Assembly (NCBI GenBank): GCA_963849325.1
Contig: CAWKHF010000004.1
Coordinates: 256,001 to 320,000, forward strand
DNA from: an uncultured Planctomycetota bacterium
GTDB lineage: Bacteria; Planctomycetota; Planctomycetia; Gemmatales; Gemmataceae
Direction: 5' to 3'
Length of the DNA: 64,000 bases
The notes below the pieces were generated by a model. That model did no database searches. It had not been told where the DNA came from and was given only the letters and a program-made list of their open reading frames with translations. Numbering within the stretch: the stretch's first letter is position 1; every line of letters begins with the position of its first letter. Position numbers and translations under genes: made by a program. Positions 1-64,000 of this stretch are shown here, one piece after another.

Positions 1-1403
1 TCAGGGCCATCGGCTTGAAGAGGAACTGCCCGGAACTGGGCATCAGGGCCAGCGGCGCCAGCACCAGCAGCGTGCAGGCGCTGGCCGTCAGCTCCGGCAT
101 GGCCACCTCGCTGGCGCCCAACTTGGCCGCCTCGCGAACCGAGTCGCCCTGGGACAGGTGCCGTTCGGTGTTTTCCAGGCAGATGATGGCGATGTCCACC
201 ATCGGGCCGATGGCCAGGGCCAGGCCGCCCAGCGTCATGACGTTGATGGTTTGATTCAGTGCATACAGCAAGGCGATGGCCGCCAGCACCGTGATGGGGA
301 TGGTCAGCACCGCCATGAAGGTCATGCGCCACTGGCCCAGGAAGAGCAGGATCATCAGCGAGCACAGCACGCGCCCCAGGACGCCCTCGATGGCCAGGCT
401 CTTGATGGATTGGCGCACGTAGACGGACTGGTCCATGACCATCTTGAGCTGGATGTCCGGCCGCCGATGCGCTGCTTGCCAATCCGGCAGCGACTCTTGC
501 AGGTGATCGACGACCTTGAGGGTGCTGGCCCCGTGCTGGCGGTAGACCGGGATGTAAACCTCGCGCTTGCCGTTGATGCGGACCACGTTGGTCTGGATGA
601 AATGGCTGTCCTGGGGGTCGGCCACGTCGCCCAGGAAGTCCACCTTGCCCGGCTGGACGCGCAGCGGGATGTCCTTCATGCGCTCCACCGCCTGGAACAT
701 GGCGTTGGAGTCGATGGCGTAGTCGCTGTCGCCGAACTTGGCGTCGCCGGTGGGCAGGAAGACGTTGTAGCGATCGAGGGCGTCCATGACGTCGATCGGC
801 GACAGTCCGCGGGCTTGCAGCTTGACGGGATCGAGGTAGGCCAGCACGCAGCGGACCTTGCCGCCGAAGACGACCATGGCGTTGGCCCCCGGCGAACTCA
901 TAATCATGTTGCGCACCTCGTAGCGAGCCACGTCGTACAGTTGCGATTCGCCTTGCGGTATCGCTATCCACGGCGACGATGCAGGCCGGCACCGTGTCGG
1001 TCGGGTCGTAGGGCAGGACGATGGGCGGCAGGGTGCCGGGCGGCAGGTTGGGGATCTCGGCCAGGGCCAGCGAATTGACCTGCGTCAAGGCGCCGTTGGG
1101 GTCGGTGTCGCCGCGGAAATAGTTGCGGACGATGCTGACGCCGAGGATGGAGCGCGACTCCTGGCGCCTCATGCCGGCGGCGGTGCCCGTCCAGCGTTCC
1201 ATGCGGTTGGTGATGGCGTGGGCCATGTTTTCGGCCGGCATGCCGGAGTAGAACGTCAACACCTGCACGCCCGGCTGGTTGTAGACAGGCAAGATGTCGA
1301 TGGGGACCAGCGTCAAGCAAAGCAGGCCGATCAGGACGAGGGCGAGCATGGCCACGGTGACGGCCCTGCGGTTATTCAACGCCAACTCGATCAACCACGT
1401 CAT
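1..1403 (-). CDS. RND efflux transporter permease subunit (AcrB/CusA family), 5' part; runs off the window edge
   Basis: Manual translation from the ATG at 1403: MTWLIELALNNRRAVTVAMLALVLIGLLCLTLVPIDILPVYNQPGVQVLTFYSGMPAE... Lies directly downstream of an MFP gene. Internal frameshifts. Confidence 0.85.
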   Translation of the reverse strand, partial: MTWLIELALNNRRAVTVAMLALVLIGLLCLTLVPIDILPVYNQPGVQVLTFYSGMPAENMAHAITNRMERWTGTAAGMRRQESRSILGVSIVRNYFRGDTDPNGALTQVNSLALAEIPNLPPGTLPPIVLPYDPTDTVPACIVAVDSDTARRIATVRRGSLRGAQHDYEFAGGQRHGRLRRQGPLRAGLPRSRQAASPRTVADRRHGRPRSLQRLPAHRRRQVRRQRLRHRLQRHVPGGGAHEGHPAARPAGQGGLPGRRGRPPGQPFHPDQRGPHQRQARGLHPGLPPARGQHPQGRRSPARVAAGLASSASAAGHPAQDGHGPVRLRAPIHQEPGHRGRPGARAVLADDPALPGPVAHDLHGGADHPHHGAGGHRLAVCTESNHQRHDAGRPGPGHRPDGGHRHHLPGKHRTAPVPGRLGSRGGQVGRQRGGHAGADGQRLHAAGAGAAGPDAQFRAVPLQADGP

Positions 1404-1497
1404 GAGAGTGCTTCTCCTCCGCGGCGAGCGGGTTCGCGTTAGCGCTCCGAGGGCTGTCTCTCGGAGCACTCGCGCAACTCCGCTCCTCGTCGTGCTG

Positions 1498-3010
1498 CTA
1501 TTTGCTCTTGTTCTTCTTCTGGCCGGACTTGTCGTTGTCCGAGGCCGGGCCATTCTCCTTGTTGTCCGACGTTTTCGCTTTCTCTTCCTTGTCGGCGTCG
1601 GTGGAGGGTTCGTGCAGCACCTCGACGCGCATGCCGTCGCCCAGCCCCGAAGGTCGTTCCGACACGACCTGGTCCGATTTCTCCAGCCCCTTGCGAATGG
1701 TGGCCTCGATGCCGTCGTCGATGCCGGTCTCGACCTTGACTTCGTGGGCCCGTCCGTCGCGCACCACGTAGACGGAGCGGTCTTCGCCCTTGCCGCTGCC
1801 GAACAGGCACTTGGAGGGAATGCGCAGCCCTTTCTCGCGCCCCAGGTGGATGGTGAGGTCGCCGTACATGCCGTCCTCGAGCAGACCGTCGGGGTTGTCC
1901 AGGTCCACCTCGGTTCGCATGGTGCGCGTGTCATAGGCTTCCGAGTACGCCATGCGGGCGACGGTCCCTTTGAAGTGCTGGCTCTCATCGGGCAAGGTGG
2001 CGACGGTGAGAGTGACGGGATTTCCCACTTGGAGGTACGGCACGGCACGATCGGGCACCTGGACGATGATGCGCATCTTGTCGATGCGAGCGACGGCCAG
2101 CAGCGGCCTTGCTGCCCGGACGGGCGAAATCCTGGATGGGATCGCCGTCGTGGTAGTTTCGCTTGGTGACCACGCCGTCATAGGGCGAGACGATCTGCGT
2201 GTACTTGGCCCAGACTTCGGCCTGGTCCAGTTGGGCCTTGGCCACGCTCACGGCCGCTTCGGCATCGAGCACATCCGCGTTGGCCTGCGCGATGCCGGCC
2301 TTGGCCGATACGACCTCGGATTGGGCCGTGTTGACCGCCTTCTCGGCGGCGGTCTCCGCGGCCTGGGACGCCAGCAGCGCCTCCAGCTTTTCATCGAGCA
2401 GTTCTTGTTGGATGGACTTGGCCGCGACCAGTCCTTTGAAGCGTTCGTATTGCTTGTTGCGCAGCGACACCACGGCCTTGGCCTTTTTGACGTCGGACTT
2501 CGATTGCTCGTAGCGCGACTGGGCCGCTTCCTCGTCCGCTTGCGCCTTATTGACGCGGGCCTGCGCCGCCGTGACGTTGGCTCGCGCTTTCTTCAGATCG
2601 GCGCCGGCTTTTTCCACGGCCTTGAACAACTCGGGGGCGTACACTTCCGCCAGCACCTCTCCCTTTTTGGCCTTGTAGCCGATGTCCACCGGCGGCTGTC
2701 CTTCGCGATGGTCCTGGTTCTTGAGAAAACCCGTCACCTTCGAGGCCAGGTCGGCGAACTCAAACGACTGCACCGTCGCCGGCCGCCGCACCAGCCGCTC
2801 GACGCCGCCCTCCTTGGGATAAATGACCTTGACGCGCACCGGGGCCGCCTCGTGTTGCTTGCCGCCGCCGGAGCCATCTCCCTGTGCGGCCTCCTGCTTG
2901 CTCCGCCCGTGGAAATCGACGAAGTTTACCAGACCCGCCGCGAGGAGGATGGCGATTACCGCGCCCAAGCTGAACCAGGTGGTCTTCGGGTGTCGTTTGA
3001 ACCAACTCAT
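1498..3010 (-). CDS. RND periplasmic adaptor (membrane fusion protein), frameshifted near 2120
   Basis: ORFs 1985..3034 and 1498..2181: N-terminal TM, lipoyl-like half (DIGYKAKKGEVLAEV), coiled coil, TQIVSPYDGVVT, TRTMRTEVDLDNPDG. Confidence 0.85.
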
Positions 3011-3410
3011 GACTATATCCTCGTCTCCATCCAAGGCCGACCTCGGTGCCGGTCGCCATGGGCTTCAACGTGCTCCTGCGAATAGGGCGGTCGGGAGGAG
3101 AAAGGGGATGCGTGGTTGGTGCAGAAAGCTGCCTATTTCCAGGCGTTGGACTGCACACGGCCGGCATCGGAAAGATGGGTATCCACACCCCTTTGCCGCG
3201 ACGACCGCGATCCGCGGACACGTCTTCGGCAAGAACATGTGCAAATTGGATACCTATTATTGAGTTGTCTCGATGCGCCATCGCCAGACGGTGTGGAGAG
3301 GGGAGGCGCTGTCTCCTTTTCGTCGTTGCATCCACGTCCGGTTCGATTATCTTACGAGCCGGCCTCTGGTTGGCGTGAAGAACCGAGACTCAGGGGGAGA
3401 AGCATCCGTC

Positions 3411-5395
3411 ATGGTCCTCGCGGCCCGCACCGAACACAGTCCTGAGCTTCTGTCGCGTCTGTATCGCCAGATGCAGATCATTCGCCAGTGTGAGGAACAG
3501 TTGGCCCGGTCGCACCAGCGCGGCCTGGTCCACGGCGCCTGCCACACTTACGTCGGCCAGGAGGCCATCGCCGTCGGCGTCTGCGCTCACCTGCGTCCGG
3601 ATGACGCGGTCTTCAGCACCCACCGCGGCCACGGCCACGCCCTGGCCAAGGGACTGCCGCCGCGTCAGCTGATGGCCGAACTGTACGGCCGAGAGACGGG
3701 CTGCTCGCGCGGCCGGGGCGGCAGCATGCACCTGTTCGCTCCCGAAATCGGCCTGATGGGCACCAGCGGCATCGTCGGTCCTTGCATCCTCCAGGCCGCC
3801 GGCGCCGGCTACAGTTTCATGCTCCTCAAGACCGACCGCGTGGCCGTGGCCTTCTTCGGCGACGGCGCGGTCAACAACGGTGCCTTTCACGAGGGGCTGA
3901 ACCTGGCCGGCATCTGGAAGCTGCCGGTGCTGTTCGTCTGCGAGAACAACCAGTTCGCCACCGAGGTGCCGTTCGCCTATTCGGCCGGCAATCCCAGCGT
4001 CGCCTCGCGCGCCGCCTCCTACGGCCTGCCCGGTCACGAGGTAGACGGCAACGACGTCGAGGCGATTTACGAGGTCGCCGGCGAGGCGGTACGCCGCGCT
4101 CGTTCGGGCGGCGGCGCGACGCTGATCGAGTGCAAGACGTATCGCACCCGGCCGCACGCCGAGGGCATGGGCGACTTCACCTATCGCACGCGCGAGGAGG
4201 TCGAGGAGTGGAAGACGCGCTGTCCCCTCCGCCGTCTCCGCGAGGGAGGACCGGCCCTCGGCGGCCCTCGATACCATCGATGCCGAGGTAGCCCGGCTGA
4301 TCGCCGAGGCGCACGAGTTCGCCGAGAAAAGTGCCTGGCCCGACCCGCAAACCGCCGCCGCCCATGTTTACGACGAGTCGTCGATCCGCAAACCTTCCGA
4401 ACCTCCTCCATCCGCTGGCCGCGAAATCACCTGGATGAAGGCCACGCACGAAGCGCTCGCCAAGGAGATGGCCCGCAACCCGGCGATCTTCGTGCTCGGC
4501 GAGGGCATCGGCCAGCGCGGCGGCAACTTCCAGACAACCGAGGGACTGTACGCCCTGTACGGGCCGGAGCGGCTACGCGACACGCCCATCTGCGAGCGTG
4601 GCTTCGTCGGTCTGGCCTGCGGTGCCGCCATGACCGGCACGCGGCCGGTGGTCGATTTCATGTTCGCCGACTTCCTCCTCGATGCGGTCGGCGAAGTCCT
4701 CAACCAGATCGCCAAGATGCAGCTACATGTCGAGCGGTCGCATCGCCATGCCGATCCTGCTGCGCGGCTGCATCGGCATCGGCCACTCGGCGGCGACGCA
4801 TCATTCGGGTAATTACTATCCTTTATACGCCCATTTTCCCGGCCTTCGCGTCGTCGTGCCCTCGACGCCCGCCGACGCCAAGGGACTATTGACACGGGCA
4901 TTGCGCTGCGATGACCCGGTGCTGTTCCTGGAGCACCGCGAACTGCTGGCGACAAAAGGGCCGGTGCCGGAAGGCGATTACGAGATCGACTTCGGCCAGG
5001 CAGCCGTCGTCCGCGAGGGGCGGGATGCGACGGTGGTGGCACTGGCGCTAATGGTGCGGCGGACGCTGGAGGCATGTGAGCGGTTGGCGGCGCGGGGCGT
5101 CTCGGTGGAGGTCATCGACCCGCGAACGGTGTCGCCGCTGGACGCCGAGACGATCCTGCGTTCGGTGCGGAAGACCGGCCGGCTGCTGATCGTGGACGAG
5201 GCGTTCGCGCCGTTCGGCCTGGGGGCGGAGGTGGCGGCCCGCGTCATCGACGCCGGCTTCGACGACCTGGACGCGCCGATCCGCCGCCTGCACGGCGCGT
5301 TCACGCCCACGCCGTACAGTCCGACGCTGGAAAAAGCCGTGGTGCCGCAGGTCGAGGACATCGAGCAAGCTCTCGTCGATCTGCTGGCGGAGTGA
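3411..5395 (+). CDS. Fused 2-oxoacid/acetoin dehydrogenase E1 alpha+beta subunit, frameshifted near 4250 and 4720
   Basis: TPP motif GDGAVNNGAFHEGLN...ENNQF, GRGGSMH; beta part DTPICERGFVG and EVIDPRTVSPLD; spread over three ORFs. Confidence 0.85.
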
Positions 5396-5413
5396 ATCAT
5401 CGGGAGATTTCTC

Positions 5414-6503
5414 GTGGCAACAACGGTCATTGTGCCCCGATTGGGCTGGTCGATGGAGGAAGGCACGTTCGCCGGTTGGCTGAAGCACGACGGTGACCGC
5501 ATCCATCCGGGCGACGCCCTCTTCGTGCTGGAGAGCGACAAATCCGCCGAGGAGGTCGAATCGCTGGACGCCGGCATCCTGCGTATCGGATCGGACGCGC
5601 CGCAGCCGGGCGACAAGGTGAAGGTCGGTCAGGTGCTGGCCCATCTGATCGCGGAGGGCAAGACCCTCGCGCCGGAGAAGCGACGCGAACGAGCCATCTC
5701 GCCGCGCGCTCGCCGTGTCGCCCGAGAACTGGGCATCGACAGTGGCACGCTGACGGGGAGCGGTCGCCACGGCCGTATCCGCGAGCGCGACGTTCCGCGC
5801 GGCGGCGATCCCTGCCCGATCCGGCGGCAAGCTGGTCCCGCACACGGCTATCCGCCGCACCATTGCCGCTCGCATGGTTGCCGGCGTCACGCAGGCGGCG
5901 CCCGTCACGCTGACCACCAAGCTGGACGCGACGAACCTGGTCGAGCTGCGCAAGCAGTTCAAGGCAGCCGGCGACTTCGTGCCGAGCTATACGGACCTCC
6001 TCGTGAAGCTGACCGCCATCGCTCTGCGTCAGCATCCGATGATGCAAGCGCAGTGGCGCGACGACGGCTTATTCGTGCCGGAGTGCATCGACATTGCGCT
6101 GGCCGTCGATACCGAGGCGGGCCTGCTCGTCCCGGTGCTGCGCGGCGCGGATCGGCTGACGCTGCGCGAAGTGACGGCCCAATCCCGCGAGCTGCTCGAA
6201 CAAGCCCGCGCCGGACGGCTGGCAGCGGAGCAGATGCGCGATGCCACCTTCACCATCACGAACCTCGGCGGCTTTGGCATCGATGCGTTCACGCCGATTC
6301 TGCATTTGCCGCAGTGCGCCGTGCTCGGCGTTGGCCGCATTGTCCGTGAGCCGGCCGTACACGGTGATCGTGTCGTGCCGCGCGATATGCTGACGCTTAG
6401 TCTGACGTTCGATCACCGCGTCGTCGATGGGGCGCCGGCGGCGCGGTTCCTCCAGACGTTGCGGGGCTGTCTCGAAAACCTCGGGCCCTGGCTCATCTCC
6501 TGA
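5414..6503 (+). CDS. Dihydrolipoamide acyltransferase (E2), frameshifted near 5800
   Basis: Lipoyl motif LESDKS, E3-binding ISPRARRVARELGID..GSGRHGRI, catalytic FDHRVVDG. Confidence 0.9.
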
Positions 6504-6552
6504 AGCACAAAGGCTCCCCGGCTCGCCGGTGACTCCCGCAGGAGGATGGCAG

Positions 6553-7875
6553 ATGGACGAAGCCTGGAAAAAGGCGGTCCTGCGCAAGGTGGGCCGGCGG
6601 CTGATTCCCTTCCTGTTTCTGCTTTACGTCGTCAACATCCTCGACCGCATCAACGTCAGCTTCGCCCGCTTGCAGATGCTGGAAGACCTGGGCATGAGCG
6701 AGGAGGTCTACGCCTTCGGCTACGGCTTGTTCTACATCGGCTATCTGCTCTTTGAGGTGCCGAGCAACCTTATCTTGAGCCGCACCGGCGCTCGTCGCTG
6801 GATCGCCCGCATCATGTTCAGCTGGGGCCTGATTACCAGCTCGATGATGCTGGTCGAGGGTCCGTGGAGCTTCTACCTGCTCCGCGTCTTGCTGGGCTTT
6901 GCCGAGGCCGGCTTCTTCCCTGGCATTATCCTGTACTTGACTTACTGGTTCCCGGCACGGCAGCGCGCCCGCGTGGTCGCCCTCTTCATGGCGGGGTCGC
7001 CGCTCACCGGCGTCATCGGCAACCCGATCTCCGGGGCGATCCTGCAAGAGATGGATTCGCTCGGCGGCCTGCGCGGCTGGCAGTGGGTCTTTCTGCTCGA
7101 AGGCATTCCGGCGGTGCTCTTGGGCGTCGTCGTCCTCTTCTACCTGACTGATCGTCCCCACGAGGCCCGCTGGCTGGAATCGGCGGAGCGCGACTGGCTC
7201 GCTGAGCAAGTCGGCGAGGCCGGCGAACATCACTTCCAGCGGCCCGGTTGGGCCATGCGGAACGTCCTGGCGGATGGCCGGGTTTGGCTGCTGATCGGAC
7301 TGTATTTCATGGTCGCGGCCGGCAGCAACGCCTTCGGCTCCTATCTGCCCAAGCTCACGGCCGATCGCTTCCCCCAGCTCGACAAGGTCCACCTCGGCCT
7401 GTTGTGCGCTCTCCCCAATCTCTGCGCCGTCGCCTGCATGATTGTCAACGGCGCTCACTCGGATCGCAGCGGCGAACGGCGCTGGCACGTCGCCGCGCCG
7501 GCGTTTCTGTCCGCCGCCGGCTGGGGTCTGACCGCCCTGACCTTCACTCCCTGGCTCGATTCGCCGGTCGTCACGCTCGTCGCCCTGGCCCTGGTGCAGT
7601 CGGGCATCATGAGCATGTTGCCGACGTTCTGGTCGCTGCCGACGGCGTTTCTGCGCGGCATCGCCGCCGCCGCCGGCATCGCCCTGATTAACTCCGTGGG
7701 CAACCTGGGAGGTTTCGTCGGACCCAACCTCATCGGCCAACTCAAGGGCCAGACCGGCAGCTTCATACCTGGCCTACTGGCCCTGGCCGGCGTCATGGTC
7801 CTGGGCGGCATCCTGGCCCTGTGCGTCCGCCACGACCGGGCGGCGGAAGACAAGAAAGGCGAACGGCCGGTCTAA
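6553..7875 (+). CDS. MFS transporter, anion:cation symporter (TtuB/HpaX-like)
   Basis: RRLIPFLFLLYVVNILDRINVSFA, FEVPSN, AEAGFFPG, LINSVGNLGGFVGP. Confidence 0.9.
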   Translation: MDEAWKKAVLRKVGRRLIPFLFLLYVVNILDRINVSFARLQMLEDLGMSEEVYAFGYGLFYIGYLLFEVPSNLILSRTGARRWIARIMFSWGLITSSMMLVEGPWSFYLLRVLLGFAEAGFFPGIILYLTYWFPARQRARVVALFMAGSPLTGVIGNPISGAILQEMDSLGGLRGWQWVFLLEGIPAVLLGVVVLFYLTDRPHEARWLESAERDWLAEQVGEAGEHHFQRPGWAMRNVLADGRVWLLIGLYFMVAAGSNAFGSYLPKLTADRFPQLDKVHLGLLCALPNLCAVACMIVNGAHSDRSGERRWHVAAPAFLSAAGWGLTALTFTPWLDSPVVTLVALALVQSGIMSMLPTFWSLPTAFLRGIAAAAGIALINSVGNLGGFVGPNLIGQLKGQTGSFIPGLLALAGVMVLGGILALCVRHDRAAEDKKGERPV

Positions 7876-10800
7876 TCGTCAATCCGGCTGCCGCGTTTCT
7901 CCCTCTCTTCTTCCTCGCCCTCGTCCTCGGCGATGATGCTCGGCGTCTTCAGGAGGGGGTCATTCTCTACGCGCAACCCCTGCACGTGCTCCTTGCCGTC
8001 CACGGTGAGGACGACACGATACATGCCGGGCGCGGCCGGGTTGCGAGCGCGGCCGCGATTGCGGCCCGTGCCACGCACCAGATCCCAACTCACGCGATGC
8101 AGCCCCGCCTCCTTCTTCGCCTCCAGCTCGCGCACGGTCTGCCCGGCGTAATCGACGATCTTGAGCTGCACCTTGTCGGCCTTCTTGGCCAGGGAGTAGT
8201 AAATCTGTGCTCCCGGCGGCGGGTTGGCGCCGACGAAGCGATGGTTGCCGGCGCCGTAGGGCGTGCCGCGCGTCGGTTCGCGGCGCCAGCGCGTCGCCGT
8301 CGTCGGCCGGTACAGCGTCGCGTCCGCCTTGAGCACATCCTTCTTCATCTGCCGCAACGGCGTCGCGTCCAGTACCCACAGGCTGCGGCCGTGCGTCGCC
8401 GCGACGATCTCACCCGTCGCCGCATCCTGGGCCAGCTCGTGTACCGCAACGGTCGGCAGATTGTTGTTGATCCGCGTCCACGCGCCGCCGCGGTCGATCG
8501 ATACCCAGACGCCGAACTCGGTGCCCAGGTAGAGCACGTCGGCGTTCTCGCTGTCCTCGCGCAGCACGCGCGTCGGTCCCGCCGGCAGATTGGCCCGCAG
8601 CGACTTCCAGGTCTGTCCGAAGTCCTCCGTGACGTACACGTAGGCGGAGTCGTCGTCGGAGCGGTGGGCGTCGAAGGCGACATAGGCGCGGCCCTCGACG
8701 AAGCGCGACGGCTCGATACTCGCCACCCAGCGCGGCCCTGGCAGGCCAACCTTGTCGGCGACGTTCGTCCACTTCGCCCCGCCGTCGCGCGTCACCCACA
8801 GAGAGCCGTCGTCGGTGCCGGCGTACAGCACGTTGGCGTTGCGCGGCGACTCGGCCAACGCCGTGGCCGTGCCGCGCTTGGTACGACTGATTTCCGGAGA
8901 AATCACCTGCAAATCGTCGCCCTTCTTGACCGAGCGGAACACGTAATTGCCACCGCAGTAGAAGATCTGCGAATTGTGGCTCGACAGGATGAAGGGCGAG
9001 TTCCAGTTGAAGCGATACGGAGGCTGTCCCTGGGGATCGCGCGGCCGGATGGGCGCGAACTCGCCGGTGCGGATGTTGCGCCGGCCCATGTGTCCGTCCT
9101 GCGACTCGAAGTAAACGACGTCGGGGTCTTGCGCATCGACCCGGCACACGAAACCGTCGCCGCCGCTGACGAGGACCCAGTCCTCGTTGATCGGACCCTG
9201 TCCATCGAGCGTATGGCTCGGCCCGCCCCAGCTGCCATTGTCCTGCAAGCCGCCATAGGCGCGATACGGCCGCCGCGAATCAAGGGCGACGTGATAAAAC
9301 TGGCCGATGGCCATGTTGTTGAGGTACTCCCAGCGGCTCATGCGATCGTAGGTGACGTAGTAGCCACCGTCCGTTCCCAGCAACATGTGCCGGCTGTCGC
9401 GCGGGTCGATCCACAGAGCATGTTGGTCCGGGTGATACGCCTCTTCATCGATCTTGAATGTCTTGCCGCCGTCGCGGGAACGATACAGGCCGATGCCGAG
9501 GACGTAGACGAAATGGTCGTCGTTGGGATCGACGCGGACCTGGCTGAAGTACATCGGTCGGGGATTGACGCTGTTGATGCGCGTCCACGATTCGCCGCCG
9601 TCCGTGGACTTGTACAATCCGCCGTACTCAAAGCTGTTCGGCCCCTGCTGGTCCTGCACGTTCTCGCGCTGTCCGCCGTACCAGAAGCTGTACGGCCGCT
9701 TGGGATTGCCTGGCCCGGCCGGCCCGCGTCGCACCACCGTCAGGGTCAACTCCTTGCTCTCCTTGCCGCGCAGGACGCGGAGCGTGACCTTGTCGCCGGG
9801 GTTGTGGGCGCGAAACAGCTCGACCAGCTGGCGGAAGTCTTTCACGTCCGTTTTGTCCACCTTCTGAATCACGTCGCCGACCCGGAGTCCGGCCTTCTCC
9901 GATTCGCCCTGCGGTGTCAGGCGCACGACCGCGCACTCCCCCAGGCACATCTTCGCCGCGGAAATCGATGGGGGAGGACTGCCGGCCGCCCGGACCCGCC
10001 GGCTCGGGACGTTTGCCCAGCGTCACCACCACGTCGCGCGTCTCCTTGTCGCGCTGGATCGTAAGCGTCAGCTTGTCGCCGACCTTGTGTGCGCGTATCT
10101 GCGCGGCCAGTTCCTCGTAAGTGGCGATGGCCTTCTTGTCCACGGCCTTGACAACGTCGCCGACTTTCAGTCCCGCCGCCGCGGCGGGACTGTCCGGCGT
10201 GATCTGCGTCAGCTTGCGCGCCGCCGCCGGCCGCATTCTCGCCCATGATACCCATGTAAACCTGCACCGGCGGCGTACCCATGCCGATCTTCGCGCAATC
10301 GACAAGGGCATAGACGACATTGGGGATTCTTGCGCGAATAATCGAGACCGATGCGTCCCAGCGGGCAGGTCGGCAGCCCCTTCGTCAGCTTGCGGAAGGT
10401 CTTGCCGCCGTCGGTGGTCTTGTAGATGGCGCTGCCCGGACCCCATTTCTTGATGGGGTCGTAGGCGTCGTAGCCGTCCGTCAGCGCCGGTTCGCCGCGA
10501 TGGCTGTCGAACTCGTCGCGCTGTCGCTCCCACGTCGCCACGAGAAGGGTCTCCGGCTCCGTCGGGTGTATGCGCATGTCGATGACGCCGGATTTGTCAT
10601 CGACGTACAGCACTTTGTTCCAGGTCTTGCCGCCGTCGCTGGTCTTGAACAGGCCGCGCTCCTCATTCGGTCCGTACAGCCGGCCCAACGCTCCGACATA
10701 AACGACATCGGGATTCTTGGGATGCACGAGGATGCGGCCGATCTGGAAGGACTTCTTCAGTCCCATGTTTTTCCAGGTCTTGCCGCCATCAGTGGATTTA

Positions 10801-11315
10801 TAAACGCCATCTCCATAGGAGACGGAATTGCGGGGATTGTTCTCGCCGGTGCCCACCCAAACAATGTCCTTGTTCGACGGCGCCACGCAGACGTCGCCAA
10901 TGGATACCGTCGCCTCGCGGTCGAACTGGTGCTCGAAGGTGACGCCGTTGTTCGCCGTCTTGAGTAAGCCGCCCGAGGCCGTCGCCACCCAGTACGTCGT
11001 CGGGTCCGCCTCGTAGACCGACAGGGCGACGATGCGTCCGCCCATCGCCGCCGGACCGATGCAGCGCCACGTCAGCGTTTTGACCCATTCCGCCGGCAGT
11101 TCGGCGCCGGCCTTCGGCGCGGCCGACGGCTGCGTGCGCCGCAGTTCGACGAGCTTCCGGGTCAACTCCTGGATCTGCCGTTCGAGGTCGGCGATCTGCT
11201 GCTCGCGCGACATCTCCTCGGCCGCCTCGGGAGCGTGGAGGCCGAGCAGCAGCGCGAGAGCCAATGCCAGGGTGGACCGGAGGAACCACGGGAGGAAGTG
11301 TGTGCGCGCGATCAC
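7872..11315 (-). CDS. Secreted BNR/Asp-box (VPS10/sortilin-like) beta-propeller protein with two inserted PDZ domains; frameshifted
   Basis: Signal peptide, WRCIGPAAMGGRI, repeated (S/T)xDGGxTW boxes, PDZ motifs SPAAAAGLKVGDVV and KAGLRVGDVIQKVD. Confidence 0.8.
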
Positions 11316-11519
11316 GGATGTACCCTCTTACTCACCAATGGCCGCCACGACCCGCCAGTTCGGCGTTCCGCGGATGCGTCTTCACCGTGCCTCGGAGCAG
11401 GTGCCATGATTGAGAATAACCGTCATCGCCGGCAAATTCACTTCTTTTTCACTGTACTCCGTATCGAAGCTGCCTCACGCGGCATGGAGCGGTTAGAATG
11501 TCGGTGAAGGAGGCCGATC

Positions 11520-11869
11520 ATGTTTGAAATCACTGAAAATCAGCGACAAGCTCTCGATGCTTCGCCGGATACACCGGCGCGGGTGACAGACCCCGCTACG
11601 CAGTGCGTGCAAGTGCTACTGAAGTCGGACGATTTCGACTGGATTCGCCATCTTCTCGGCGACGAACCGGACGCCCCGCGCCGGAACGATCCGCGCACGA
11701 ATACGACCTACGCCCTGTTACCGGAAGAACGGTATGAGCGTTTCAAGGCCTTCTTCGAGGAAGACCCTCTCAGCCCGGCCGAGCGGCGGGCCTTGCTGCG
11801 AGAGGCGGGCAAGGCGCAGGTTGGGACGAGCCGGAACGGGACGACGCCGACTCGGCGGAGGCGTCATGA
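11520..11869 (+). CDS. Putative antitoxin with an internally duplicated module; probable frameshift near 11812, true end ...GWDEPERDDADSAEAS*
   Basis: Small acidic ORF. Its shifted-frame TGA (11867-11869) overlaps the toxin ATG (ATGA). Confidence 0.55.
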
Positions 11870-12213
11870 GTGTCCGCCGCGGTGACGTCGTGCGGGTGGA
11901 TTGGCCTTACAGTGATCGAACCGGCAGCAAGGTGCGGCCGGCCCTCCTCGTCCAGGCCGACCCGCTCAACGGACGGCTCGCAGATACTGTCCTGGTACTC
12001 ATCTCGCGCACCCAACGGGCCGTTGGGATGACGGAAGTGCTGATCGATCCAGTCCTCGAAACCGGCTGTGGTCTACGCTATCCCTCCGTGGTTTCGTGCA
12101 ACAATCTGCTGACCATCGATCAATCCCTGATCGTGCAAACGATTGGGCGGCTCTTGGCAACAACCATGCAGGCAATCGACGATCGGCTGAAAACCGCGCT
12201 CGGATTGCCGTGA
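11866..12213 (+). CDS. PemK/MazF family type II toxin (endoribonuclease)
   Basis: MSVRRGDVVRVDWPYSDRTGSKVRPALLVQ...IGRL...IDDRLKTALGL. Confidence 0.9.
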   Translation: MSVRRGDVVRVDWPYSDRTGSKVRPALLVQADPLNGRLADTVLVLISRTQRAVGMTEVLIDPVLETGCGLRYPSVVSCNNLLTIDQSLIVQTIGRLLATTMQAIDDRLKTALGLP

Positions 12214-12237
12214 AAGGGTAGAACCGCAAGAACGCGA

Positions 12238-12564
12238 TCAGAACCCTGTTTCCTGCTTGTGAACCAGCTTGCCGCCCCGGAAGGTGAGCCGAATCGTATT
12301 ATTGCCGCTCTCCCAGGTGTAAACGTCCCCGCCGCCGGACGTGGGAGTCGCGTCGAGTGCCACGCCGAACTGTCCGGCGACGTTGGAGCCGTCGCCCGTC
12401 TCCTTGCTTCCCTTGCCGAGGATCTTTTCCGTCTCCTCCAGGGTCATGCCTTCCTTCACCTTGTCGTAGTTCGCCTTGTTCACCTTGTTCTTGCAGGCCG
12501 GCACGAGCAGGCATACCAGCAGAATCAGCATGAAGCGGGCGCATTTCCGGGAGCCGGACGTCAT
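12238..12564 (-). CDS. Small lipoprotein (BLIP/DUF3862-like)
   Basis: Lipobox LVPAC, then NYDKVKEGMTLEETEKILG and YTWESG...LTFRGGKLVHK. Confidence 0.6.
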   Translation of the reverse strand: MTSGSRKCARFMLILLVCLLVPACKNKVNKANYDKVKEGMTLEETEKILGKGSKETGDGSNVAGQFGVALDATPTSGGGDVYTWESGNNTIRLTFRGGKLVHKQETGF

Positions 12565-12799
12565 TGTTCCATCCTCCACCAGGCAACGGCCACGTCCCGT
12601 CGAGCCCCCCGCTATGCGCGAGAGGACAACCCGGCGGGTGGGACCCATTCGCCGCGTCGATCGTAACCCGTCGCGAGCAGCACGGCAAGGGGGCACACGA
12701 TGGGTTGTGACGATTCGGAAGATCCGCTAGGTTGGATGGAGTGGAGAAGAATGCCGAGATCCTGTTTCGTATCGGAGCCGGCATTCACGCGGAGGGCGG

Positions 12800-13933
12800 A
12801 TGAACTGGATCGCGTGGCGCATGTTGGTGGGGCAGCGCACGAAGTACCTGGCGATGCTGTTCGGCATCACCTTCGCCTCGCTGCTCATCGCCCAGCAGTT
12901 GGCGATCTTCTGCGGCGTGCTGCGCATGGGCACCGGCCAGATCCGCGACATCGAGGAGGCGCCCATCTGGGTGCTGACGCCGCAGGTCCGCTACATCGAC
13001 GACCTGGAGCCGCTGTCCGACCGCCGCCTCGACCAGGTGCGCAGCGTCCCCGGCGTGGCCTGGGCGGTGCGGTTAGAGAAAGGCTTCAGCCGCGCCGAAC
13101 TCGACGACGGCCATTTTCAGCAAGTGATCCTCCTCGGTCTCGACGACGCCACGCTCGTCGGCGCTCCGCGTACCATGCTCGTCGGCAGCGTTACCGACTT
13201 GCAGAAGCCGGACGCGGTCATCCTCGACGAAGTTGGCCATCAACTGCTGTGGCCGGACCAGCCCTGGCAGATCGGCCGCGTGCTGACGATCAACCATCAC
13301 CGCGCCGTCATCGTCGGCATTTGCCGGGCGTCGCTGACGTTCCAGACGCTGCCGCTGGTGTACACGCGCGTCAGCCAGGCCGCCCACTACCTGCCGCCCG
13401 AGCGCAAGACCGTGTCGGCTATCCTCGTGCAGGGCCGGCCCTCGGCGCTGGTGCCGGAGTTGTGCCGGCGCATCCAGGCGCAGACGGGGCTGCTCGCCCT
13501 GACGCGCGAGGAGTTCGCCGGGCGGACGATCGAACACTACCTGCAGCGGACGGGCCTGCTGGCCAACTTCGGGACGACGGTGCTGCTGGGCTTCCTGGTC
13601 GGTATCGCCATCTCGGGACAAACGTTTTATACTTTTACTGTCGAGAACCTGCCGCAGTTCGCCATGCTCAAGGCGATGGGGGCGGCCAACGGCCGGCTGG
13701 TGGTGATGGTGCTGCAACAGTCGGCGATCGTGGGCGCCATCGGTTACGGCCTGGGCGTCGGCCTGGCCGCCGGGTTCGGCGAGCTGACACGCGGCCATTC
13801 CAAGTTGGTCTTCCACATGCCCTGGCAGGTGCTGGTCGGCACCGGGGCGGCCATCGTGCTGGTGACCATGCTCACGAGTCTGCTCAGCATCATCCGCGTC
13901 CTGCACGTGGAACCCGCCCGCGTCATGCGTTGA
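12800..13933 (+). CDS. ABC transporter permease (DevC/MacB-FtsX type)
   Basis: MNWIAWRML...YLAMLFGITFASLLIAQQ, periplasmic domain, ENLPQFAMLKAMGA, C-terminal TMs. Confidence 0.85.
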   Translation: MNWIAWRMLVGQRTKYLAMLFGITFASLLIAQQLAIFCGVLRMGTGQIRDIEEAPIWVLTPQVRYIDDLEPLSDRRLDQVRSVPGVAWAVRLEKGFSRAELDDGHFQQVILLGLDDATLVGAPRTMLVGSVTDLQKPDAVILDEVGHQLLWPDQPWQIGRVLTINHHRAVIVGICRASLTFQTLPLVYTRVSQAAHYLPPERKTVSAILVQGRPSALVPELCRRIQAQTGLLALTREEFAGRTIEHYLQRTGLLANFGTTVLLGFLVGIAISGQTFYTFTVENLPQFAMLKAMGAANGRLVVMVLQQSAIVGAIGYGLGVGLAAGFGELTRGHSKLVFHMPWQVLVGTGAAIVLVTMLTSLLSIIRVLHVEPARVMR

Positions 13934-13948
13934 TCGATACATGGAATT

Positions 13949-14036
13949 AACCACAGATGAACACGGATAAGATAAAAAAGAGTTCAATTAATTAATTTTT
14001 GCTTTTATCCGTGTTCATCTGTGTTCATCTGTGGTT
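13949..14036. repeat. AT-rich palindromic repeat with tandem-unit arms (AACCACAGATGAACACGGATAA ... TTATCCGTGTTCATCTGTGTTCATCTGTGGTT)
   Basis: Inverted arms read directly from the sequence; similar elements at 22301 and 34092. Confidence 0.8.
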
Positions 14037-14074
14037 CATTGGTTTTTTCGGCTCCCCACCGCAACGGAGCGGCG

Positions 14075-14902
14075 ATGATTGTTTGTCCCTCCATCTCGAA
14101 GCGTTCGATCCGCCATCACTACGACCTGGCCACGCCGTTCTATCGGTTGCTGTGGGGGCGTCACATTCATCATGGGTTGTGGGAGGGCGAGGAGTCGCCG
14201 GAGGCGGCGCAACAGCGCCTGATCGACTACCTCGCCGCTGCCGCCGGACTGGGCGCGGGACAAGCCGTCCTCGACGTCGGCTGCGGCATGGGCGGCAGCT
14301 CCATTGACCTGGCCCGCCGTTATCACTGCACTACCACCGGCCTGACGCTCAGTCCCGTGCAGCGCATCTGGGCGGCGCTGTCGGCGCGGCGGCAGGGCGT
14401 CAGCGGTCGAACGCGCTTCGTCTGTGCCGACGCCGAGACGATCCACTTTCCGGCGTCGTCGTTCGACGTGGTGTGGAACGTCGAGTGCAGCGAGCACCTT
14501 TTCGACAAGCCCGCTTTCTTCCACCGCGCCGCCGGCTGGCTGCGTCCAGGCGGCCGGGTCGCCCTGTGCGCCTGGCTGGCCGGCGATGCCCACGACGCCG
14601 AGCGCGAGGCGATGCGCGTCTGCGAGGGCTTTCTCTGCCCGTCGCTGGGCACCGCCGACGATTACCGCGGCTGGCTCACGGCGGCGGGCCTGAACGTGTC
14701 CACCTTCGCCGATCTGACGGCGCGGGTCTGGCAGACCTGGGACGTCTGCATCCGCCGCGTCCGCGCCAGCGGCGTCGGCTTGCTGTCGCGCCTGGCGGGA
14801 CGAAAGATGCGCACCTTCGTCGAGCACTTCGCCACCCTGGGCAAGGCGTATCGCAGCGGCGCGATGCGCTACGGCTTGTTCATCGCGGAGAAACCATCGT
14901 GA
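14075..14902 (+). CDS. Class I SAM-dependent methyltransferase (tocopherol/sterol C-methyltransferase-like)
   Basis: IRHHYD...WGRHIHHGLW, VLDVGCGMGG, FDVVWNVECSEH, LRPGGR. Confidence 0.85.
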   Translation: MIVCPSISKRSIRHHYDLATPFYRLLWGRHIHHGLWEGEESPEAAQQRLIDYLAAAAGLGAGQAVLDVGCGMGGSSIDLARRYHCTTTGLTLSPVQRIWAALSARRQGVSGRTRFVCADAETIHFPASSFDVVWNVECSEHLFDKPAFFHRAAGWLRPGGRVALCAWLAGDAHDAEREAMRVCEGFLCPSLGTADDYRGWLTAAGLNVSTFADLTARVWQTWDVCIRRVRASGVGLLSRLAGRKMRTFVEHFATLGKAYRSGAMRYGLFIAEKPS

Positions 14903-15657
14903 TGGTCCGTCTGTTCGGCATCGGCGCCGGCGTGGGCGCACACGTCCTCCTGGTCGTGACGGTCTGGTTCCTGTTCCCGTTCCTGCTGGATGGACGAGGG
15001 CTGGCCGAGTCGGCCACCGCGCCGTGGTGGTGCGCGGCCGACGTGCTGCTGGCCTTGCAGTTCGGCGTCTCGCACAGCCTGCTCCTGCTGCCGGGGGTCC
15101 GCAAGCGCCTGGAGCGCGGCATCCCTCGACCGCTGTACGGCTGCCTGTTCACTGCAACCACCTGTCTGAGTCTGTTGCTGCTAATTCTGGCCTGGCGGCC
15201 GAGCGGCGTACTCGTCTATCGGCTGGAGGGCTGGGCGGACGGCGCGATGCGTGGGGCTTATCTGCTGAGCTGGGCCGCCCTGGTGTACACGCTCGGGCTG
15301 ACCGGATACGGCTGGCAGACGGGTTGGACGCCGTTTTGGGCGTGGCTGCGCGGCCGGCCGGCGCCGCCGCGGCGCTTCGCCATCCACGGGGCCTATCGCC
15401 TCCTGCGCCACCCCGTTTACCTGGCGTTCCTGGCCCAGGTGTGGTTGACGCCAGTGATGACGCTTGATCGCTTGCTGCTCACCGCCGTCTTCACCGGCTA
15501 CATCCTGCTGGGCAGCTACTTGAAGGACCGTCGTTTGCTTTTTTATCTGGGCGATACCTACCGCGAGTATCAGGCGCGGGTGCCGGGCTATCCGTTAGCC
15601 CTGGGGCCGCTGGGCCGCGTTCCCGCCAGCGAACTCCTTTCCGAGCCTGAAGCGTAA
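14902..15657 (+). CDS. Membrane methyltransferase-like protein (ICMT/NnrU/MddA-nurim-like)
   Basis: Multi-TM, QFGVSHS, GAYRLLRHPVYLAF, YREYQARVP. Confidence 0.7.
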   Translation: MVRLFGIGAGVGAHVLLVVTVWFLFPFLLDGRGLAESATAPWWCAADVLLALQFGVSHSLLLLPGVRKRLERGIPRPLYGCLFTATTCLSLLLLILAWRPSGVLVYRLEGWADGAMRGAYLLSWAALVYTLGLTGYGWQTGWTPFWAWLRGRPAPPRRFAIHGAYRLLRHPVYLAFLAQVWLTPVMTLDRLLLTAVFTGYILLGSYLKDRRLLFYLGDTYREYQARVPGYPLALGPLGRVPASELLSEPEA

Positions 15658-15696
15658 GCGAAGGGCATCTCTTCGCTTACGCTTCAGGCTCGGAAA
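15638..15696. repeat. REP-like palindrome, family B (CCGAGCCTGAAGCGTAAGCGAAG)
   Basis: Near-perfect inverted repeat that contains the upstream gene's stop codon; second copy at 27830-27886. Confidence 0.85.
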
Positions 15697-15708
15697 GATG
15701 GTCCTGAA

Positions 15709-18700
15709 CTACGCGGGCATCTCGTAAGGGCGACCCGCCTCGTACAATCCCAGGCGCGAACGATACTCTGCCTTCTCTTGCTCCGGCGCCAGTTCCACGG
15801 CGCGTCGCTGGCACTCGACCGCCTCGGCGAAGCGGCCGGCGGCGGCATAAGCTACCGCCAACGTGTCAAGATGGCCGGCGATCTGCCATTCCGTCATCTC
15901 GCAGGCCCGGCGAGCATACTCAATGGCCCGATCCGGATCGCGCTGCTCCGGGCGCGGATTCGTCGCCCACAACCAGGCGAGGTTGTTGCACGTCCGTGCG
16001 TCGTCCGGCCGCAGCCGCAGCGCCTCCAGGTTGTCGGCGATGGCCTCCTCGTAGCGGCCCAGCAGCGCGTAAATCCGGCCGCGATTGTGGTAGATGGTGA
16101 CATCGTTCGGCTCCAGACGCAGCGCCTCGGTGTAGTCGGCCAGCGGCGCCTTCGTAGTCGCCGCGGTCGGCGCGGGCGTTGGCGCGGTTGTACCAGAGCA
16201 TGCCGACGCCGGGCGAGGCGGCGATGGCGGCGGTGAAGTCGGCCACGGCCTGCCTCGAGGTCGCCCTGACGGCGGTGGGCGTTGGCGCGGTTGTTCAGCG
16301 CGCCGGCGTGGTCCGGCTGTAAGCGAAGCGTCTCCGTGAAATCGGCGATCGCCTGATCCAGGTCGCCGCGCTCTGCATGGGCGTTGCCGCGGTTGTAGTA
16401 CGCCGGCGCGTACTCCGGTTCCAGGCGGATCGACTCGGTGAAATCGGCGATGGCCCGATCGAGCTGGCCGAGCTGGCCGTAGACGTTGCCGCGGTTGTGG
16501 TAGGAACGGGAATAGTCGGGATCGATCTTGATGGCCTGCGTGTAGTCGGCCAGGGCCTGGTCGAGGTCGCCGCGCTCGGCGTAGACGTTGCCGCGGCTGT
16601 TGCGGACCCGGGCGTTGGCGGGATCCAGGCGTAGGGCTTCGGTGTAATCGGCCAACGCGCGATCGTGATCGCGCAGGCGGGCATAGGTGTTGGCGCGATT
16701 GCACAGCGCCACGCTATCCGCCGGATCGAGTTTCAGCGCCTCGGTGTAGTCGGCGAGGGCGCGTTCGTGATCGCCGAGGCTGCAATAGGCGTTGCCGCGA
16801 TTGGTGTACGAGGCGGCGTCGTCCGGGGCCGCGCTGCAGGGCGGCGGTGTAATCGGCGATGGCGGCGTCCCAGGCGCCGCGCCCGGCGTGGACGTTGCCG
16901 CGACCGAAGGCGGCGGCGGCGTGATCGGGTTGCAACTCCAGGGCACGACTGTAGTCGGCCACGGCCTCGTCGTCTTTGCGAAAGTGGGCGTGGACGTTGC
17001 CGCGATTGTACCAGCCGGCGGCGGACTCCGGCTGAAGGCGGATCGCTTCGGCCAGGTCGGCCAGCGCCTGCTCCCTGTTGCCGCTCTCGGCGTGGGCGTT
17101 TCCGCGCAGCAGATAGGGGCCGGCTTCCTCGGGCGTCAGGGCGATCGACTCGGTGAAATCGGCGAGGGCCGATTCCAGGTCACGCACGGCGAGGTGCTCC
17201 AGGCCGCGGTCGTTGTACAGGGCGGCACTCGGTTCCAGGGCCAGCGCCGCGCTGTAGTCGGCCAGGGCGTCGTCGTGCCGGCCCAGGGCGGCGCAGGCCG
17301 CGGCGCGATCGCACCGCGCCCGCACATTGTTCGGATCGAGCTGCAGCACGCGCGTGAAGTCGGCGATGGCACGCGGATAATCGCCGAGCAGAACATGAGT
17401 CTTGCCGCGATTGCCGAACGCCCACAAGTTGCGCGGATCGAGACGAATCGTCTCGGTATAGTCGGCGACGGCGCGGCCGTGCTCGGCCTTGCAGAAGTGA
17501 GCGTTGCCACGGTTGAACAGCAGGGTGGCGTCGCGCGGGCCAGGCGCAGGGCGTCGTTGTAGTCGGCGATGGCCCGGTCGTAGTCGTTCTTCTGGGCGTA
17601 GGTCAGACCGCGGTTGGCGTGGGCCTCAAGGTGGCGCAGGCTCCAGGCGCAGCGACTCGGTGTAATCGGCGATGGCGGCATCGAGACTGCGATTGCGGGC
17701 GTGGATCAGGCCGCGACGCCGGTACAGCGAGGCATCGTCCGGTTGCAGACGGATGGCTCGCGTCAAGTCGGCGATGGCCTTGTCCAGCTCGCCCTGGCGG
17801 GCGTAGGCGTTGCCGCGGTTGACGAGGACCGTCACCTGGTCGGGATCGATCTCCAAAGCGGCGCTGTGCTCGGCGATGGTGATGTCGTGCAAATCGTGCT
17901 CGATGCGGCGGACGCGCTCGCCGGCGTCGGGCAGCTGCGACAGGCGGTCCAGGACGAGGCCGAAGTGCTCCGGCCGGCCGGCAATCGTCCAGGCGGTGCA
18001 GTCGGTCAGCAGCTGCCGCCAGGCTTCGGGCAACAGCAGCAGGTCGCCGCCGTCCGGCTCGGGCCGGCCGGTCAGGGCGAAGGCGCAGCAGTTTGCCGAA
18101 GCTGTAGATGTCGGAGTGCGGCCCGACCCACACCTGCCCCTTAGGCCGGCCGATCACCTCAACTGGGGTATAGGCAATGGTACGGGCGACGCTGCGGCCC
18201 AGCGCCGTCTGCGACCGCGCGGACGGATTGCTGGCGCAGGCGTGGATCAAGGCGCGTTTGAGAGACAAGCCGGTGTCCAGCAGTTTGACTCGCCAGCGCG
18301 TCGCTCCCTCGGCGTCCGGAAGGCGGCGGAGGAGTACGGCGGCCGGCCGCAGACTACGATGCAGGATGCCCCGGCCGTGTACCGCTTGCAGCGCTCGCGC
18401 CAGCGGCCAGCACAGCTCCAACCAGTCCTCCGGCGCCAACGGCCCCTTCTCGGCGACGTACTCGGCCAGGGACCGCCCCTCGACGTATTCCTGCACCAGG
18501 TACGGCCGGCCCTCTTCGCCGCCGCCGTAAGCGCAATCATGGAGGCGCACCAGCGCGGGATGATCAACGTCCTGCACGACTTGCATTTCCCGGAACAGCG
18601 TGGCCGTATCGCGGTCCAAACTGTCGCCGCGCAGCGTCTTGACGACAACCTGGCGACCGTGCGCTCGTTCACGGCACAAAAACGAGGTGCCGAAGCCGCC

Positions 18701-19177
18701 GGCGCCGAGGATACGCTCCGGTTCGTAGCGCGCGAACGGAAACGGCTCGAAGGCGTCGCTATCGAGGGCGACGGCGCGGCGCAGGGCGGCCAGCGCCTCC
18801 GCCCCGTCGCGTCGCTCCAGGGCGGCGCGGTAGACGTTGTGATGGGCCTCGGCCTGCGACAAAGGATCGGCGACCAGGCGGGCCACTTCCTGAAAATCGT
18901 GCTGGCTGGACTCCAGATCGCCGACGACGACTTCGAGCTGGGCCAGGCTGTTGAGCAAGGCCGGCAGGCGGCGCTGCTGCTCGACGGGCAGATCGCGGAA
19001 GCGCTTGACGAGATCCTGTACCGCGTCGCGCTCGCTGTCGCGGCGCAGTGACAGGCCGTCGCGCGGCCGCACGGCGCAGGGGTGCAGATCGTGCCGCCGT
19101 TTCAACTGCGAGACGGCCTCGTACAGGTCCGGGCACGATTGGCCGTTATCGTGCTGTTCCGCTTGCAGGTCGAGCAT
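15709..19177 (-). CDS. Ser/Thr kinase-like domain plus a long TPR array, multiply frameshifted; probable pseudokinase
   Basis: LGAGGFG, VVVKTL, HRSLRPAAV, LLDTGL, SDIYSFG, then many YxNRG..A.ADY/F TPRs across several ORFs. Confidence 0.85.
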
Positions 19178-19263
19178 GATCGTCTGACTCTCCGCGAACG
19201 GTCGGGATTCGTCACGCTCCTTATTTTAGGGACAATCCGCCCATCCGCAGCGCTGGGGGTATC

Positions 19264-19326
19264 TCGTTTCGCCGCGACGCGCAGCGGAACGCGCAGCGCG
19301 CTCCGCTGCGCGTCGCGGCGAAACGA
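19264..19326. repeat. REP-like palindrome, family A (GCCGCGACGCGCAGCGGA)
   Basis: Inverted repeat; other copies at 30056, 43567 and 54753. Confidence 0.85.
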
Positions 19327-19348
19327 AACACCTCGCCGGCAAGGGGTA

Positions 19349-21059
19349 TCAGGCGCGCGTCGCTGGTGCATCGAGCACCTGGCGCACCTTGAGGGCGAGA
19401 TCGTTGGGCGTGAAGGGTTTTTGCAGGAACGCCACCTCCGCCTCCAGTACGCCGTGACGGACCACCGCGTCATCGGTGTAGCCCGACAGGTACAGCAGAC
19501 GCAGGTCCGGCCGCAGTCGCGTCAGGCGGTCGGCCAACTCGCGGCCGCCCAGGTGCGGCATGACCACGTCCGTGACCAGCAAGTGGATCGGTGCGTCGTA
19601 GTGGTCGGCGCGGCGTAGCGCTTCCTGGCCATCGCCGGCCTCGATCACGTGATAGCCCTTCATCTCCAGGACGTGACGGGTCAGGGTGCGCACCGCCTCC
19701 TCGTCCTCGACCAGCAGGACCGTCTCGCCGCCGCCCGGCGCCGCGGCCGGCGCCGGCCGCGACAGACGCGGCGGAGTCACCGTCTCGGCGCGCGGCAGGT
19801 AAATCTTGAACGAGGTGCCGCGTCCCGGCTCGCTGTAGACGTAGATGAAACCCTGCGATTGCTTGACGATGCCGTAGACGGTCGCCAGCCCCAGGCCGGT
19901 CCCTTTGCCCACCTCCTTGGTCGTGAAGAACGGCTCGAAGATGCGCTCGCGTGGCCTCGTCCATGCCGCAGCCGGTGTCGGTCAGGGCCAGCAGGACGTA
20001 ACGGCCCGGCCGGACCTCGGGGCGCAGCCGTGCGTACGTCTCATCGAGAGTGACGTTGGCCGTCTCAACGGTCAGCCGGCCGCCGCGCGGCATGGCGTCG
20101 CGCGCGTTGACGGCCAGGTTCATCAGCACCTGTTCGACCTGGCCGGGATCGGCGCGGACGCGCCCCAGGTTCGTTCCCAGGACGGTGGCAATCGTGATGT
20201 CTTCGCCCAGGAGACGACGCAGCATCTTCTCGACGCCGACGACGACGGCGTTGAGGTCGAGGATCTCGGGCGCCAGCACTTGTTGGCGGCTGAAGGCCAG
20301 GAGCTGGCGCGTCAACGCCGCCGCTCGCTGCCCGGCCTGGCGCACCTCTTCCAGCAGAGATCTCATGCGGTCCTCGGGCGGGAGGGCGGCCAGCAGCGCG
20401 TCACTGTAGCCAAGGATGACCGTCAGCAGATTGTTGAAATCGTGGGCCACGCCGCCGGCGAGTCGGCCGACCGCCTCCATCTTCTGGGCCTGCAAAAACT
20501 GCGCTTCCAGCCGACGACGCGAGCTGACGTCATGGAAGACCAGCACGGCGCCGCGCAGACTGCCGCGGTCGTCGCGGATGGGGGCGGCCGTGTCCTCGAT
20601 GGGACGCTCCGTGCCGTCGCGGGCGATCAGGGCCGTGTGGTTGGCCAGGCTCACGACGACGCCCTCGCGCAAGGTCCGGAACACCGGGTTCTCGACAGGC
20701 TGCCGCGTCCTTTCGTGGACGATGGGAAACACTTCCGGCAACGGCCGGCCGAGCGCCTCATGATCGAACCCCGTCAGCGTCCGGGCGACATCGTTGAGGA
20801 AGGTGACGCGCCCCTCGCGGTCGGTGACGATGACGCCGTCGCCGATGCTGGCCAGCGTGACGCGGAAGCGCTCGCGCTCGGCCCAGAAGGCATCGGCGGC
20901 GCGCTGTCGCTGCCGCAGGTCGCGGCGGACGAGCCAGAAGATCACGCCGAGCAAGGCCGCCGCGCCCGCCAACCGGCTGGCGGCGTCGTACACGACCACG
21001 ACGCCGACCAGGAGCACGGCCAGGGCGAGGGCGAAACCAACCAGGGTGCGATTGCTCAT
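19349..21059 (-). CDS. Hybrid PAS sensor histidine kinase-response regulator (CckA-like), frameshifted near 19945
   Basis: Two TMs, PAS ([13 protein letters not shown]), H-box [29 protein letters not shown], receiver LLVTDVVMP. Confidence 0.9.
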
Positions 21060-21265
21060 GATCTCCTATTCGGCCCAAGGCCGCGACTCACGGGGCATTC
21101 CATACCCTCGCCCTTTCGTCTTACCCTCACACGGTTCCCGAGCGCGGAGACGGAGTATCTGACTCGACACCACTCCTTCCATCGCCATCGGCGGGCGGAA
21201 GGAGACAAGAATATGAATTTTTGTTGAGCGGCCCACTGACCGCCACCGTCGGAGCGGCCGTTGAT

Positions 21266-21293
21266 TTGACAACCTCCGAGGGCAATCTATATT
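21266..21293 (+). promoter_or_regulatory. Sigma70-type promoter TTGACA-N16-TATATT
   Basis: Perfect -35 and 5/6 -10, upstream of a structured leader and the MBL gene. Confidence 0.55.
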
Positions 21294-21373
21294 TGCAGAG
21301 TCCGGAGGGGTGGAACAACCCTTGCGGACGTTACCTTCGGAACGTACGCCTTTGGGGAGAGGCGTTGTTCATG

Positions 21374-21428
21374 GGCGAAGGAGGGTAGCTCGGAGCTACA
21401 GGGGATCCTCCTTCGCCTTCTTTCTCCC
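21374..21428 (+). terminator. Terminator-like hairpin in the leader of the MBL gene
   Basis: GGCGAAGGAGG...CCTCCTTCGCC followed by TTCTTTCT. Confidence 0.5.
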
Positions 21429-21524
21429 TTCTCTCGCAACAGCTTCCCGCCGACTTGCCCCGCCCCGCGCGGAACCGCTATCATCACTTCGGTGGTTTCT
21501 CCGGCCCCCTCGGGAGTCCCTCAC

Positions 21525-22307
21525 GTGGCACGCATTCTCCCTGCTCTGGCTGTCCTGCTGCTCGGCGCCGCCGAAGTGTCCGCCCAGGACAAAAAGGTCG
21601 TCCTCCGCTGGCACGGCCAATCGTTCTTCGAGATCATCTCGACCAAGGGCACTCACGTTGTCACCGACCCGCACGCCATCGAGGCGTATGGCCGGCCAAT
21701 GGTCAAGGCCGACCTCATCCTCATGTCGCACTTTCACGACGATCACACGCGCCTCGACGCCATCACCGACGTCAAGAAGGCCAAGCAGATCCAGGCCCTC
21801 AAGAAGGCTTCCGGCGAACGCGGCGACGACTGGAACGTGATGGACGAGAAGTTCAAGGACATCCACATCCAGACGATGGGCACCTATCACGACGACATGG
21901 CGGGCACGCAACGCGGCAAGAACGGCGTGTTCATCCTCGACGTGGATGGTCTGCGCATCGTCCACCTCGGCGACCTGGGCCACCTACTCAATCGCGCTCA
22001 GCTCAAGAAGCTCGGCAAGGTGGACGTGCTGATGATCCCGGTCGGCGGCGTGTACACGCTCAACGGTCTGGATGCGCAGAAGGTCGTGGCCCAGATCAAG
22101 CCGACGCGCTACATCCTGCCCATGCACTACGGCACCGCCGTGTACAACGATTTGCTGGGACTGGAGTATTTCCTCGACGAGCAAAAGATGGGAACGGTCC
22201 TCCGGTCGCTGCGCACCAACGAACTGGACATCGACCCCAAAGCCGAACCACCGAAGGAGCCGATCATCGCCATCCTGGGCTGGGAGAAGAAAGGCAAAAA
22301 AGAGTAA
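21525..22307 (+). CDS. Exported metallo-beta-lactamase-fold hydrolase (UPF0173-like)
   Basis: Signal peptide, WHGQSFF, SHFHDDH, HLGDLG, PVGG, PMHY. Confidence 0.85.
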   Translation: MARILPALAVLLLGAAEVSAQDKKVVLRWHGQSFFEIISTKGTHVVTDPHAIEAYGRPMVKADLILMSHFHDDHTRLDAITDVKKAKQIQALKKASGERGDDWNVMDEKFKDIHIQTMGTYHDDMAGTQRGKNGVFILDVDGLRIVHLGDLGHLLNRAQLKKLGKVDVLMIPVGGVYTLNGLDAQKVVAQIKPTRYILPMHYGTAVYNDLLGLEYFLDEQKMGTVLRSLRTNELDIDPKAEPPKEPIIAILGWEKKGKKE

Positions 22308-22553
22308 AACCACGAATCACACGAATAACACGAATAAAAGACAAAAGACATCAATCATTAATAAATAAGGGTGCCGGCGAGCATACCGGCTCCCTTATTT
22401 GTCTTCTCTTTTATTCGTGTTATTCGTGTGATTCGTGGGGCTTGCTCCTTTATTCCTGAAACTGGCAAGATAGCAAAATTGGGAAGCTGCCTGGCTTCAC
22501 CACATTGCCATTTCGGGGAATAAAGGAGCAAAGCCGATTCGTGGTTTTACTCT
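22301..22553. repeat. AT-rich palindromic repeat with 9-bp periodic arms (CACGAATCA/CACGAATAA), interrupted by a MITE
   Basis: 22301-22318 AGAGTAAAACCACGAATC is the exact reverse complement of 22536-22553. Confidence 0.8.
22439..22535. mobile_element. 97-bp MITE with ~30-bp terminal inverted repeats and a 9-bp target duplication
   Basis: TIRs GGCTT(T)GCTCCTTTATTCC..GAAA.TGGCAA; flanking direct repeat GATTCGTGG at 22430-22438 and 22536-22544. Confidence 0.75.
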
Positions 22554-22555
22554 CT

Positions 22556-23231
22556 TCACCGACGCAAGTTGCCGCGGATGACCTCGGTGGCGAAGCTGGC
22601 GCTGTGGCGCACTTCGGGGTTGTCGTCGGCCTGGGCGGCATATTGCAAGGCGCTCAGCGCCGAGGGCGAGGCGATCAGGCCCAGTCCGCGAGCGGCGGCC
22701 TCGCGCACTTTCGGGCTGCCGTCGCTGTTGAGGGCCTTCACCATCGGGCCGACCGCGCGGATCCTGCAGCCGGCCCAGCCGTATGAGCGCGTCGGCGCGA
22801 GCCGGTTCGTCGCCCGTCTGCACCTGCTGCAAGGCCGCGTCGAACTCACCCGGGCGATTGGTCGCCATCGCCGGCATGACGTCGGGCGTCGGCGTCGAGG
22901 CGGCGACGGTCGGGGCGGGCATCGGCAAGGGAGCGGGCGTCTGCGCCGGCGGCGCATACGCCGGCTGGACGACGACGGGCTGCTGCTGGACGACGACGGG
23001 CTGTTGGACGACGGCCGGCGCCGCTCCCACGATCAGCGGCGGCGGTGCCACGTAGATCCCGCCATAGGGACGATACCAGCCGCCATAGCCGTAGCCGTAA
23101 TACGGTCGATAGTAGGGACGATAGTAGGGTCCGGGAACGCCGACGCCCACGAAGACGCCGGCCTGGCCGACGCTCCACGGACAGCACGCCACGACCAGGG
23201 CGGCGAACCCCAAGCGACGCAACACCGACAT
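22556..23231 (-). CDS. Secreted Pro/Tyr/Gly-rich protein with C-terminal HEAT (PBS-lyase-like) repeats, frameshifted near 22755
   Basis: Signal peptide, YYRPYYRPYYGYGY, RADALIRLG, VREAAARGLG, VRHSASFA. Confidence 0.7.
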
Positions 23232-23436
23232 GGCCGCCTCCTCTCCGTTGCCCCGGTAGGTTCGAATTCCTCCGTTTCCGCCCCCCGAGGTGCGAGGCGG
23301 AACCGAGAGCGCTGGGGATGTAGCCGATCCGGCTGTCGAGTGTCAATGGTCCTTTCGGACCATCCCCTTATCTGGCCTATCGGCGGAAACCGGCACGGAA
23401 CTCGCGTCGATTTCGCGGCGGGCGCGGCGACTTGCC

Positions 23437-23464
23437 TTGACACGCCTCGCCGAACCGTTATAGT
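23437..23464 (+). promoter_or_regulatory. Sigma70-type promoter TTGACA-N16-TATAGT
   Basis: Consensus-like hexamers upstream of 23552. Confidence 0.55.
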
Positions 23465-23551
23465 CCCGTCCTTCCACCTGGAACCCGAGAACATTATCTC
23501 TATGGGGCGGCGCCGTGCGGCGCCGCGCCGATTTCGAGAGAGACGCACGCC

Positions 23552-23923
23552 ATGCCGGACAGCGCAACAACGGTGGCCGCACTCCGCGAGGCGATGGCTC
23601 GCTTCGTGGCCGAGCGCGATTGGGAGCAGTTCCACAGCCCCAAGAACCTGGCCATGGCCCTGGCCGCGGAAGCGGCCGAGTTGATGGAACATTTTCTGTG
23701 GATCGACAACGAGACCTCACGGGCCGTCGCCCGAGACCCGGCCCGGCGCGGGGCGATCGCCGACGAAATCGCCGACGTGGCCGGCGTGGTCTTCGCCCTG
23801 TGCAACGCCCTGGGCATCGATCTCAGCGACGCCATTGCGTCCAAGATGTCTCGCAACGTCCTCAAGTATCCGGTCGAGAAGTGTCGGGGACGTTACCGGG
23901 TCGAAGAGGAAGAAGACGGCTGA
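23552..23923 (+). CDS. MazG-like nucleotide pyrophosphohydrolase
   Basis: ERDWEQFHSPKNLAMALAAEAAELMEHF...DEIADV...KYPVEK. Confidence 0.9.
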   Translation: MPDSATTVAALREAMARFVAERDWEQFHSPKNLAMALAAEAAELMEHFLWIDNETSRAVARDPARRGAIADEIADVAGVVFALCNALGIDLSDAIASKMSRNVLKYPVEKCRGRYRVEEEEDG

Positions 23924-23941
23924 CAGGAGAGGAGGAGCTTC

Positions 23942-24856
23942 ATGGATGGTCGGCTCCGCTCTGGCATTTGCTCGCAGGCGCAGCTGGAATCGACGGCGTT
24001 CCGCGGCTGGGCTGAGAAGTTCGGCGCGCCGTGGGACCGGGTGACGGGCGGCCTACGGCCGCGCTTTCACCGCAAACTGTGGGAGTGGTGTTACATCGCC
24101 CAGGCGCTGCGGGAACGCGACATGCTGCGGCCGGGACGGCGCGGGCTGGGCTTCGGCGTCGGCCGCGAGCCGTTGGCGGCGCTGTTTGCCTCGTTCGGCT
24201 GCGACATCGTCGCCACGGACCTGGCCGAGGACCAGGCCCGGCAGATCGGCTGGATCGACAGTCAGCAGCACGCCGCCGGCCTGGCCGCCCTCAACGAAGA
24301 CCGCCTGTGTTCGCCGGAGGCGTTCGCTCGCCGGGTGACGTTCCGCTTCGTGGACATGAACGCCATCCCCGACGACCTGCGCGGCTTCGATTTCGTCTGG
24401 TCGGCCTGTTCGCTGGAGCACCTCGGCTCGATCGAGAATGGCGCTCGCTTCCTGTGTCAGTCCATGAATTGCCTTCGGCCCGGCGGCGTCGGCGTCCACA
24501 GCACGGAATTCAACCTCTCGTCCGACGAGAGTACGCTGGACCATTCGCCGACGGTACTGTTCCGGCGGCGCGACGTGGAAACGATCGTCGGTCGGCTGAA
24601 TGCCGACGGCCATGCTCTCGCCCTGGATTTCACGCCCGGCGACGGCTTCGCCGATCGGTTCGTGGACGTACCGCCCTACCGGCACGATCCGCACCTGCGT
24701 CTGCGCGTGCTGGAGTACGTGACGACTTCAATTGGCCTGATAGTCGAAGCCGGCCGCCCGAGTTGGACGGCCCGCTGTCTGCGTCTGCTGCGCCGGGCGC
24801 CTCTGACGCGCCGGGTGGGCCGGTTGGTGAAGAGGACACTGCGGAGAGCATCGTAG
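23942..24856 (+). CDS. SAM-dependent methyltransferase
   Basis: HRKLWEW, GLGFGVGREP, FDFVWSACSLEHLGS, LRPGG. Confidence 0.8.
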   Translation: MDGRLRSGICSQAQLESTAFRGWAEKFGAPWDRVTGGLRPRFHRKLWEWCYIAQALRERDMLRPGRRGLGFGVGREPLAALFASFGCDIVATDLAEDQARQIGWIDSQQHAAGLAALNEDRLCSPEAFARRVTFRFVDMNAIPDDLRGFDFVWSACSLEHLGSIENGARFLCQSMNCLRPGGVGVHSTEFNLSSDESTLDHSPTVLFRRRDVETIVGRLNADGHALALDFTPGDGFADRFVDVPPYRHDPHLRLRVLEYVTTSIGLIVEAGRPSWTARCLRLLRRAPLTRRVGRLVKRTLRRAS

Positions 24857-24867
24857 TCTGTTCCAAG

Positions 24868-24917
24868 AGCCGCTTGCGGCTTAGCGGACAGTGACAGACG
24901 CCAAGCCGCAAGCGGCT
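24868..24917. repeat. REP-like palindrome, family C (AAGCCGCAAGCGGCT)
   Basis: Inverted repeat; related copies at 32702-32740 and 47933-47956. Confidence 0.75.
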
Positions 24918-24939
24918 TGGAGAATTAAGGGAGTGAGTC

Positions 24940-26781
24940 GTGGCTCACCGCCGCCTTACTGAGACTGTACTGCTGGGCGCGAGCCTGCTGCTCGGGATCG
25001 GGCAGTCGCACGGAGACGTGCCGGAGGGGCGAGAGGTGATCGCCACCTCCGTGCCCGTGGCGCCGACGACGCCGCCCGCGCCGTTCCCGCTGAGTCAGCC
25101 GCCGACGGCAACTACCGCACGGCCCGCGCCTGCGCCGATGGCGCCGGGGATGATCCAGCAAGCAGCGTTCGTGGATGCACCGCCGCGTCCGCCGGCCGGT
25201 CCACGCATGCCGGAGAACGGACTAATCCCCCAGGCAGCGCCCGCACCGGCATCCGCCGCATCCGCCCCTTCGCCGGAGCGCCCGTCCTCGAACGGGCTGA
25301 TGAGCGGGACGGTGGCGCCGCCCAGCGCCCCGGCGAGTGGACTGCCCAGCGCGACGGCCACGCTGGTGTCCGTGGAAGTGATTGGGCCGAGCCAGGTAGC
25401 GCAAGGGCAGCCGTTGCCTCACGAAATCGTCGTACGCAACACGGGAGCGCGAGCGGTCACCGACGTCCACGTCGAGGAACCGCTGCCGTCCGGCGTCCGC
25501 GTGCTGCACGCCGAACCGGCGGGGCAGACGCATGGCGATCGCTTGACCTGGGACCTCGGCGCCCTGGAAGGCGGAGCGGAACAGCGTCTGAAAGTCGAGG
25601 TCCAGCCGGCGGCGGCCGGCGAGCTGCACCTGCAGCCTGTCGTCACCTTCCGGCTCGGCAGCGGTTTGCGAACGCAGGTGGTCCGCCCGGCGTTCGCCGT
25701 CGAAATGACGGCGAAACCCGAGCAGACGCGGCGCGGCGGTCCCATCACCTTCACGATTCGACTGACCAACCACGGCGATACGCTGATCCGCGCCATCAAG
25801 CTGTACGACCAGCTGCCGGCGGGACTGCGCCATCCCAAGGGCGAGCGCATCGGCGTCAACCATTTCGGCGACCTGCAGCCCGGCGAGACGCGCAGTCTCA
25901 CGCTGGAGACGACGGCGGTCGGCTCCGGCCGGCTCCGCAACGAGGTCGTCGCCGAGGCGGACGGCGGCATTGAGGCCCGCGCCGCCATCGAAGTGACGGT
26001 GACGGAGCCGGCCCTGGCGCTTCGCGTGGACGGAGCCAAGAAAGGCCTCACGCAGCGCGACCTGGATTTTCATCTGGAGGTGGCCAATCCGGGACCGGCG
26101 CCAGCCACGAAGGTGCGTCTGATCCAGGCGCTGCCGCCCAGCTTCGAGGTCGTCGGCGCCAGTACCGGGGCTGGTCTGGACGAAGCCCAGCACGCGCTGG
26201 TATGGACGCTGGGCGATTTGGCCGCCGGGCAGCGACAGACGGTCACGTTCCGGGTCAAGGCACGCACGGCCGGCGATTGGCCGCTGTACACTGCGGTCCT
26301 GGCCGACAACGTCCCCGAGACGCGCGCCGCCAACGTGCTGCACGTCGAGGGCGCCTCGGCACTGACCCTGGAGGTGCGTGCCCGCGAGGACCGGCTTGCC
26401 GTCGGTGAGGAGACCGTCTACGAGATGCACGTGTTCAACCAGGGCGACGCGCCCTCCGCCGGTCTGCGGCTGACGGCCTTTCTGCCCGACGAGGTCACGC
26501 CGCTGGACACACAAGGGCCAACGTCCGGCCAGGTACGGCAGCAGCAAGTGCAGTTTCTGCCGGTCGGCCAGTTGCCGCCGCGCGGCGACGCGGTTTACCT
26601 CATCCACGTCCGCGGTCAACGGCCCGGCAAGGGACAGGTCCGCGTCGAGCTGACCGCGGAGCACGAGCAGCCGGTCGAGAGCGAGATGAGCGTGCAGATC
26701 CGCGGCGATTCGCCGGCGTCCGCCACAGGGACGATTCCGGCCAGCCACACGAAACCGATAGCAGGCGAAGAGTTGCGATGA
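24940..26781 (+). CDS. Secreted DUF11-repeat (OmcB-like) Ig-fold protein
   Basis: Signal peptide, Pro/Ala linker, four modules of type I.V.N.G...V...LP...WxLGxL..G. Confidence 0.75.
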   Translation: MAHRRLTETVLLGASLLLGIGQSHGDVPEGREVIATSVPVAPTTPPAPFPLSQPPTATTARPAPAPMAPGMIQQAAFVDAPPRPPAGPRMPENGLIPQAAPAPASAASAPSPERPSSNGLMSGTVAPPSAPASGLPSATATLVSVEVIGPSQVAQGQPLPHEIVVRNTGARAVTDVHVEEPLPSGVRVLHAEPAGQTHGDRLTWDLGALEGGAEQRLKVEVQPAAAGELHLQPVVTFRLGSGLRTQVVRPAFAVEMTAKPEQTRRGGPITFTIRLTNHGDTLIRAIKLYDQLPAGLRHPKGERIGVNHFGDLQPGETRSLTLETTAVGSGRLRNEVVAEADGGIEARAAIEVTVTEPALALRVDGAKKGLTQRDLDFHLEVANPGPAPATKVRLIQALPPSFEVVGASTGAGLDEAQHALVWTLGDLAAGQRQTVTFRVKARTAGDWPLYTAVLADNVPETRAANVLHVEGASALTLEVRAREDRLAVGEETVYEMHVFNQGDAPSAGLRLTAFLPDEVTPLDTQGPTSGQVRQQQVQFLPVGQLPPRGDAVYLIHVRGQRPGKGQVRVELTAEHEQPVESEMSVQIRGDSPASATGTIPASHTKPIAGEELR

Positions 26782-26819
26782 GCCGGCGCGAAGATAGTAA
26801 ACTTTCGGAAAATATTTGG

Positions 26820-26848
26820 TTGCCAAACGAGCGCGGGGCGGGTATGGT
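26820..26848 (+). promoter_or_regulatory. Possible sigma70 promoter TTGCCA-N17-TATGGT
   Basis: Spacing and hexamers; intergenic, upstream of rimI. Confidence 0.4.
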
Positions 26849-26984
26849 AAGCCTCTCCTTTCAACGACGCATCGCCCTCTCCGCTGGCCGGAGAGATCGA
26901 AAGACGCCAGGACGGTCGTTTGCAAGGGGGGATGGATTCCCCCGTTTTTCCAAGCTCTCAACTATCGATAGCGATTTCCTCACC

Positions 26985-27034
26985 AGCCCGGAGCGCCAGC
27001 GATGGGTCTTCACCCGTCGCTGGCGCTCCGGGCT
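26985..27034. repeat. REP-like palindrome, family D (AGCCCGGAGCGCYAGCGA)
   Basis: Inverted repeat; second copy at 49319-49373. Confidence 0.8.
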
Positions 27035-27274
27035 TGCCGAGAGAGAGACCCGTGTAGTGCAGAGAGCTTTGTCTTGACCTTGAGCCGAAATGAGGGCGTT
27101 GTTAAGATTCGGCCGCGTTGGGGATGACGGGACACGGCCCATCCGCCGTCACGGCGGCATTCCACGGCCCTTCTGCAACGCTACTGCCGGTCCATTCGGA
27201 ACGTGAACCGCAGGAATCACGGGGCGGCGCGCCCACGGAGGGGGCGCCGTGCGCGTGGAGGGGGAGGAGAGGAG

Positions 27275-27814
27275 ATGGCGATGAGTACCAACCGCACGGA
27301 AAAGGAACAGCTCCGTGTCCATATCCGCTGGATGATCCGACGGGACATGCCGGAGGTCTTGCAGACGGAGCAGGAGAGCTTTGAATATTCCTGGACCGAG
27401 GAGGATTTCTTGCGCTGTCTGCGCCAGCGCAACTGCATCGGCATGGTGGCCGAGCAGGGCGAGAAGGTCGTCGGCTTCATGATCTACGAGCTGCACAAGA
27501 ACAAGCTGCACATCCTCAATTTCGCCGTACACCCTGGCTTCCGCCGCCTCGGCATCGGCGCGCAGATGGTGGCCAAGCTCATCAGCAAGCTGTCCAGCCA
27601 CCGCCGCACGCGCATCACCCTGGAGGTGCGCGAGACGAACTTGCCGGCGCAGCTGTTCTTTCGCCAGCAAGCCTTTCGGGCGCTGCGCGTGCTGCGGGCC
27701 TTCTACGAGGACAGCGGCGAAGACGCCTACCTGCTGCAATACCGCCTCGCCGATGACACCAGCGAGGACATCGAGGAAACCGTCAATCGCATCGCTCAGT
27801 ACGAGGAGAGCTAA
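27275..27814 (+). CDS. rimI: Ribosomal-protein-alanine N-acetyltransferase
   Basis: HILNFAVHPGFRRLGIG, TLEVRETNLPAQLFF, FYEDSGEDAY. Confidence 0.85.
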   Translation: MAMSTNRTEKEQLRVHIRWMIRRDMPEVLQTEQESFEYSWTEEDFLRCLRQRNCIGMVAEQGEKVVGFMIYELHKNKLHILNFAVHPGFRRLGIGAQMVAKLISKLSSHRRTRITLEVRETNLPAQLFFRQQAFRALRVLRAFYEDSGEDAYLLQYRLADDTSEDIEETVNRIAQYEES

Positions 27815-27829
27815 CAAACCGAAACGAAG

Positions 27830-27886
27830 ATCCGAGCCTGAAGCGTAAGCGAAGAGAATCTCTTCGCTTACGCTTCAGGCTCGGAT
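27830..27886. repeat. REP-like palindrome, family B
   Basis: Arms essentially identical to 15638-15696. Confidence 0.85.
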
Positions 27887-28068
27887 ACGCTTGCGTGTTG
27901 GTCATCTCGGACGACTTTTCCGTTTATGCCGGTTGAGCGAGGCGAGGGCGGAGAGGTTATGCCGCATTTGCCTTGATTGCCGGTCCTTCCTTCTTTAAGC
28001 TCACTATCAGTCCTGGCCCCGCGCGCTGGGATGGGATCTCCGTTCCTCAACATCGAGGAGGCACCACG

Positions 28069-28621
28069 ATGCGTACCTGGATGAGGCTCGCTCTGGCTGT
28101 ATTGCTGGCCGCGCCCTTGGCGACGGCCCCGCTTCGCGCCGCCGACCCGGAAACCACCGCGTCGAAGGTCGATCAGCTGCGGAAGGACGTTGACGCCCTC
28201 CGCAAAGACGTGGACAAACTTCAGAAGGATGTGCTCGACAGCAGTGCGCGAGGCGCTGAAGGTCGCGGAGGATCTGCGGGAGATCATCAAACGTCTCGAT
28301 GAGATCGCCCGCAAGCAGGATCAGATCACTCGCCCATCCGGCTATGGACCGCCGTCCGGCGACATCGGCAACGGAGGCGCTCCTGCCGGCACCGGCACGA
28401 TCACGGTGCAGAACCAGTATCCGGCGACGGCCACCGTCCGCATCAATGGCCAGTCCTTCATCGTCGAACCCTATCGCACCCGAGTGATTGGCGGCGTGCC
28501 GCTGGGAACGTACAACTACGAGGTCGAGGTCGAAGGCTATGGTCTGGTCCAACCCCTGCAAACGGAGACGTTGCGGTCGGTGGGACGACGGATCACGATC
28601 TTTCAGCGCATCGGCGGCTGA
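28069..28621 (+). CDS. Secreted hypothetical protein (coiled coil plus small beta domain), frameshifted near 28245
   Basis: RBS GAGGAGG, signal peptide MRTWMRLALAVLLAAPLA, continues in ORF 28190..28621. Confidence 0.6.
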
Positions 28622-28641
28622 GGCCGGCCGGATGCGAGCGC

Positions 28642-28706
28642 GGCGAACGGCCGGCGTAAGCCGGCTGGTGCGAACTCCACCAGCCGGCTTACGCCGGCCG
28701 TTCGCC
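28642..28706. repeat. REP-like palindrome, family E (GGCGAACGGCCGGCGTAAGCCGGCTGGTG)
   Basis: Perfect long inverted repeat. Confidence 0.8.
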
Positions 28707-28723
28707 TACTCGGTGGGACGGCG

Positions 28724-29386
28724 ATGATTATCACCATTGACGGCCCGGCCGGCGCGGGCAAAAGCAGCGCCGCCCGCAGCCTGGCGCAACGCCTGGGCTT
28801 CGAGTTCCTGGACACCGGCGCCACCTATCGCGCCGTGGCCCTGGCGGCGCTGCGCACCGGCATCGACCTGCGCGACGAATCGGCCTTGACTGTTTTGATC
28901 GAATCGCTGCATCTGGAGATGCCGCCGGGCGGACGGGTGCTGCTGAGCGGCGAGGACGTGACGACCCTCATCCGCGTGCGCGAAGTGACCGCCGCGACCG
29001 GCGCCGTGGCCGACAGTCCGGCCGTGCGTCGTCGCCTGGCGCAGATGCAGCGAGCCATCGCCGCCGGTCGAAACATGGTCTGCGAGGGCCGCGATCAGGG
29101 CACCATCGTCTTCCCCGACGCGGTCTGCAAGTTCTTCCTGGTCGCCAATCCCCTCGAGCGGGCGCGACGGCGGCAGCGCGAGATGGCAGCGCGCGGCGAG
29201 ATGGTCGAGTTGGAGGAGGTCTTGCGCGATCAGGAGGTCCGCGATCAGCGCGACGCCGCCCGCGATCTGGCGCCGATGAAGCCGGCCGACGACGCCGTGC
29301 TGCTGGACAGCACGCGCCTGGGGCCGGAACAGGTGGTCGAGGCGATGGCGGCGGAGGTCCGCCGTCGCGTTCCGGGCGGTTCGTGA
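28724..29386 (+). CDS. cmk: Cytidylate kinase
   Basis: IITIDGPAGAGKSS, LDTGATYR, EGRDQGTIVFPDA. Confidence 0.95.
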   Translation: MIITIDGPAGAGKSSAARSLAQRLGFEFLDTGATYRAVALAALRTGIDLRDESALTVLIESLHLEMPPGGRVLLSGEDVTTLIRVREVTAATGAVADSPAVRRRLAQMQRAIAAGRNMVCEGRDQGTIVFPDAVCKFFLVANPLERARRRQREMAARGEMVELEEVLRDQEVRDQRDAARDLAPMKPADDAVLLDSTRLGPEQVVEAMAAEVRRRVPGGS

Positions 29387-29387
29387 G

Positions 29388-30061
29388 GTGACACCTTCGA
29401 TGCGCGATCGGTACTCGCGGTTCTTGTACGAGATGGGTTACTGGCTGTCGATGACGGGTCTGACGCTGGGCTTCAGTTATCGCTTCGAGGGACGCCGTCG
29501 TGTTCCCGCCACGGGGCCGGCCCTGGTCATCGCCAACCATCAGAGCTTCCTCGATCCCCTGATTGTGGGCACCGCTGTGCGACGGCATCTCAGCTTTTTG
29601 CGCGCAAGACCCTCTTCCGCGGATGGTTCGGCAGGCTCATCCGCCGCACCAACGCCGTGCCGGTCGATCAGGAAGGCATCGCCAAGGAAGGGCTGAAGGC
29701 GATCCTGGAACGACTGAAGGCCGGGGAAGCCGTACTGGTTTTTCCCGAAGGCAACCGGACGCCTAATGGTGAAGTACAGCCTCTCAAGGCGGGCATTCTA
29801 CTTCTGCTCAAGCGCCTGGATGCGCCGATCGTGCCGGTCGGCATCGCCGGGGCGTTCGACGCCCTGCCGCGCTGGCGGAATTGGCCGAAGTTGTCGCCGC
29901 TCTTTCTGCCGCCGACGGGCGCCGCCATCGCCGTTGCCATCGGCAAGCCGATCCCCGCCCGGCACTACCGGGACATGCCGCGCGAGCAGGTGTTGGCGGA
30001 ATTACACGCGGAGTTGCAGCGCGTCAAGGAACGGGCGGAACGATTGCGCCGCAAAGTTTAG
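29388..30061 (+). CDS. plsC: 1-acyl-sn-glycerol-3-phosphate acyltransferase, frameshifted near 29605
   Basis: NHQSFLD and FPEGNRT motifs; adjacent to cmk. Confidence 0.85.
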
Positions 30062-30120
30062 CCGCGACGCGCAGCGGAGCGCGAGGGTCTCCCGCGCTCC
30101 GCTGCGCGTCGCGGCTAAAC
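30056..30120. repeat. REP-like palindrome, family A
   Basis: Inverted repeat between convergent genes; supplies the plsC stop codon. Confidence 0.85.
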
Positions 30121-30127
30121 AGATGGA

Positions 30128-30715
30128 CTACCCCAGCAGATGCGTCCGCAGTTTGCGGATGGCCTTGTACTTCTCGTCGCTGATGCGCTCCACGGGCAGC
30201 TGCAATTCTTCGGACATCTCCGGAACGGCCCAGCCCTCGAAGCTCAGTTGCAGGATGCGCTGCTGGCGCGGCGTGAGCACGTCGGCGGCGGCCTGACGAA
30301 CCACCTCGCGCTCCTCGCGCAGATCGCGGCGGTAGGGGTCATTGCGGTCGGCGACGTTGTCGATGGCTGGCGAAAACTTGCGGGCGCGCTGGGTGCGTTT
30401 CTTGACGGTGTCGATGGCGCGGACGAACTCGCGCCGCTCCTCGCCGTCGCCGCGCAGCACTTGGTCCCAGGCGTCGGCCGGCACCCGTTCGAGCATGCGG
30501 CGAAAGACTTCCTGCGTGCAATCGGCCCAGCAGTCCGCCGGCAAACGCGCGTTGCGCCAGCAGGTGACGCAGTAGCGGCTCATGTCGGCGATGGCCTGCG
30601 CCGTCGCCTGCGGCGCCGCCGTCGTCGTCGCCTGCCCCGGCGCGGCGCCGACCGATAACGCCGTACCCAGGACCACGGCCATGACGTAGGGACGTTGCAA
30701 GAGCGAGCTTTTCAT
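30128..30715 (-). CDS. ECF-like sigma70-family protein with a hydrophobic signal-like N-terminus
   Basis: Region-2-like DCTQEVFRRML; region-4 HTH LTPRQQRILQLSFEGWAVPEMSEELQLPVERISDEKYKAIRKLR. Confidence 0.65.
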   Translation of the reverse strand: MKSSLLQRPYVMAVVLGTALSVGAAPGQATTTAAPQATAQAIADMSRYCVTCWRNARLPADCWADCTQEVFRRMLERVPADAWDQVLRGDGEERREFVRAIDTVKKRTQRARKFSPAIDNVADRNDPYRRDLREEREVVRQAAADVLTPRQQRILQLSFEGWAVPEMSEELQLPVERISDEKYKAIRKLRTHLLG

Positions 30716-30847
30716 GAACGAACCTCCCTGACGCAAAACGGTATCCCGACCACTCCCTCTCAGATGGACAGGCACTCCACCTATTCTCGCCGTCACTCCT
30801 TATTTTACCTGAAAATGTCGCGCCCCGCATCTCCGGACGAGACCTGT

Positions 30848-32684
30848 TCAGGCGGACAGCGGCTGATCGGCGACCGCTTCGAGGCGTTGCCAGAATTGCC
30901 GCAGCACCTCGACACTATTGCCCGGCAAACCGCCGCGAGCATAGACGGCACGAGCGTACAGGTTGGCCAAACGCCGCAAGTCCGCCTCCAGGGCCGGCAC
31001 TTCCATGCCGACGCGCTCGGCGAACTCCAACGGCGTTTCGCCGGGATGCCGACCGAGATCGCGCTCCCGTGCCCACGCTTGCACGGCCGCGAAGGTGTAG
31101 CGAATCAACTCCGGTACGGCCATATCGTTCCGCCCGCCGGCGAATGGATTGGCGAACGAGGCAAACGGCTGTTCTGGCGGCGCCCGCTCCTCTTCCTCTT
31201 CGCTCTCCTCGTCGTGCTCTGTCGTCCGGCCCCAGCCGGCGAACAGGTTCGCCCAGAAGTTGCGCAGAGCGTCGAGCAATCGCCGCGCCCAATCGCTAAA
31301 GTTCGCCAGGAACTGCAAGCCCGAACGCAGCACGAAGAACAGCACCACCACACCCAGGATGGCGAACACGACCCACTTGAGGACGGGCGCGATCCGGCTC
31401 ACCAACGTGCGGAAGGCGGAGGTGGATGCCTTCGCCGTCGAACGGGAACTCGCACGCTCGGATGACTCATCGTTCGCGCTTCGCTCCCTCTTGTCCGCCG
31501 ACGAACGGTCGTCGCCGTTGCCCCGAGGTTGGTTGTTGTCGCCCTTGTTCGAGTTCTGGGCGGCTTGGCCGTTCTTCTGGTCCTGGCCCTCGTCACTCGA
31601 ACCGGACTTGCCGTCCTTGCCGCCGGAGCCGTCCTTGCCCTGCTTCGTGGGAGCGCCGCGCTGGCCCTTCTGGTCCCCCTTCTCTCCGCCCGAATCGGTG
31701 GCGTCCTTTTTCCCCTCGGGATCGTTCGCGCCGGGCCGGCCTTCTCCTTCGCCGGATCGGCCGCCCTTCATGGCAAACTTCGACGCGCCGCGATGGGGCG
31801 ACTTGGCGGCTGATAAGTTGAACAGCGAATACTCCGCATCCGGCCGCGGCAGCACGGCGCCAACCACGAGTAGCGACGCAATGAGCAGTCCGCCCACCGT
31901 CAGCCAGACGCCGGTCATCGCCGCCGGCATTCGCAAGCGGCGCTGCCGCAGATAGCGGCGCAAGCTGAGAAAACACGTCGTCAGCAACAATCCCAGCCCG
32001 CAGCCGACGTAGGCGATCATCAACCAGAACGAGGTACGCCGGCGCCCGAGATCGCCGGCGTCGATCAGCGCTTGCCCCAGCCCGAACAAGCGGCAGCGCT
32101 GCCAGCGAGAAATAGACTACCCAGACGCCGAGCGTCCGTTTCTTGTTTCGTTCCTCTCGGTAGCGCCGCCAGCGCTGCCACCAGCCCTCGGCCGGGGGTG
32201 TCGTCTCCTCCTCGGCGTCCTTCGCGTCGCGCGCTTCGTTTTCCAGACCTGCCGCTTGCAGCAGACCTTCGGCGTTGACGTCGGTTTCCTCATCGATGTT
32301 GGTGCAGTCCCACGTCAGGCGATGAGCGCACCACCACACCAGCCCGATCAAACCCGCGTTGATGATCCCGCTCAGCGCCTTGATTCCGCCCTCGGAAGGA
32401 TATTCGACGAACGATTGCATACCGATCCAGGTGAGAATTCCCAGCGGCGCGCCGTACAGGACGGCCCGGCTGGAAGTATCATCCCTCATGGTCATGCGGG
32501 CGAGGAGGACGGCGCCGAAGACGAAGAAAAACAAGATCCACTGCAAGCGCTCCACATAGTCGCCGACGTAGAGCACGTTGAGGAGAAAAAAGACGAGGCT
32601 GGCGACCAGGCCCATGATGAGGGCGGGGCTGATAGCCAGGGCGACATAGTCGGCGAGCGTCTGGTTGGGGCGGTCCGAGGACAT
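30848..32684 (-). CDS. DUF4129-type multi-TM membrane protein, frameshifted near 32090
   Basis: Many TMs, low-complexity linker, C-terminal RHPGETPLEFAERV...LYARAVYA; in the MoxR/DUF58 operon. Confidence 0.7.
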
Positions 32685-32738
32685 GGCAACTCCATCCACC
32701 ACTTGCGGCTTCGCGCGAAAACGCGAAGCCGCAAGCGG

Positions 32739-34076
32739 CTAGGAAACGATGAACGTATACGGCGACGAGCGGTCCACCTGACGCCGGCACAACTCGGGCA
32801 ATTCCGCCTCCTCCTTGAGATGGCGAATATCGCGTATCCCCTCGGCGATGAGCCGGCCATAACCGCGTTCCAACGGCTCGTCATCGAGCAGAATCAAGAC
32901 CACGGTGATCGCCAAGCCGCTGCGCCGCAGGTTGCCCAGCGCGATGGCCGTCTCCGCCGGCACGTCCGGTAGCACGGCGAGGAGGGTCGCATCTCGCGGC
33001 AGCCGGCCGATCATCTCGGTGAGCAACTCCGCGAAGGTCAGGCCGTCGGTCAGCTCGACGCGGGCCAGCGTTTCGCGGATGTGTTGCAATTGTTCGACGC
33101 CGCGCCGCGTTGGGACGAACAGCGGCTGCAAGCGTTCGCTCTCCTCGTTCATGGCGGCCGTGCCGCGGGCGGCCTGGCGCGTGCGCGGGTCTTGCTCCCA
33201 CCCTTCCATCTTGATGCGGTCGGCGGCATCGCGGCCGTTGGTCGCCAGGCCGATCTGCTGGCCCATGACGTACACGGCGTTGGCCAGCGACACGGCGGTG
33301 GTGACGGCCAATTCGGAGCGGAACGGCTCGCCGCGCTGGGGATAGCCCGCCTGGTGGAAGTCGAGCAGGACCGTGGCGCCGGACAGCGTCGAGGGTTCAT
33401 GGATCTTGCTGTGCAGTGCTCCCGTGCGTGCGGTGGCGCGCCAGTGGACGCGGTTGAGTGGATCGCCGGCCTCGTAGGGACGAACGCCGGCGATGCGCGT
33501 CGGGTCTTCGTAGAGGCGATGCGTCAGCCGCACGTCGCCGATTGGCCGGCGCGAGGCCACGTCGTAGCCCAACAGCGGCACGATGCGCGGATAGACGAGC
33601 AGGAACGACGGCTCGGTCAGCACGCGGAAGCGCCGATGCAGGCCGAACAGGTCGCCGCTCTCCAGCGTCAGCGGGCCGATCTGGAAATACCCGCGCATGA
33701 GGCACTCGACCTGATAGTTCATCTCCATGTGGGCGCCGCCGCGGAGCATGGCGATTTGCAGGCGTTTGCCCTTGATCTTCAGCCGGGGGAAACGCTTGTC
33801 GAGCGAGTGGCGCGGCAGCAGGTCCTCGGCGAGCAGCCACGGCACCGGCAGTCCGCCCGTGTTGGTGATGGTCAATTGCACCGGCACGCGCTCGCCGATG
33901 TCGGCGGTTCGTTGCTGGCAGGTGCGCGTCGCCGAGAGATGGCCAATCCACGAACGAGCCAGCCAGCGGCTCAAGAGCAGGAGGCCGAGCAGGACGTACA
34001 TGGCATAGGCCAGCAAGCTCGACTCCAGAAGCAGGGCCGCCAACAGCAACAGGAGTGCGCCGAGAAACCACTTCAT
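32739..34076 (-). CDS. DUF58 domain protein (MoxR partner)
   Basis: GDLFGL, LVYPRIVPL, GVRPYEAGDPLNRVHWRATARTG. Confidence 0.9.
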   Translation of the reverse strand: MKWFLGALLLLLAALLLESSLLAYAMYVLLGLLLLSRWLARSWIGHLSATRTCQQRTADIGERVPVQLTITNTGGLPVPWLLAEDLLPRHSLDKRFPRLKIKGKRLQIAMLRGGAHMEMNYQVECLMRGYFQIGPLTLESGDLFGLHRRFRVLTEPSFLLVYPRIVPLLGYDVASRRPIGDVRLTHRLYEDPTRIAGVRPYEAGDPLNRVHWRATARTGALHSKIHEPSTLSGATVLLDFHQAGYPQRGEPFRSELAVTTAVSLANAVYVMGQQIGLATNGRDAADRIKMEGWEQDPRTRQAARGTAAMNEESERLQPLFVPTRRGVEQLQHIRETLARVELTDGLTFAELLTEMIGRLPRDATLLAVLPDVPAETAIALGNLRRSGLAITVVLILLDDEPLERGYGRLIAEGIRDIRHLKEEAELPELCRRQVDRSSPYTFIVS

Positions 34077-34091
34077 ACAAACACCCAATCA

Positions 34092-34242
34092 TTCACCACG
34101 GAAAACACGGAAAACACGGAAAAAGACAAAAACAAAAGAATCAGAGGAAAGTGAATCGATTGTGTCTCTGGCCTTATCGAGTAATCTTTGCATTATTGTC
34201 TTTTTGTCTTTTTTCCGTGTTTTCCGTGTTTTCCGTGGTGAA
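34092..34242. repeat. AT-rich palindromic repeat with 9-bp periodic arms (CACGGAAAA x3)
   Basis: TTCACCACGGAAAACACGGAAAACACGGAAAAAGACAAAAA ... TTTTTGTCTTTTTTCCGTGTTTTCCGTGTTTTCCGTGGTGAA. Confidence 0.85.
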
Positions 34243-34248
34243 ATGTCT

Positions 34249-35256
34249 TCAGCGGTCGAAGACGTCTTTGCGGTCGTCGTCGCGGCGCGCCGGGACCGGC
34301 ACGCGAACATCGCTGACGATCTCGTGCAACAGCGCGGCCGGCGTCACTTTGCGCAGCCGGCTCTCCGGCCGCAAGATGAGGCGATGCGCCATCACCGGCT
34401 GCACCATGCGTTTGACATCATCGGGCAGGACGAAATCGCGTCCCTGGATCGCGGCCAACGCCTGCGCCGTGCGGAAGAGGGCGATCGACGCTCGCGGACT
34501 GCCGCCGAGCTGGATGTCGTCGTGCGTCCGCGTGCCCTGCACGATTTCCAGCAGATAGCGGCGCAGCTTGTCCTCGACGTGGACCTCGCGCACCGCCTCC
34601 TGACAGGCCAGCACCTCCGCCGCCGTCGCTACCGTGCCCAGTTCGTCGATGGGATGACCGTGCTGCAAGCGCGTCAGCATCTTGGCCTCTTCCTCCAGTG
34701 CGGGGTAGCCGAGGCTGAGACGCACCAGGAAGCGGTCGAGCTGCGCTTCGGGCAGCGGAAAAGTGCCTTCGTGATCGACGGGGTTCTGCGTGGCGATGAC
34801 CAGGAACGGCGGCTTGAGCGTGTAGGTCTGCCCGTCCGCCGTGACGCGGCGCTCGGCCATCGCTTCCAGCAGGGCCGACTGCGTGCGCGGCGTCGTGCGG
34901 TTGATTTCGTCCGTCAGCAGCGTCTGCGCGAAAATGGGTCCGGGACGGAACTCGAACTCGGCCGTCTTCTGATTGAAGATGGAAACGCCGGTCACGTCGG
35001 TCGGCAACAGGTCCGGTGTACATTGCAGGCGCTTGAAAGTGCAGCCGACGCTTTTGGCCAGGGCGCGGGCGAGCATGGTCTTGGCCACGCCGGGCACGTC
35101 TTCGAGGAGGATGTGGCCCTCGCAGAAGTAAGCCACCAGCGCCAGCGTGATCTGCTGGCGTTTACCGATGATGACCTTCTCGACGTTGGCGAGGATTTTC
35201 TGAGCGGTGGCGGCCACGTCCACCGAAGGGCGGCGCGCTTCGTCGGGCCGGGACAT
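34249..35256 (-). CDS. moxR: MoxR-family AAA+ ATPase
   Basis: GHILLEDVPGVAKT, TPDLLPTD, DEINRTTPRTQSALLEAM, LPEAQLDRF. Confidence 0.92.
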   Translation of the reverse strand: MSRPDEARRPSVDVAATAQKILANVEKVIIGKRQQITLALVAYFCEGHILLEDVPGVAKTMLARALAKSVGCTFKRLQCTPDLLPTDVTGVSIFNQKTAEFEFRPGPIFAQTLLTDEINRTTPRTQSALLEAMAERRVTADGQTYTLKPPFLVIATQNPVDHEGTFPLPEAQLDRFLVRLSLGYPALEEEAKMLTRLQHGHPIDELGTVATAAEVLACQEAVREVHVEDKLRRYLLEIVQGTRTHDDIQLGGSPRASIALFRTAQALAAIQGRDFVLPDDVKRMVQPVMAHRLILRPESRLRKVTPAALLHEIVSDVRVPVPARRDDDRKDVFDR

Positions 35257-35374
35257 GGAAGGGCCTCGATGCGGGACCAGATGCGGAAGATCGTGTACGC
35301 TCCGTCCCCAGCATAGCGGCGCCGCTGGCCGCCAGCAACCTCCTGTCGCAACGACGGCTCAGAGTCTGTCTGGT

Positions 35375-35491
35375 AAGCCCTCTCCCCCGCTTCGGGGGAG
35401 AGGGGTTGGGGTGAGGGGGCGCGCCTTCTGCGGATTTCTCGCCCCCTCACCCCCAACCCCTCTCCCCCTGTGTACAGGGGGAGAGGGGCTT
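35375..35491. repeat. Composite palindromic repeat (CCCCTCACCCCCAACCCCTCTCCCC / GGGGAGAGGGG type)
   Basis: Two opposed hairpin units read directly from the sequence. Confidence 0.8.
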
Positions 35492-35504
35492 GAGGTATAG
35501 CCCC

Positions 35505-35900
35505 TCAGGCGCTCGCCGTGCCGCGGACAGCGATGGCGTGGGCCGTGGCATACGCCCGGCACTGAGACAGCGACAGGAGGATGTCGCTGATGCGCTGATC
35601 GCGGGCGATGTCCTTGGCAGCGCCGCACAGCATCACCTGCGGTTTGCCGCCCGACTCGCTGCGCACCTCGATGTCGGTCCACGACAGGCCGCGCCGCCAC
35701 GGCAGTCCCAGACATTTCAGGATCGCTTCCTTGGCCGCCCAGTGCGCCGCGAAATGCTCCGTGGCCCGCTGCCGCGATTGACAGTAACGGACCTCCCGTT
35801 CCGTGTACACGCGCAACAGGAACAGTTCGCCGTGCTGCTCGATCATACGGCCCACACGCAGGCATTCCACGATGTCTGTGCCGATTCCGACGATTTCCAT
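35505..35900 (-). CDS. acpS: Holo-[acyl-carrier-protein] synthase
   Basis: IVGIGTDIVE, WAAKEAILKCLG, GKP. Confidence 0.92.
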   Translation of the reverse strand: MEIVGIGTDIVECLRVGRMIEQHGELFLLRVYTEREVRYCQSRQRATEHFAAHWAAKEAILKCLGLPWRRGLSWTDIEVRSESGGKPQVMLCGAAKDIARDQRISDILLSLSQCRAYATAHAIAVRGTASA

Positions 35901-36028
35901 GAAGGACGCGCCTTTGCTCAAACGGAGGTTTCTGCTGCTGATCTTAGCAAAGGCGGAGCGGCAATGTAAAATCCGGGTCGTTGGACCGGCCAGCTCGTGT
36001 CGTTTCAGAGTGGGGGAGGATGTCGGCG

Positions 36029-38265
36029 ATGGCGCACGAAGCGGAGCAAGACCTGCTTGACGATCTGACGCCGGCGCAGCGCGAGGCGGTGACGCACTTC
36101 GAGGGACCGCTGCTGATCCTCGCCGGCGCCGGCAGCGGTAAGACGCGCGTCATCACGCGCCGCGTCGCCTGGCTGCTGCGGCAGGGCGTTCGGCCCGGCA
36201 ACATCCTGGCCATCACCTTCACCAACAAGGCCGCCGGCGAGATGCGCCAGCGCGTCGAGGCGTTGGTGCCCGGCAGCCGGCTGTGGATCAGCACCTTCCA
36301 CAGCTTCGGCGCTCGCCTGCTCCGCCAGTACGCCGACCGCCTCGGACTCGATCGCAACTTCACCATCTACGATCAGAGCGACCGCGCCCGCATCGTCAAG
36401 ATGGCCCTGGAAGACGCCGGCATCGATAACTACCGCTTCACTCCCGAGACGATCTCCGGGGCCATCAGCAAGGCGAAGAATCAACTCCTCAGCCCCGAGC
36501 GCTACGCCGAGCGCGCCCGCGACTTCTACGAGAAGAACGTCGCCGGCATCTATCCCCTTTACGAAAAGCGCCTGCGCGACGCCAACGCCCTGGATTTCGA
36601 CGATCTGCTGTACTGGCCGGCCCTGGCCCTCAAGCACGATAGCGAGCTGCGCGGCGAACTCGATGCGCGTTTTCGTTTCGTGCTGATCGACGAATACCAG
36701 GACACCAACCAGGCGCAATACGCCATCGCGCGCGGGCTGTCCATCGATAACCCCAACCTGTGCGTGGTGGGCGACCCTGATCAATCGATTTACCGCTTCC
36801 GCGGCTCTGACATCCGTAATATCCTCGATTTTGAACGAGATTTCCCGAATGCCCGCGTGTTGACACTCCGCACCAACTATCGCAGCACGAAATCGATCCT
36901 GTACGCCGCCAGCCACCTGATCGCCCACAACCGGCAGCGCAAGCCGAAGGACCTAATCACCGACAACCCGCAGGGACAGCCGGTGACGGTGCTGACGTTC
37001 GACACCGGCTTGGACGAAGCGGACGGCATCGCGCGCCGCATCCGCGCCGCCGTCGAGTCGGGCAAGCGCGCTACCGCGATTTCGCCATCTTCCTTCGCAT
37101 CAACGCCCTGTCGCGCGGACTGGAGACGGCGTTTGTGCAGCAGCGCGTGCCGCATCAGATCGTGCGCGGCCTGGCGTTCTTCGAGCGAAAAGAGAACCGC
37201 GACATCCTTGCTTATCTGCGGCTGATGGTCAATCCGCGCGACAACCTGTCCTTTTTGCGCATCGTCAACGAGCCGGCACGCGGCATCGGCAAGGTGTCGC
37301 TGGATCATCTGCGGACCTATGCCGAGCCGCGCGAGATGAATCTTCTGGAAGCGGCCGGCGAGGTCGGCAAAATCCCGGCCATCAAGGGCAAGGCCGCCGC
37401 CGGACTGCGCGACTTCCATCAACTCCTCCGCGACCTGTCCGGGTTACTGGAGGCGCCGCCTGACGAGGTCATCCGTCAGGTACTCGACCAGAGCGGCTAT
37501 CGACGCATGCTCATGGACAGTACCGACAGCGAGGACCAGGAACGGTTGGCCAACATCGAGGAGCTTATCACGGCGGCGAAGCAATTCGCGGCCGAAGACG
37601 GCAGCCGGACCATCGGCGATTTCCTGGAGAACATCACGCTGGCCAGCGATCTCGACAGCTGGGACGAGCGGCAGGATTGCGTCTCGATCATGACCATGCA
37701 CGCGGCCAAGGGACTGGAATTTCCCGTCGTGTACATGGCGGCGGTGGAGCAAGGCTTGCTGCCGCACGAACGCAGCATTGGCAAGAGCGAGGAACTGGAG
37801 GAAGAACGGCGGCTCGCCTTCGTCGGCATGACGCGGGCCAAGGAAGAGCTGTACCTCTGCCTGGCTCGCATGCGCGATTTTCGCGGCAACACGTTCTCCA
37901 CCATCCCGAGCATGTTCCTCGATGAACTGCCCGTCGGGGCGATCCAGACGCTGGAGCTATCCGGTGGCGGACAGGAGGCGATGGAGCAGTGGCGCGGCGG
38001 CGGCCCAGCGGCACAGCAGGGATGGACCGACGCCGGTGTAAGGCCGAAGCCGGCCCCAATCCCGCCCCGCATCCCCGAGGGGGAGAACGGCACTCGCACC
38101 TTCGTCGTCGGCATGCTCGTTCGGCACGCCAACTATGGCAACGGCCGGATTGTCGAGGTGAGCGGACAGGGGGCGCTGCGGCGCGTCAAGATCCGCTTCG
38201 CCACCGCCGGCGAACGGACGTTCATCGCCGACAAGGTAACGCTGGAAATCGTGCGAAAGCCGTAG
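36029..38265 (+). CDS. pcrA: UvrD/PcrA superfamily I DNA helicase, frameshifted near 37068
   Basis: LAGAGSGKT, DEYQDTN, VGDPDQSIYRFRG, HAAKGLEF, EERRLAFVGMTRAK, C-terminal Tudor-like domain. Confidence 0.92.
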
Positions 38266-38358
38266 GTTTTCGCCGTTCGCATCTCCGACTTGACTTCTCA
38301 GTCCAAGCCGCTATTCTGCCGTCCTTACTTTCAACCCATCTCAAGCAGGGGATCGCCT

Positions 38359-38601
38359 ATGCCCAGAACCTTGCTCGCCGGTGTCCTCGTCCTCAGTCTC
38401 CTCTCGAACGGTTGCGCCGCTTCCGGGGGCGCCCGGACGGCCGACTGGAATCCGTCCTCTCAAGAACCCTCCCACTCCAATTGGTGCAGGGAACACCCGG
38501 TGCTGGTCGGGGCCGCGGCCGGACTGCTGGTGGTGGGCGGCATTCTGACGGCAGGGTATTTCGCCTTGAAAGCAGCGGGGCCTGGCCTCCAAGGAGGTTA
38601 G
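38359..38601 (+). CDS. Small lipoprotein with C-terminal TM (paralog 1)
   Basis: Lipobox LSNGC, WCREHPVLVG followed by a hydrophobic tail; paralogous to the next gene. Confidence 0.65.
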   Translation: MPRTLLAGVLVLSLLSNGCAASGGARTADWNPSSQEPSHSNWCREHPVLVGAAAGLLVVGGILTAGYFALKAAGPGLQGG

Positions 38602-38733
38602 GGTGTTCGAGGGGACGCGCCGGGAGACGGCCCGAAGACCATGCGGGCCGACGGTTCGGCTCGACTGTCCCGCTACAACCACTACCGGGCCATCCGTATT
38701 TCCCAACCGACTCCCGCAGGAGTGATCGCGCCT

Positions 38734-39000
38734 ATGCCCAGGTCATTGCTCGTCGGTATTCTCGTGTTCGGTCTCTTTCTGAACGGCTGCGCCGCCCCCT
38801 CGCACGTCGCCCAGACGGCCGACACGCCGGGCGAGGCGGCCGTCCGGAATCCGTTTCCCCCCGAATCCACCCATCCCGTCCGCGACTGGTGCAAGGCCCA
38901 TCCCGTGATCGTTGGAATGGCGACGGGCTTGCTCGTGGTGGGCGGCGCCCTTCTAGTCAAAGGCGCCCTCTTCGCGGTGGCGGTTGGTTCGTCGCACTAA
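38734..39000 (+). CDS. Small lipoprotein with C-terminal TM (paralog 2)
   Basis: Lipobox FLNGC, WCKAHPVIVG followed by a hydrophobic tail. Confidence 0.65.
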   Translation: MPRSLLVGILVFGLFLNGCAAPSHVAQTADTPGEAAVRNPFPPESTHPVRDWCKAHPVIVGMATGLLVVGGALLVKGALFAVAVGSSH

Positions 39001-39023
39001 CGGAAGGAGATTGGCGGAAGGAC

Positions 39024-39058
39024 GAGGGGCGGCCCGGATTGCTTCCGGGCCGCCCCTC
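39024..39058. terminator. Strong hairpin between convergent genes
   Basis: GAGGGGCGGCCCGGA-TTGCT-TCCGGGCCGCCCCTC. Confidence 0.55.
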
Positions 39059-39083
39059 TCCCTCTTGGCTGAAAGCGAAATGC

Positions 39084-40085
39084 CTACGCCGCGATCCGCC
39101 TCCGCCGCCACGCCCGGCCGGCCAGACCAGCAAGGCCGAGACCCAGCAGCGTTAGGCTGGACGGCTCCGGGGCGCCGATGGCGTCATACGCCTGGTTGGC
39201 GATCAGCTCGTGGCCGGCCGTCGTCGGATGGACATCGTCCCAGAAGAGGTAGCCGGGCGCCGCCGGGTTGCCGCTCAGGATGCCCTCATCCGTTACGTTG
39301 CTGAAGCCGTACGCCGCGGGGTTCGCCTGGATCTGTTGGAACAAGGTGGCCGTATCGAGGGTGTGGATAGTGGTTCCGTTCGCACTGCCCAGCAGACTCA
39401 GATCGGCGGCCAGCGCCTGGTTGAAGCCGGCCGACAGGGCGCTCAACCCTTGCTGCGTGGCCGTCGAACTGCTCAATCCGAACGGCGTCTTGCTCAGGTC
39501 CGGCAGGAAGGCGACGAGGACGTTATGGGCGCCGGCGCTGATCAGGGCGGCGACGGCATTGGCGACGTTCTTGGCCGGCACGGTCGGATCGGTCTGTTTG
39601 TCGAAGAAATCATTGGCTCCCGCCCAGACCGTGACAAGGGTGTTGGGACTAATGGTCCCACCGCCGAGACTCGAGATGTAATTGGCGACCTGCGTCTGGA
39701 GCGTAGGCACGTTGGCGATGAACTGACCGGATGGCGTCGTCAGGGGAGAGTAGCCGGCCGGCGTGCCGAGTTGAGTGCCCAGCGGCGTCGCGCCCGTGGC
39801 GGCGCCGGCGAATGCGTAGTCCGTTCCGCCTTGCATCGAAGGCGTCGGCGTCGGCGCCCCCAGCTGGCCGGCGAGCTGCTGAACCCAGATCGAGCCGTTG
39901 GAGAAGCGGCCGGCGCTGTAAGGCGACGGCGGAAACGCCCCGCCCGTAGCGGCGTAAGCGTTGCCTGTATCCGACAGGCTGTCGCCGAAGACAACCATCC
40001 CCGTGATTGGTCCCGCAGCCGCTGGGCCGGCGGTCCCGAAAGCGAGAGCGAGGGCGAGTACGCACCCCGGGCGAGGCAACTTCAT
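39084..40085 (-). CDS. SGNH/GDSL hydrolase with PEP-CTERM sorting tag
   Basis: FGDSLSDTGN, GRFSNG, GANDF, FWDDVHPT, APEPSSLTLLGLGLAGLAGRAWRRR. Confidence 0.92.
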   Translation of the reverse strand: MKLPRPGCVLALALAFGTAGPAAAGPITGMVVFGDSLSDTGNAYAATGGAFPPSPYSAGRFSNGSIWVQQLAGQLGAPTPTPSMQGGTDYAFAGAATGATPLGTQLGTPAGYSPLTTPSGQFIANVPTLQTQVANYISSLGGGTISPNTLVTVWAGANDFFDKQTDPTVPAKNVANAVAALISAGAHNVLVAFLPDLSKTPFGLSSSTATQQGLSALSAGFNQALAADLSLLGSANGTTIHTLDTATLFQQIQANPAAYGFSNVTDEGILSGNPAAPGYLFWDDVHPTTAGHELIANQAYDAIGAPEPSSLTLLGLGLAGLAGRAWRRRRIAA

Positions 40086-40364
40086 CAATACGTCTCCTTG
40101 GCATGGGAGGCAGGATTTTCACCCTACCCAGAACCTTCTCCGAATGGCCGCCGTTGGCCGAAACGGGCCGGACATCCTACCTCTGGTCCAAAAATCACAC
40201 AAGAGGGTTCTGCTTGATCCGAAATACTTCCGTGGTCTCCCCTTTCGCCGGCAAGGAAGCCAATTGACCTCGACAGCCGCTCCTCTGGGGTGGTATGAGG
40301 CCGCCAAGCCGTGTCCTTTCGATCGCCGGACCCCCTTTCGACCTGGAGTTGTGTCAGGACGGCA

Positions 40365-43300
40365 ATGCACCGACCCGCGTCCTACCTGCGAACCAGCAGC
40401 CGCCTCGTTCTGGGACTGCTGGCCGTCGCCCAGGTAGCCGGGGCCGCGCGCCGCCCCGCCCCCCTGGCTTCCGCGCTATTACCTCGACATCCAGCTCGAC
40501 ACCGCCGAGCATATCGCGCGGGTCCGCCAGCGCGTCGTCTGGACCAATCGTCAGATGCGACCGGCGGAGGAATTGGTTTTCAACGCCCACAGCCATTACC
40601 AGCTGCCCGACAAGGACGTCGGCATGACGGCCAAGATCTTCGAGATCTTGCGCATGATGCCGAGCGAATCGCTCGATTTCGAGGGGCACGCCCTGGACGT
40701 GCGCCAGGCGCGCCTGGTGAGTTTGGCGTGGGCCGAGGACGCGGGAGAGCTAGGTCAGCCGCGCAAGGTCGCGTTTCAGCCGAGCGAAACGGTACTGCCA
40801 CCGCCGCGACCGCTGGCGGCGGACAAGGACGGGCTGCCTTTTCACTACCAGGACAAGAACGATTCGGCCCTGGTCGTGCCGCTGCCTCGGCCGGTGCGGC
40901 AGGGCGAGACCGTCACGCTCGACCTGGAATTTGTGCTGAAACTGCCGAACGTCCAGGGCCGATGGGGCTACTGGCGCGGCATCACCTACCTGACCAACTG
41001 GCTGCCGGTCCTGGCCTGTTACGACAACACGGGCTGGCAGCCGACGCCCTACGTCTGCTGGCATCAACCGTTCTTCAACGAGGCCGCGCTGTTCACGGTG
41101 CGCCTGACGGTGCCGGCGGACCAGCACATCGCTTGCACGGCCCCGGTCCTGGCGGAGTTGGACCTCGGCAATGGCCGCCGACAGCTCGACTTCGCGCCGT
41201 GCTGCGCCCGCGACTTCGCGCTCGTTTGCAGCGCGCATTTCCGCGAAATTGTCGGCGAATGCGGCTCGATCAAGGTCCGCTGTCTCGCCGCTCCCAACCA
41301 CGAGCGCTACGCCCGCCTCATGGTCGAGAGCGCCCGCGTCGCCCTGGAGACCTACACGCGCTGGTTCGGTCCCTATCCCTACCCGCAATTCACCATCGTG
41401 GAATCGTATTTCGGCTGGAACAGCAACGAGTGCGCCGGCCTCATCATGATCGATTCGCGCATCTTCGACATGCCGCACTTGGCCGCGGCGTTCGTCGATT
41501 ACCTCGTCGCCCAGGCCACCTGTCATCAGTGGTGGTACAACGTCGTCGGCACGCACGGCTACAGCGAGACGTGGATGGACGAGGGGCTGGCCACTTACTT
41601 CGCCTATCGCCTCATGAAGACCAAGTACGGGGCCAACGATCCGCTTGTCAACTACCCCAAAGGTCTCAAATGGCTGCCGAACGTCCGTCGCAGCGATTAC
41701 CGCTACTTCAACCTGTACGGCACGCTGGCGCACGGCGAGGCCCAGCCGACCGTGCAGGACATCCCCAAGTACGGCCACATCGTCGATCTGTACAGCATGT
41801 GCTACGAACGCGGCAGCAAGATCGTCGGCATGATCGAGCACGAGCTGGGCGAGCAGGCGTTTTTCGATTTTCTGCACGGAGTCTATCGCCGTCACGAATT
41901 CGGCATCCTGCGCGTGGCCGACTTTCGGCGCGACCTCGAAGAGTACACGCATAAATCGTGGGAAGCCTTTTTTCAGAACTGGGTCTATGGCGCCGGCGTG
42001 ACGGACTGGTGCGTCGAGGACGTCACCGTGCAACCGCTTCAGGGCTGGCGGCCGCACCGATCGCCGCCCGTCTACCGGAGCAAGAGCGCCGCCGTGTGCA
42101 GCTGGTTCCGCCCCAAAACGCCGTGCAAGGTGACGGTGATCGTGCGGCAAAAGGCGGAGTACAACGACCCCACCGTCGTCGGTTTCTGCTTCGACGGCGG
42201 CGACAGTTTCCGGGTGCGCGTGCCCGTCATTCCCGAGGCCGGTTTGATCGAAACCAGCGACCCGCCGGGCCGCATGGAAACGCTGGACAAGAATCGCGTC
42301 AAGGTCGAGGTGGAGCTGCCGGCGTGGCCGACGCAGATCGCCGTCGATCCCGACGAGGTGCTGGTCGATCGCAATCCAACCAACAACTACTGGAAGCCGC
42401 GCTTCCGCTTCCGGACCACGCCGGTGTATACCTTCCTCGACGAGACCGACCTGACCAACGCCTACGATCGCTGGAACCTCATCCTCGGCCCGTGGATCTT
42501 CGCGCCAACCTACGATAATCCGTGGTTCACGCGCTCGACGCGCTTCGGGGCGCGGGCCGGCGCCTACCGCACAGCCGCCTTCGAGGGCGGCGTTTATACC
42601 GCCTACCGCACGGATTACCGCGATTTCGTCGAGGGCGTCGATGCGGTCTTCGACCATTGGCCGTGGCCGCACACCGAGGCCGGCTTCGTGTTCGAGCACC
42701 GCATCGCCGGGACGTATGCCGGCGAGTACCCGGCCAACCGCGGCGTCGTGTACGGACGCTACGTCATCGATTACGGCGACAGCCTGTATCTGCCGCCGTT
42801 TCAATACGTCGAGTCCTTTGTCACCATCCAGGACGACCTGCTGCCGTTCGCCATCGAGACCGTGCCGGGGGCAACGCGCTTCCAGCACCAGGGCATCGGC
42901 GGCGCGCACTACCACATCAATTACCTGACGCCGTACTGGAACCCGGAAGGCGGTTTTTCGGCCGATGTGAGTTACGCCGCCGGACTGGTGCTGCCGGGCG
43001 AACACGGCAACATCAACAACAACAACGACCCGACTCGGCTGTTCGGCATCGATGGCTCGCATCAGCTTCTGGGACAGGCGACTTACGTGCAAGCGGTGCC
43101 GGACGGTCTGGGATGGCTGTCCAATACGGTGCTGGCGTTCCGCGCCTATGGGGCGTATGGACTGCCGAACTACGTCCAGTATTTCGCCCTGGGAGGTAGC
43201 GAATTGTTCCGCGGCTTCAGCCTGGCGCAGCGCCAGGGCAGTGCCCTGTGGGTTGGCAGCCTGGAGTGGCGCTTCCCGGTGGCGCGCGACATCAACTGGG

Positions 43301-43542
43301 GTTTCCTCGATCATTCGCTGTGTCTTCGCAGCATTTTCGCGGCGGCGTTCTGCGACGTGGGCCAGGTGTTCCTGAGCGGCCAATCGGTCGGCGGCGTCGC
43401 CGAGGCGGTCGGGGCGGGCTTGCGCCTGGACGTGGCCTGGTTCACCTTCGTCGAGCGCACCATCATCCGCATCGACGCCGCCAAGACCGTCAACAGCACC
43501 GCTCCCTTCCAAATCTGGGCCGGACTCGAACATCCCTTCTGA
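40365..43542 (+). CDS. M1-aminopeptidase-like domain fused to a C-terminal Omp85/BamA-TamA-type barrel; frameshift near 40445
   Basis: FGPYPYPQF, QATCHQWW..WMDEGLATY, CYERGS; C-terminal LGGSELFRGF, AFCDVG, GAGLR, terminal F. Confidence 0.75.
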
Positions 43543-43566
43543 GACACGTCTTCCGCGATGATGTCT

Positions 43567-43632
43567 GTTTAGCCGCGACGCGCAGCGGAGCGCGGGAATA
43601 CTCCCGCGCTCCGCTGCGCGTCGCGGCTAAAC
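43567..43632. repeat. REP-like palindrome, family A
   Basis: Inverted repeat with arms matching the 30056 copy. Confidence 0.85.
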
Positions 43633-43777
43633 GGGGGAACGCACGCCGATCGCGCCGGTTCGGATGGTTCCGTCGTCCGGTTTCGCAATCCATCCTCCCC
43701 AGCGTTTTTTCGCTCACCTTGCCGGGCCGCCGGTCGATAAAGAACGACGTATCGTGTTAGCGCGATGGGGCCGTCGG

Positions 43778-44923
43778 ATGATAGCGAGGGCTGCGAGCAT
43801 GGGCCACTGTGGGCGACTCGGTTCCTTGTTGCTCCTGGGCGCGCTGACAGCCGGAACGGCCTCGTCCGCGCCGGCACCCGTTACCGCGCCCGTATCCTCC
43901 CCCGTTCCTCCCATCCAGTTGCCCGCCGGAATTGCGAATGCGGCCGGCAACACCGGCTTTTTCGCCGCCGTCAGCGGCATCGACGCCATCGACCTCGCCA
44001 CCGGCAGTATGTTATGGCAGACACACGAGGCACAGCGTCCGTTGCTGGTGGATGGCGATCATCTGCTGGCCCAGGCCGGCGTCAAACGCAATCGCCTGCG
44101 CATCCTCCGTCTCGACCTGACCCGCAAGGGCGAGTGCGATCTGGAATCCGACCCGGTCGTGTTCCCCGCCTGGGTGGTGACCGGCGAGGCGCCGGGCCAT
44201 TCCTTCTCGGCCCACTGGCGCATCGACAAGCATCAACTGGTACTCCAGTGGGAGGCGAGCGCCTGGTACGCCGGCAAGTCGAAGCCGACTCCGGAGCAGG
44301 AGACGGCCGCGCGCAAGCACGCCGCCGGCATCGCTCGCATCGACCTGCGGAGCGGACAGGTCGAGATGACGCCGGCCGCGCCGGCCGTGGTGCCGCCACC
44401 GCCGCCACTGCCCGAGCAACTGGAGAAAAAAGCGGTGCGCTGGCAGCGCCTCATCGGGACGCACTGGAAAGTCCTCGCGCTCGAAGAGGCCGCGGGACGT
44501 CAACGGCTCGTGTTGCACACCTGGGACCGGCAGAGCGAAAAGTGTCTTGGCGAGAAAGAACTGCTGCGCGGCACCCGACTACTGACGCGCGTGACGCTCG
44601 ACGACGACGTTCTCTGTCTGCGCGAGTCCAGCCCCAGCCCCGATGAAAGAGGATCGCTCATGCCGCGGAAAACGTCCGGCTGGTGGTGGTTGTTCTCGGC
44701 GCACACGGGCGAACGGATCGGGCGCGTCCCGGACGAACCGGGGATGCACGCCCTCGCCGTCCACGGCAAGCGCGTGTTCTATCTGTTGCCCGGAACGCTG
44801 CGCGGGTCGCTCGCCGAGCCGAGTATCCAGCCGCGCACGCTCAAGGTCCTCGACCTGTCCTCCGGCAAAAAACTGTGGGAACGCCCCGTCGCGGGCAAAT
44901 GGATCGCACCTCCTCCGCTGTGA
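43778..44923 (+). CDS. Secreted hypothetical protein with PQQ-like propeller motifs
   Basis: Signal peptide; AIDLATGSMLW and VLDLSSGKKLWE. Confidence 0.6.
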   Translation: MIARAASMGHCGRLGSLLLLGALTAGTASSAPAPVTAPVSSPVPPIQLPAGIANAAGNTGFFAAVSGIDAIDLATGSMLWQTHEAQRPLLVDGDHLLAQAGVKRNRLRILRLDLTRKGECDLESDPVVFPAWVVTGEAPGHSFSAHWRIDKHQLVLQWEASAWYAGKSKPTPEQETAARKHAAGIARIDLRSGQVEMTPAAPAVVPPPPPLPEQLEKKAVRWQRLIGTHWKVLALEEAAGRQRLVLHTWDRQSEKCLGEKELLRGTRLLTRVTLDDDVLCLRESSPSPDERGSLMPRKTSGWWWLFSAHTGERIGRVPDEPGMHALAVHGKRVFYLLPGTLRGSLAEPSIQPRTLKVLDLSSGKKLWERPVAGKWIAPPPL

Positions 44924-45016
44924 GAGCGTCCATCGGCTGGCTCGCCTGGTATCATGAACCGGGGCGAGCGCGGCCGCGTCGGCGCCGGCCCTTCGCTCCT
45001 TCAGGGCCATTTCGTC

Positions 45017-46363
45017 ATGCTCCGCCTCCGAGACCGCCTGAAATGCTCGCCCCCAAGCCGCCGGGTGTTGATCGTCGGCGTGTTGGCGCTCCTCGCCGGA
45101 GGCACCGTCTGGGGCTATCGCCGCATCGAGGCCCAGCGACATTGGCGGTTCGCTCGGGAAGCGCTGACGGCTCAGGACGTGGAACGAGCACGGCCGCACC
45201 TGGCCGCCTGCGTCCGCTACTGGCCGAACGATGCGGAAGTTCGCTTCTGGTCCGCCCGCGCCGCACGGCAGGCCGGCGACTATGAAGAAGCGGAAGAACA
45301 TCTGACCGCCTGCGAACAGTTGCGGCCATCCTCCCCCTCTTCGGATGTGGATGCCGACCTTGAGCGGCTGATGCTGCGCGCCGAGCTGGGCGACACCAAA
45401 GGGCTGGCCCGCGTCGCCGGCGATCTGGAGCAGTCGCGCCCCGCTTGGTTTTTGCTGGCACTGGAGGCTACCGCTCGCGGCCATTTTGCGACGATGCACT
45501 ACGCCGAGGCCGCCCGACTGGCGGACGTTCTCCTGCAACGCTCTCCCGCCCACGTTCAGGGGCTGCTTCTGCGGGCAGCTCTTTTCCACGAAGACTACCA
45601 GGAAGAGAAGGCCATCGAGTGCTGCCGGATGGCCCTGGTCAAGGTTCCGAATGCCATCGAACCACGGCTGCGAATGGGCAAGAGCTTGATGGCGCTGGGC
45701 CGGCAGCAGGAAACGATTCAACTCTACGAGACCCTGCGCTCGAAGCATCCCGAGCACCCGGAAGTCCTCTACCGTCTCGCCCAGTGCCGCCTAGACGCCC
45801 GGCAGACCGACGAGGCCGAAAGGCTCCTCGATCGTTTGATGACGGAGCGGCCGCGCCATGCCGGCGCCCTCGTCGAGCGGGGCCGGCTCGCCCTTCGCCA
45901 GGGCCGCGCGGAGGAGGCGGAGGTTTATCTGCGGTGCGCCCTCGACGCCGCGCCGACGCACGCCGAGGCGTGGGACGCGCTCGTGATGTGCCTGGAGGCA
46001 CGCGGAGAGCGGGCGGAGGCCGAGAAATGCCGAAGCCAGCGCGAGCAGTGGGAGGCCGAGTATGGCCGCGTGGCTCGGCGGAAACTCCGGGCCGAGCAGA
46101 ATCCCGGCGATACGGAAATGCTTCAAACCGTGGCCGACGAACTGATGCGCCTGGGCCGAGGAGAGGAAGCCCTGGCCTGGTATTTCGCCGTCTTGCAGCT
46201 CCAGCCGCGACAGGCCGCTGTCCATCGCGCCCTGGCCGAGTACTTCGCGCACAGCGGCCAGCCGCATCGGGCCGCGCACCATCGCCGGCAGGCGGAGACG
46301 GCCGACGAGGCGAGCAGGGTCGCGTCCGCGCCCCGCTTCTCTAGCCCCGGAGCCAGCGAATGA
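45017..46363 (+). CDS. Membrane-anchored TPR protein
   Basis: N-terminal TM, multiple TPR-like repeats; stop overlaps the next start. Confidence 0.75.
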   Translation: MLRLRDRLKCSPPSRRVLIVGVLALLAGGTVWGYRRIEAQRHWRFAREALTAQDVERARPHLAACVRYWPNDAEVRFWSARAARQAGDYEEAEEHLTACEQLRPSSPSSDVDADLERLMLRAELGDTKGLARVAGDLEQSRPAWFLLALEATARGHFATMHYAEAARLADVLLQRSPAHVQGLLLRAALFHEDYQEEKAIECCRMALVKVPNAIEPRLRMGKSLMALGRQQETIQLYETLRSKHPEHPEVLYRLAQCRLDARQTDEAERLLDRLMTERPRHAGALVERGRLALRQGRAEEAEVYLRCALDAAPTHAEAWDALVMCLEARGERAEAEKCRSQREQWEAEYGRVARRKLRAEQNPGDTEMLQTVADELMRLGRGEEALAWYFAVLQLQPRQAAVHRALAEYFAHSGQPHRAAHHRRQAETADEASRVASAPRFSSPGASE

Positions 46364-47928
46364 AGTACGTTCTCGGAATCCTTCTCCTTGCCCTTCTTTT
46401 GGGAGGGGGAATCATGCTCTGCTGGCGCGGCGGTGGAGAGACGACGGTTTCTCCGCCGTCTCTGGAGCCGCTGCCCGCCGCGGCCGACAGCGAGCAGGTC
46501 CATCAACTCTGTGCTGCCTGCCACGCCTATCCGCCGGCGGAGAGCTTCCCGCGCTCGGCCTGGCGCGAGGAGGTCCAGAGAGCGTATGGCTTCTTTCGCG
46601 CCTCCGATCTGCGTGCGGACTATCCCAGCATGGAGAGCGTGGTGCGCTATTACGAGGAACGCGCACCGCGTGAACTGCCGCCGTTGGACCGCGGCCCCGC
46701 GCCTGACCGTCCGCCCTCCGTACAACTCGAATCCTTCGGGCTGAGTACGCCCGGACGCTCCGGTCCTCCCGGCGTTACGAACGTTCAGCTGGCCCACCTG
46801 TCCGATCCGAAGAAACTCGACGTACTTGTCTGTCAGCGTCAACCCGGCGGCATCTGGGCCGTCAAGCTCGACGAAACGCCGCCCGCCTGGCGCCGGCTCG
46901 GACAGGTCATGGCCCCCGCCCACGTCGAGGCCATCGACCTCGACAACGATGGCCACAAAGATTTGCTCGTGGCCGACCTGGGCAACTTCTTCCCCACCGA
47001 TGACCGCGTCGGCCGCGTCGTCTGGCTGCGCAACGACGGCAAGGGCAACTTCAACGCCGTGACGCTCCTGGAAGGAGTGGGTCGGGTCGCCGACGTGCGC
47101 ACCGCCGACTTCAACGGCGACGGCAAGCTCGACCTGGTCGTCGCCGTCTTCGGCTGGCACCGCACAGGCGAGATCCTGTACCTGGAAAACCACACCACCG
47201 ACTGGTCGCGGCCGAACTTCACGCGCCAGGTGCTCGACCGCCGGCCCGGCGCCATCCACGTCCCCATCGGCGACATCGACGGCGACGGCAAACCCGATAT
47301 CGTCGCTCTCATGAGTCAGGAATTTGAAACAGTCGTCGCCTTGCTCAACCAGGGTGATGGCCGCTTCCAGGCGAAGATGATCTTCGAGGCCCCTCATCCC
47401 GCCTATGGCTCCAGCGGCATTCAACTCGTGGATCTCAACGGCGATGATCGGCTGGACGTGCTGTACAGCAACGGCGACATCCTGGACCGACCCTATCTTC
47501 TCAAGCCGTACCACGGCGTGCGTTGGTTGGAGAATCGCGGCCGGTTCCCGTTCGTCTCTCATCCCCTGGCCGGCCTGTACGGCGCCATGCGCACCGTCGC
47601 CGCCAACGTCGATGGCGATGGCGACCTCGACGTGCTGGCCGTCAGCTTCTTGCCGCCGGAATGGTTCCCGCAGCGAACGCAGGTGGGGGCCGAGAGCGTG
47701 CTGCTGTTGGAGCAGACGGCGCCCGGCAAGTTTCAGCGTCATGTTCTTGAGGTCGAGAACTGCGATCATCTGACCTGTGCCGCCGGCGACCTTTTCGGCG
47801 ATGGTCGGATTCATTTTGTGACCGGCAACTGCTTTCTGACGGCGGACTCCGCGCGCGGCGAAGCACTTACCCTGTGGAAGAACAAGGGACCACGAAAGAC
47901 CGGCACGCCCCCATCCGCGGATCGCTGA
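46360..47928 (+). CDS. c-type heme (CxxCH) plus FG-GAP/VCBS repeat protein
   Basis: CAACH; repeated DLDNDGHKD, DFNGDGKLD, DIDGDGKPD, DLNGDDRLD. Confidence 0.85.
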   Translation: MKYVLGILLLALLLGGGIMLCWRGGGETTVSPPSLEPLPAAADSEQVHQLCAACHAYPPAESFPRSAWREEVQRAYGFFRASDLRADYPSMESVVRYYEERAPRELPPLDRGPAPDRPPSVQLESFGLSTPGRSGPPGVTNVQLAHLSDPKKLDVLVCQRQPGGIWAVKLDETPPAWRRLGQVMAPAHVEAIDLDNDGHKDLLVADLGNFFPTDDRVGRVVWLRNDGKGNFNAVTLLEGVGRVADVRTADFNGDGKLDLVVAVFGWHRTGEILYLENHTTDWSRPNFTRQVLDRRPGAIHVPIGDIDGDGKPDIVALMSQEFETVVALLNQGDGRFQAKMIFEAPHPAYGSSGIQLVDLNGDDRLDVLYSNGDILDRPYLLKPYHGVRWLENRGRFPFVSHPLAGLYGAMRTVAANVDGDGDLDVLAVSFLPPEWFPQRTQVGAESVLLLEQTAPGKFQRHVLEVENCDHLTCAAGDLFGDGRIHFVTGNCFLTADSARGEALTLWKNKGPRKTGTPPSADR

Positions 47929-47962
47929 CCGCAAGCCGCGAAGCCGCAAGCGGCTTTTGAAA

Positions 47963-47992
47963 TTGCCTTCCCTCGCCTCCGTTTCATATAAT
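47963..47992 (+). promoter_or_regulatory. Probable metK promoter TTGCCT-N18-TATAAT
   Basis: Perfect -10 box about 55 bp upstream of the GTG start. Confidence 0.5.
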
Positions 47993-48045
47993 CCGCCAGG
48001 GGCCGAGACGGCCGGCATTACTCCCTCTTCCCGAGGAACTGAATC

Positions 48046-49311
48046 GTGACCGCGAACCGATACCTGTTCACCAGCGAATCCGTGTCCATGGGCCATCCCG
48101 ACAAGGTGGCCGATCAAATCAGCGATGCCATTCTCGACCACTGCCTGGCGGCCGATCCTCTCAGCCGCGTCGCCTGCGAAACCATGGTGACGACCGACCT
48201 CGCCATCGTCTCCGGCGAAATCACCACGCAGGCCAACCTCAGCCGTTCCGTTGTCGATCGGATCGTGCGCGACACGATCCGCGAGATCGGCTACGTCGAT
48301 CCGTCCATCGGCTTCGCGGCGGACACCTGCCAGGTGCAGTGCCATCTGCACAGCCAATCGCGCGACATCGCTTGCGGCGTGGACAACGGCGGGGCCGGCG
48401 ACCAGGGTATGATGTTCGGTTTCGCCTGCAACGAGACGCACACGTTCATGCCGCTGCCGATCTACCTGGCGCACCGCCTGGTCGAGAACCACGCTCGCCT
48501 GCGCCGCTCCGGCGAATTGCCGTTCGTCCGCCCCGACGCCAAGAGCCAGGTCACGGTCGAGTACAACGAGGACGGCTCCTTCCATCGCATCCATACCCTC
48601 GTCCTGTCCACGCAGCACGATGACAGCGTGGTGGTCCGGCGCGACGGCCGCGCTTCGTTCTCCGACGAGGCCCGCGAGGAAATTATTCGCAAGTTAATCA
48701 TCCCAACGTTGCAGGCGGAGAACAAGAAGCTGGTCAAGGACCGCGATCAGATCGAGCTGATCCCGCCGAGCGGTTCGCCGCGACGGCGCGACGACGAGGT
48801 GATCTACTGCCACGTCAATCCGACGGGCATCTTCCTGGAAGGCGGGCCGCACGGCGATTGTGGCCTGACTGGCCGCAAGATCATCGTCGATACCTATGGC
48901 GGCCGCGGCCGGCATGGCGGCGGCGCCTTCAGCGGCAAGGATCCGACCAAGGTGGATCGCTCGGCCGCCTACATGGGCCGTTACATCGCCAAGAACGTCG
49001 TCGCCGCCGGCCTGGCGACGCAGTGCGAGGTGCAGCTGTCCTACGCCATCGGCTATCCCGAGCCGCTCAACATCTGGGTCAGCACCTTCGGCACGGCGGC
49101 GCGCGGCCTAGCCGACACCGACATCGCCGAGTTGATCCGCACGCACTTCAAGCTGACGCCCGGCGGCATCATCGAGACGCTGGACCTACGCCGTCCGATC
49201 TACCGCGAGACGGCCCGTCACGGCCACTTCGGCCGCGAACTGGCCCCGTTCAGCTGGGAGAAGACCGACATGGCCGCCGTCCTGCGACGCGCGGTCGAGA
49301 AGGCGGCGTAA
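48046..49311 (+). CDS. metK: S-adenosylmethionine synthetase
   Basis: [49 protein letters not shown]. Confidence 0.97.
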
Positions 49312-49318
49312 TCAACAT

Positions 49319-49431
49319 AAGCCCGGAGCGCTAGCGACGGGTTGGCGCAACCCGTCGCTAGCGCTCCGGGCTTGTATGGCATCGTGGTTTGATACATCGG
49401 CGAGCGGGTCGCGTCTGCGACCCGCTCGCCG
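49319..49431. repeat. REP-like family D palindrome followed by a second hairpin (CGGCGAGCGGGTCGC/GCGACCCGCTCGCCG)
   Basis: Two adjacent inverted repeats downstream of metK. Confidence 0.75.
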
Positions 49432-49541
49432 CTTTTGCTTCCATGAATTGCTCCGCGCCATTCCATGACCTATCTTTTGGGACAAAGATCGTTCGTACAC
49501 CAGCGATCCTCGGTCTGGCTCCGTGGGGAGAAACGATTCGG

Positions 49542-51089
49542 ATGTCCCTGTCCTCCGCCTGCCTACCGGCAACGATGTCCGCGTCCGCCGCCCCGCCGAT
49601 CGTACCCAGCCAGTGCGATGAGGGCGTCGAGCGGATGATGGGCACCGTCCCGGCCCTGGTCATGGTGACGGCCCTTTATGCCATCCCTATCCTGGTGACG
49701 GTGCGGCCGGGCGTGCTCGACCCGGACATTTGGTGGCACCTGCGCGTCGGGCAGTGGGTCGCCGAACACGGCACGGTGCCGGCCACCGATCCCTTCTCGC
49801 GCTACGGCCTGGAGAAAAGCTGGGTCGCCTACAGCTGGCTCTTTGAAGTGCTGGTCTTCCGGCTGCACGAATGGTTCGGCCTTGCCGGCATCGTGGCCTA
49901 CCGGGTCGTTCTCTCGACGGCGATCGTGGTGATGCTGCATCGTCTGCTCCGCCGCTGCGAATCGCGCTTCCTCGTCGCCACCGGCTTGACGGCGGTCGCC
50001 GCCGTCGCCCTGGCGCCGATGTTCAGCGAACGGCCCTGGCTCTTCACGATCCTGTTCGCCATTCTTACGCTCGAAGCGATTCTCGATCTGCGCGCCCGTC
50101 GTTCCTCCAGACTGGTCTGGTTTCTGCCGCTTCTGTACGCGCTGTGGGCGAACCTGCACATTCAATTCGTTTACGGACTGCTTCTGCTGGGCCTGGCGTG
50201 TGTCGCGCCGGTACTCGACACTCTCCGATCTCACTGGCACGAAAAGGATCGTGGGCCGGAGTTCCCCTGGCGATTGGGTGTGCTCACGATCCTGTGTGCG
50301 CTGGCCACGCTGGTCAATCCGTACCACGTCCGGGTCTATGGAGTTGTGCTGGAGTACGCCGCGCAGCCGGGTCCGTTCTCGTGCGTCACCGAGCTGCGCA
50401 CTGCGGAATTCCGGGAAGTGCCCGACTGGGTCATGCTGTTGCTGGGAGCCTGCGCCGTATTCGCGCTGGGCCGGCGCCGGCGGTTGCGCTGTTTCGAGGT
50501 GCTGCTGCTGGCGTGTACGAGTGTCTTCGCCTTCCGCTCGCGGCGGGACTACTGGTTTCTTGTCCTCGCCGCCGTGGCCATCCTCGCCAACGGCGAAGGC
50601 CGGACGATCGCGGCGGCGTCGGCGCGCTTCGTCTTCACCCGGCGCCGCTGGGCCGTCGTGGCGTCGGCGCTGGCGGCGTCGATTGTGTTGGCCGCCTGGG
50701 CGCGCAACGTCTCGACCGAGAGCATGCGCGGGAAAGTAGCGGATGCGTTTCCCGTCAAGGCGGCGGAGGTGGTCGCCGTGCGCGGCTATGACGGGCCGCT
50801 GTACAACGATTTCAACTGGGGCGGCTTCCTGATCTGGCAGCTGCCGCGACTGCCGGTGCTCCTGGATGGACGCACCAACTTGCACGGCGACGAACGCATC
50901 CTGCGCATCGGCAATACCTGGGCGGCCGGTCCCGGCTGGCGCGACGATCCCGACCTCGCCGCCGCCGGCGTGATTGTCGCCGACACGCAAAGTCCTCTGG
51001 CGTGCGTTCTGGTCCTCGATGATCGCTTCCGACTGGTGTACGAAGACGCGGTGGCGCGCGTCTTTGTACGCGGAGGACAGGATCGCTGA
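49542..51089 (+). CDS. Multi-TM membrane protein, putative GT-C-like glycosyltransferase; start uncertain
   Basis: DPDIWWHLRVGQW, DPFS, WANLH, LVNPY, YNDFNWGGFLIW, DGRTNLHG. Confidence 0.65.
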   Translation: MSLSSACLPATMSASAAPPIVPSQCDEGVERMMGTVPALVMVTALYAIPILVTVRPGVLDPDIWWHLRVGQWVAEHGTVPATDPFSRYGLEKSWVAYSWLFEVLVFRLHEWFGLAGIVAYRVVLSTAIVVMLHRLLRRCESRFLVATGLTAVAAVALAPMFSERPWLFTILFAILTLEAILDLRARRSSRLVWFLPLLYALWANLHIQFVYGLLLLGLACVAPVLDTLRSHWHEKDRGPEFPWRLGVLTILCALATLVNPYHVRVYGVVLEYAAQPGPFSCVTELRTAEFREVPDWVMLLLGACAVFALGRRRRLRCFEVLLLACTSVFAFRSRRDYWFLVLAAVAILANGEGRTIAAASARFVFTRRRWAVVASALAASIVLAAWARNVSTESMRGKVADAFPVKAAEVVAVRGYDGPLYNDFNWGGFLIWQLPRLPVLLDGRTNLHGDERILRIGNTWAAGPGWRDDPDLAAAGVIVADTQSPLACVLVLDDRFRLVYEDAVARVFVRGGQDR

Positions 51090-51101
51090 GCCGATGGCGG
51101 G

Positions 51102-51299
51102 TTACAGGACGTGACAGGGGTGCGGCACCGACTCCGGAGCGTGCAGCCGCTTCTCGTGAATCTCTTGCCGGTCCACGACGACCGACGGCGGGGCCGTGAT
51201 GCCGAGGCGGATGCGATCGCCGCGCACCGACACCACGGTCAAACGAATGTTGCCGTCAATCACGATCTCCTCACCAGGACGACGGGTCAACACCAACAT
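51102..51299 (-). CDS. csrA: Carbon storage regulator
   Basis: MLVLTRRPGEEIVIDGNIRLTVVSVRGDRIRLGITAP..V.RQEI; RBS AAGGAGG. Confidence 0.93.
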   Translation of the reverse strand: MLVLTRRPGEEIVIDGNIRLTVVSVRGDRIRLGITAPPSVVVDRQEIHEKRLHAPESVPHPCHVL

Positions 51300-51442
51300 G
51301 ATTCCACCTCCTTGCAGATGAGTCCAGCCGTTCGGAGTTTTCGCCATCCCGTTGCGTGAGGAAAGTCGAGCCGGCCGGCGCTTCGTGTCCTTGCCTGGGG
51401 ACCACGTTGCGGGATGTGGTCCCGTTGTTTCCACGCCTCAAA

Positions 51443-51480
51443 CAAAAAAAGCCCCTTCCGCGCCGTTACGCGAAAGAGGC
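51443..51480 (-). terminator. Intrinsic terminator in the csrA leader
   Basis: Minus strand GCCTCTTTCGCG-TAACGG-CGCGGAAGGGGC-TTTTTTT. Confidence 0.8.
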
Positions 51481-51525
51481 TGCCATAGCCTGCTCAACCT
51501 GCCCCTCACGAGCAGGAGTGAATTT

Positions 51526-51554
51526 TTTGTACCCGAAAAGCTCCCCTCTGTCAA
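51526..51554 (-). promoter_or_regulatory. Sigma70 promoter TTGACA-N17-TACAAA facing csrA
   Basis: Perfect -35 with 17-bp spacing. Confidence 0.6.
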
Positions 51555-51684
51555 ACCGAATTTTTCTTCCCGCGCGGACGCACTCCTGCCGCCGAACGAG
51601 GCGGGAGTACAATGCTCCCACGTGCGCCGTCCTCGGACGCCTTGTTCGACCTCAACGAATCGATCGCCCAAAGGAGGGACCGGC

Positions 51685-52888
51685 ATGAAACGTCTCCGCT
51701 GTGCCGCCGCGCTGCTGTTTGTCCTGGCCGCCGTTGCCCCGCTGCGAACGGCCGAGAAGGAGGACGGCTTCGTGCCGATGTTCAACGGCAAGGATCTCGA
51801 CGGCTGGGTGAACGTCAACTGCGCTCCCGGCACCTTCTTCGTCAAGGGCGGGGAGATCATCACCACCGGTAAGCCGACCGGCTTTTTGCGCACCGCGAAG
51901 CAATACGAGAACTTCATCGCCGAGTTCGAGTGGATGCACGTCAACAAAAAGGAGGTCGGCAACTCCGGTTTCTTCGTCTGGGCCGACCCGCTGCCGGCGG
52001 TGGGTACGCCGTACACGCGCGGCATCGAGGTGCAGGTGCTGGTCAACCTCGAAAAGGAAGGCGCTTACACTAGCCACGGCGATCTGTTCAGCATCCACGG
52101 CGCCACCTGCAAGCCGGATCGGCCGCACCCGCAAGGCTGGTCGGCGCTGCCTGCCCAGCGAGAGGCGCTGCAAGGGCGGCGGCGAATGGAACCATTACAA
52201 GGTCATCGCCAGGGACGGCGTTCTCAAGCTGCACGTCAATGGCAAGGAGGTGTCCGGCCTCAGCGACTGCAAACCGCGCAAGGGGTATTTGGCCCTGGAG
52301 TCGGAGGGCGCGGAGTGCCACTTCCGCAATCTCCGGATCAAGGAATTGCCTTCCAGCAATCCAACGCCCGAGGAAACTACCGAGGTGGCGAAAGGGTTCC
52401 ACAAACTGTACACCGGCCTCGACCTGGCGGGATGGAAGGCAGACGCCGCGGTTGCGGAGCACTGGCGGCCGCGCAATGGCATCCTGCACGGCGATGGCAA
52501 GGGCGCGGCGCTGACCACCGACAAGGAATTCGGCGATGCGGAATTCCTCGTCGATTTTCGTTCGCCAAGGAAGGGCGCGGCGGCGCCCGGTGTCTTCCTC
52601 TTCCGCGGAAACGAGGAAAAGGGAGTGCGGTTGTCGCTAACCAACGGCAAGGTCATCGTGCGTTCGCCGGGGGGAGAGGCAACGCCGGAGATCTCCGCTC
52701 TCAAGCCTGCCGGGCAGTGGAACCGGCTGCGCGTCTCCCTGAAGGACAACGCGATCCGCGTGGCGATCAACGGCAAGGACGCCGCGGAAGCGACGGTCGC
52801 CGACGTGTCGTCGAGAGGGACGTTTGCGCTCCGCCCCGAGGGGGAGATGGATTTCATGAACCTGTTTGTTCGGGAATTGGGGAAATAA
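51685..52888 (+). CDS. Secreted tandem DUF1080 (3-keto-disaccharide hydrolase-like) protein, frameshifted near 52145
   Basis: FVPMFNGKDLDGW, GNSGFF, EVQVL, LESEG..FRNLRIKEL, second degenerate copy. Confidence 0.85.
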
Positions 52889-52905
52889 CTCGGGAGAGAA
52901 CAAAC

Positions 52906-54761
52906 ATGGATGTGCGGCGGTGCGGGGTGATGGGGCTGTCGGACGGGTCGGTTCTCTGGCGAGTGTGGGCGTCGCGCGTCGGGCGAGTGGACCTGGTGCT
53001 CCTCGACGGTGCGCAGCGCCGCACTTATCCGATGCAGGCGGAAGAGCATGGCTTCTTTCATTGCAGCTTGCCGGACGTGCGCGAGGGACAGCGCTACGCC
53101 TATCGGCTGAACAATGGGCCAGAGCGTCCTGACCCTCGTTCGTTGTGGCAGCCGGAGGGCGTTCACAACCCGTCGGCCGTCGTCCGTCCCGAGCGCTTCG
53201 CCTGGACCGACCACGGTTGGAAGGGCGTGCCGCGCGAAGACCTGGTGTTCTACGAGCTGCACGTCGGCACCTTCACTGCGGAGGGCACCTTCGCGTCCGT
53301 CATCCCGCGTTTACCTCAGTTGCGTGAACTGGGCGTGACGGCCGTGGAACTGATGCCGGTCGCGCAGTTTCCCGGCAGCCGCAATTGGGGCTACGATGGC
53401 GTCCATCTGTACGCGGCGCAGAACAGCTATGGCGGACCCTACGGTCTGCAACGGCTGGTGGACGCTTGCCACGCGGCCGGGCTGGCGGTCTTCCTCGACG
53501 TGGTGTACAACCATCTCGGGCCGGAGGGCAACTATCTCGCCGAGTTCGGAACGTACTTCACCGAACGCTATCACACCTCCTGGGGCTCCGCCCTCAACCT
53601 CGATGGACCCGGCTCCGACCCCGTGCGCGACTTCCTCCTCGATAACGTCCGTCTCTGGATCGAAGATTTTCACTTCGACGGCCTGCGCCTGGACGCCGTC
53701 CACGCCATTTTCGATTCGCGTCCGCGCCACATCCTCCGCGAGATCAAGGAGGTCGCGGACGCCGCGGCGCGTCCAGGACAACGCATTCACATCATCGCGG
53801 AGAGCCTGGTGAACGACGTGCGCATGGTGCGGGCGCCCGAGGGCGGCGGCCACGGTCTCGACGCCGAATGGAACGAGGATTTTCACCACGCGCTGCACGC
53901 TTACCTCAGCGGCGAGCGGCACGGCAAATATGGCGACTTCGGCGCCACCTCATGCTTGTCGCGCGTGCTGGAGCACACCTTCCACCTCAACGGGATTTAC
54001 AGCGTCCACCGCGGCCGGCGCTGGGCGCCCCCGACGAGGGGCTGCCGGGCGATCGCTTCGTCATCGGTATCCAGAACCACGACCACGTCGGCAACCGGCC
54101 GCGCGGCGACCGGCTGGCGGCGCTGGTTGGCCCGGCGCAGCAGCGCCTGTCCGCCGCCCTGATGCTGCTGTCGCCGTACCTGCCGCTGTTGTTCATGGGC
54201 GAGGAGTACGGCGAGACGAACCCCTTTCCCTTCTTCTGCTCGTTCCACAACGGCCCGTTGATCGAGAATGTCCGCCGCGGACGCCGGCGCGATTACGGCT
54301 TCGCGGCGGGGGCGGAGATGGCCGACCCGCAGGCCGAAGCGACGTTCGCCGCCGCGCGCTTGAGCTGGTCGTGGCCGGAGAATTCGCTTCGGGCCGGACT
54401 GCGTCGTCTGTACCACGATTTGCTGGCGGCGCGACGGCGTTGGCCGGCCCTGCGCGACTTCACGCACCGCAGCGTTCGCCTACTGCCGGACGAGAACGCG
54501 GCGGCCGTCCTGCATCTGGTGCGCGGCATCGGCGGCGCGGCGGCGGAGCTTCACGCCTACTTCAACTTGACGGAACAGCCCCAGCCGTTGCCGAATGCGA
54601 TGGGTGAGGAGAGGAGTTTGTTATTCAGCTCGGAGGCGGAGCGCTATCACGGCAGCCGGACGAACGCGATGGTCCCGAAGCAGCTGAAACCTTATGAATG
54701 TGTCGCGCTTGGGCCGGCCGCGTGGGGGATGCCGATTGTCGAAGAACAACATCTCGTTTAG
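52906..54761 (+). CDS. treZ: Malto-oligosyltrehalose trehalohydrolase (GH13), frameshifted near 54030
   Basis: [56 protein letters not shown]. Confidence 0.92.
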
Positions 54762-54823
54762 CCGCGACGCGCAGCAGAGCGCGGGAGCCTCCCGCGCTCC
54801 GCTGCGCGTCGCGGCTAAACGAG
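54753..54823. repeat. REP-like palindrome, family A
   Basis: Inverted repeat; supplies the treZ stop codon. Confidence 0.85.
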
Positions 54824-54857
54824 TAACTTGTTTTTCTCCAAACCCAAACCATGCGCG

Positions 54858-56181
54858 TTAGGTCAACTTCGGCAGCACGCCGCCGCCGCAGAAGTCCGGG
54901 TTGCCGAAGCGCTCGATGCGATGGCCCATGCCGTGCGCCAGCGACAGCAGCAGCCGATTGTGCGGCAGCTTGCGGATACTTGATCGAGCGGCCCATGCGG
55001 AAATCCAGGCCGTTGCCGACCAGCACGAACGGGATGTTGTCGAGCGTGTGCGAATTGCCCTTGCCCAGCTCGTTGGTCCAGACCAGCAGCGTGTTGTCGA
55101 GCAGGCTGCCGCCGCCGCCCGGCTCCGGCGTCTCGGCCAAGCGCTTCGCCAGGTAGGCCAACTGCTCGCAATACCACTTGTTGATCTGCGTCAGCTTGTC
55201 CTGGGCGACCTTGTCGCTGTCGGGGCTGTGCGACAGTTCGTGATGGCCCTCGTTGATCTTCAGCCAGCGCATCCGCGCCTGACCGACCGAGTTGGTGAAT
55301 TGCAGCGTCGCCACGCGGGCGAAGTCGGCGGCGAAGCTGTTGACCATCAGGTCGATCTGCATCTTGCTGATGCGCGGGATGTTGTCGTTCTCCTTCTTCA
55401 CGCCCGGTTCCAGCTCGGGAACGGCGTGACCGACGTCCTGGTTCTTGCTCGCCTTCAGCTCCTGCTCCATCTCGCGGACGAACGTGGCGTGTTCGTCCAG
55501 CAGTCGGCGATCCTCGGCGCTGACGGCGGAGCTGACCTTCCGCAGGTCGTCCTGCAGGTCGTCGAGAATGCTCTTCAGGCTCTCCTGGTCCTTGACCCGG
55601 CCGTACAGCTTGGCGAACATCTGGTAGGGATCGTCGATCGGCGCGATCGGCTTGTTCGGCCCGGCGTAGACCATGCGCGTCCAGGTGTCGGCGCGATCGG
55701 GCACCATCACGCCGAACTCCAGCGAGCCGAAGCGCGTGCGCGTCGCCGGGTTGGCCTGCAGATGGTTCTTGATCTCCTGGTCGATGGAGAGACCGCTGGC
55801 CCAGCCGGCCGGCGTGTGCGAGCCGCCCTGGATGTTGCCGGGGAACAGCTCGATGCCGGTCAGCAGGCAGCCGATGCCGCGCATGTGGTTGTCGCCGTCG
55901 CCGCGGACCTTGTCGCAGACGCCGTGCAGGATCAGCGTGCGGTCCTTGAACGGCTCCAGCGGCTTGAGGCTGTCCTTGAGCGTCGTCAACGTTCCCTTCC
56001 TCGTCGGGCCAGAAGGCGGAGGGCACGACGCCGTTGGGGCTGAACAGGACGACCAGCCGCTGTTTGCGCCGCTGTTGGTTGGCGAAGCCGAGGCTGGGCA
56101 GGTTCAGGATGAACGGCAGGGCCGCCGCGCCGATCCCCAGGTCGCGGATGAACTCGCGTCGCGTGCTTGTTGCACGGTCAC
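54858..56181 (-). CDS. DUF1552 family protein with Tat-like signal; frameshifted
   Basis: RREFIRDLG signal, [37 protein letters not shown]...GNSH. Confidence 0.8.
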
Positions 56182-56219
56182 GTCACTCCTCCGGAATACG
56201 TCAGGTCTACCGTATGTCA

Positions 56220-58639
56220 GGCCCGTGTTGATTCTATCGACTCGCCGTCCCGGCTCACGCGGCACCGGCGGCTTAGGCTTTTCCTCATCGGGAATCCAGG
56301 CGGACTCCGCGACGATCTCCACCATCAGCTTACGGACATTGTAGCGATTGTCGGATACGAAGGACCGCCGCAGGTCCGACGAGCTTCGTGCAGGTCCGTA
56401 GGCACGGATCGGCTGCTTGACCAGGTAGTGGAACAGCTGCTCGACAAAGGCGTCGTGCGTCTCCTCGCTGTCGGCCAGGAACGCGGCCAGATCGCGGACG
56501 CCGGTGAACTTCCTCATCTTCGCCGCTGCGCGTCTGGTAGATGCCCGTGGCGTCGATGGGCCGCTCTTTTTCCTGGTCGCGGTAGCGGCCGATGGCGTCG
56601 AAGTGCTCCAGCGTGAAGCCGAGCGGGTTAATCATGCCGTGGCACGTCTGACACGCCTGCGGCCGCGTTTGCAAGCTCGACGCGCTCGCGCGTGGTCAGC
56701 CGTGGGTGCAGGTCCGGCGGCAACGGGGTGAAGGCCTCCGGCGGCGGCTGGAGCGTCCGGCCCAGGACGCTGCGCGACAGGAAGACGCCGCGATGGATCG
56801 GCGAACTGGTCGCCGTGTAGGCGAAGGTCGCCATCAGGTAGGGGTGCGTAAGCACGCCGGCACGCTCGCCGGCTTTCGCCGCGACCTTTCTGGAACGGCG
56901 CATCGGGCGGCAGATCGCCGCCGTAGAATCTGGCCAGCCGGCCGTTGAGATACAGGGAATCCGCGAGCAGCAGTTGGCGGAAGTCCGATGCCTCGCTCCA
57001 GAGCACGTCCTCCAGGAACAACTCCAGCGAGGTGCGCAGGTCCGAGGCGACCGCCTGAGTCGAAGCCGGGGATAGCTGTGCGGAGTCCTTGGACAGGTCG
57101 GGGACCTGATCGACCTTGCAGCCACTGCAGGAAGAACTCGCGGAGCTTGGCCCGGGTCCGCAGGTCGGCGACCATGCGCTCGGCCTGGTGCAGCCACCTG
57201 CTCGCGGGTGGCACAGCTCGGCCGCTCGCCGCCGCTTGCAGAAGCTCGGCGATCGGGCAGCGAATCCCACAGTCCGAAGGAGAGTCCGCGACGCCACGTC
57301 GTAAGCGTCTGGCCCGCCGCCAATCTCGCGGTAGAGGAAACGCGGCGACTTGAGGACGAGCAGCACAACGCGCTTGACGGCCGTTTCCAGATCGCGGGCG
57401 GCTTCGAATCTGGTGATCGACGTAGAGGCGCTTCTGCTCGTCGCGTGAGCGGCCGGCGAAACGCCCGTCTCGGCGAAGCGTACGACAGAACTCGCGGAGA
57501 CGCGCCTTGCGATCCGGCGGCATCGTCCGCGCACGCCGGCCAACTCCGCCAGGCGGGCGACGACGTAGTCCGCAACCTCGATGGCCGCATCGGTCGTGGC
57601 CTGTTCCCACGCCTTGGAGATCGACGTGCCGCGCTCGTAGCCGACGCTGCGGTCGTCCGGCGGAAACGGCGTGGCGACGACGAACGCAACGGGAGAGGCA
57701 GTTCGGCGTCAGGTTTCGCTGCGGGATCACCTCCGCCGTCCGCTGCGGCGGCTTCCACGCCAGCGCGATCGACGCCTTGACTTGCGGGCGGCTTGCCCTT
57801 CTTGTTCTTCGAGTCGTCCACGCCCTGCTTGGCCTTGGAGAACTCCAGCCGCAGCGGATAGACGCGCCCGCCCAGCAGGAAGATCGAGGCGCGATACTCG
57901 GTATCGTTGCCCGACTTCACCCAGGCGTCGATCAGCGGCCGTTTGCGTGTCGTTGACCCACAGCCGGGCGGCGTGCTCGGTGCGGACGATGAATTCGTAA
58001 CTCGCCGGTGTCCGGGGCCAGGACCGAGCCCGTCCAGCGGATCGAGAATTGATTGGCGTCGAACTTCTTGGGGTCCGGGCCGGACGTCGCCGAAGTCGAA
58101 GCGGACCTCGGGATCGACGCGCTCCAGGACGCGGTCGTTGCCGCGGAAGCGCCGGGACTTGAAATACTCGCCGCGCAGGCCGCGTTGCTGGTCCCAGTGG
58201 CTGGGCGTGCGGAAGCTGCCGATCAGGTCGGCGACGGCGTTGCCGATACTGGCGGACGGTGAGGCGCGACAGCTCGATGCGCGGCGGCTTGTTGCGGGCC
58301 TGCGCGGTCTTGGAGTAGAAGGCATCGTAGATGTAGGCGGCGACTTTCTGGGCGTCTTCGCCGCTGCATTTGTCGTCGGTGTCCTTGGGCATGGTCCGGG
58401 CGATGAGGCGGGTGAGCTGGGAAACGGAGCGATCCCCGGCCAGCGGACGCGGGTAATCATCAATCGGTGCCTTCTCCCGACGCTCCATGACACGAGGCGC
58501 ATTGCTGCTTGTAAATCTGTTCTCCGCTACGACCTTCCGCGGCGAGGACGCGGGGGGCCAGCATGCTCAGAGAGCACAGCAGGGCCATCCAGGGTAGGTG
58601 GCGGAGAGGGGACACGGTTGGCGGATTCGTGTGGATCAT
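56220..58639 (-). CDS. Cytochrome c-PA14-DUF1592/DUF1588 multidomain protein; heavily frameshifted, 3' end approximate
   Basis: Manual translation from 58639: MIHTN...GEQIYKQQCASCHG; PA14-like GLRGEYF; SPRFLYR; SSPIHRGVF; CQTCHGMINPLGF.LEHFDAIGR. Confidence 0.75.
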
Positions 58640-58997
58640 GGAGACCGATTCGGGTAGGCCGCTACGAAATCAGGAGGTCGGAAGGCAGGTCAACACTCAC
58701 CGAGGCGCGTCGTCCGCGAACTGGAGGGAAAAATGTCCGGGATGCGGCGCCGAGTGCTGATAAATAGTTTGAAGGCTCGGGGGACGAATGTCAAGGGGAG
58801 AGACGGAAAAGGTCCATTCCTCCCATCCCGTTGTTGCATCGACTGTCTGTTGCCGAAGAGAGACGAAGTTGGTAGGTGCCGCCAGCCGAGCGGCACGGCG
58901 GAACGATACAGCTATCCGTAACCGGCTCACGCGGAGCATGGCGTCGAAGCACGATACACCATCATTCACGTGGTCGGTCTGCTTGTATGTTCCATTT

Positions 58998-59160
58998 CAC
59001 TCCCGATTTCTTGTCGGGAGTATCCTCGACAGGGGAGTCGCGAGGAGGTCTTTCGGTCTGCTGAGGTACGACCTCTTGCTGCAGATTGACCCCTCCGCGT
59101 CGGACCCAGCGCTGGTTACATCTTGAGGCACTGACCTCTGATCACAAGCTTCCGCTCACG
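58998..59160 (+). ncRNA. IS110 bridge RNA (5' hairpin, target-binding loop, donor-binding loop)
   Basis: LTG TCGGTCTGCT 59053-59062, RTG GCTGCAG 59078-59084, LDG GTTACATCT 59115-59123, RDG ACAAG 59144-59148. All match the element flanks or ends. Confidence 0.8.
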
Positions 59161-59233
59161 CCGAGCTACGCCGGAGGAGCCTCGCGGCTACGGCCCCATC
59201 GTCTCCCTCTTCACTCCACATTCCGAGGTTCCC

Positions 59234-61042
59234 ATGCTACCACAACACGCTCCCGCTCCGCAATCGCCGCGACGCATCGGCGTCGGCATCGACACCTCCC
59301 GCTACGGCCATTACGCCGTCTTCCTCACGCGACGACCTCCAGCCCGCCGCCGACGAACTCTCCTTCCCCGAGTCCGCCGCCGGCTACGCCCTCTTCCGCC
59401 AACGCCTCGCAAGCGCATCGTCCAGCGCTACGGCGCCGTGCACTTCGTCGTCCGTCTCGACGTGGCCGGACCCGTATGCCGACAACCTGCTCCACTTCCT
59501 GCACCAACTCGGCCACGCCGCCAGCCGACGCCCGCCAACGCCGCCCGCCGTTGGCCCTCACCCTCTCCTGCGGCGATCCGCAACGCAACAAGAACTACCG
59601 CGCCGCCCTCTTCGGCAGCCAGAAGTCCGATCCCGTCGAGGCCCGCGCCGCCGCACGCTTCGCCCTCACCGAGCGAGCCACGCAGTGACAAGCCATTGTC
59701 CCTGCGAACTCCGCATCCTCCGCCAGGTCGCCGGCCGACTCCAGGCCGTCGTCCGCCAACGCACCCGCCTCCTCAACCAGTTCCATCATCTGCTGGCCTT
59801 GACCTTCCCCGAACTGGCCCTGCTCACCAAGGACCTCGCCGCCGGCTGGGTCCTCGAACTGGTCCACCGCTACCCACCGCCGCCGCGCCTGGCCCAGGCC
59901 ACGACCCGGCCGACCTGGCCGCCATCCCCTATCTGCCCGATGACCATGGCGACGCCGCTGCTCGCAACACGCCCAGCACCTCCATCGCCTCGCTGGACGG
60001 CGCGGCCGTCGAGGAGCTGGTGCGCGACCAGGTCCGCCAACTCCGCGACAGTCGGCGCGCGGCAAAAACGCCTGGAATACCTGCTGGTTTCCGCCTATCA
60101 CGCCCTGCCCCAGACCAACCACCTCGACACCATCCCCGGCATCGGCGCCGTCACGGCCGCCGTGCTGACCGCCTTCATCGTCGACATCGATCGCTTCGCC
60201 ACGCCGGGCAAGCTGGTCGCTTATTTCGGCGTCCTGCCCATCGAGGCGTCCAGCGGCGTGGACCGCGACGGCCAGGCCGCGTTCGCCGCGGCGTTGGGTC
60301 ATGAGCCGGCGCGGCAACGACCTGGTGCGTCGCTATCTGTGGATGGCGGCCTTGAGCGCCATCCGCTTCAACCCGGCGGTGCGGGCGTTGTACGCCCGTG
60401 TCGTGGCCAAGCATCCCCAGCACAAGGCGGTCGCCGTCGGCCACGCCATGCGCAAGCTGTTGCACCTGGTCTTCGCCATCTGCAAGAGCGGCCGGCCGTT
60501 CGACCCCGACCACTATCCCTGGCAGACGCCGGCTCACGTCGACGGAGAGTGACAATGACATGTCAGTGGATGCACCGAAGCCAGTGACAAGACCGTGTCA
60601 GTCGAAAGCCAGGCCGCGGGCCACAAGCCGGAAGCTGAGCCGGCTGCGGACAGTGGTCACCGCGGCCTGTGCCGACAGCGTAGCCGAGACGGCCGCGGTC
60701 GGCGAGAGCAACGCCGTCGATTTCGCCCACGTCAAGAGGCAACTGCCGCTGGCCCAGGTGCTCGATCAACTGGGTCTGTCGGCGCGCCTGCGCGGCAGCG
60801 GTCCGCAGCGCCGCGGTGCCTGTCCGCTGCATCGCGGCGATGGCCGCGGCCGGACGTTCAGCGTCAACCTGGAGGCCAACGTCTTCCAGTGCTTCGACAA
60901 GACGTGCGGTCAGAAGGGCGACGTGATCGACCTGTGGGCGGCGTTGCATGGCTTGTCGCTGCGGGAGGCGGCGTTGGACCTGGTGCGGACGTTTGGGCTG
61001 GAGCCTGCGCCACGCACCGGAACAGAGAAGAGGAACGGTTAA
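59234..61042 (+). CDS. IS110 recombinase (RuvC-like + Tnp20) with probable C-terminal CHC2 zinc-finger extension; multiple frameshifts
   Basis: IGVGIDTS, KSDPVEA, LDTIPGIGAVTAA, YFGVLPIEASSG, RRGNDLVRRYLW, AMRKLLH; then CPLH...CFDKTCGQKGDVIDL. Confidence 0.85.
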
Positions 61043-61204
61043 GGAACGGTTGACCGCGTCGGTGGAGAGAATCCGCCCTTGGGTCGGGGCCGTCCGCATG
61101 TGCGCAGACAGGACAGAGGAAACCGTTCTTACCGGCCGTCATCACGGGGACGGGGCTTGACATTCATCGTTACATCTGCAGCGGATTGTTCGGCGCTACC
61201 CCCT

Positions 61205-61684
61205 TCAGAAAACAAGAGGCTTACCGACCCCCAAGGAACACTCGACAAGCGCCGCCATCTGAGCGGCAAACTCACGGACCAACCCTGCCATCCCCTGCTG
61301 GACGCACGACATCGCTTGTAGCGCTCCCACCTCGGACGGCAAACTTTTCACCTCTTCGACGGCGAGGAAGTCTCCTGCATGAGTGCCATTGTACAGCACC
61401 TTGGAGAGCAGCAGCGGGAACGTCTCGGCCTGCCGCTCCAACTCCGCTCGCAGGGCGGCGACCAGCGCGATGTTGCCGATGCGGTGGTGCAGCAACACGC
61501 CCAGCTCGTGCTCGCAGGCGCGCTCGAGTTGCCATCGGTCAAAGGCGAGCTGGACCTCAAGGTCGTCGCTGCCGCAGAGCAGGCTCCCATCGGCCGAGAC
61601 GGACAGGTTACAGCCGGGCGGCGGTGGTTCTCGCAAGCGTCCCCGCTCGAAGCAGTCGCAGTACACAACCGCGTCCAACCCCAT
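61205..61684 (-). CDS. Hypothetical cassette-encoded protein (159 aa)
   Basis: MGLDAVVYCDCFERG...ACEHE...RIGNI...YNGTHAGD...KPLVF; fills the cassette tightly between the R box and attC. Confidence 0.75.
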   Translation of the reverse strand: MGLDAVVYCDCFERGRLREPPPPGCNLSVSADGSLLCGSDDLEVQLAFDRWQLERACEHELGVLLHHRIGNIALVAALRAELERQAETFPLLLSKVLYNGTHAGDFLAVEEVKSLPSEVGALQAMSCVQQGMAGLVREFAAQMAALVECSLGVGKPLVF

Positions 61685-61860
61685 CTCTGCTTCGCTCCGC
61701 CTCGCCGAACAGTGATTAGTCTGAGGCGGGGCGTCTCGCGGCCTCATTCGTGGTGGTCCCTCGTGGACCCCGTTCGGAAGTTTGCCCTTCCTCACGCCAC
61801 GTTGCGCCTCCGCCGGCCTCCCACGGTTGTCCCACGAACTCCTCTATTCTGAAGGCTCCC

Positions 61861-63319
61861 ATGTCCCGGCACAAGCACCAAACCGCCTCGTCCGCCCCCA
61901 GGCAACCCGCCACGCCCGTGGCACCGCAACGCCGCCGTCACACGCCCACTCCCGCCGACGACGGCTACCACGAATCCCTGCCCATTCAGCACGGCCACGC
62001 GGCCGGCATCGACGTGGGCTCACGCACGCACGGGGTCGCTGCCCCCGCAGCAGACGGCACCCTGGACGTGGCCTGCTTCGACACCTACACCGAGGGACTA
62101 CGCGCCCTGGCCGCCTGGCTCCATGCCCACGCGGTCACCACCGTGGCCCTGGAGGCCACCGGCATTTACGGCGATCCCCTCTTCGATCTGCTCCCAAGCC
62201 AGGGCTTTGACGTCATCCATGTCAACCCCGCCTACACCGCCCAACTCCAGGGACGGCCCAAGACCGACAAGCTCGACTGCCAGTGGATCCAACGCCTGCA
62301 CGCCCACGGCCTGCTGCCCGCCTCCTTTCGGCCCGCCGCCGATGTCGCCGTACTCCGCGTCTACCTCCGTCAGCGGGCCGAACTCGTCCGCGCCGGTGCC
62401 CGACACATCCAGCACATGCAGAAGGCGTTGGAGTTAATGAACGTCAAGCTGACCGAGGTGGTCAGCGACGTGACGAGCTGGACCGGCCTGAAGATCATCC
62501 AGGCCATCCTGGACGGTCAACGCGACCCGCTGACGCTGGCGCGACTGCGGAACAAGCACTGCAAGAACAGCATCGATACCTTCGCGCGTGCCCTGCAGGG
62601 CAGTTGGCGTGACGAACACGTGCTGACGTTGCGGCAGGCGTTAGCATCGTGGCAGCACTATCAGGCTCAGCAACGGGAGTTGGAGGAAGCGATCGCCCGC
62701 CACCTCCATCGGATGAAAAAGACGACCGCGCTGCCGCCGCTGCTGCCCAAGCCGCGACGGCGGAGCCGCGCGGCCAACGAACCACGCTTCGACGTGCGAA
62801 CCGCCCTGTACTACGTGACCGGCGTGGACTTGACCGAGTTGGACGGGATCGCCGACGTGACGGCCTTGGTGGTCGTCAGCGAGATCGGCCTGGACATGAG
62901 CCGTTTCCCCTCCGCGAAGCACTTCTGCGCCTGGTTGGGGTTGTGCCCGCGGGTGAAGAAATCCGGAGGTCGGGTCTTGTCGAGTCGGACGCGCAAGGGC
63001 AAGGGCGCCGCGGCGCGGGCCTTGTGTCTGGCGGCGCGGTCGTTGTGGCGCAGTCCAACGGCGTTGGGTGCTTTGCTGCGGCGGTGGAAGGCCCGCTTGG
63101 GGGCGCCTGCGGCGATAACCGCGGTAGCGCACCGAGCTGGCTCGGCTGCTGTATCAAACCTTGAAGACGGGGGCGTTGCCGGCCCGCGAGACGGCGGCGG
63201 CGTATGCGGCCCGCCAGCGGGAGCAAGCGGTGGCAACGTTGCGGAAGAAGGCGTTGCGTCTGGGTCTGCGCGTGGTAGCGACGAGTGAAATCGTGGAGAG
63301 CGTAGCGTCGCCGCCATGA
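61861..63319 (+). CDS. IS110-family transposase (second clade), frameshift near 63133
   Basis: AAGIDVG, ALEATGIY, KTDKLDCQWIQRLH, LDGIADVTA, WLGLCPRVKKSGGR; continues ...LARLLYQTLKTG...SPP*. Confidence 0.9.
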
Positions 63320-63503
63320 ACGATAGCGGGTGCGGCATGGCCCGAGGTTCGCCCAGGGAGACGAGCAAACAAGGCCCGATCACAGCAAGCGACAGCGAGG
63401 GAGACCGCTTCGGTTCACGGCGGAGCGTCCTTGAGTGCGCACAGCAGTCAAAGATAGAATAAGTCTTCTGAAGAAGCTCCTCGGAAGGCCGCGCAGATGA
63501 GAC

Positions 63504-63535
63504 CGTGATAGGCTGCGCCTGCGCAGCCTATCACG
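63504..63535. repeat. Perfect 15-bp-arm palindrome CGTGATAGGCTGCGC-CT-GCGCAGCCTATCACG
   Basis: Read directly from the sequence; just outside the proposed right end of the outer IS110. Confidence 0.7.
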
Positions 63536-64000
63536 AAACAACGCCGACCTCGGAAAACGCCATTACTTCTTGGATGGACTAGGGTTGCGCTAAATGATGC
63601 GCAATCTTCTTCCCCTGCTAGGCCGCACAGCGGTCACAGAGCGAGGACTTTGCTATCTCGCGCTCGCGCGCGATAGCATGGGAAAGCGCTTTCCCACTGC
63701 TGTCGAGGATGGACCCCAAAGACAGCATCCTTTGACCGCGCACACCCCGCTCCATCCGGTAAGCCCGACTCTATCCGCTGGCCAACGGCATGGCAAGAAA
63801 AAACCGACACGATTTCCGCGGTTGGGATAGGGTGCGTGCCTTCGGGTAGTTCCTGTTTGCCCTCGTTGCCCAGCTCGACTTCCCGTCCGGTCAGGGACCG
63901 GCCGAGAAGCAGCGCTTCGCCCACGGACGTTGCCCAGCCGAGCGGGGCAACGAGGGTCTACGGCCCGACACTCCAACGATCCGAAATGATGGAGCACTCG

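Follow-up and report, generated by a model that had tools for sequence, protein, structure and literature searches.

A planctomycete IS110-group insertion sequence with a predicted bridge RNA whose guides match integron attC sites

The element, its ends and its recombinase

The window, a stretch of 64,000 nucleotides from an uncultured Planctomycetota bacterium, contains on its plus strand an insertion sequence of the IS110 group (58984-61175, 2192 bp). The element comprises a 5' non-coding end (58984-59170) that encodes a structured RNA of ~180 nt upstream of the gene, a recombinase gene of the DEDD/RuvC-like plus Tnp_20 type (59234..60552), an open frame with a C-terminal CHC2 (DnaG-type) zinc ribbon (60398..61042; Pfam PF01807, E = 1e-8), and a right end (61043..61175), all on the plus strand. 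It separates the two parts of a split integron attC site, the larger on the left (58898..58983) and the remainder on the right (61176..61194), and it is antisense to the cassette gene. The cassette-like open frame, on the minus strand at 61205..61795 (the true start may be below 61704), stops ~10 nt before the attC R'' box, and a Pfam search of this frame returned no family.

The ends were set from 65 related loci that retain both of them, and the element is 2095 to 2215 bp long in 61 of these. CT dinucleotides flank the element on the plus strand (58982-58983 and 61176-61177), as established by string checks and, for the left copy, by comparison of junctions across loci; an earlier, sequence-only reading of this DNA had assigned it an IS621-type CT core, and both copies are indeed in place. 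At the left junction, 57 of 70 loci have a CT core and the other 13 have GT. A search for terminal or subterminal inverted repeats found none (the best inverted match, 7/8, was equalled by 120 of 300 shuffles). Together with the position of the non-coding RNA 5' of the transposase gene (tnp), this argues against an IS1111-type element and supports the earlier assignment to the upstream-RNA IS110 type. The right end holds a conserved hairpin (CCGTC...GACGG), a -35-like TTGACA (61157-62) and the terminus GTTACAT, which is identical in 71 of 72 loci. Once the ends are joined, this TTGACA and a TATGTT near the left end (58986-91) make a promoter-like junction; in 64 of 65 loci the joined ends would bring TTGACA/T and TATGTT to a spacing of 17 nt.

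In the window copy, the recombinase gene is broken over several frames. Querying the window with an intact paralogue (P0001) by tblastn gave pieces in frames 2, 3, 1 and 2, and a frameshift separates the CHC2 frame from the recombinase part. Because the gene is frameshifted several times, although the RNA and both ends are intact, we regard the window copy as decayed and probably inert on its own. In the paralogue L002 the ribbon is fused in frame to the recombinase, and the intact paralogue of 608 aa matches PF01548, PF02371 and PF01807. The closest solved proteins are the transposases of IS621 (E = 3e-14) and ISCro4 (E = 1.6e-12), with sequence similarity detectable over the Tnp domain only, and the serine aligned with the ESG motif of IS621 is kept. 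With 2134 related proteins at E = 1e-10 or better among 8000 candidates scored, the element is a member of a large soil-bacterial branch of a known family, with an extra zinc-binding domain. An AlphaFold2 model of a 599-aa paralogue, built from an 11-row alignment, has a mean pLDDT of 49.9 and a pTM of 0.27; the zinc ribbon alone (~residues 490-590) reaches a pLDDT of 70-84, and residues 427-490 have no predicted structure. The quality of this model is insufficient for searching by fold.

The C-terminal DnaG-type CHC2 ribbon of this recombinase clade did not figure in the sequence-only reading, and no paper joining IS110 and CHC2 was found in the literature searched. The branch itself is undescribed in that literature, although the clade or its targets may already be listed in the supplementary material of Durrant et al. 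2024 and of Siddiquee et al. 2024.

The 5' RNA and its guides

The non-coding RNA is present in 86 of 92 related loci. An RNAalifold consensus of 71 sequences gave a 5' stem-loop followed by two internal loops with distal hairpins, so that the two hairpin-closed loops described in the sequence-only reading recur as a family fold with covariation in the stems. Both sides change in 19 of the 38 consensus pairs; the share of paired cells is 94.5%, versus 89.4% when shuffled, and 142 cells are compensated, versus 42.1 in shuffles (0 of 500 as high) and 19-54 in slid controls. The 5' stem-loop, ACTCCCGA / TCGGGAGT, spans 58999..59021 (consensus helix 1, with both-side changes in 6 of 6 pairs); it had been recognised before, one base away from the true pairing of 58999-59006 with 59014-59021.

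The target-binding loop (59040..59098), framed by a basal stem (59040-50 / 59088-98) and represented by consensus helices 3 and 4, carries the left target guide (LTG, 59054-62), a distal hairpin (59063-75) and the RTG (59078-84), in that order. The donor-binding loop (59100..59164; basal stem 59100-05 / 59159-64; consensus helices 5 and 7) carries the LDG (59115-23), a distal hairpin (59125-38) and the RDG (59144-48, to which AT at 59141-42 may be added if one C is bulged). All of these features lie on the plus strand. A scan of 58000-62000 against Rfam at E up to 1 matched no family. The sequencing runs listed as containing this stretch are 20 DNA runs, each with a share of at most 0.10, and no RNA run is among them.

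A script confirmed, at the coordinates first proposed, all four string matches between guides and flanks or ends. TCGGTCTGCT occurs at 59053-62 and 58974-83, and GTTACATCT at 59115-23 and 61169-77; GCTGCAG (59078-84) is the reverse complement of 61176-82, and ACAAG (59144-48) that of 58982-86. In the window, the 10-mer is found at the two predicted places only (0.28 expected; two or more in 3 of 100 shuffles), as is the 9-mer (0.06 expected; 0 of 100 shuffles). The 7-mer, with 9 matches versus 14.2 expected, is not significant alone and the 5-mer is too short for a chance test; these two guides therefore rest on family evidence.

The sequence-only reading asked whether the loop-1 guides covary with the insertion flanks, and they do. 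Comparing guides with flanks across loci, we counted 478 of 497 matching positions for the RTG and the right flank (454.1 in shuffles) and 532 of 700 for the LTG and the left flank (490.9 in shuffles); in each case 0 of 10,000 shuffles scored as high, and this held when the comparison was limited to unique pairs. In ten loci (L015, L037, L044, L063, L066, L088, L092, L098, L100 and L101), a variant RTG meets a flank with exactly compensating changes. Matches to the flanks are poor in L010 (5 of 10 positions) and also in L042, L047 and L062. The LTG had been proposed to begin at 59053, but this T agrees with the flank in no more than 5 of 70 loci, which leaves a guide of 9 nt (59054-62) and makes the tenth match a coincidence. 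The LTG thus reads CGGTCTG plus the core CT, the same as the plus strand of the target, and the 7-nt RTG is the complement of CT plus GCAGC.

In loop 2, the putative donor guides match the joined ends GTTACAT-CT-TGT..., exactly so in the window. Among 72 loci, the LDG equals the right end plus core in 35 and departs from it in 37, chiefly through an A-to-G change or a different last core base. The ends themselves hardly vary. The LTG has a GT core in 28 loci, in only 12 of which the left junction is also GT. The target core may begin with G; on a bolder reading, the clade seems to tolerate a GT core in the target, unlike the donor core, which is CT.

The order of the guides and their strand rules, as first read from the window, agree with the description of IS621 in Durrant et al. 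2024, where the bridge RNA is 5' non-coding, the LTG is the same as the target top strand and the RTG is complementary to it. One could instead regard the four matches as by-products of insertion and the left end as a mere leader, the target being picked by a protein component such as the zinc ribbon. The clade does carry an extra domain of a DNA-binding type, target conservation is strong enough that most guides simply share it, and the two shorter matches fall short of significance alone. However, variant guides are paired with variant flanks that lie outside the element, covarying stems enclose the loops in which the guides lie, and the layout is the one shown experimentally for IS621 in the account of Durrant et al. 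2024; we give the by-product explanation almost no credence.

The attC target

In the attC sites of this planctomycete group's chromosomal integrons, the 14-bp target CGGTCTG-CT-GCAGC forms the L'' arm. The core falls between the two extrahelical (bulged) bases of the attC, where the element inserts, and insertions occupy a fixed position of attC sites across loci. Read as the bottom strand, the left part of the split site in the window (nhmmer attC profile match at 58918-58983, E = 6.4e-12) consists of an R box GCGGAAC (58898-58904), a degenerate 5' arm, a variable centre and a 3' arm ending in GGTCGGTCTG plus the core CT. This layout was drawn by comparison with intact sites of a same-genus locus (L108, genome G006). 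The right part, from the core onward, has GCAGC (the end of the L'' arm), the spacer GGATT and an R box GTTCGGC (61188-94). No partner of the 3' arm was found in the window copy; the window's own attC is degenerate and has no good 5' arm.

The intact sites of L108 form an array immediately next to a complete integron integrase (427 bits with model TIGR02249, cut-off 265 bits); the five repeats are 550-690 bp apart in one orientation, with one open frame per unit. Their bottom strand folds into a 7-bp R stem, unpaired spacers of 5 + 5 nt and an L stem interrupted by two single-base bulges (z = -4.4), and the R boxes GCCGAAC/GTTCGGC, of which the first reads GCGGAAC in the window, pair perfectly. 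The repeat is ~97-120 nt long and is conserved within the genus. The consensus of attC R''/R' boxes is RYYYAAC / GTTRRRY, from which the R' box GTTCGGC is one base off. Exact empty targets number two in the window's genome, both within attC repeats.

Of the 63 left flanks from relatives, a sequence profile made from the window's own genome detects just 13. Because these attC sites are too lineage-specific for such a profile, we used a structural test of arms and bulges instead. With the two bulged bases taken out, the complement of the split arm lies 60-73 nt upstream in 32 of 47 loci (0.19 loci by chance); with these bases kept, it is found in 0 of 47. The signal from the R boxes is weak, as a partner with at most one mismatch is present in 13 of 42 sites versus ~7 by chance; of the 42 right flanks, 31 have GTT at a constant offset.

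The sites share with VCR-like attC putative R''/R' boxes, the unpaired spacers, the L boxes with two extrahelical bottom-strand bases and the variable centre. They differ in the R box, GCCGAAC/GTTCGGC, and in one extrahelical base, which is C here and G in aadA7-type attC sites. Chromosomal integrons such as those with Vibrio VCRs have homogeneous attC repeats. In the window's genome, unlike in such integrons, the 37 repeat copies are scattered singly or in pairs, and no integrase over the cut-off was found in this 85% complete assembly (best 85 bits versus 265). Following the second IS110 element of the window, no remaining part of an attC was found.

This scatter, the missing integrase and the R box one base off consensus would also suit a structured repeat of another kind, REP-like or terminator-like, with the element simply targeting a repeated hairpin. 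Cassette frames help little in deciding, since an open frame lies beside 17 of 37 sites versus 9 of 37 control positions in a crude and weak test in a genome of 65% G+C. Against such a repeat stand the regular array beside the full integrase in the same genus, similar arrays with an integrase in two further contigs (L109 and L111), the single open frame per array unit, and the attC fold with its two bulged bases. Among 31 related genomes, 7 have a TIGR02249 score above the cut-off, including two from the same genus. We consider a non-attC repeat very improbable and take the target to be a genuine integron attC. The sequence-only reading had placed the empty target on the L'' side of an attC bottom strand, and this stands, with the plus strand of the window as the bottom strand and the repeat as the attC of the genus integron.

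Relation to other RNA-guided elements

Taken together, these observations make it very probable that the region 58984-61175 represents an IS110-group insertion sequence moved by bridge-RNA-guided recombination, with guides set on attC. By analogy with IS621/IS110 biology, the element would excise as a circle whose joined ends would act as a promoter (TTGACA, 17 nt, TATGTT) driving the RNA and the recombinase; the RNA would then bridge the circle junction and the attC, and the serine recombinase would exchange strands at CT. Insertion splits the attC and should block excision of that cassette. The known mechanism of IS110 elements is left unchanged by the present findings.

As far as published descriptions of IS621 and ISCro4 (PDB 8wt6 and 9t56) go, the element shares with them a 5' bridge RNA, predicted here, with target and putative donor loops, the CT core, a 9-nt LTG and a lack of inverted repeats; the DEDD + Tnp_20 recombinase with its conserved serine has these proteins as its best PDB matches. 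Unlike the solved chains of 328 and 341 aa, the recombinase here has ~596-608 aa, with a linker predicted to lack secondary structure and the C-terminal CHC2 zinc ribbon. Further differences are the 7-nt RTG, the attC arm as natural target and a target core that may start with G.

Other mobile lineages are also specialised on attC. Group IIC-attC introns (PMC3001079) are one example; they are retroelements with a ribozyme and an unrelated mechanism. The IS1111-attC elements (ISKpn4, ISPst6, ISPa25) are also described as RNA-guided; like the element here, these DEDD elements take a single orientation and a fixed position close to one attC end. The attC preference could have been inherited, the element being a divergent IS1111-attC member or sharing an attC-targeting ancestor with that group: both have a DEDD + Tnp_20 recombinase, both strike attC sites, and an IS1111-like element sits in the same attC repeats of the window's genome. 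That co-resident element has a 349-aa recombinase and non-coding regions of 89 nt (5') and ~700 nt (3'). Nevertheless, it inserts at the R''-box junction rather than in the L'' arm, and the two recombinases are only 20% identical over 169 residues. Furthermore, in the account of Siddiquee et al. 2024, the seekRNA of IS1111 members lies downstream of tnp and their inverted repeats are subterminal, whereas here the RNA is upstream and such repeats are absent. Inheritance is thus unlikely, and from the differing architecture and insertion point and the ~20% identity to the co-resident recombinase we infer that attC targeting arose independently of the IS1111-attC group.

The clade provides a natural and well-populated case (>80 loci) in which the predicted bridge RNA of an IS110-group element is directed to a structured recombination site, and in one genome attC sites are struck at different positions by at least two very different RNA-guided lineages. 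Insertions that split attC sites should freeze cassettes, which bears on the decay of soil Planctomycetota integrons into scattered sites. In primases, the DnaG-type zinc ribbon reads single-stranded template DNA. It is conceivable, if doubtful, that the conserved ribbon is a working part of the recombinase that senses either a replication fork or the attC hairpin when extruded or single-stranded; it would then couple RNA-guided insertion to the moments of attC folding, in a structure-sensing bridge recombinase. Absent from the two solved bridge recombinases, the fused primase-type ribbon offers enzyme engineers a ready-made variant.

The bridge RNA and its guides

The bridge-RNA layout described from sequence alone is confirmed, and the evidence supports its assignment to an IS110 element programmed to an integron attC site, working by the bridge-RNA mechanism already known. 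New features are a large planctomycete IS110-group clade aimed at the attC L'' arm, a primase-type zinc ribbon fused to the clade's recombinase and, possibly, acceptance of GT as a target core.

The element spans 58984-61175, with CT flanking both ends. All four guide matches proposed in the sequence-only reading were exact in a string check. The left target guide (LTG) string TCGGTCTGCT at 59053-62 is identical to the left flank plus CT (58974-83), and the right target guide (RTG) string at 59078-84, GCTGCAG, is complementary to CT plus the right flank (61176-82). The left donor guide (LDG) string GTTACATCT at 59115-23 is identical to 61169-77, and the right donor guide (RDG) string at 59144-48, ACAAG, is complementary to CT plus the left end (58982-86). 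The 10-mer and the 9-mer each occur at both predicted places and nowhere else in the 64-kb window (0.28 and 0.06 expected, respectively). The 7-mer is frequent there (9 matches versus 14.2 expected), so the 7-mer and 5-mer matches depend on outside support. No terminal or subterminal inverted repeats were found at the element ends; the best match there was 7/8, a value that 120 of 300 shuffles also gave. Joining the ends via one core places TTGACA (61157-62) 17 nt from TATGTT (58986-91), a geometry kept in 64 of 65 loci. A junction promoter is a known trait of the IS110 family, and the conserved motif pair fits one, whose activity we infer.

Related loci were taken from species genomes (12) and metagenomes (80, the best of 193 confirmed relatives). 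Lineage labels place 11 of the genome loci in Planctomycetota, chiefly Gemmataceae and Gemmatales, and the twelfth in Alcaligenaceae. The left-end profile was detected in 86 of the 92 loci, and the RNA alignment comprised the window and 70 of 74 full-length matches (L020, L051, L085, and L086 were excluded for large insertions). The RNAalifold consensus has a 5' stem-loop, a small second hairpin, and two internal loops, each closed by a distal hairpin. Consensus-pair cells paired in 94.5% of cases, compared with 89.4% after shuffling, and 142 cells were changed on both sides, compared with 42.1 shuffled, a count reached in 0 of 500 shuffles; sliding the partners by 1 to 3 columns gave 19 to 54 such cells. 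Compensatory changes are located in the 5' stem-loop and both basal stems, and an inner helix predicted in loop 2 is invariant and thus uninformative. This covarying two-loop fold, with the guide order and strandedness described for IS621 in Durrant et al. (2024), bears out the proposed IS621-type layout.

The target guides also covary with the insertion flanks, as had been predicted. Across 70 loci, LTG matched the left flank at 532 of 700 positions, versus 490.9 with guides dealt among loci; across 71 loci, RTG matched the right flank at 478 of 497 positions, versus 454.1 shuffled. Neither value was reached in 10,000 shuffles, and the result was stable with unique guide-flank pairs only. A minority RTG was present in 16 loci, with the flank exactly compensated in 10 (for example, L015 combines GCCGCAG with CT-GCGGC, and L101 combines GCGGCAG with CT-GCCGC) and not exactly so in 6; another 13 loci combine the majority RTG with a one-base variant flank. 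LTG variants include those of L017 (CGAGCCGCT, flank GGAGCCGCT), L076, and L085. The first base of the originally proposed 10-nt LTG matches the flank in only 5 of 70 loci; therefore, the LTG is 9 nt long, as in IS621.

Of 70 loci, 13 have GT as their left-junction core, and the LTG contains GGT in 12 of these; 16 further loci have GGT in the LTG and CT at the left junction. CT was read at every right junction in the family table. This pattern suggests that the first core base of the target may differ from that of the donor (GT versus CT). In 35 of 72 loci, the LDG reproduces the right end and core exactly; in 18 it differs at the last core base, and 10 have an A-to-G change that could still pair as G-T. 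The right terminus GTTACAT is shared by 71 of these 72 loci, which leaves too little variation for donor-guide covariation to show. A conserved AT before CACAAG could extend RDG pairing to CTTGTAT with one C bulged; a discontiguous RDG pairing pattern is mentioned in Durrant et al. (2024).

The target repeat and the insertion point

The left flank is part of a repeat of ~110 to 120 nt with 37 copies in the same genome, single or paired 0.7 to 3.9 kb apart. No integron integrase scored above the TIGR02249 cut-off in this 85% complete assembly; among 31 related genomes, seven carry one, two of them of the same genus. In one same-genus genome (G006, locus L108), five repeat copies lie 550 to 690 bp apart in one shared orientation, directly beside the integrase gene and diverging from it; each unit has one open frame, on the strand leading away from the integrase. 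Two further integrase contigs have the same arrangement. As DNA, on the strand equivalent to the window plus strand, the repeat folds (z, −4.4) into a 7-bp R stem (GCCGAAC/GTTCGGC), 5 unpaired nt on each side, and, around a variable centre, an L stem whose 3' arm has two single-base bulges (T and C). The flanking repeat thus has the attC layout. Its R'' (7 nt) is followed by a 5-nt spacer, 3 nt, a bulge, 6 nt, and a second bulge, the same spacing as in the aadA7 attC. The identification of the target as attC is upheld by the integrase-adjacent arrays and this fold, and the orientation of the integrase-side array makes the window plus strand the attC bottom strand, as claimed.

The insertion point lies in the L'' arm, between its two bulged bases, in agreement with the claimed L''-side insertion. 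In 47 relatives whose left flank spans 100 nt or more, we looked for the complement of the split arm, allowing at most 2 mismatches of 13. With the bulged bases removed, the complement lay 60 to 73 nt upstream in 32 of 47 loci (0.19 expected by chance); with the bulged bases kept, it did so in none. The attC arms vary together between loci. In the window's own attC, part of the 5' arm has been replaced, and the site therefore does not pass. Exact empty 14-mer targets occur twice in the same genome (0.2 expected), both within attC repeats, and all four right junctions seen there read GTTACAT-CT-GCAGC.

Recombinase, zinc ribbon, and decaying copies

The window covers 256001-320000 of contig 4 in an 8.16-Mb assembly of 14 contigs. 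The window copy is the sole full-length copy in its genome, and its recombinase gene is broken: tblastn with a paralogue gives pieces in frames 2, 3, 1, and 2, and the zinc ribbon lies on a separate open frame (60398-61042). That paralogue, on contig 7 (L002, G000:C7:282067-286974), is 89% identical and lacks the first 265 nt, and hence the non-coding left end and bridge RNA, but retains an intact 608-aa frame (1633-3459 of the locus, minus strand). The frame of a DUF29 cassette gene (PF01724) on its right flank continues into the element right end.

The intact protein carries PF01548 and PF02371 (IS110 family) and, at its C terminus, a DnaG-type CHC2 zinc ribbon (PF01807). Against solved structures, it best matched the IS621 transposase (E, 3e-14), the ISCro4 transposase (1.6e-12), and then the DnaG primase zinc-binding domain (7.8e-5); the serine aligned with the IS621 ESG motif is conserved. 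Relatives number 2,134 proteins at E 1e-10 or better among 8,000 candidates scored, and 117 of the 120 listed have all three domains. The C-terminal 110 residues as query matched 2,757 cluster representatives (clustering at 50% identity; E of 0.001 or lower); a Pfam scan of 32 of the best 150 found 23 that also had an IS110-family domain, 2 primase-like proteins, 1 chimera, and 6 with the ribbon only. Judged from these domain predictions, fusion to the zinc ribbon characterizes the clade. No paper in the literature searched combined "IS110" and "CHC2."

Two relatives from one other assembly (L015 and L016) resemble the window copy, with five in-frame stops apiece that reflect either parallel decay or the indel errors typical of long-read assemblies. 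Because of these two, the breaks in the window gene may also be assembly indel errors; the contig-7 copy of the same assembly is intact. As assembled, the window copy is a relic, with its RNA and ends intact and its gene broken. The defects of the window and contig-7 copies are complementary, so the two could in principle cooperate in trans.

Other remnants in this genome are a 74-bp solo right end on contig 6, a short footprint on contig 12, and, on contig 10, a 70-nt stretch (L003) matching the coding part of the zinc ribbon and a left-end stump of ~70 nt. The stump (G000:C10:225719-225790) occupies an attC whose R box, GCCTAAC, is canonical, and it is truncated within the target loop by another palindromic repeat (CCCGTTCCCACGCGGAACGTGGGAA...). 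In Gemmataceae genomes, L019 (2788-4064, 1,277 bp) and L020 (2669-3768, 1,100 bp) have internal deletions, keep both ends and the left-end RNA, and may be non-autonomous derivatives; L020 has an additional solo right end at 84-134.

Other elements at attC sites

RNA-guided attC targeting is established for the IS1111-attC group (ISKpn4, ISPst6, and ISPa25), whose members, as characterized in Siddiquee et al. (2024), carry the seekRNA downstream and bear subterminal inverted repeats. The present element has neither; its upstream RNA fits the IS110 group, as the sequence-only reading had it.

An 1,837-bp element of IS1111-like layout is present in the same genome (L115, G000:C7:540300-542500, and G000:C12:879968-881804). 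It encodes a 349-aa IS110-family recombinase between non-coding regions of 89 nt (5') and ~700 nt (3') and has a 97-nt internal tandem duplication. It sits directly after ...GCAGCGCCTGG of the same attC repeats, at the junction with the R'' box and 11 nt from the zinc-ribbon insertion point; at L011 and C12:1471974, the two elements share one attC, 11 nt apart. Its recombinase is 20% identical to the contig-7 paralogue over 169 residues. The IS110 architecture, the 11-nt offset, and this divergence support, but do not prove, the proposal that the two arrived at attC by independent routes.

A second, unrelated IS110-family element lies at 61716-63300, adjoining a cassette-like frame; its recombinase (61750-63288, plus strand, 512 aa) has PF01548 and PF02371 and no zinc ribbon. 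Its repeated left part begins ~5 nt after GCCGAAC (61704-10), an attC R box look-alike, and no attC remainder was found beyond the element. Copies ~67% identical are at C5:67806, C1:444512, and C5:1040823, and copies of the left part (91 to 94% identical) are at C5:953704 and C12:511475. Outside the window, G000:C1:448400-453100 contains regularly spaced repeats of ~36 nt (...CTTCAATGCGGCCACGGCCCGAAGACCGTGGAGAAC) that look like a CRISPR array.

Follow-up and report, generated by a model that had tools for sequence, protein, structure and literature searches.

The window analysed here is a stretch of 64,000 nucleotides, to whose positions all coordinates without a contig name refer. Between 58871 and 63487 it holds a dispersed repeat, a conserved hypothetical gene followed by a folded recombination-type site, and two transposase genes. 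These appear to form four parts: a REP-like repeat unit (58871-58904); a single gene cassette of integron type (58904-61710, minus strand); a 2.2-kb IS110-family element (the inner element), which is antisense to the cassette and has a CT core within the L'' box of the cassette's attC-type hairpin as its insertion site; and a second, unrelated IS110-family element (the outer element, about 61712-63487), the left end of which abuts the proximal core box of the cassette.

The REP-like unit proper covers 58871-58896, contains an internal 7-bp hairpin, and is followed by the spacer GGCGGAAC (58897-58904), whose last 7 nt also serve as the distal core box of the cassette. When up to 4 mismatches are allowed, the unit is found in 21 distinct places in the genome of the window (G000), as 6 inverted pairs and 9 singles, and copies also occur in three relatives (G026, G010, and G003). 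Apart from that in the window, none of the seven copies read with their surroundings adjoins an IS110 end, and 4 of these 7, counting that in the window, have a spacer that ends in GCGGAAC. A preliminary description of this DNA, which quoted the letters of 58876-58903 and 61710-61750 correctly, took the hairpin for the 5' hairpin of an IS RNA. The 7-bp stem at 58876-58896 is real, but it is the internal palindrome of the dispersed REP-like unit.

Gene cassette and attC-type site

The plan of an attC site comprises an inverse core box R'', a core box R' (GTT), L boxes in which one arm carries extra bases, and a variable hairpin. In the window, the distal (3') part of such a site (58898-58981, minus strand) contains the remainder of L'', then the variable hairpin, L', a spacer, and R', which reads GTTCCGC on the minus strand. 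The proximal (5') part (61178-61195, minus strand) contains R'' (61189-61195, with the minus-strand sequence GCCGAAC), followed by a spacer and the beginning of L''. A search by nhmmer with a profile of 20 sites gave a minus-strand match at 58901-58983 (34.6 bits, model positions 30-108), which ends at the insertion. When the flanks are joined in silico, the match becomes full-length (59.4 bits, E 2.3e-20, positions 7-108 of 120) and the site measures 103 nt. The 20 aligned sites share GCCGAAC ... GTTCGGC boxes, two extra bases on the 5' arm of the L boxes, and GAAGGAG after the 3' box. The profile has 51 matches in G000, of which 18 are sequences used in building it; the sites were chosen by motif search, and such counts lean toward that subfamily.

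The gene of the cassette (61205-61684, minus strand) is an intact ORF of 159 aa for a conserved hypothetical protein. It has 276 homologues at E ≤ 0.001, and the best 120 of these are nearly all 159 aa long and have a coverage of 100%; it matches neither a Pfam nor an NCBIfam family. By the names given, the homologues belong to Planctomycetes, Verrucomicrobia, and a myxobacterium. The ORF stops 9 nt before R'', and its ATG stands 19 nt after the proximal core box (61704-61710; GTTCGGC on the minus strand), which is the perfect complement of R'' and also flanks the outer element on its left. The order is that of a cassette: core box, Shine-Dalgarno-like sequence, ORF, and a 103-nt attC-type hairpin that has R'' and R' (GTT...), asymmetric L boxes, and a variable hairpin, with the next unit beginning at G|TT.

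By its sequence plan, 58904-61710 is judged to be an integron-type cassette, its attC identity coming from the profile built here and not from the model of IntegronFinder. The cassette-like nature of this interval and its GTT-type core boxes at both bounds, seen on the plus strand as the 7-nt boxes GCGGAAC (58898-58904) and GCCGAAC (61704-61710), had been correctly recognised in the preliminary description. The window holds one full attC-type site detectable with the profile, and one bare core box. No tyrosine recombinase was found in the window.

Insertion at secondary sites is one origin described for cassettes outside integrons (PMC4889954, as far as the account drawn on extends). The present cassette resembles the CALIN, single-attC, and secondary-site cassettes of that account in having an ORF and an attC-type site, no nearby integrase, and many such sites in the genome. 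A CALIN is defined by at least two attC sites close together with no intI nearby; here, one complete site is detectable, and the other boundary is marked by a bare core box that an IS has taken over.

The inner IS110-family element

The inner element (58984-61175, plus strand) is 2,194 bp long, counting one CT. Its ends are set by homologous copies with differing flanks, located in G006, G026, G036, G009, G008, and contig C7 of G000. The CT core dinucleotide at the left junction (58982-58983, plus strand) recurs at 61176-61177. Two empty relatives of the insertion site (L013 and L014) read ...GGTCTG-CT-GCAGCG... with a single CT, and the window reads ...GGTCTG-CT, the element, and CT-GCAGCG... 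The placing of this element in the attC of the cassette by the preliminary description is thus borne out by the empty sites, by the CT at both junctions, and by the full-length site restored in silico. The left flank is attC-like in 5 of the 8 loci compared, and in one further copy at C10:225721. The right flank, CAGCG-N4-GTTCGGC, also follows the G006 copy, and CAGCG followed by a weaker box is found after the C7 copy.

The left non-coding end (58984-59233, plus strand) is a candidate bridge RNA or seekRNA, on the evidence of an alignment of six copies and their consensus fold, which has 71 pairs, 5 of them with compensatory change. The internal-loop stems are at 59047-59091 and 59109-59151, and their loops carry target and donor words; the second stem contains GGTTACATCTTG (59114-59125), which equals the right end, CT, and the left end joined. 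One loop repeats the target sequence to each side of the CT, and the other the junction of right end, CT, and left end. At the level of sequence, the repeated core and the two-loop upstream RNA are both present, and the site choice of the element is that of the bridge-RNA/seekRNA systems as judged from these observed matches, RNA expression and activity being presumed.

The transposase gene of the inner element (59234-60552, plus strand) is broken. The 596-aa protein encoded by the G006 copy matches it in 4 pieces that lie in 3 different frames, and because of these frame breaks Pfam detects pieces of PF02371 only. The intact G006 copy has PF01548 (40.3 bits) and PF02371 (75.9 bits), as expected of the IS110 family, and also PF01807; the NF033542 score of this transposase is 122.6, below the cut-off of 140. 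A separate ORF in the window (60560-61042, plus strand) encodes a CHC2 (DnaG-type) zinc ribbon (PF01807, 35.3 bits). In intact copies (G006, C7, and G036), which are single frames of 596-631 aa, the zinc ribbon is the C-terminal domain of the transposase. The identity of the inner transposase is under 30% to the best-listed plasmid-borne IS110-family genes and under 60% to all 2,635 matching records.

Insertion sequences of the IS1111-attC group (ISPa21, ISPst6, ISKpn4, and ISPa25), which belong to the IS1111 family and have DEDD transposases, are described as inserting site- and orientation-specifically in attC, close to the 5' end of the site and in antisense orientation to the cassette (PMC3001079, PMC11187229, in the portions consulted). 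The inner element shows the same habit: it lies in the L'' box, and its transposase runs antisense to the 159-aa ORF. The likeness is one of insertion habit. In IS1111-type elements, the guide-RNA region is placed downstream of the transposase (PMC11187229). The inner element does not have this layout, and the long non-coding region that carries its target and donor words stands upstream, as in the IS110 type. It is further set apart from the IS1111-attC group by the C-terminal CHC2 zinc ribbon of its transposase and by its host, a planctomycete-like soil bacterium.

The IS110-type bridge-RNA/seekRNA elements IS621 and ISEc21 are reported to prefer structured repeats (PMC11208160, PMC11187229, in the portions consulted). 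Features shared with them, within the same accounts, are a transposase with PF01548 and PF02371, an apparent lack of terminal inverted repeats, a CT core at both junctions, a long upstream non-coding end that folds into two internal loops matching target and donor, and the preference for structured repeats. In contrast to what is described there, the target here is an attC-type site instead of a linear site or a REP element; in the inner lineage, the transposase is fused to a zinc ribbon and its NF033542 score is under the cut-off; and the outer copy is without about 138 nt of its left end.

The outer IS110-family element and its left junction

The transposase of the outer element (61861-63320, plus strand) has the domains of the IS110 family, with PF01548 (the DEDD/RuvC-like domain) at 71.1 bits, PF02371 at 63.6 bits, and NF033542 at 223.7 bits against a cut-off of 140. 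An apparent frameshift near 63131 puts its C-terminal 60-odd residues in another frame. The frameshifts in both transposase genes of this assembly make the inner and the outer copy look inactive. They may instead be assembly errors, since frameshifts are also seen in ordinary neighbouring genes and in one of two 99.5%-identical copies of a related element, IS-B.

The right non-coding end (63321-63487, plus strand) is placed, to within 5 nt, by comparison with the similar right end of IS-B, for which two copies fix the position; no second copy of it was found in the genome. Since no attC remainder is recognisable from 63488 onward, the pre-insertion target of the outer element is only half known. 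The flank from 63489 (CGCGCAG...CCG) is faintly like the next attC box.

The left end (61712-61860, plus strand) is shortened to 148-149 nt, and consists of about 10 nt like a left terminus joined to the 3' half of a left end. It is homologous from 61713 to C12:511327-511665 and C5:954039-953702, the only other copies in G000 by genome search. These two are relics (left end plus 14-18 codons) and not whole elements; they are 92% alike over 339 bp, and their identity to the window is 91% over 61713-61913 and 94% over 61713-61900. Both relics run on for about 138 nt upstream of the point that corresponds to 61713, and this sequence has no match in 58500-61712. The segment absent from the window falls between two short direct repeats. 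Left ends measure 286-287 nt in the relics, 303 nt in IS-B (ends fixed by 2 copies), and 288 nt in IS-C (fixed by 4 loci, both ends being seen in 3); among 60 related genomes, no full-length close relative of the outer element was found. The left-terminus word recurs at +140 to +147 in each of the related left ends (IS-B and IS-C). It is likely that about 138 nt were lost between the left terminus and a look-alike word within the left end, and the lost half is, by its position, the one expected to hold the target loop. The outer element therefore lacks the full-length upstream end with both guide loops.

A CGAAC box precedes the left end within 2-3 nt in all three loci, being GCCGAAC in C5, GTCGAAC in C12, and the box at 61704-61710 in the window. 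The flank of the C5 relic is 80% identical over 425 bp to a stretch of C9 that adjoins an uninterrupted site (C9:297296-297403). The REP spacer word GCGGAAC is one letter off the usual flank GCCGAAC. As the window left end and both relics all abut such a box, the proximal core box is taken to be the target flank of the outer element. Because the relics, with their extra 138 nt or so, abut the box in the way the window copy does, the left junction of the outer element is, on this homology, at about 61711-61713, with the cassette outside. The junction letters AG (61711-61712) match exactly neither the relic termini (AAC and TAC) nor the internal context.

The three-layer nesting proposed in the preliminary description breaks down at this outer layer. 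There, the outer element was to start at 58859 and the cassette to have split its left-end RNA; the left-end homologues are unrelated to 58859-58903, which is the finding that the proposal itself had named as fatal. As the cassette lies outside the outer element, its excision would restore no RNA, and the idea that the outer element could move cassettes is without support. The complementary words CGCGGCCT (61737-61744) and AGGCCGCG (63486-63493) are present, but 313 of 2000 shuffles (16%) also gave an 8-nt match, in one sense or the other, of the 148-nt left-end remnant with 63475-63505, so that the observed one is no more than chance; on the plus strand of the window, AGGCCGCG occurs 13 times and CGCGGCCT 6 times. 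Likewise, GAAG stands at both 58855-58858 and 63484-63487, and as a shared 4-mer it carries no weight.

Order of events and alternative readings

The locus is very probably an assemblage of four independent things side by side and not a three-layer nesting, and there is good confidence that one IS110-family element lies inside the recombination hairpin of the cassette while a second abuts the other end of the cassette. The coincidence of the distal core box with the REP spacer suggests that the cassette occupies either a secondary site of the GTT kind or the end of what was once an array. The outer element most likely inserted once the cassette was already present.

The reverse order is unlikely. 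Under it, the outer element would have inserted first beside the REP spacer, and an integrase would later have put the cassette at the GTT between spacer and left terminus, so that excision of the cassette would rejoin REP and IS with no RNA having been split. Such an order would agree with a REP-borne GTT as the landing site of the cassette, given the REP-derived box at 58898-58904, and with the lack of a recognisable attC remainder to the right of the outer element; moreover, the REP spacer runs ...GGAACAC in two G026 copies (with TG next in one), close to the rejoined ...GGAACAGTG. However, it requires a chance landing of the cassette within 2-3 nt of the element end, in a family that adjoins such boxes at each of 3 loci, and the present flank GCCGAAC is closer to the family flank than GCGGAAC is. 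When the cassette comes first, the adjacency is a consequence of target choice.

It is still less probable that the hairpins are another family of structured extragenic repeats, targeted by IS110 elements only incidentally, the 159-aa gene being an ordinary chromosomal one. No integron integrase was found in the G000 assembly, which is 84.7% complete (best TIGR02249 score 85 bits, cut-off 265); the sites are dispersed, standing alone or in groups of two or three, without one long array; and Rfam has no match in 56000-64000. All three would suit such repeats. In contrast, the attC plan is followed in the inverse core boxes, in the asymmetry of the L boxes, and in the place right after a stop codon and before a Shine-Dalgarno sequence, and the 9 same-strand pairs of sites in G000 have a spacing (0.6-1.6 kb) typical of cassettes. 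Integron integrases score above the curated cut-off in 16 of the 61 genomes searched, including two of the same genus (G006 and G008), and in 0 of 14 controls. In G021, four matches to the attC profile lie upstream of intI on the opposite strand. The spread of the ORF family over two phyla and a myxobacterium also speaks against this reading.

Least probable is the original nesting, with an outer element spanning 58859-63487, its left-end bridge RNA split by a cassette at 58904-61709, and the inner IS arriving later: the GAAC-ending core boxes at both proposed crossover points, the look expected of a lone cassette at a GTT secondary site, and the hairpin that rejoining sets before the conserved part of the left end speak for it, but, beyond the evidence of the relics, the REP-like copies, and the shuffles, the left ends of related elements (288-303 nt) have no such hairpin, the rejoined left end would be only about 196 nt long, compared with the 286-303 nt of the family, and neither the proposed empty site (≤ 3 mismatches) nor the cassette-free 40-nt junction (≤ 5 mismatches) has a match in the genome.

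The kind of event favoured here, insertion sequences in attC sites, is an ordinary one, and it is the host lineage that is unusual. A wider reading may be offered quite tentatively: soil planctomycetes of this kind may host several IS110-type lineages, all with an upstream guide RNA and all targeting one attC family, with the guides each tuned to a different sub-site. The CHC2 fusion could help in reading a folded or single-stranded hairpin, and the loss of about 138 nt could be self-inflicted, by recombination between the donor end and the look-alike word in the DNA that encodes the element's own guide. The sub-sites would then be the L'' box for the zinc-ribbon lineage, which would be the most abundant one and have its transposase fused to a primase-type CHC2 domain, the L''/R'' spacer for IS-B, and the spacer beside R' for the outer lineage.

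The attC-type hairpin family and the target of the inner element

Twenty uninterrupted hairpin sites, 18 of them from the source genome (G000), were aligned. On the minus strand of the window the consensus reads GCCGAAC, a 5-nt spacer, GCTGCAGCAGACCGG, a variable hairpin, CCGGCTGCTGAGC, another 5-nt spacer and GTTCGGC, and then GAAGGAG. An integron attC site is built of R'', L'', L' and R', with an L'' arm longer by two bases, and leads into the ribosome-binding site of the next cassette; the hairpin family follows this plan. RNAalifold applied to the 20 sites recovers the L-box stem alone. A profile of these sites was used in place of a two-box regular expression, which gave 44 matches over the genome, many of them false. 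The profile has matches at 51 places in G000 (E ≤ 0.01), 18 of which are its own source sequences, and nine same-strand pairs of matches are 0.6-1.6 kb apart. The single attC-box motif, with 7 matches in the window versus 5.5 expected, is uninformative, and an Rfam scan of 56000-64000 (E ≤ 1) gave no match.

The 51 sites are dispersed in G000, some alone and others in same-strand pairs or triples (for example, C12:1173389-1174135, C12:1498852-1499769 and C5:64289-67237, on contigs C12 and C5), with the integrase undetected in the assembly. A unit of about 740 bp ending in an attC-type site is present in four copies that are 97-98% alike (C5:66500, C5:713183, C7:539699 and C12:959487). No integron integrase in G000 exceeds the TIGR02249 cut-off (best 85 bits versus 265, in an assembly that is 84.7% complete), and no tyrosine recombinase was found within the window. 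Integron integrases above the cut-off are present in 16 of the 61 genomes searched, among them G006 and G008, which belong to the same genus, and in 0 of 14 controls. Profile matches occur in two of five integrase neighbourhoods: G021 has four, on the strand opposite intI and 5.5-11 kb upstream, and G019 has one, on the unexpected side. The scan of these neighbourhoods gave none in the distant genome G060, and two loci stop at contig ends beside intI.

The sole profile match in the window, at 58901-58983 on the minus strand, is cut at model position 30. When the flanks of the inner IS110-family element are joined in silico, a full-length match is obtained (59.4 bits, model positions 7-108 of 120), and the rejoined site of 103 nt folds as one long bulged hairpin. 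A DNA search of the 61 genomes found homologues of the inner element in G006, G026, G023, G036, G008, G009 and G012, with homology beginning at window positions 58969-58979 and stopping at 61183-61196. The junctions of eight loci and four right ends have in common the pattern GGTCTG-CT-element-CT-GCAGCG-N4-GTTCGGC; the body of the element is placed at 58984-61175 on the plus strand, with a CT core at either side. Two uninterrupted relatives of the exact target site are known (G008:C139 and G055:C151). In five of the eight loci a long imperfect hairpin belonging to one family forms the left flank, and the same type of flank is found at a further copy (C10:225721).

Six aligned left ends of the inner element fold into two internal-loop stems with 71 pairs, 5 of which show compensatory change. 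The first stem (59047-59091) contains CGGTCTGCTG and GCTGCAG, and the second (59109-59151) contains GGTTACATCTTG, which corresponds to the right end, CT and the left end in succession. As predicted from the aligned sequences, the inner left end is a bridge-RNA/seekRNA arrangement, of the kind described for IS621 and ISEc21 (PMC11208160, PMC11187229). The locus serves as a natural worked example: both words of the candidate guide, target and donor, are legible directly against the attC site. Among public sequencing runs, only three, from soil metagenomes of one study, contain 5-6% of the sampled words; at 90% likeness they place short contigs of relatives over the inner element, which are uninformative on locus structure or excision.

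The cassette and the left end of the outer element

The stretch 58904-61710 on the minus strand looks, from its boxes and reading frame, like a linearised cassette. Between the two IS110 transposase genes it carries an intact ORF (61205-61684, minus strand), the stop of which is 9 nt ahead of R'' (61189-61195) and the ATG of which is 19 nt past the box at 61704-61710. R'' and this box are perfectly complementary, whereas the distal box (58898-58904) has one letter different. Because the distal box belongs to the spacer of a REP-like repeat, insertion of the cassette at GTT within that spacer is suggested. Relatives of the ORF number 276; among the best 120, nearly all are hypothetical proteins of 159 aa, and the few relatives bearing names come from Planctomycetes, Verrucomicrobia and a myxobacterium. 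The cassette and its boundaries therefore stand as given in the preliminary description, the quoted sequence letters of which are all present in the window (C4:256001-320000 of G000).

The same description held that the cassette splits the left-end RNA of the outer IS110-family element (about 61712-63487, plus strand), which would start at 58859, so that three layers are nested. The outer transposase gene (61861-63320, plus strand) has both Pfam domains, scores 223.7 bits, above the cut-off of 140, with the NCBIfam model 'IS110 family RNA-guided transposase', and contains one apparent frameshift near 63131. A BLAST comparison of 58500-64000 with the whole genome revealed two further copies of 61713-61913, at C12:511475-511677 (91%) and C5:953891-953704 (94%). 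These are relics consisting of the left end and 14-18 codons only, and the two loci are 92% alike to one another over 339 bp. Both extend about 138 nt upstream of the point matching 61713 (C12:511336-511474 and C5:954029-953892), and this stretch has no match anywhere in the window. Because the left ends of the relics run into these absent 138 nt or so, the left end of the outer element does not continue at 58859-58903, and the nesting is not real.

The box preceding the relic stretch is GCCGAAC-AA in C5 and GTCGAAC-TA in C12, and the window has GCCGAAC-AG at 61704-61712. The window letters right after the box look like the left terminus of the relics (TTAG form), and about 10 nt past the box the sequence changes over to the internal sequence of the relics. 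The simplest reading is that the missing 137-138 nt were deleted between two short direct repeats.

The '5' hairpin' assigned to the outer RNA (58871-58896) is one REP-like unit, found at 21 distinct places in G000 with at most 4 mismatches (six inverted pairs and nine singles) and also in G026, G010 and G003; in 4 of the 7 copies shown, the window copy counted, the next stretch after the unit is a spacer that ends in GCGGAAC. The 8-nt complementarity between the left end and the right junction is equalled in 313 of 2000 shuffles (left-end remnant versus right junction, either sense). The proposed empty site has 0 matches in the genome, as has the cassette-free junction, and the flanks 58700-58870 and 63500-63700 have no match in 60 relatives (DNA search). 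Had the nesting held, an integron cassette would act as an on-off switch for a bridge RNA, which would have been remarkable; no such arrangement is present. The observation is partly confirmed, and its interpretation partly supported.

Just to the right of the outer element, 63506-63535 forms an inverted repeat of 14 bp, perfectly paired around a loop of 2 nt. The right flank of the window is repeat-rich and without coding sequence. Palindromic MITE-like repeats of about 125 nt are present at dozens of genome sites (window 63872-63965, C5:953543-953667 and many others), and one such copy truncates the C5 relic. A second MITE-like family, of about 140 nt (C5:952000-952140), is likewise present at dozens of places.

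Related lineages and the order of events

IS-B, a related IS110 lineage of 1,951 bp with a left end of 303 nt, has two copies in G000 that are 99.5% alike (C5:67226-69176 and C1:446138-444191) and fix its ends; its protein is 54-59% identical to the outer transposase. The C5 copy likewise occupies an attC-type site, its position differing by a few nt from that of the inner lineage (junction following GGTCTGCTGCA), and the C1 copy is within a long tandem-repeat region. A second lineage, IS-C (genome G002), is about 1,868 bp long, with four loci and a left end of 288 nt. In IS-B, IS-C and the C5 relic the left-terminus word is repeated within the left end, at +140 to +147. These recurrences are individually weak (reached by 39, 83 and 104 of 1000 shuffles in a longest-word search). 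The C12 relic has no recurrence in the same search (669 of 1000 shuffles), and a strict search for terminus repeats, with words matching at 9 of 10 letters, gave almost nothing. The argument is made because the recurrences share one alignment position in three subfamilies, not from single shuffle scores; a donor-matching guide would be expected to show this pattern.

In the most economical history, the cassette would have arrived first, and each IS would then have entered its own preferred sub-site. This order is argued from the outer lineage, which adjoins a CGAAC box at all three of its loci, and from the C5 flank, which is homologous to a stretch of contig C9 adjoining an intact site. To the right of the outer element there is no sequence recognisable as attC, which favors the alternative that this element was inserted first, beside the REP spacer, and that the cassette was placed between them later; given the three CGAAC loci, this order is improbable. 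A frameshift is found in one of the two IS-B copies, and planctomycete-type genes at 54625-58502 appear split across overlapping frames, which suggests assembly indel errors. Because ordinary neighbouring genes and one IS-B copy also look frameshifted, it is a real possibility that both transposases contain such errors and not real frameshifts. The roughly 138 nt missing from the outer left end are not an assembly error of the indel type.

Relation to known attC-homing elements and the zinc-ribbon transposase

The attC-hunting IS described in the sources consulted are of IS1111 type, with the guide region downstream of the transposase (PMC11187229), and lie near the attC 5' end, antisense to the cassette (PMC3001079, PMC11187229). 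The inner element has the same position and orientation, but has an IS110-type layout, with its candidate guide RNA upstream. The IS1111-type cases described there are from Klebsiella and Pseudomonas, whereas the present elements are from a planctomycete-like soil genome. What remains of the locus is that IS110-type elements appear to home to attC sites in such a genome. The known theme of IS homing to integron recombination sites would thereby be extended to IS110-type elements with an upstream candidate guide RNA. In terms of integron biology, attC sites are inactivated by elements of this kind, and cassettes may become fixed where they are.

The inner transposase gene, from 59234 on the plus strand, is broken in the window and followed by a CHC2 zinc-ribbon ORF; it aligns in four pieces and three different frames. 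In intact copies it is a single protein of 596 aa, in which PF01548 and PF02371 are joined by a DnaG-type CHC2 zinc ribbon at the C terminus. Transposase and ribbon span 59234-61042 in the window, 1757-3544 in L002 (a sequence from G006) and C7:283559-285474 in G000. All three domains are common to 116 of the best 120 database relatives. No publication pairing 'IS110' with 'CHC2' was found in the literature searched. This zinc-ribbon-fused family is large and could interest bridge-recombinase engineering, as it may bring an extra DNA-reading module. Among 72,556 plasmids there are 2,635 matching records, all with less than 60% identity to the inner transposase (less than 30% in the 15 best listed) and none covering 80% of it. 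The C7 copy, a second copy of the inner element in G000, is 89% identical over 1,937 bp and has an open frame of 599 aa; it is without the entire left end and the start codon, the homology starting 15 nt into the ORF.

Follow-up and report, generated by a model that had tools for sequence, protein, structure and literature searches.

An IS110-family recombinase gene near one end of a planctomycete contig stretch of 64,000 nucleotides (hereafter the window) raises the question of whether a zinc finger of the primase type belongs to the recombinase and, if so, what it contributes to an RNA-guided enzyme. The frame carrying the IS110 Transposase_20 domain stops at TGA 60550-60552, and the finger is read from a 160-aa translation of window 60560-61042 (+) that ends in ...CPLH-x17-CFDKTC...TEKRNG. 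The earlier note on this DNA proposed that the two are fused on the ground that no convincing separate ribosome-binding site or start was visible; an ATG in frame with the finger is nonetheless present at 60560, so that a separate start would be possible from the window copy alone and the homologs decide the matter, which they do in favor of fusion. On balance, the locus is best read as an attC-inserted IS110-group element with a bridge RNA, encoding a fused recombinase whose indels are probably assembly errors and whose zinc-binding domain (ZBD) is probably a tethered nucleic-acid module. The features of the element and of its target are collected in Table 1.

Table 1. Positions in the window of the predicted features of the element and of its target site.
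Feature	Position	Strand	Basis
Left part of target: imperfect palindrome of attC type, with R''-like ..GGAACGA.., two arms around a variable loop, and left target GGTCTG closing the 3' arm	58897..58981	+	
Core dinucleotide CT, left copy	58982..58983	+	Occupied versus unoccupied sites
Element left end, 250 nt, non-coding	58984..59233	+	Conservation begins here in 59 loci
Bridge RNA, two internal loops	59037..59188	+	Covarying consensus fold; guides covary with flanks
Target loop of bridge RNA	LTG 59055-59063, RTG 59076-59084	+	
Donor loop of bridge RNA	LDG 59114-59125, RDG 59141-59149	+	
Recombinase gene (RuvC-like DEDD, coiled coil, Tnp/Ser domain, linker, CHC2 finger)	59234..61042	+	Pfam, alignment with paralog
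Linker, ~60 aa, predicted disordered; three frame breaks; motifs AAGHK and VVTAA conserved	60545..60715	+	pLDDT, alignment
Predicted DnaG-type CHC2 zinc-binding domain	60728..61003	+	PF01807 match, invariant ligands, fold match to 2au3 and 1d0q
ZBD ligand codons	C 60821-23, H 60830-32, C 60890-92, C 60905-07	+	
Element right end, 133 nt; conserved hairpins, TTGACA box 61157-61162	61043..61175	+	Alignment of 59 right ends
Right core CT 61176-77; right target GCAGCG 61178-83; R'-like GTTCGGC 61188-94	61176..61194	+	

Fusion of the Finger to the Recombinase

The same genome encodes a paralog (L002 1558-3384, minus strand) with 89% DNA identity to the window copy, which forms a single open frame of 608 aa matching PF01548 (46.4 bits, cut-off 29), PF02371 (70.7 bits) and PF01807 (36.5 bits, gathering score 24.9). 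Having neither a left end with a bridge RNA nor a native start of its own, the paralog is itself probably not autonomous. The combination of DEDD_Tnp_IS110, Transposase_20 and zf-CHC2, for which a database search had been suggested, is present in 117 of the 120 best listed relatives (71-100% identity, ~596 aa); the three without a PF01807 label still contain the region, with ligands or motif mutated, and such copies look like decayed or miscalled sequences. Among metagenome loci, 76 of 80 extend to query residue 606 or further, and the fusion is retained in relatives at 41-50% identity. A sample of 120 other genomes from the same order yielded seven matches at E ≤ 1e-25, every one of which includes the ZBD part, and a phylum-wide sample of 300 other genomes, in which repeats often go unassembled, yielded none at E ≤ 1e-60. 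The homologs thus read through the position of the stop at 60550-60552 as a fusion, and the alternative of a real stop followed by an unrelated remnant fails for the family. Judged by these comparisons, the natural recombinase is one protein of ~596 aa in which a RuvC-like DEDD domain is followed by a coiled coil, a Tnp domain bearing an SG serine, a disordered linker of ~60 aa and a DnaG-type CHC2 ZBD. A large Planctomycetota clade, known mostly from soil metagenomes, conserves this architecture under purifying selection.

The recombinase core retains the residues expected of the family. D32, D87 and D143, which never vary, and E146, conserved at 90% or more, align to the DEDD positions of IS621, and the invariant S348 and G349 align to its ESG serine motif. 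The NCBIfam IS110 equivalog model NF033542 gives 123.7 bits, under its cut-off of 140, which points to a divergent IS110-family lineage rather than a typical member of that model. Between the core and the ZBD, residues 439-498 of the paralog model have a pLDDT below 50 and separate two confidently predicted modules. Within this linker, A468, G469, P476, V481, T482 and A483 are at least 90% conserved. A complex prediction of core residues 20-438 with ZBD residues 495-608, run on chains without the conserved linker motifs, returned a score of 0.12 against a mark of 0.32, which speaks neither for nor against contact between the two.

The Zinc-Binding Domain

The resemblance of the C-terminal peptide to the zf-CHC2 domain of DnaG primases, first noticed from the sequence alone, is borne out by profile and structure comparisons alike. 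The translation of window 60560-61042 matches Pfam PF01807 (Zn_ribbon_DnaG) at E 5e-9 with 36.3 bits, above the gathering score of 24.9. Across 69 full-length members, the ligands C536, H539 and C559 are present in 69 of 69 and C564 in 68, and the four align to those of Aquifex DnaG; the family profile matches both 2au3 (1.3e-6) and 1d0q (1.9e-6), and all four ligands are aligned in these matches. The structure modeling that had been suggested for the finger gave a domain model (pLDDT 86.3) whose closest counterparts in VIA-align are the DnaG ZBDs 2au3 (Z 13.2, 94 residues aligned, rmsd 2.8) and 1d0q (Z 11.8), followed by T4 primase (6.7) and Twinkle (6.3). In Foldseek, the same two DnaG entries were the sole matches at E ≤ 1e-3, with E-values of 2.9e-6 and 1.1e-5 for 2au3 and 1d0q. 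The predicted model therefore places the domain in the zinc-ribbon fold of primase ZBDs.

The fused protein is not a primase, as it has no primase catalytic domain. Neither Toprim nor DNAG_N was matched in the 608-aa paralog protein, and the TIGR01391 match is confined to model positions 8-98 (33 bits versus a cut-off of 283.6).

Element Boundaries and Bridge RNA

Positions 58984-61175 constitute a canonical 2.19-kb IS110-group insertion sequence. It is flanked by CT on both sides and has no long terminal inverted repeats; unoccupied sites read ..GGTCTG-CT-GCAGCG.. and occupied sites ..GGTCTG-CT-(element)-CT-GCAGCG... The six bases that follow the right core change with the RTG guide from locus to locus and so are part of the target, which rules out a right end at 61183 and places it at 61175, followed by the core. 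As read from the sequence, the joined ends of the element would give TTGACA, 17 nt and TATGTT across the junction, an indirect hint of excision as a circle.

The bridge RNA was found by aligning left ends, and a search of both genomic copies against Rfam gave no match at E ≤ 1. The consensus fold of 53 left ends has 40 pairs, 17 of them with compensatory changes, and 96.1% of cells paired; none of five measures was reached in the shuffles (0/500). The layout is the canonical one of two loops, with a single 5' hairpin as the sole extra conserved element, and the guides match the target flanks and the element ends. Identity between LTG and the left flank amounts to 302 of 385 positions (273 in shuffles), and that between RTG and the right flank to 236 of 294 (216 in shuffles), values reached in 0 of 10,000 permutations in either case.

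Frame Breaks in the Window Copy

Relative to the paralog, the recombinase gene in the window contains 16 small insertions and one deletion, and the element as a whole 18 indel events, 17 of which are extra bases in the window. The linker indels lie at 60543 (+1), 60573 (+2) and 60647 (+1), close to the three breaks placed by the earlier note near 60545, 60590 and 60650, so that the positions stood; the number did not, as 13 more indels lie upstream in the gene (59329-60275), and a further one falls in the right end of the element at 61100.

The 17 indels of the gene are probably consensus errors in a locally poor stretch of assembly; otherwise, the window copy would have decayed very recently. 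A second explanation takes the stop at 60550-60552 and the other breaks as real, which would leave this copy, though not the recombinase family, truly dead and its finger a remnant or a short open reading frame from ATG 60560. Several observations fit such a dead copy, which we nevertheless consider unlikely: the inserted bases lie mostly outside homopolymers and are thus not the commonest kind of long-read error, an intact 512-aa IS110 gene 700 bp downstream indicates that the assembly is not poor throughout, and the two genomic copies are 11% diverged and hence old. Decay of the family does occur in this genome, as seen in the paralog without a left end and in solo end fragments of the element family elsewhere. 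The excess of insertions over deletions is, however, opposite to the usual mutational bias of decaying sequence, which favors deletions. Read in register, the gene contains no stops and shares 520 of 591 residues with the paralog, at a dN/dS of 0.23 overall, 0.08 in the Tnp part and 0.24 in the ZBD part, and both ends of the element, like the bridge RNA, are complete and canonical. The disturbance also reaches beyond the element: the adjoining, unrelated PSCyt/PSD gene has its domains scattered across at least three frames, and GC3 phase switches number 4-6 per 2 kb in the 54-62 kb region and 0-3 elsewhere except in one bin. The proposal that the breaks are indel errors is thus consistent with the insertion excess, the lack of in-register stops, the dN/dS and the split neighboring gene, though these fall short of proof. 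Among 20 public sequencing runs, none contained at least half of the sampled words of the stretch, the best share being 0.11, in soil metagenomes.

An Integron attC-Type Target

An integron attC site is an imperfect palindrome of ~60-140 nt with the inverse core ..AAC and the core GTT.. at its ends. Some 17 unoccupied copies of the target in the same genome align with one another and fold as a long imperfect palindrome with ends ..CGAAC.. and ..GTTCGG.., the inner arms covarying between sequence classes. The element is inserted in such an integron attC-type palindrome, within its 3' arm. Of 121 genomes of the order, 84 carry the target motif, in same-strand arrays, which have cassette spacing in four genomes (G309, G406, G332 and G388); in G309 and G406, integron integrases matching TIGR02249 (427 and 426.5 bits, cut-off 265) lie within ~3 kb of the arrays. 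In the genome of the window itself, the target copies are scattered and no integron integrase exceeds the TIGR02249 cut-off (best 85 bits). A reading of the target as a REP-like repeat was dropped in favor of attC because same-strand arrays and integron integrases were found.

The ZBD and this kind of target can occur apart. Two copies of a 349-aa IS110-family element that lacks a ZBD are found in the window genome at the R' box of these attC-type sites, so attC targeting does not need the ZBD. The published attC-targeting IS1111-type elements, described with transposases of ordinary size (PMC11187229), point the same way. Conversely, the ZBD is not bound to attC targets in particular, given that one fused relative (L100, 48% identity) seems to insert at a small GC hairpin instead. 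A sequence beginning ATACTCATG beside some attC sites was considered as a group II intron end and proved to be another IS110-family element.

Possible Roles of the Zinc-Binding Domain

The ZBD is likely to serve as an accessory module that binds nucleic acids and is held on a flexible tether. ZBDs of the same clade, together with the conserved C-terminal tail, also occur on fragments of rve-type DDE transposases (2 of 63 proteins scanned), which use no bridge RNA, and this distribution argues for a generic nucleic-acid role. Among more specific functions, reading single-stranded or folded DNA is the likeliest, though still tentative. The ZBD might capture the attC hairpin or the lagging-strand template or, alternatively, hold the strands displaced as the guides pair with the target, and RNA-guided target choice would thereby gain a further layer encoded in the protein. 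It is more speculative still, and on present evidence doubtful, that the ZBD forms a portable second specificity layer that reads single-stranded or folded DNA, couples bridge-RNA-guided recombination to target unwinding and has moved between transposases of the DEDD (IS110) and DDE (rve) types.

Alternatively, the ZBD could bind the bridge RNA or the guide-DNA hybrid and stabilize the ribonucleoprotein or synaptic complex. The zinc-binding domains of phage primases hold primer-template hybrids, and a core of ~440 aa (328 in IS621) together with a long bridge RNA makes extra contacts plausible; this role is rendered rather improbable by the rve-type fragments, which carry the ZBD and tail without a bridge RNA, and by a canonical two-loop RNA in which nothing extra is conserved beyond the 5' hairpin. 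Somewhat less probable again is an adaptor function, in which the ZBD would mimic that of the host primase, dock onto the primase polymerase domain or the helicase-primase and bring the recombinase to replication forks. The ZBD of DnaG can work in trans on another primase molecule, the disordered tether and conserved C-terminal tail resemble a recruitment module, and the presence of the domain on two unrelated transposase types fits a link to a host factor, but the ZBD is only 31% identical to the primase-like ZBD match of its own genome (C12:1345143-1345412). A finger that persists as a leftover of evolution, without any function today, is very improbable: its ligands are invariant both among members (63-83% identity) and among more distant relatives (41-50%), the dN/dS of the ZBD is 0.24, and the few ligand-mutated copies look decayed or miscalled.

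Bridge Recombinases as Programmable Tools

Bridge recombinases are under development as programmable genome-writing tools, and those in the literature searched are two-part systems of a ~330-aa recombinase and an RNA. In the present clade, a natural lineage, the recombinase has retained a further domain, strongly conserved and flexibly tethered. No published work pairing IS110 with CHC2, zf-CHC2, PF01807 or "CHC2 zinc finger" was found in the literature searched, and papers on transposases and CHC2, judged mainly by their titles and abstracts, describe no such fusion; in a Kuenenia paper containing both "transposase" and "CHC2," the latter is part of a methylation motif. In the main texts of five reports (10.1101/2024.06.21.599552; PMC11208160; 10.64898/2026.08.14.744561; PMC11187229; PMC13604230), zinc is absent or refers to engineered nucleases only, though their supplements could list such architectures. 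An IS110 recombinase with a DnaG-type ZBD is thus without a description in the literature searched, and none of the bridge recombinases characterized to date has such a domain. Engineered zinc-finger insertions through which Cre-type recombinases come to require a second site are mentioned in PMC13604230; should the ZBD sharpen or gate the choice of target, it would be a natural counterpart of these insertions and could be transplanted. The attC sites of planctomycete chromosomal integrons are colonized by at least two IS110-family lineages, which bears on the disruption and rearrangement of cassette arrays.

Comparison With Known Systems

Like IS621 and ISCro4 (PDB 8wt6, 9t56), the window element combines a RuvC-like DEDD domain, a coiled coil and a Tnp domain containing the SG serine with a left-end bridge RNA, whose target and donor loops each follow a guide-hairpin-guide order, and with a CT core. 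Unlike these recombinases (328 and 341 aa), which both stop about where the linker begins, the proteins of the ZBD clade add the linker of ~60 aa and a DnaG-type ZBD of ~100 aa, and their core is ~110 aa longer. The claim that the IS621 recombinase has no such finger holds, its 328-aa chain aligning no further than profile position 422. The ZBD itself resembles those of DnaG (2au3, 1d0q) in its aligned CHC2 ligands, in its predicted fold (Z 13.2 and 11.8) and at 26-29% identity, but it differs in two-residue insertions in both zinc knuckles and an Arg-rich loop after the CPxH motif, and in lying at the C-terminus of a recombinase rather than the N-terminus of a primase, with no Toprim or RNA-polymerase domain.

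The IS1111-attC group (ISKpn4, ISPst6) provides the closest parallel in target. As far as the available text goes, these elements insert at a fixed attC position, potentially in a folded structure, with transposases of ordinary size (PMC11187229), and their guide RNA lies downstream of the gene and their right end is long (PMC11187229; PMC11208160). The window element likewise pairs an IS110-family DEDD recombinase with an integron attC target. Unlike that group as described there, however, it carries its guides upstream of the gene (59055-59149), has a left end (250 nt) longer than its right end (133 nt), resides in Planctomycetota and belongs to a clade with a zinc finger, of which no mention is made in the available text of either report. 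The window element therefore shares a kind of target with the IS1111-attC group yet is not a member of it. ISPpu10, an IS110 element, offers a second parallel, in that it targets a repeated intergenic palindrome whose stem-loop is a second specificity determinant in addition to guide pairing; from simulations, the part of the report available proposes that this structure is read by arginines of an ordinary recombinase (10.64898/2026.03.19.712850). The window element resembles ISPpu10 in its repeated palindromic target and, going by that part of the report, differs from it in that its clade carries a dedicated extra domain.

Identity of the C-Terminal Domain

The 160-aa peptide translated from window positions 60560-61042 (+) carries CPLH, 17 further residues and CFDKTC, and matches the Pfam family PF01807 (Zn_ribbon_DnaG, "CHC2 zinc finger") with an E-value of 5e-9 and a score of 36.3 bits, above the gathering threshold of 24.9, bearing out the earlier note's reading of 60540..61042 as a zf-CHC2-like domain. 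Immediately 5' of it, the Transposase_20 domain of the IS110 family is split into two halves in two frames, one of which ends at the TGA at 60550-60552. The claim that IS621 has no such finger also held: when a profile built from 76 family members was searched against known structures, its core matched IS621 (8wt6, E 1.7e-27) and ISCro4 (9t56), whose chains stop at about profile position 422-427, while positions 489-584 matched the DnaG primases of Aquifex and Bacillus (2au3, 1.3e-6; 1d0q, 1.9e-6), all four finger ligands aligning with DnaG ligands in both.

The predicted structure of the full-length paralog (mean pLDDT 79.9) consists of two confidently predicted parts (residues 20-438 and 499-600), separated by residues 439-498 with pLDDT below 50. 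Its top fold matches are IS621, ISCro4 and Nop5-type proteins, with 1d0q at rank 49, on the C-terminal part. The finger modelled alone (pLDDT 86.3) resembles 2au3 (Z 13.2) and 1d0q (Z 11.8), more weakly T4 primase (Z 6.7) and Twinkle (Z 6.3), and no other fold above Z 4; at E<=1e-3, Foldseek returned only these two DnaG structures. Domain profile searches found no Toprim domain in the fused protein, and the finger is a zinc-binding domain of the primase type with no primase attached.

Occurrence of the Fusion

The genome holding the window (C4:256001-320000; 8.16 Mb, 14 contigs) carries a second copy on contig C7, 89% identical in DNA, whose gene is a single open frame of 608 aa with PF01548 (46.4 bits), PF02371 (70.7 bits) and PF01807 (36.5 bits). 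A search of 5.8 billion proteins listed 120 best relatives, most of them 596 aa long and 71-100% identical, and existing annotation assigns all three domains to 117 of them. The database search for DEDD_Tnp_IS110, Transposase_20 and zf-CHC2 that had been proposed thus finds this architecture, and the finger is indeed fused. The sequences of the other three retain the finger region with ligands or motif altered; relatives in public databases are named only "transposase."

Pattern scans located 12 loci in species genomes, labeled Gemmataceae, Gemmatales, Tepidisphaerales, Pirellulales, Planctomycetaceae and one "Alcaligenaceae" bin. In metagenomes, 76 of 80 relatives kept from 200 found extend to query residue 606 or beyond, and two of the four shorter ones end at a contig edge. 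Across 69 full-length members (63-83% identity to the paralog), C536, H539 and C559 are always retained and C564 is retained in 68; the fusion persists in relatives at 41-50% identity. At E<=1e-25, matches occurred in 7 of 120 other genomes of the same order, including the finger part every time, and no finger-less relative came that close. The open-frame paralog, the relatives, the metagenome loci, ligand retention and the order sample together establish that the recombinases of a deep clade are naturally fused to the finger.

Frame Breaks in the Window Copy

Breaks near 60545, 60590 and 60650 had been put down to indel errors. Alignment to the paralog places these same three breaks at 60543, 60573 and 60647 as indels, in agreement with that account, which was nonetheless incomplete, as the element holds 18 events, of which 17 affect the gene and the remaining one the right end; the window has extra bases in 17 (fourteen +1, three +2) and a missing base in one. 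Their origin in error is probable. Read in register, the window copy has no internal stops and shares 520 of 591 residues with the paralog; the overall dN/dS is 0.23, with values of 0.08 for the Tnp part and 0.24 for the finger. The unrelated PSCyt/PSD-type neighbor is also broken, its cytochrome c, PA14, PSD5, PSD4 and PSCyt3 domains being spread across at least three frames, and GC3 phase switches number 4-6 per 2 kb at 54-62 kb as against 0-3 elsewhere, one bin excepted. This evidence favors a locally poor assembly consensus, which is the likelier explanation, over decay of the gene, although the inserted bases lie mostly outside homopolymers and a 512-aa gene that follows 700 bp downstream has no break, both of which count against assembly error. 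No public sequencing run containing the stretch was found; the closest one shared 0.11 of the words. The window appears indel-rich at about 56-61.4 kb, and the neighbor's PSD4 domain is split at about profile position 65.

The paralog has no left end, bridge RNA or native start, its homology beginning 15 nt inside the gene, and a further IS110-family gene (369+ aa) lies directly upstream of it. One copy therefore keeps the RNA but its gene is broken, and the other keeps an open gene but no RNA.

Element Limits and Bridge RNA

When the flanks of left and right ends (59 of each) are aligned, the conserved region runs from TTGTATG (58983) to the end of TTACAT-CT-GCAGCG (61183), and the sequence at this genome's unoccupied sites is ..GGTCTG-CT-GCAGCG..; together these define the CT core and the limits of the element (see table). 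The left-end RNA has two internal loops of one design (guide, GAGG..CCTC hairpin, guide). Across 53 left-end sequences, 40 pairs are predicted, 17 with compensatory changes; 96.1% of cells pair, falling to 35-52% with the partner slid, and none of 500 shuffles reached any of five fold measures. No Rfam family matches the element.

In loop 1, the 5' guide GGTCTG-CT-G is a copy of the left flank and the 3' guide the complement of the right flank, and the loop 2 guides bear the same relation to the joined element ends. Guides and flanks co-vary between loci (e.g., L069, L060, L083, L095, L033, L079), identifying GCAGCG as part of the target rather than of the element: the left target guide is identical to the left flank at 302 of 385 positions (shuffle mean 273), and the right target guide agrees with the right flank at 236 of 294 (shuffles 216), values reached by none of 10,000 permutations in either case. 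With the ends joined (61157-61177 and 58984-58992), the junction would bring TTGACA and TATGTT together at a spacing of 17 nt, such that circularisation would form a sigma-70-like promoter facing the bridge RNA and gene. A direct repeat of GGAACGGTT lies in the DNA at the recombinase stop codon.

Target Site and Neighboring Elements

In the window's genome, about 17 unoccupied target copies can be aligned, and they share an imperfect palindrome some 120 nt long with outer ends ..CGAAC.. and ..GTTCGG.., a variable loop, and inner arms that vary by sequence class yet remain complementary. A 25-nt motif of the target (<=2 mismatches) turned up in 84 of the 121 genomes from the order, among them 75 of the 105 that belong to the same family and 8 of the 15 from the sister family, and the reversed control pattern gave almost no matches. 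Its copies form same-strand arrays with 0.2-10 kb spacing, up to about 50 on one strand within a genome, and in two host relatives, G309 and G406, the arrays have an integron integrase no more than about 3 kb away (TIGR02249 scores of 427 and 426.5 bits; cut-off 265). Given the palindrome, the same-strand arrays and the adjoining integrases, the target repeat is an attC-type site. The two relatives have large chromosomal integron-like cassette arrays with integrase; none above the TIGR02249 cut-off was found in the window's own genome.

A 349-aa finger-less IS110-family element, with two copies in this genome, sits at an attC-type R' box, where its junction reads ..CCTGG then ATACTCATG..; this junction also adjoins metagenome copies L005/L097, L044, L085 and L098. 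The guides and flanks of L100, a fused relative, indicate that its target differs and is a small GC-rich hairpin (..CGCCC-CT-TGCGGGG..). The protein encoded by the 512-aa gene downstream in the window is extended at its N-terminus by about 80 aa, and its C-terminus is oddly rich in Gly and Ala.

Features of the element, its relatives and its target (plain coordinates refer to the window; G000, the window's own genome; other G numbers, other genomes of the order; C, contigs)
Feature	Location	Strand	Remarks
Element proper	58984-61175		2192 bp; core CT
Bridge RNA closing stem	59037-45 paired with 59180-88		within 250-nt left end
Solitary attC-type site interrupted by element	58897-58983 + 61176-61194		in window
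PSCyt/PSD-type planctomycete gene	56628-58639	-	unrelated neighbor, disrupted; domain matches in several frames
Second IS110-family gene	61750-63288	+	512 aa; PF01548 + PF02371, no finger
Paralog locus (L002)	G000:C7:282142-286974		open gene
Finger remnant (L003)	G000:C10:497287-497400		38 aa, 58% identical, beside purH-like gene
Solo left-end fragment	G000:C10:225701-225789
Solo right-end fragments	G000:C6:48302-48375 and C12:1471970
Finger-less IS110-family element (L102)	G000:C7:540300-542100; also C12:879938		349 aa, short left end
Fused relative (L100)	G396:C374:1-2917		48% identity, same genus
Arrays of attC-type motif	G332 C168; G388 C23; G309 1.343-1.375 Mb; G406 1.150-1.196 Mb
Integron-like cassette arrays with integrase	G309:C1 1.343-1.378 Mb; G406:C4 1.150-1.200 Mb

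Possible Function of the Finger

The finger is under constraint, as seen in its dN/dS and in the ligands retained by the 69 members, and is predicted to hang on a disordered tether. The motifs AAGHK and VVTAA inside the tether are conserved (paralog residues 460-490, window ~60600-60690), and so is the protein's C-terminal tail (residues 601-608, window ~61019-61039), which reads TEKRNG here and REEEPV in distant relatives. A search of 1.84 billion representatives with the 129-aa finger gave 2727 matches at E<=1e-3 and 502 at E<=1e-10. Domain scans of the 63 longer proteins (about 200 aa upward) among the 150 listed found IS110 domains alongside the finger in 24, an rve_3 (DDE integrase core) fragment in 2 (P0192 and P0213, from metagenomes), 2 true primases with Toprim, 1 chimera, 2 with no family and 32 with the finger only; 6 of 9 finger-only proteins read are plainly C-terminal pieces of IS110 fusions. 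In the rve_3 fusions the finger, of the same clade, lies at the C-terminus of the fragment with a similar tail, which argues for a role that would be independent of the bridge RNA.

The attC site acts as a folded single strand. The finger likely has a nucleic-acid-binding role of some kind; the preferred but tentative reading, somewhat less likely than not, is that it recognizes single-stranded or folded DNA in an accessory role, where it would assist target capture or hold displaced strands. The finger-less 349-aa element at the same sites and the different hairpin indicated for L100 argue against a strict link between finger and attC. For another IS110 element, a target stem-loop is reported to be a second specificity determinant in a recent preprint (10.64898/2026.03.19.712850).

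Comparison With Known Systems

The literature searched, including the main texts of key papers, gave no account of an IS110 or bridge recombinase with a zinc finger of natural origin. The layout of the element matches that described for IS621 (PMC11208160). The two appear to share the same mode of working, and the family's defining tests on domains, left-end RNA and insertion site gave positive results with one exception; the NCBIfam equivalog cut-off for IS110 was missed (123.7 against 140 bits). The kind of target is common to the IS1111-type attC-targeting elements, but unlike theirs, the guides of the window element lie upstream of the gene, and it is therefore not a member of that group.
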